The notes below the pieces were generated by a model, which saw nothing but the letters and a program-made list of their open reading frames with translations, did not search any database and was not told the DNA's origin. DNA of 11,193 nt, taken from positions 1 to 11,193 of the forward strand of contig JBHLPW010000102.1 of NCBI GenBank assembly GCA_048939015.1. The letters are read 5' to 3'. Positions 1 through 11,193 of the stretch are shown in pieces. The translations under genes were made by a program, and so were the position numbers. The DNA is from Promethearchaeota archaeon. Its GTDB lineage: Archaea > Asgardarchaeota > Lokiarchaeia > Sigyniarchaeales > SOKP01. Position 1 is the stretch's first letter. Every line of letters starts with the position of its first letter.

Positions 1-108
1 CTTATATCCAATTATGTATTCTATTAATGATTTTATATTAGTCCTCCAATACTCTTTTATAAAAAATAGATTATTGTGGAATCTAGTCTTCTTCTATTTC
101 AAAGTTTT

Positions 109-140
109 ATATTCAGAATTTTCCCAGATGGTTTTATTAA
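109..140 (+). promoter_or_regulatory. Putative archaeal promoter of ORF 162..2450: conserved upstream motif plus TATA-like box TTTATTAA (133-140)
   Basis: TTTATTAA ends 21 nt before ATG 162, spacing that fits a leaderless or near-leaderless archaeal transcript. 109-139 matches 5475-5505 at 25/31 positions without gaps. Confidence 0.6.
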
Positions 141-161
141 AGAACTATTCCTTTTTTAGCT

Positions 162-2450
162 ATGGCATATCAAAATAAAATTCAGGGTGTAGGATTTAAG
201 AATTTAGCTCCAAAACTATTTTTGTGTGGTCTATTCATAGCAACTCTTTTAATTTCATCAATTAATTATAAGGATATGTATCCTGAAAACCTTGATTGCA
301 AAAACGATTCTCTTAATTTGAACGACAATGAAATAATAATTAATACTCCTGAAAACAAAACTTATTTAAAACCTATGAATGGATATTATCCCGCGTCTTA
401 TGGATTTGAAAATGATGAGTACGGGAGCGATCCAGAAGGATGGGGGATAGATGAAGAGAATGGGGATTGCAGCATTGTTGAATTTGTAGATGACCATAAA
501 AACGTTATGAAAATAGACTCTAACTCTTCGGGTAGGGTAAGAATGCATCAATTGTTTGATACTGACAAAACTTTTGGAATTATTGAATTATGGGTAAGAA
601 TGGAGACTTCTTCATCGGATATGTATGTCAAAATTCATGAGACTTGGTCCGATGCAGTTCATTTAGCGTTAACATCAAATATGTTTTATCGATATTATGA
701 TGGAAGCTGGTACAACATAATGACCTATGATGTAAACCGATGGTATCATTTGAAAATAAAATTTGACTGTGGAGCTTCAGGAGATGGTTCCAATGATTGG
801 CATTTGTGGATTGATGGAGAAGAAAAGTCACCATTGGGAGGCTATAATTTTAGGGGAAGTCCTGTACTGATGAATTCATTATTTATATCAGCAGAATCAA
901 TAAGTACGACTTGTTATGCAGATGCAATAGGTTATTCATGGGATCCCACCTATAAAATCGGAGAAAACATGAACGAAGGATTATTATTGAGTTTTAATAA
1001 AGTATTCACAGAAGATTGGCTTGGATATTCGTTAAATGGACAGTCTAACAAAACAATTCAAGGTAATAAAACAATCCCTTTTCCTAAAAAAGATGGCGTC
1101 AATACTATTCAAGTATTTGGAAATGATACTATTGGAACGATGTATAAATCTGATATTAGATATTTCACGACTGAAATTTTCAATATCATTACCCCTGAAA
1201 ATAAGACCTATACAACATCGATGATTGGATATTATCCTGCGACCTATGGATTTGAAAATGATGTGCTTGGTGGAGATGCTATGAATTGGACTCATGATGT
1301 TGTAACCTCAACGCATTCAGAAATAATAGATTCATATAAAGGACATAAAAGAGTCTATGAATTATTTGATAATGCTGCAGGCAACCCTGATACATATACT
1401 ACATTCAACAATCAATCTTATGGTACAATTGAATTGTGGGTTCTAGTAACGATTGAACAACCTGCTTGGATTGAGATTAGAGAGGAATTTTCTGAAAGAA
1501 TCTTAGTCTGTATGATACCTTCACCTGGTAATCCACTTCTAGTGAGAATTGGCGCAGTAGATACCTATCTTACCGAATTCGGTATCCTTTCTGCAGATGA
1601 ATGGTATCATCTTAGGATCGACTTTAGAATCACAGGAGCTCCCGAATACATGGGATTATCTGAGGATTCTTTTATAGTCTATTTAAACAGTATTAAATCA
1701 AATTCAGAGATCTCTATGGAATATACATCGGTTCAAGCAAATAAATTTTTACTAACAACTACCTATTCAGTAGCAGATCCAAATTATTATCTCTATTTCG
1801 ATGCTGTTGGATTTTCTTGGGATCCTAATTATAATATTGGCGATAATTTGAACGAAGGATTATTACTTAGTTTTAATACAGCATTTACTCCAGATTGGTT
1901 AGCTTATTCTTTAGATAATCAAATTAATAACACCATTTTAGGTAATAAAACGATTCCATTTCCTACGACTGATGGGTTCCATACAATTCAAGTATTTGGA
2001 AATGATAATATTGGAACGATCTATGAATCTGATATTAGATATTTTTCAATTGATACAATAGCACCAGTAATAAGTGGAAGTGATAATCTAATTGAGTTAG
2101 ACCAGTATTCTTATCATTCATTGGATTGGACTATAAATGAAATATTTGGTGGAACGTATGTTATATTTAAAAACAGTTCAATTGAGAGTGCTGGGACATA
2201 TCAAAATAATAATGTGGTATCAATCATTGTTGATGCAACCAAGCTGGGTTATCTAAATTATACAATAATAGCTAGAGATCTAACAGGAAAAACAAATAGC
2301 CATACAGTAATCGTTAAAATTATTCCACAGAAACAAGAACCCCCAATAATACCGGGATTTAATCTATTATTTCTATTTTCTATTGTAATTATGACAACAG
2401 GAGTAATAATTAAGATTAAATTCAAGAAAACAACAAAAAAATTTTTTTGA
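162..2450 (+). CDS. Cell-surface glycoprotein: two Ig-like domains each with an inserted LamG/ConA-like cassette, a further Ig-like domain, and a C-terminal PGF/Loki-CTERM-like sorting anchor
   Basis: 762-aa ORF with an N-terminal hydrophobic signal (LFLCGLFIATLLISSI). Two modules of the form ITPENKTY..MxGYYPAxYGFE...DAxGxSWD..Y.IG.N.NEGLLLSF..DWLxYSL..IPFP..TIQVFGND. Many N-x-S/T sequons. Ends IPGF + hydrophobic helix + KIKFKKTTKK. Confidence 0.85.
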   Translation: MAYQNKIQGVGFKNLAPKLFLCGLFIATLLISSINYKDMYPENLDCKNDSLNLNDNEIIINTPENKTYLKPMNGYYPASYGFENDEYGSDPEGWGIDEENGDCSIVEFVDDHKNVMKIDSNSSGRVRMHQLFDTDKTFGIIELWVRMETSSSDMYVKIHETWSDAVHLALTSNMFYRYYDGSWYNIMTYDVNRWYHLKIKFDCGASGDGSNDWHLWIDGEEKSPLGGYNFRGSPVLMNSLFISAESISTTCYADAIGYSWDPTYKIGENMNEGLLLSFNKVFTEDWLGYSLNGQSNKTIQGNKTIPFPKKDGVNTIQVFGNDTIGTMYKSDIRYFTTEIFNIITPENKTYTTSMIGYYPATYGFENDVLGGDAMNWTHDVVTSTHSEIIDSYKGHKRVYELFDNAAGNPDTYTTFNNQSYGTIELWVLVTIEQPAWIEIREEFSERILVCMIPSPGNPLLVRIGAVDTYLTEFGILSADEWYHLRIDFRITGAPEYMGLSEDSFIVYLNSIKSNSEISMEYTSVQANKFLLTTTYSVADPNYYLYFDAVGFSWDPNYNIGDNLNEGLLLSFNTAFTPDWLAYSLDNQINNTILGNKTIPFPTTDGFHTIQVFGNDNIGTIYESDIRYFSIDTIAPVISGSDNLIELDQYSYHSLDWTINEIFGGTYVIFKNSSIESAGTYQNNNVVSIIVDATKLGYLNYTIIARDLTGKTNSHTVIVKIIPQKQEPPIIPGFNLLFLFSIVIMTTGVIIKIKFKKTTKKFF
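971..2045 (+). repeat. Diverged intragenic repeat of the Ig-like C-terminal segment (about 971-1166 vs about 1850-2045, offset 879 bp)
   Basis: Both copies start gaacgaaggattatta and end ...caagtatttggaaatgata..attggaacgat.tat.aatctgatattagatattt. The preceding inserted cassettes are far more divergent. Confidence 0.85.
2349..2447 (+). other. C-terminal protein-sorting signal (IPGF motif, TM helix, basic cluster; PGF-CTERM/Loki-CTERM-like)
   Basis: IPGFNLLFLFSIVIMTTGVIIKIKFKKTTKKFF has the tripartite layout of archaeosortase-type CTERM signals. Confidence 0.75.
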
Positions 2451-2456
2451 ATTTTT
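2434..2456 (+). terminator. Possible T-tract terminator at the end of ORF 162..2450
   Basis: T7 (2442-2448) overlaps the last codons and T5 follows the stop. C-A7-T7-G at 2434-2449 is a 16-bp palindrome, but of low complexity. Confidence 0.3.
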
Positions 2457-2462
2457 AAAATA

Positions 2463-2496
2463 TTTATAAGCAAAATTAGAATGTTGGGAAAATTCT
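2463..2496 (+). promoter_or_regulatory. Candidate promoter of ORF2: TATA-like TTTATAA (2463-2469) and an inverted copy of the shared motif core (2485-2496)
   Basis: TGGGAAAATTCT at 2485-2496 is the exact reverse complement of AGAATTTTCCCA at 115-126. Confidence 0.4.
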
Positions 2497-4655
2497 CTAT
2501 CAATTTTATTACTAATAAGGTATTATTCTTAGATGTGTTTCTTTTAATCAGATATAATATCAAAAAGAATAACAGATCTACATTAAAATTTATTCTAAGT
2601 CTTTTTTTATTAGCTCTTTTTCTAGTTCCGATATTCAGAGTTCATGAAACAAATTTAAGCTATAATAATTTCCCCCATTTAAGTAGTTCTGAGATTTTAA
2701 TTTATTCACCTGAAAACAAGACTTATAGAGGACCAATGCATGGGTATTATCCTGCAACATTTGGATTTGAAAATTATGAGGATGGAACAACAGGATTAGA
2801 TATAGGATTTTTGAATGAATATTCTGGTTTAGGTTCTGGATTGAATACAGACATAAGAATAAAACAAGCGCTATTGGATGGGCATTATAATTATTTATAT
2901 ATAAGGGATTCTCATTCAGTAATTAACACTTCAGCGGTTCATTACATAGACAATGCTCAATCAATAGGAACTATTGAATTCTTCAATCGTTTTAATAATA
3001 ATATTACTGGGTCTGCTACAAGAAGAGAATATGTATATTTTAGAGCCTCTAACAATACTATTGCTTTTCGTATGCAAATCAATCATCATAATGGAGATTT
3101 AAAATATTACAATGGAACATCTTATGAATTAATTAGTAATGTTAATGCTGATACTTGGTATAATCATAAAATTATTTTTAATTGTAATGATGGAGTAAAT
3201 GGTACATTTACTTGGATTGTAAGAGAAGAAGATGGCACTGAAATTAGTAGAGTAAGTAATATAGATTTTGAGAATAGTTTTTTTGGGAATACCATAGATG
3301 AAATTTATTTTGAAACTGAAGGAGAAGATTATGGGTTAGAAAGTATGTGGGATGCGTTTGGCTTTTCTTGGGACTCTAACTATACTATCGGTACCAATCT
3401 TAAAGAGGGGCTTTTACTCAGTTTTACTAACAATACTAACTTGAAATGGATTGGATATTCGTTAGATGGTATGACTAATAGAACTATTTTGGGTAATATT
3501 GTTATCAAGTTTCCAGAAGATGGAAGACATTCAATTCAAATATTTGGAACTGCTTCTAATGGAACAGTATATACATCAGAAAAGATATATTTTTCAATTA
3601 ATACAGAAAATTTAGGATTAAATATTCCATATATTCCTATCATTATTATTCTCAGCACAGTTGGAGTATCAGTACCCGTATCATATATTATTGTTAATCA
3701 TGAGAAAAAAAAGAAAACACAGAAAAAACTGCTACATAAAAAAGGAGTAGGAGCTATAACATCCTTAGAAAAAGCAAATATGAAAAAAGTAGGTAAATTT
3801 GCAGAAATTCCATCTATTCAAGCAAAAATTGTTGATAAAAATTTAAGGCCAATCCCTCAAGAAATTTTTGCTGATAAGGCTGAAAGAGAATTAATCGTTG
3901 ATGAAATTGATAATTATAATCTAAAAATGTTAAAAGAGTTGTGTAATGAGTGGATAGGTCAATGTGCTATGCATAAAGAGAGCTTTGAAGGTCTAGGATA
4001 TAGTTGCTACAGTTGTCATACAAATTATTGTGTTAAATGTGCTTATACGTTAGCTGAGAAAAATATCGGATGTATAGTGTGTGGGAAACTAATTCCAATA
4101 ACCTTTCAAAAGAAAATGCCAAAAACTATTCAGAAAGAAGAAACAACATATCTTCATAATATCCAGAATAGGTTAAAAAATATTTTTGAAAGTGAGGATC
4201 TCTTAGTGAGAATAAATCAGCTTGATGAAATCAACTTAACATTTTTTGATAAAGATTTCTTTAATGTAATAGAAAAACTAGACTTGAATGAAAATGAAAA
4301 GCAATTGTTTATTAAAGAAATGCAGAGTTTGACCCCAAAAGAAAGAAAAGAAATAATTAAAAAAATTTTAATTGAATCTAACAACTCTAAGATAAATGGT
4401 AATATAAATAATGAATTTAATATCCCTGCTCGAAGTGAAATACTAGAAGGAATTTTTAAAAGTGAGAATGTCATGGAAAAGATAAATGAATTTAAAAAGA
4501 CCAATCTAACATTCTTAGAAAAAGATTTCTTTAAAAAAATTGAAAACTTGGAATTAGATCTAAATGAAAAACAAGCATTTATTAAAGAAATGCTTAGTTT
4601 AACACCTGAAGAAAGAAACCATTTGATAAGGAAGTTATTAAAGAAAAGAAAATGA
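2481..4655 (+). CDS. Receptor-like membrane protein: extracellular Ig/LamG-like module, TM helix, cytoplasmic RING-like zinc finger and two C-terminal helical repeats (start uncertain; in-frame GTG at 2535 is an alternative)
   Basis: Basic + hydrophobic N-terminus (KKNNRSTLKFILSLFLLALFLVPIF). One GYYPATFGFE...DAFGFSWD..EGLLLSF module. TM helix at 3624-3695 followed by KKKKTQKK (positive-inside). Cys/His cluster at 3963-4082. Two 66-aa repeats at 4173-4370 and 4443-4640. Confidence 0.85.
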   Translation: MLGKFSINFITNKVLFLDVFLLIRYNIKKNNRSTLKFILSLFLLALFLVPIFRVHETNLSYNNFPHLSSSEILIYSPENKTYRGPMHGYYPATFGFENYEDGTTGLDIGFLNEYSGLGSGLNTDIRIKQALLDGHYNYLYIRDSHSVINTSAVHYIDNAQSIGTIEFFNRFNNNITGSATRREYVYFRASNNTIAFRMQINHHNGDLKYYNGTSYELISNVNADTWYNHKIIFNCNDGVNGTFTWIVREEDGTEISRVSNIDFENSFFGNTIDEIYFETEGEDYGLESMWDAFGFSWDSNYTIGTNLKEGLLLSFTNNTNLKWIGYSLDGMTNRTILGNIVIKFPEDGRHSIQIFGTASNGTVYTSEKIYFSINTENLGLNIPYIPIIIILSTVGVSVPVSYIIVNHEKKKKTQKKLLHKKGVGAITSLEKANMKKVGKFAEIPSIQAKIVDKNLRPIPQEIFADKAERELIVDEIDNYNLKMLKELCNEWIGQCAMHKESFEGLGYSCYSCHTNYCVKCAYTLAEKNIGCIVCGKLIPITFQKKMPKTIQKEETTYLHNIQNRLKNIFESEDLLVRINQLDEINLTFFDKDFFNVIEKLDLNENEKQLFIKEMQSLTPKERKEIIKKILIESNNSKINGNINNEFNIPARSEILEGIFKSENVMEKINEFKKTNLTFLEKDFFKKIENLELDLNEKQAFIKEMLSLTPEERNHLIRKLLKKRK
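4173..4640 (+). repeat. Duplicated 66-aa cytoplasmic domain (4173-4370 and 4443-4640, offset 270 bp)
   Basis: IFESE..NLTFFDKDFF..IE.L...NEKQLFIKEMQSLTPKER aligns without gaps to IFKSE..NLTFLEKDFF..IE.L...NEKQAFIKEMLSLTPEER. Confidence 0.9.
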
Positions 4656-4748
4656 GTCTATTACAGTTTTGATAGAGTAAAACAATGAAAAGTACTAATA
4701 ATATTTATATCATGAACTATAAGTCAAATTATACAAAAATTTCTAAGA

Positions 4749-5423
4749 ATGAATGAAAATCATCATTTAAATGTAATGGAATCTAATATAGATGTTTATG
4801 AAGATATTGTATTAGAATACATTATAGAATATCTTAATAAAAATAGATATATTGAACTTGAAATATTAATTCCATATATAAAATCTAGGATCACCAAGGA
4901 TAAGATAAATCTAAATGAGAAAGGGATATGTTTAATCCTTAAATCACTATTTCAACAAAATTTAATTACTGAGGGGTCAAAACTAACTAAAGAGGAAGTT
5001 TTAAACTCCCCTCCGATAAGAAAAGAGATTTATGAGTATATTAAAAATAATCCAGGAGTCTATTATTATAAAATTGTGAAAAAATTTAACTTAGGAAATC
5101 AATCTGCTACTTGGCATCTCGAGATGTTACTGAAATTTGATCTTATTAAAGACATGAAAATTGAGAATAACCACATTTATTACGACTCATCCTTGAATAA
5201 TAAAGATATTGAAAAATCTTTTTATCTTTCAAATGAAAAAGTTAAAACGATTCTAGAATATTTGAATAAGGATTCTAAAGGTTATACTAAGTCAGACATA
5301 TCGAATGCCCTTAATATGCACTTAAATACAGTAAAAAAATACTTGAATAAATTATTAGAATTAGAACAAATCATTTCAAAAAAGATTTCAAATAAAACTA
5401 TTTATTTCATTCAGAAATCCTAA
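4749..5423 (+). CDS. Winged helix-turn-helix transcriptional regulator (archaeal tandem ArsR-like wHTH, COG3398-like) with an additional N-terminal domain
   Basis: 224 aa. First wHTH: RKEIYEYIKNNPGVYYYKIVKKFNLGNQSATWHLEMLLKFDLI. Second wHTH: TILEYLNKDSKGYTKSDISNALNMHLNTVKKYLNKLLELEQII. TATA-like TTTATAT at 4704-4710 upstream. Confidence 0.85.
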   Translation: MNENHHLNVMESNIDVYEDIVLEYIIEYLNKNRYIELEILIPYIKSRITKDKINLNEKGICLILKSLFQQNLITEGSKLTKEEVLNSPPIRKEIYEYIKNNPGVYYYKIVKKFNLGNQSATWHLEMLLKFDLIKDMKIENNHIYYDSSLNNKDIEKSFYLSNEKVKTILEYLNKDSKGYTKSDISNALNMHLNTVKKYLNKLLELEQIISKKISNKTIYFIQKS

Positions 5424-5459
5424 ATATTAGAAAAACTTTGATACTGAACATTTATGCAC

Positions 5460-5466
5460 TTTTTTT
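5460..5466 (+). terminator. T7 tract, candidate archaeal terminator for the wHTH gene
   Basis: Run of 7 T starting 37 nt after the stop at 5423 and just before the next promoter. Confidence 0.35.
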
Positions 5467-5474
5467 CGAAAGAG

Positions 5475-5506
5475 ATATTCAAAGTTTTCCCAAATGCCTT
5501 TATAAG
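5475..5506 (+). promoter_or_regulatory. Putative promoter of the subtilase gene: shared upstream motif plus TATA box TTTATAA (5499-5505)
   Basis: ATATTCAAAGTTTTCCCAAATGCCTTTATAA is 25/31 identical to 109-139. Confidence 0.6.
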
Positions 5507-5588
5507 GTAGAATTTGTATTTTTTAATCAATCCAAATATTTTCCCTTTAATTAGGGAATTTGGAACAAAATTTACTAAAATTTTAAAG

Positions 5589-8500
5589 ATGAATATAATG
5601 AAAAATAAAAAATTAAATATTTTATCAATTCTATTGGTATCGATAATTTTAACTTCAATAACTCCATCAATAACACTATTCGGTAATTACTCTCAAGTAA
5701 AAGTGAATCCTAAATTAAGTGCCGCTATTGATATAACCTCTCCAGTAGAGGGTATGACTTATACTCCCCATATGAAAGGTTATTATCCAGCCACATTTGG
5801 ATTTGAATGTGATGACGAGGATGATGATCCTACTGGTTGGACTATTTTGGAGGAAGGTGGAGATTGTAGTGTTAAATCCGGGGTTGGCGATCATTTAAAG
5901 GTGATGGGGCTGGAATCAGCTCCAGGAGGAAGGGTACGAGTTTACCAAACGTTTGATAGTGCTAAAGCATCAGGAACTATTGAAGCATGGATAAGGAGTG
6001 ATTCTACAACAAAAGTAGTATATTTCCTAATTCAGCAAACTTGGCATAATTCAATCCATTTTGCTATGAGTGAAAATGGATACTTTCGATACTATGATGG
6101 TTCTTGGCATAATATAATGGCTTATAATGCTGATCAATGGTACCATATTAGGATCAAATTTGATTGCGGTTCTGATTGGCATTTATGGATTGATGGAGAT
6201 TCAAAGGATGAGGAAGCTGGGTATAATTTTAGAGGTAGTCCCAGTTCTATGGTTCAGTTATTTGTTAGTGCAGAGGGCGAAAATACCAACTGTTATGTTG
6301 ATGCTGTTGGATATGATTGGGATCCAAGTTACAAAATCGGTATTAATTTTCCTATGGAAGGTTATTATCTTTCGAAATTTGGATTTGAATGTGATGATGT
6401 AGATGATGATCCTACTGGTTGGACTATTTTGGAGGAAGGTGGAGATTGTAGTGTTAAATCCGGGGTTGGCGATCATTTAAAGGTGATGGGGCTGGAATCA
6501 GCTCCAGGAGGAAGGGTACGAGTTTACCAAACGTTTGATAGTGCTAAAGCATCAGGAACTATTGAAGCATGGATAAGGAGTGATTCTACAACAAAAGTAG
6601 TATATTTCCTAATTCAGCAAACTTGGCATAATTCAATCCATTTTGCTATGAGTGAAAATGGATACTTTCGATACTATGATGGTTCTTGGCATAATATAAT
6701 GGCTTATAATGCTGATCAATGGTACCATATTAGGATCAAATTTGATTGCAGTTCTGATTGGCATTTATGGATTGATGGCATCTCAAAGGATGGAGGGAGT
6801 GGTTATAACTTTAGAGGTAGCCCAAGTTCTATGGTTCAATTATTTGTAAGTGCAGAGAGTGAAAATACCAACTGCTATGTTGATGCTGTGGGTTATGACT
6901 GGGATCTATCTTATGAAGTTGGAGATAATCGACATGAGGGCTTATTACTTGATATTGACCCCAAGGGTTTAGGGACATTGAATTATCAATTAGATTTGAA
7001 TCAAGAGGTTTCTTTTTCAGATGCTACTGTAATACCATTTCCTCAAGATGGATCTCACACCATCACAGTTTCAGGTGGAGGACATACTCCTGATACGGTT
7101 TCCTTCAATACTAGTGTCATCGATATTATTTCTCCTGTTGACGGGGCACAAATTCAACAATCAGACGATGGCTATTATCCTGCAACTTATGGATTTGAGA
7201 GTGATGATGATGATATATCTGGAACAGCTATTGACTTTATAGATGATCAGTCAGCCTATGGATATTGTCAAATTAAAGCACAATATTCTGGACATAAAAA
7301 AGTCTTGTATGTAAAAGATGCTTTACCTGGTACCGGAATGAAATATCAACATTATATTGATGAATCAAAATCTATTGGAACTATTGAATATTGGTTTGTG
7401 ATGACAGACTTATATACTGGACCTAATGACCAAATCCTTTTCCATAGTTTGGACTCCAGTGATAAGGTTGGTTTTTATATTAGTGCAGGAAATGGCAAAT
7501 TCCAAGATGCTCAAGGAAACAACATAGATATGGCATATAATTATTGGTATCATATTAAAATCATATTTGATACTACTGCGGGTAATAATGGACAGTATAA
7601 CTGGTGGGTAAATGGCGTAGAACAAGAGTCTGGTGTAGAAATGATGGAAAATTCTGGAAGTATTACAAAATTAGTCATTCATAGTTATTCTACAAATAGA
7701 GGAGAAGGGTACTTTGATGCATTCGGATTTGATTGGGATTCAAGTTATGAAATTGGAGATAATCTCTACGAGGGGTTATTACTTAATTTTGAACCTGATG
7801 ATTCGGACTGGATGGGATATACATACGATGGTCAATCTCTTTTCACTTTATATGGAGATAAGGTTGTTCCTTTTACTGTCGGTGCCCATTCAATTCAATT
7901 AATTGGTAAAATTGAAGCAGACTCATATTGTTGTTCAAATTTAGTATATTATTCTGTATATCATGAACCAATACAAGATTTAGAAAGACATTGGGGACTT
8001 ACAGAGATTGATGTCGATGATGTATGGAATATCCATCATTTTAAAGGTGATGGTGTGAAAGTCTTGATCATTGATACTGGTATTGATACGAATCATCAAG
8101 ATTTATTTCTAAATTACAAAGGAGGATATGACTTCTTTAACAATGATCCGTTTCCCGAAGATCCAACAACGTTAAACTATGAGAAGGGTCATGGAACCTC
8201 ATGTGCAGGGATAATAGCGGCTATTGATAATAATTTTGGAGGAATTGGAGTAGCTCCTGAAGTAGATCTCTATATGGCTAGAATATCTAATGATTTAGCT
8301 CAAAAACAGAATGAATTAATTCATGAAGCAATTCTGTGGGGGATTGATCAACATCCTACAATTGATAACCCATTTGGTCAAATGGATGTAATATCTATGA
8401 GTCTTGCTTACTATGGTGATGATGCAAATATCATAGGTGATATCACTAACGCATGTGAGGCAGCTTATAATGCCGGTACCGTTCTAGTTGCTTCTTCAGC

Positions 8501-8930
8501 AAATACTAAACCTGAATCTGGTGATCCACTAGATGATCCTAGTTGGGTAAGATTTCCGGCAAATCTTGAGACTGTTATTGCAGTTGGTGCAATAAATGAA
8601 CAACTAGAGAGACCATCATGGTCTTGCTATGGTAATGAGCTTGATTTAGTAGCTCCAGGTATAAATATTTATACAACAGAATTATATGGTGCTTATAATA
8701 ATTATAAATACTATGGCTCTTTTGATGGTACTTCTGCTGCTTGTCCTATAGTAGCAGGTGTTTGCGCACTTATTCTTTCAGCTAAACCCAATTCCAATTT
8801 AACACCTCTCCAGATAAAAACTTGTCTATGTGCAACTGCTTCCTATGGAGGAGCTACATGGGATCAATATTATGGATGGGGGATTGTGAATGCAAAAAGT
8901 GCTGTAGACTACGCAATTTTATACTATTAA
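5589..8930 (+). CDS. Secreted S8 (subtilisin-family) serine protease with three N-terminal LamG/ConA-like cassettes in two Ig-like domains
   Basis: Catalytic triad motifs VLIIDTG (Asp 8073-8075), GHGTSCAG (His 8190-8192) and GTSAACP (Ser 8733-8735). Also oxyanion-hole ASSAN, plus VIAVGA, LDLVAPG and YYGWGIVNA. Signal peptide MKNKKLNILSILLVSIILTSI. ATG 5589 or 5598 is more plausible than the TTG at 5514 in the ORF track. Confidence 0.93.
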   Translation: MNIMKNKKLNILSILLVSIILTSITPSITLFGNYSQVKVNPKLSAAIDITSPVEGMTYTPHMKGYYPATFGFECDDEDDDPTGWTILEEGGDCSVKSGVGDHLKVMGLESAPGGRVRVYQTFDSAKASGTIEAWIRSDSTTKVVYFLIQQTWHNSIHFAMSENGYFRYYDGSWHNIMAYNADQWYHIRIKFDCGSDWHLWIDGDSKDEEAGYNFRGSPSSMVQLFVSAEGENTNCYVDAVGYDWDPSYKIGINFPMEGYYLSKFGFECDDVDDDPTGWTILEEGGDCSVKSGVGDHLKVMGLESAPGGRVRVYQTFDSAKASGTIEAWIRSDSTTKVVYFLIQQTWHNSIHFAMSENGYFRYYDGSWHNIMAYNADQWYHIRIKFDCSSDWHLWIDGISKDGGSGYNFRGSPSSMVQLFVSAESENTNCYVDAVGYDWDLSYEVGDNRHEGLLLDIDPKGLGTLNYQLDLNQEVSFSDATVIPFPQDGSHTITVSGGGHTPDTVSFNTSVIDIISPVDGAQIQQSDDGYYPATYGFESDDDDISGTAIDFIDDQSAYGYCQIKAQYSGHKKVLYVKDALPGTGMKYQHYIDESKSIGTIEYWFVMTDLYTGPNDQILFHSLDSSDKVGFYISAGNGKFQDAQGNNIDMAYNYWYHIKIIFDTTAGNNGQYNWWVNGVEQESGVEMMENSGSITKLVIHSYSTNRGEGYFDAFGFDWDSSYEIGDNLYEGLLLNFEPDDSDWMGYTYDGQSLFTLYGDKVVPFTVGAHSIQLIGKIEADSYCCSNLVYYSVYHEPIQDLERHWGLTEIDVDDVWNIHHFKGDGVKVLIIDTGIDTNHQDLFLNYKGGYDFFNNDPFPEDPTTLNYEKGHGTSCAGIIAAIDNNFGGIGVAPEVDLYMARISNDLAQKQNELIHEAILWGIDQHPTIDNPFGQMDVISMSLAYYGDDANIIGDITNACEAAYNAGTVLVASSANTKPESGDPLDDPSWVRFPANLETVIAVGAINEQLERPSWSCYGNELDLVAPGINIYTTELYGAYNNYKYYGSFDGTSAACPIVAGVCALILSAKPNSNLTPLQIKTCLCATASYGGATWDQYYGWGIVNAKSAVDYAILYY
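5778..6906 (+). repeat. Tandem in-frame 582-bp (194-aa) duplication within the subtilase gene
   Basis: 5820-6196 vs 6402-6778 are identical except one base (6168 G / 6750 A). 6197-6324 vs 6779-6906 differ at about 22 of 128 positions by manual count. Confidence 0.97.
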
Positions 8931-8939
8931 ACTTTAAAA

Positions 8940-8949
8940 TTTTTTTTTT
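8940..8949 (+). terminator. T10 tract, likely archaeal intrinsic terminator of the subtilase gene
   Basis: Ten consecutive T starting 10 nt after the TAA at 8930. Confidence 0.6.
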
Positions 8950-9360
8950 ATTTATTTAAAAGAACTGAAGTACTATAATTGACAAATGCAAAAATATTAT
9001 TCAAATTTATTAATATATCTCTTAAAATCATAATTCTAATTGTTCCGTTAAAATTAAGAAGATTCCTGAATTTTAGATATGCAAAGATTTATCTAATGAA
9101 TTGTAAGTTAATTCATGCTTCATACGGTTATGTTTACTAATAAAGTGCAGTAGTGAAAAAAGTTAGAAATTAATCTAGAAATTTCAACAATTCTGCCCTA
9201 GCAATTTCTCTATTATAATTTCACTCAAATTCAGTTGGATTAACCCTGATTTTATGATTATTGAGTAAGGAGATTTATTTGGATGAGTATTTATTCTTAC
9301 AGGAGTATTGAATCTTTGGAGATCAAAACCAGTTAAAAATGAATAAATAAAGGAGTAATA

Positions 9361-9513
9361 ATGATAATTAAAAGTATAGGTATTCTACCATTTCCTTGTT
9401 ATTGGATAATTTTAGTTCCAGGAGAAGCATTTTCTTTCCTATTATTCATACTCTCTCTAATATATCTATTATATGGAATATATTTGTTCAGAGAAGGACT
9501 GAATGAAACTTGA
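9361..9513 (+). CDS. Candidate 50-aa small membrane protein (not in the ORF track)
   Basis: ATG at 9361 preceded by AAGGAG (9350-9355). MIIKSIGILPFPCYWIILVPGEAFSFLLFILSLIYLLYGIYLFREGLNET* is strongly hydrophobic. Confidence 0.35.
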   Translation: MIIKSIGILPFPCYWIILVPGEAFSFLLFILSLIYLLYGIYLFREGLNET

Positions 9514-9772
9514 TTTTGTTTACTCCTTTATCAATCACTTTGTATGCAAATACCGAAATATTTTTCTTGTTACATCTAATTATCTAATTTCCTGAGAGAA
9601 GGAACATGATTTTAAAAACCATACAATAATCTTCCAGCGTTGGTATGCACTGACAAACTTGCTTTCTTTCCCGTAAATATATTACAAGTTCCTTATTATT
9701 GAGGTCATAATAAACACTATAAGAATGAAGATAAGAGCAACCTTCAATTACTCCTTCAATCTTTATATCAAT
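9488..9772 (-). pseudogene. Probable degraded gene for a small Cys-containing beta-sandwich protein
   Basis: Minus-strand frame reads IDIKIEGVIEGCSYLHSYSVYYDLNNKELVIYLRERKQVCQCIPTLEDYCMVFKIMFLLSGN*IIRCNKKNISVFAYKVIDKGVNKIKFHSVLL*. This is 62 open codons, one TAG (9586-9584) and 31 more codons. There is no standard start at its 5' end and there are several stops upstream. Confidence 0.35.
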
Positions 9773-9984
9773 TTACTCTCTCACATAAATAGTGTATTGT
9801 ATATGATCATTTAATTAAATTGAGGATTTTTACTGGCTAAATCCTTCCATGCCTTTAATATAGGAAAAATTCTTATGGAACAATCATTTTTTTTGATAAA
9901 TTATTGTTTCGAAATATTGTTATAACCGTATAGAGAGACTACTTAATGTGAAAAAGGTACTATAATATTGGAAAAAATAAGTAT

Positions 9985-11193
9985 TCATTTTAATTCCATT
10001 TTATTATTACAGTAAGGACAGTGGAGTGGCAATTCTTCATCGCAAGGTTCCAATTCCTCACTGCTAAGAATATTTTTCCAACAAATTAATTTATCTCCTT
10101 TTTGAACCATATCTCGACCGTGATGTTGAGGGATGATATCCTTAGTCTTGCAGTTATCGCAGATAATTACTTTAGCTTCACTTTCTAACTCATCAGTCGA
10201 GAGTTCTTTATATTGGAATTTATATCTGAAAATTGTTAAACTATTAAGGAGAACCAAAAGAGAAACGCCCATGTCTCCTATACCTACTGCAAGCCATAAT
10301 GTCATGAATCCAATGACGGTTAAGATTGCGAAAGAAACTTTTACGAGAATTGAAGTCCAAATATTTTGTTTTATTTTTTTATTGGTTTTTTCTGAAATAT
10401 CGATATATGTAAGTATTTTTTTTAAATCATCACCAATTGCTATAATATCCGCAGTTTCAAGCGTAATATCCGTAGCAGAAGCACCTATAGCGATTCCTAA
10501 ATCTGCTAAGGCCAAAGCTGGAGCATCATTAATTCCATCACCTACCATAGCAACTCCCTTATATTTTTGTTTTAAACTTTTTATTTCTTGAAGTTTTTGG
10601 TCGGGTAAATGTTCACCATATGCTTGATCAATGTCCAAACAAGCTCCAATAGAATTACACACATTTTGATTATCACCAGAAATTAAAACAGTTTCATATC
10701 CTCTTTTCTTCAATCCGTTAATTAAAATTGGAGCAGAAACTCTTAATACATCTCTTATTGTAATAATTCCTAGTAAGTGGTGTTGATTTCCTAATAAAAT
10801 AGGAATTGTTCCTGACGATTCAATGTTTTCTATATCCTTCATAGGAAGGTCATACCTCAAATCTTCCAAGAATTTTTTACTACCAACATAAAATAATTCT
10901 CCATTTATTATTCCTTTTATTCCTTTTCCCTTAATAACCTCGAAATTGTCTACTGCTTGAAAAGACAGATCCAATTCTTTAGCTTGATTAACTACAGCTT
11001 TTCCAATCGGATGTTCTGAAAGTGCTTCTAAACTAGCTGCAATGCTTATTATTTCAGACTTATTAGCTCCATTATAAGTATAAACATCAAAAATTTTTAA
11101 GTTTCCCTCAGTTAGGGTTCCTGTCTTGTCAAACGCGAACACTTCGATATCTTGAAGCTTTTCAATAAATTTATTTCCTTTTACTAAAATTCC
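9985..11193 (-). CDS. Heavy-metal-translocating P1B-2-type ATPase (Zn/Cd/Pb; ZntA/CadA-like), 5'-truncated by the window edge
   Basis: The frame is open to the window end (GILVKGNKFIEKLQDIEVFAFDKTGT). Motifs: DKTGT phosphorylation site, SEHP, SGDN, AMVGDGINDAPALA. The penultimate TM has Lys (QNIWTSILVK) and the last TM has D-x-G (LWLAVGIGDMG), the P1B-2 signature. Confidence 0.93.
   Translation of the reverse strand, partial: GILVKGNKFIEKLQDIEVFAFDKTGTLTEGNLKIFDVYTYNGANKSEIISIAASLEALSEHPIGKAVVNQAKELDLSFQAVDNFEVIKGKGIKGIINGELFYVGSKKFLEDLRYDLPMKDIENIESSGTIPILLGNQHHLLGIITIRDVLRVSAPILINGLKKRGYETVLISGDNQNVCNSIGACLDIDQAYGEHLPDQKLQEIKSLKQKYKGVAMVGDGINDAPALALADLGIAIGASATDITLETADIIAIGDDLKKILTYIDISEKTNKKIKQNIWTSILVKVSFAILTVIGFMTLWLAVGIGDMGVSLLVLLNSLTIFRYKFQYKELSTDELESEAKVIICDNCKTKDIIPQHHGRDMVQKGDKLICWKNILSSEELEPCDEELPLHCPYCNNKMELK

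Follow-up and report, generated by a model that had tools for sequence, protein, structure and literature searches.

A recurrent pair of an LTP-domain membrane protein and a winged-helix factor in Lokiarchaeia, a candidate kinase-free route from the cell surface to genes

Organization of the locus and its products

The window (the whole stretch of DNA analysed, 11,193 nucleotides from a Promethearchaeota archaeon) carries four co-oriented genes, ORF1 to ORF4, all on the + strand, the same layout that an earlier note on this DNA had described. The genes and their features are as follows.

109..139, +: operator-like motif (TCA-N8-CCA) of the ORF1 promoter, directly adjoining a putatively weak BRE and a TATA box; 36.9 bits
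162..2450, +: ORF1, exported surface protein with two lectin-fold cassettes, Ig-like stalk and Loki-CTERM-like anchor
321-1169 and 1185-2054, +: ORF1 cassettes, lectin fold
2349-2429, +: Loki-CTERM-like anchor of ORF1; NF033507, 15.5 bits, cut-off 19.9
2481..2511, +: degenerate motif copy before the probable ORF2 start; 0.5 bit
2481..4655, +: ORF2, predicted single-pass receptor with signal, cassette, transmembrane (TM) helix, RING and two putative LTP docking domains; ORF call and profile matches
2679..3605, +: cassette of the ORF2 ectodomain, a ConA/LamG-like beta-sandwich set within an Ig-like domain; model pLDDT 93
3639..3695 (residues ~387-405), +: ORF2 TM helix, then a lysine-rich stop-transfer stretch; hydropathy scan
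3963..4082 (residues 495-534), +: ORF2 RING with TFIIH p44-like spacing, CxxH-x10-CxxC-x4-CxxC-x10-CxxC; profile and fold matches
4194..4379 (residues 572-633), +: LTP domain copy 1; 78 bits
4464..4649 (residues 662-723), +: LTP domain copy 2, the copy modelled bound to ORF3; 82 bits
4749..5423, +: ORF3, predicted transcription factor; PF24266 and PF13412 above cut-off, family alignment
4797-5009, +: ORF3 family-specific N-domain; family alignment
5019-5198, +: ORF3 wHTH1
5232-5411, +: ORF3 wHTH2
5475..5505, +: operator-like motif and TATA box, ORF4 promoter; 41.9 bits, the genome's top site, conserved in L057 and L121
5514..8930, +: ORF4, secreted subtilisin with three cassettes and no C-terminal anchor; Pfam match and cassette copies
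8046-8882, +: ORF4 S8 domain; PF00082, E 2.2e-50
8940..8950, +: oligo-T tract, probable archaeal terminator; read from the sequence

ORF2 probably starts at GTG 2535, an in-frame codon 54 nt inside the call that is also present in L119 and L121, and ORF4 is likely to start at ATG 5589 or 5598. Scans for sigma-70 promoters and for terminators returned matches at chance level only.

As the earlier note had recognised, the three exported products share one cassette family. The ~290-aa cassette occurs in six copies, two in ORF1, one in ORF2 and three in ORF4, which are mutually 28-51% identical except for an internal duplicate of ORF4 at about 92-97%; the receptor copy reaches merely ~30-35% identity with those of its neighbours. 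The best structural match of the ORF2 cassette is an accessory domain of BT_1020 (Z 20.9, rmsd 2.3, 176 aligned). It resembles the lectin-fold accessory domains of BT_1020 (5mqs), Am1547 (8hls) and the V. cholerae sialidase (1w0o) in its ConA-like beta-sandwich (Z 14-21), but differs from them in sequence (<=15% identity) and in being inserted in an Ig-like domain. A toxin-like cassette was rejected: the matches to botulinum domains returned by Foldseek, at rmsd 15-18, arise from the common lectin fold. NF033507 scores 15.1-20.6 bits on ORF1 orthologues, one of which (20.6) exceeds the cut-off, and the label of adhesin previously given to ORF1 is a guess. The protease assignment of ORF4 stands on its S8 domain, in which the Asp/His/Ser triad (D854, H893, S1074) is intact.

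ORF2 crosses the membrane into a zinc finger followed by two LTPxER repeats and lies directly upstream of the wHTH gene, as had been proposed. The finger has eight zinc ligands and a RING fold; its top PDB profile matches are p44 (E 9e-4) and the Mdm2 RING, and nearly all leading matches of a fold search are RING or U-box. It is similar to the C4C4 RING of TFIIH p44/Ssl1 (PDB 1z60, 5nus; PMC5737387) in ligand spacing and fold, but carries His at ligand 2 and sits on the tail of a membrane receptor. The LTPxER domain is helical, ~62 aa long and C-terminal on membrane proteins. It has no match in Pfam, and neither a PDB profile search (no relative of solved structure, best E 0.28) nor the ESM Atlas (no usable match to the repeats) yielded a relative, absences that do not prove a new fold. 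ORF3 lacks a TM helix, and its Pfam and NCBIfam matches are exclusively to wHTH families. The same databases reveal no kinase or receiver domain in ORF2 or ORF3, which discards a two-component system and agrees with the circuit without histidine kinase envisaged earlier.

Conservation of the pair and of its promoter motif

The conserved core of the locus is a two-gene module consisting of an LTP-ending membrane protein beside a three-domain wHTH factor. The adjacency that had been put forward for testing is found from both sides: 63 of the 66 soluble ORF3 relatives have an LTP neighbour, against 0 of 15 membrane-fused wHTH relatives, and among 46 LTP genes of other genera the wHTH is adjacent in 33 and fused in 3 (36/46 together). 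Full ecto-TM-LTP-wHTH fusions in a single ORF number three (L198, L202, L203), all in one genome (G314). LTP proteins without an adjacent wHTH also occur, including those of four small-genome Asgards where the downstream side alone is visible. Distances among LTP domains correlate with those among wHTH proteins (rho 0.81, among kin that are not independent). The module is present in 63/68 genomes of the organism's family, as many as 20 matches falling in one genome, and LTP sequences make up ~330 clusters; a single-protein scan of GTDB gave one close locus only, and the LTP profile has no match in most other Asgard families searched, possibly a limit of sensitivity.

In relatives, the pair recurs with many different sensor heads and the same promoter motif, once beside ubiquitin genes. 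A single wHTH clade can include both 7TM and Ig-like ectodomains. The sensor ectodomain matches the adjoining exported protein in two clades, cassette and HDPKIG, and an 860-960-aa clade has neither matching neighbour nor motif. Cassette, p44-like RING and S8 protease are accessories that vary around the LTP-wHTH core. The protease, found at 2/8 orthologous loci, and the RING, missing from 61/69 pairs, are ruled out as core parts. The observations of the earlier note were seen again and its interpretation holds in part; a fixed four-part circuit is not supported, given a RING in 8/69 pairs, a protease at so few loci and a freely swapped ectodomain.

The upstream motif shared by the two flanking genes is borne out. 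Sites 109-139 and 5475-5505 are identical at 25 of 31 positions, a value reached in 3 of 1500 pairs of random AT-rich upstream regions, and with a matrix built solely from other genomes they are the two top sites of the 4.86-Mb genome, the third reaching 20.9 bits. The ORF1-promoter motif is kept at orthologous loci at an offset of about -54, and the receptor genes in L057, L122, L124 and L126 bear clear copies at the position equivalent to the degenerate ORF2 site. The strict form, TCA-N8-CCA-N6-TATA, stands upstream of 4/3913 genes, three of them at LTP-wHTH loci and the fourth paralogous to the Ubl gene of the third such locus; strict matches arise with N8 spacing only, and the loose form was simplified after other clades had been inspected. 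The motif accompanies the wHTH family and is found before genes of other kinds as well, a Ubl-E1-E2-JAB operon among them. Relative to the TATA box, positions -4 to -2 of the motif sites are poor in A, which is how TFB-RF1 promoters are laid out (PMC5937170), against a genome-wide BRE signal that is itself faint, and the invariant bases of the sites end at -7.

A proposed mechanism and its alternatives

The interaction between the ORF2 tail and ORF3 that had been predicted is favoured by complex modelling. The LTP domain and ORF3 score 0.70 (best control 0.00), above a mark passed by 58/80 solved pairs and 2/110 mismatched pairs; the runs share at least 80% of contacts, with partner pLDDT of at least 75. 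In the model the LTP domain lies over the first recognition helix of ORF3, burying this helix of wHTH1 and leaving wHTH2 free, and the interface includes the invariant W122 of ORF3 and F700 of the LTP domain, although interface conservation is only slightly and not significantly higher than that of the rest (p 0.07 and 0.10). The inner LTP domain of the receptor thus probably grips the ORF3 encoded next door.

Together, recurrence and docking suggest a kinase-free route from the cell surface to genes. The explanation that we prefer, with a probability of roughly 60%, is that ORF2 is the sensor and ORF3 the regulator of a kinase-free pair, an anti-activator and activator of anti-sigma-like logic built from non-sigma parts. 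It is supported by adjacency, single-ORF fusions, the complex model, distances that co-vary while ectodomains differ, motif distribution and layout, and the match of sensor ectodomains to exported neighbours in two clades; tools provide its anatomy, adjacency, fusions and motif distribution and modelling its contact, while ligand, inhibition, release and activation are steps that we infer. At rest, the cytoplasmic LTP domains would retain ORF3 at the membrane; they would hold its N-domain, cover the wHTH1 recognition helix and presumably inhibit the factor. Upon meeting a cue, for which a glycan or glycoprotein is the likeliest candidate, the lectin-fold ectodomain would cause ORF3 to be freed, through a conformational change or because the receptor tail is cleaved or degraded. 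The two wHTH domains of freed ORF3 may then read two CA half-sites, 11 bp apart, shortly upstream of the putatively weak BRE, helping TFB to load and switching on ORF1 and ORF4 and, weakly, the receptor; RING and protease would be local add-ons.

Several observations speak against this explanation: in the full-length fusions the factor could not leave without cleavage, some LTP proteins lack an adjacent wHTH, the 860-960-aa clade departs from the pattern, the loose motif was simplified after inspection, and both interface conservation and the genome-wide BRE signal are faint. The full-length fusions, the membrane-fused wHTH relatives lacking LTP and the free wHTH2 of the model would all suit a ToxR-style regulator for which LTP is a permanent dock, ORF3 works from the membrane, two LTP copies hold two ORF3 and the signal alters receptor dimer geometry. 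The receptor TMs, slightly enriched in small residues (0.31 versus 0.25-0.27), can be read in the same way, or as a weak hint at regulated intramembrane proteolysis as a release route. However, a buried wHTH1 recognition helix argues against such tethering, and small soluble LTP-only proteins, one of them directly behind a wHTH gene and with a motif-like promoter, fit an inhibitor better, so that we hold a permanent tether to be unlikely. The same LTP-ORF3 contact could also serve a repressor that blocks the TATA-adjacent site, where the motif touches the BRE, and is titrated away by the receptor on signal; this is quite unlikely, as the invariant bases stop short of the TATA box and adenine is scarce at the BRE positions, a pattern known from activator-dependent promoters (PMC5937170).

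The earlier note had offered RING-dependent turnover. In such a route the receptor would act as a membrane E3 ligase with LTP as its substrate adaptor and, depending on the signal, would mark ORF3 or its own tail with ubiquitin for degradation. The RING fold of the finger, its retention by all eight cassette-clade receptors, the Ubl, E1, E2 and JAB genes of the genome, the Ubl domain of one sensor clade and the E3 activity reported for the yeast Ssl1/p44 RING (PMC5737387) speak for it. Yet p44-type RINGs serve also as plain interaction modules (PMC5737387), and turnover cannot be general because most pairs lack a RING whereas the identical type is found on 17 other proteins of the genome, which makes this route quite unlikely. 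Finally, tandem duplication of surface genes might have carried the promoter along, with another factor reading the motif, as the N-terminal cassettes common to ORF1, ORF2 and ORF4 and the recent duplicate inside ORF4 would allow. A mere promoter duplication was nevertheless rejected: at other LTP-wHTH loci the motif precedes non-homologous genes (HDPKIG proteins, Ubl, a 2TM sensor), and it is absent before unlinked cassette genes on C21, C10 and C76, leaving the absence of any circuit very improbable.

Related systems and significance

The closest parallel to the preferred sensor/regulator pair is offered by RsgI/SigI of Clostridium thermocellum, which are anti-sigma/sigma pairs (PMC10328401). 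Both systems comprise adjacent paralogous pairs and single-pass sensors with swappable carbohydrate-binding or enzyme-like heads, in which a small cytoplasmic domain holds the cognate factor (here in the model) and exported proteins are the targets (here predicted). As in SigI/RsgI and ECF sigma/anti-sigma pairs, the sensor is adjacent to its factor, which ORF2 is predicted to bind. In contrast, ORF3 is a three-domain wHTH protein and no sigma factor, and the docking domain of ORF2 is C-terminal, reversing the topology. No sequence relation to RsgI/SigI was found, and a Pfam search of ORF2 detected neither an N-terminal cytoplasmic RsgI domain nor an autocleaving periplasmic domain. TFB-RF1 (PF1088) of Pyrococcus furiosus, encoded behind the membrane-protein gene PF1089, binds a palindromic TCTG-N5-CAGA site (PMC5937170). 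Compared by site and layout, the two systems share a factor site, here predicted, immediately ahead of a BRE and TATA box, own operon included; the BRE is weak in P. furiosus and here seems weak against a faint genome baseline. The CA half-sites stand here in direct order, and no PF1089 contact has been described. ToxR, CadC and archaeal ArnR (PMC10269533) likewise link the outside to a wHTH without a kinase, whereas ORF3 is soluble and separate and an undescribed docking domain would provide the link; DNA-binding domain and TM in one chain, the ToxR/ArnR type, are confined to the fused relatives in G314. In the literature outside subscription journals, no description of an LTP-wHTH system was found.

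Surface-to-gene signalling without sigma factors is a largely open question in archaea, above all in Asgards, and here a candidate receptor, docking domain, factor and operator are now defined, all small enough for in vitro tests. The operator-like motif shared with the ubiquitin operon provides a first candidate regulator of the Asgard ubiquitin system. A bolder proposal, possible but doubtful, is that LTP-wHTH pairs are a main surface-to-gene signalling class of Lokiarchaeia and are wired to ubiquitin both ways, an ancient pair transcribing the Ubl-E1-E2-JAB operon and RING receptors like ORF2 using that machinery to release or destroy the factor. If true, a relative of the ancestor of eukaryotes would link receptor, E3 ligase and transcription factor in a circuit that follows eukaryotic logic.

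Window genes and the cassette clade

The window's proteins have close relatives labelled Promethearchaeota, which marks the source as an Asgard archaeon of Lokiarchaeia type. Its genome measures 4.86 Mb at 30% GC, and the window, one entire 11.2-kb contig, has four genes on its plus strand. Their exported products share a ~290-aa module, the cassette:

162-2450, plus strand: ORF1, surface protein (762 aa) with signal, two cassettes and Loki-CTERM-like tail
2481-4655, plus strand: ORF2, receptor with signal, one cassette, TM helix, Cys/His finger and two LTPxER repeats
4749-5423, plus strand: ORF3, wHTH factor (224 aa) with an N-domain, then two wHTH domains
5514-8930, plus strand: ORF4, S8 protease, catalytic triad intact, that also carries three cassettes
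8950-9985: ~1 kb with no ORF of 80 aa and with short, broken coding-like stretches
9985-11193, minus strand: P-type ATPase with HAD domain and C-terminal Cys/His cluster, 3′ part only, truncated by the contig end, probably a heavy-metal pump

ORF4 bears a recent internal duplication (5771-6652; 582-nt spacing, 97% identity across 300 nt). The predicted cassette structure (pLDDT 93) is a ConA/LamG sandwich inserted into an Ig-like domain. Its top structural match is the BT_1020 accessory domain (Z 20.9, rmsd 2.3, 176 aligned), followed by sialidase lectin wings, and on account of this fold and these matches the cassettes are likely to bind glycan. Two giant anchored proteins (2276 and 2370 aa; L136:639-14735) contain seven cassettes apiece behind ordinary promoters, with no LTP-wHTH pair nearby.

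The order of cassette surface gene(s), cassette-RING-LTP receptor and wHTH recurs at seven further loci and at two more in other genera, and the wHTHs of this clade group together with 100/100 support. The ORF2 finger has the ligand spacing of the TFIIH p44 RING (E 9e-4) and a predicted RING fold. The earlier note had placed RING and protease in one four-part circuit, which is not supported as a fixed arrangement: the RING occurs in 8/8 cassette-clade pairs but in 0/61 further pairs of the same set, its p44-like motif is found on 18 proteins of the genome, mostly membrane-protein tails, and among cassette-clade loci the S8 protease is limited to the window and L057, the neighbours at the remaining loci being cassette proteins, anchored or secreted, that lack it. 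RING and protease are therefore add-ons. Some RING-LTP receptors with other heads do occur among the matches in other genera. The carriers of the p44-like motif lie at L131-L135 and on other contigs of the genome, and one is a 72-aa stand-alone protein.

The LTP-wHTH pair

The conserved core of the system is the pair formed by the LTP domain and the wHTH factor. The same genome holds two further clear pairs with different ectodomains (contigs C95 and C5) and one diverged pair (C110), and relatives of ORF3 are present in 61/61 genomes searched. The co-occurrence proposed between LTPxER membrane genes and ORF3-type factors is borne out by counts drawn from related genomes, in which events are not independent: among relatives with the N-domain, a same-strand LTP gene lies no more than 400 bp away for 63 of 66 soluble proteins versus 0 of 15 membrane-fused ones, while LTP matches in other genera adjoin a wHTH in 33/46 cases and share a single ORF with it in 3/46. 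These fusions, ordered ectodomain-TM-LTP-N-wHTH-wHTH, all belong to one genome (G314) and perhaps reflect a single event:

L198:5247-8570: full fusion, beta-helix ectodomain, TM, LTP and three-domain wHTH
L202:5195-8152: full fusion of the same composition
L203:5278-9921: full fusion of the same composition

With the same limit of relatedness, the LTP profile matches 63/68 genomes of the family and few beyond the class, in ~330 clusters at 50% identity, and the receptor heads include the lectin cassette, the unnamed HDPKIG family, beta-helix, PKD, GH9-FN3, SBP5, Ig-like and 7TM forms; a 2TM-LTP-ubiquitin-like sensor is a further type.

Among the membrane-fused relatives lacking an LTP neighbour (299-374 aa; L143:1726-2787, L021-L025, L079-L093), several carry a variant site containing TTCA in the promoter of their own gene. 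In each of four Asgards with small genomes (1.3-1.4 Mb; L179-L182), a single large membrane protein has an LTP-like tail, and on the downstream side, the one covered, there is no wHTH.

Predicted contact and promoter element

Modelling of the ORF2 tail with ORF3, as the earlier note had proposed, supports binding: residues 15-224 of ORF3 with LTP copy 2 score 0.70 versus 0.00 for the best control, a mark attained by 58/80 solved complexes versus 2/110 mismatched pairs. Runs share at least 80% of contacts, with partner pLDDT of at least 75; no solved structure related to LTP was found. The modelled ORF3 interface comprises N-domain helix 1, strand 70-79 and the wHTH1 recognition helix (residues 116-129); invariant W122 packs on invariant F700 of LTP, and wHTH2 stays free. 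Some LTP-adjoining wHTH proteins retain just the N-domain and wHTH1, in agreement with this surface. Such short relatives (135-165 aa; L190, L192, L208, L218, L187, L205) often have a full-length copy alongside.

A 31-bp element ending in a TATA box lies ~54 nt ahead of the starts of cassette surface genes and several receptors, in all cassette-clade loci. The upstream motif claimed for ORF1 and ORF4 stands, since a matrix built from other genomes ranks the window's sites (109-139 and 5475-5505) as the genome's top two, by a wide gap. Just four of the 3913 genes have the core TCA-N8-CCA-N6-TTTA upstream: ORF1, ORF4, the C95 pair's partner gene and, on C46, a ubiquitin-like (Ubl) paralogue. Alternative spacings give next to no matches. 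A looser pattern, defined after viewing the ubiquitin and HDPKIG clades and so giving descriptive counts, precedes 18/20 ubiquitin-clade sensors, 15/19 Ubl genes heading the adjoining Ubl-E1-E2-JAB operons and 5/19 HDPKIG partners, most of the remaining HDPKIG partners showing recognisable variants. Because it occurs at LTP-wHTH-linked genes and is absent from unlinked cassette genes, the motif tracks the wHTH family, not the cassette. Positions -4 to -2 relative to the TATA box are poor in A, resembling TFB-RF1 promoters, where an activator binds immediately upstream of a weak BRE and brings in TFB (PMC5937170); by analogy, we infer that ORF3-type factors may activate from the motif.

At L129:5771-12427 (G000:C5:30770-37426) and across L094-L118, a Ubl-E1-E2-JAB operon lies in head-to-head arrangement with the genes for a wHTH and for a 2TM-LTP-ubiquitin-like sensor; the pair is a candidate for control of the Loki ubiquitin system. 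The operon's Ubl ends in AG instead of GG. The unlinked C46 paralogue (L135; G000:C46:104714-105046, minus strand), which has the strict motif, is back to back with two proteins bearing the p44-like RING motif.

Proposed circuit and relation to known systems

We favor, at a probability of about 0.6, a reading in which LTP acts as an anti-activator. In the resting state it would retain ORF3 at the membrane with wHTH1 masked; an outside cue would set ORF3 free, and free ORF3 would activate ORF1, ORF4 and the receptor gene. Of the two routes of receptor control envisaged earlier, sequestration leads, and RING-driven turnover, which depends on an add-on found in 8 of 69 pairs, appears improbable. 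LTP might instead dock ORF3 for good, a permanent tether that we consider unlikely, though the most probable of the rivals. Repressor titration, with ORF3 a repressor, seems slightly less probable than turnover; that there is no circuit is very improbable. Under the favored anti-activator reading, soluble LTP-only proteins (82-96 aa; L184:6150-6437, L185:2031-2309, L188:8739-9002, L204:385-675, L206:6133-6381, L222:2447-2698) might be feedback inhibitors.

RsgI/SigI (PMC10328401) is alike in its mode of working, an anti-factor with its factor, but membership is ruled out, as ORF2-ORF3 has neither sigma factor nor RsgI domain and its topology is reversed. A two-component system was likewise rejected. 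One-component transmembrane regulators (PMC10269533) form a class that takes in the fused forms only, not the separate ORF2 and ORF3. Our literature search found no paper describing the pair. The LTP-wHTH pair is real and conserved, apparently previously undescribed, and open to direct testing: it would be the anti-factor/factor principle built from unrelated parts.
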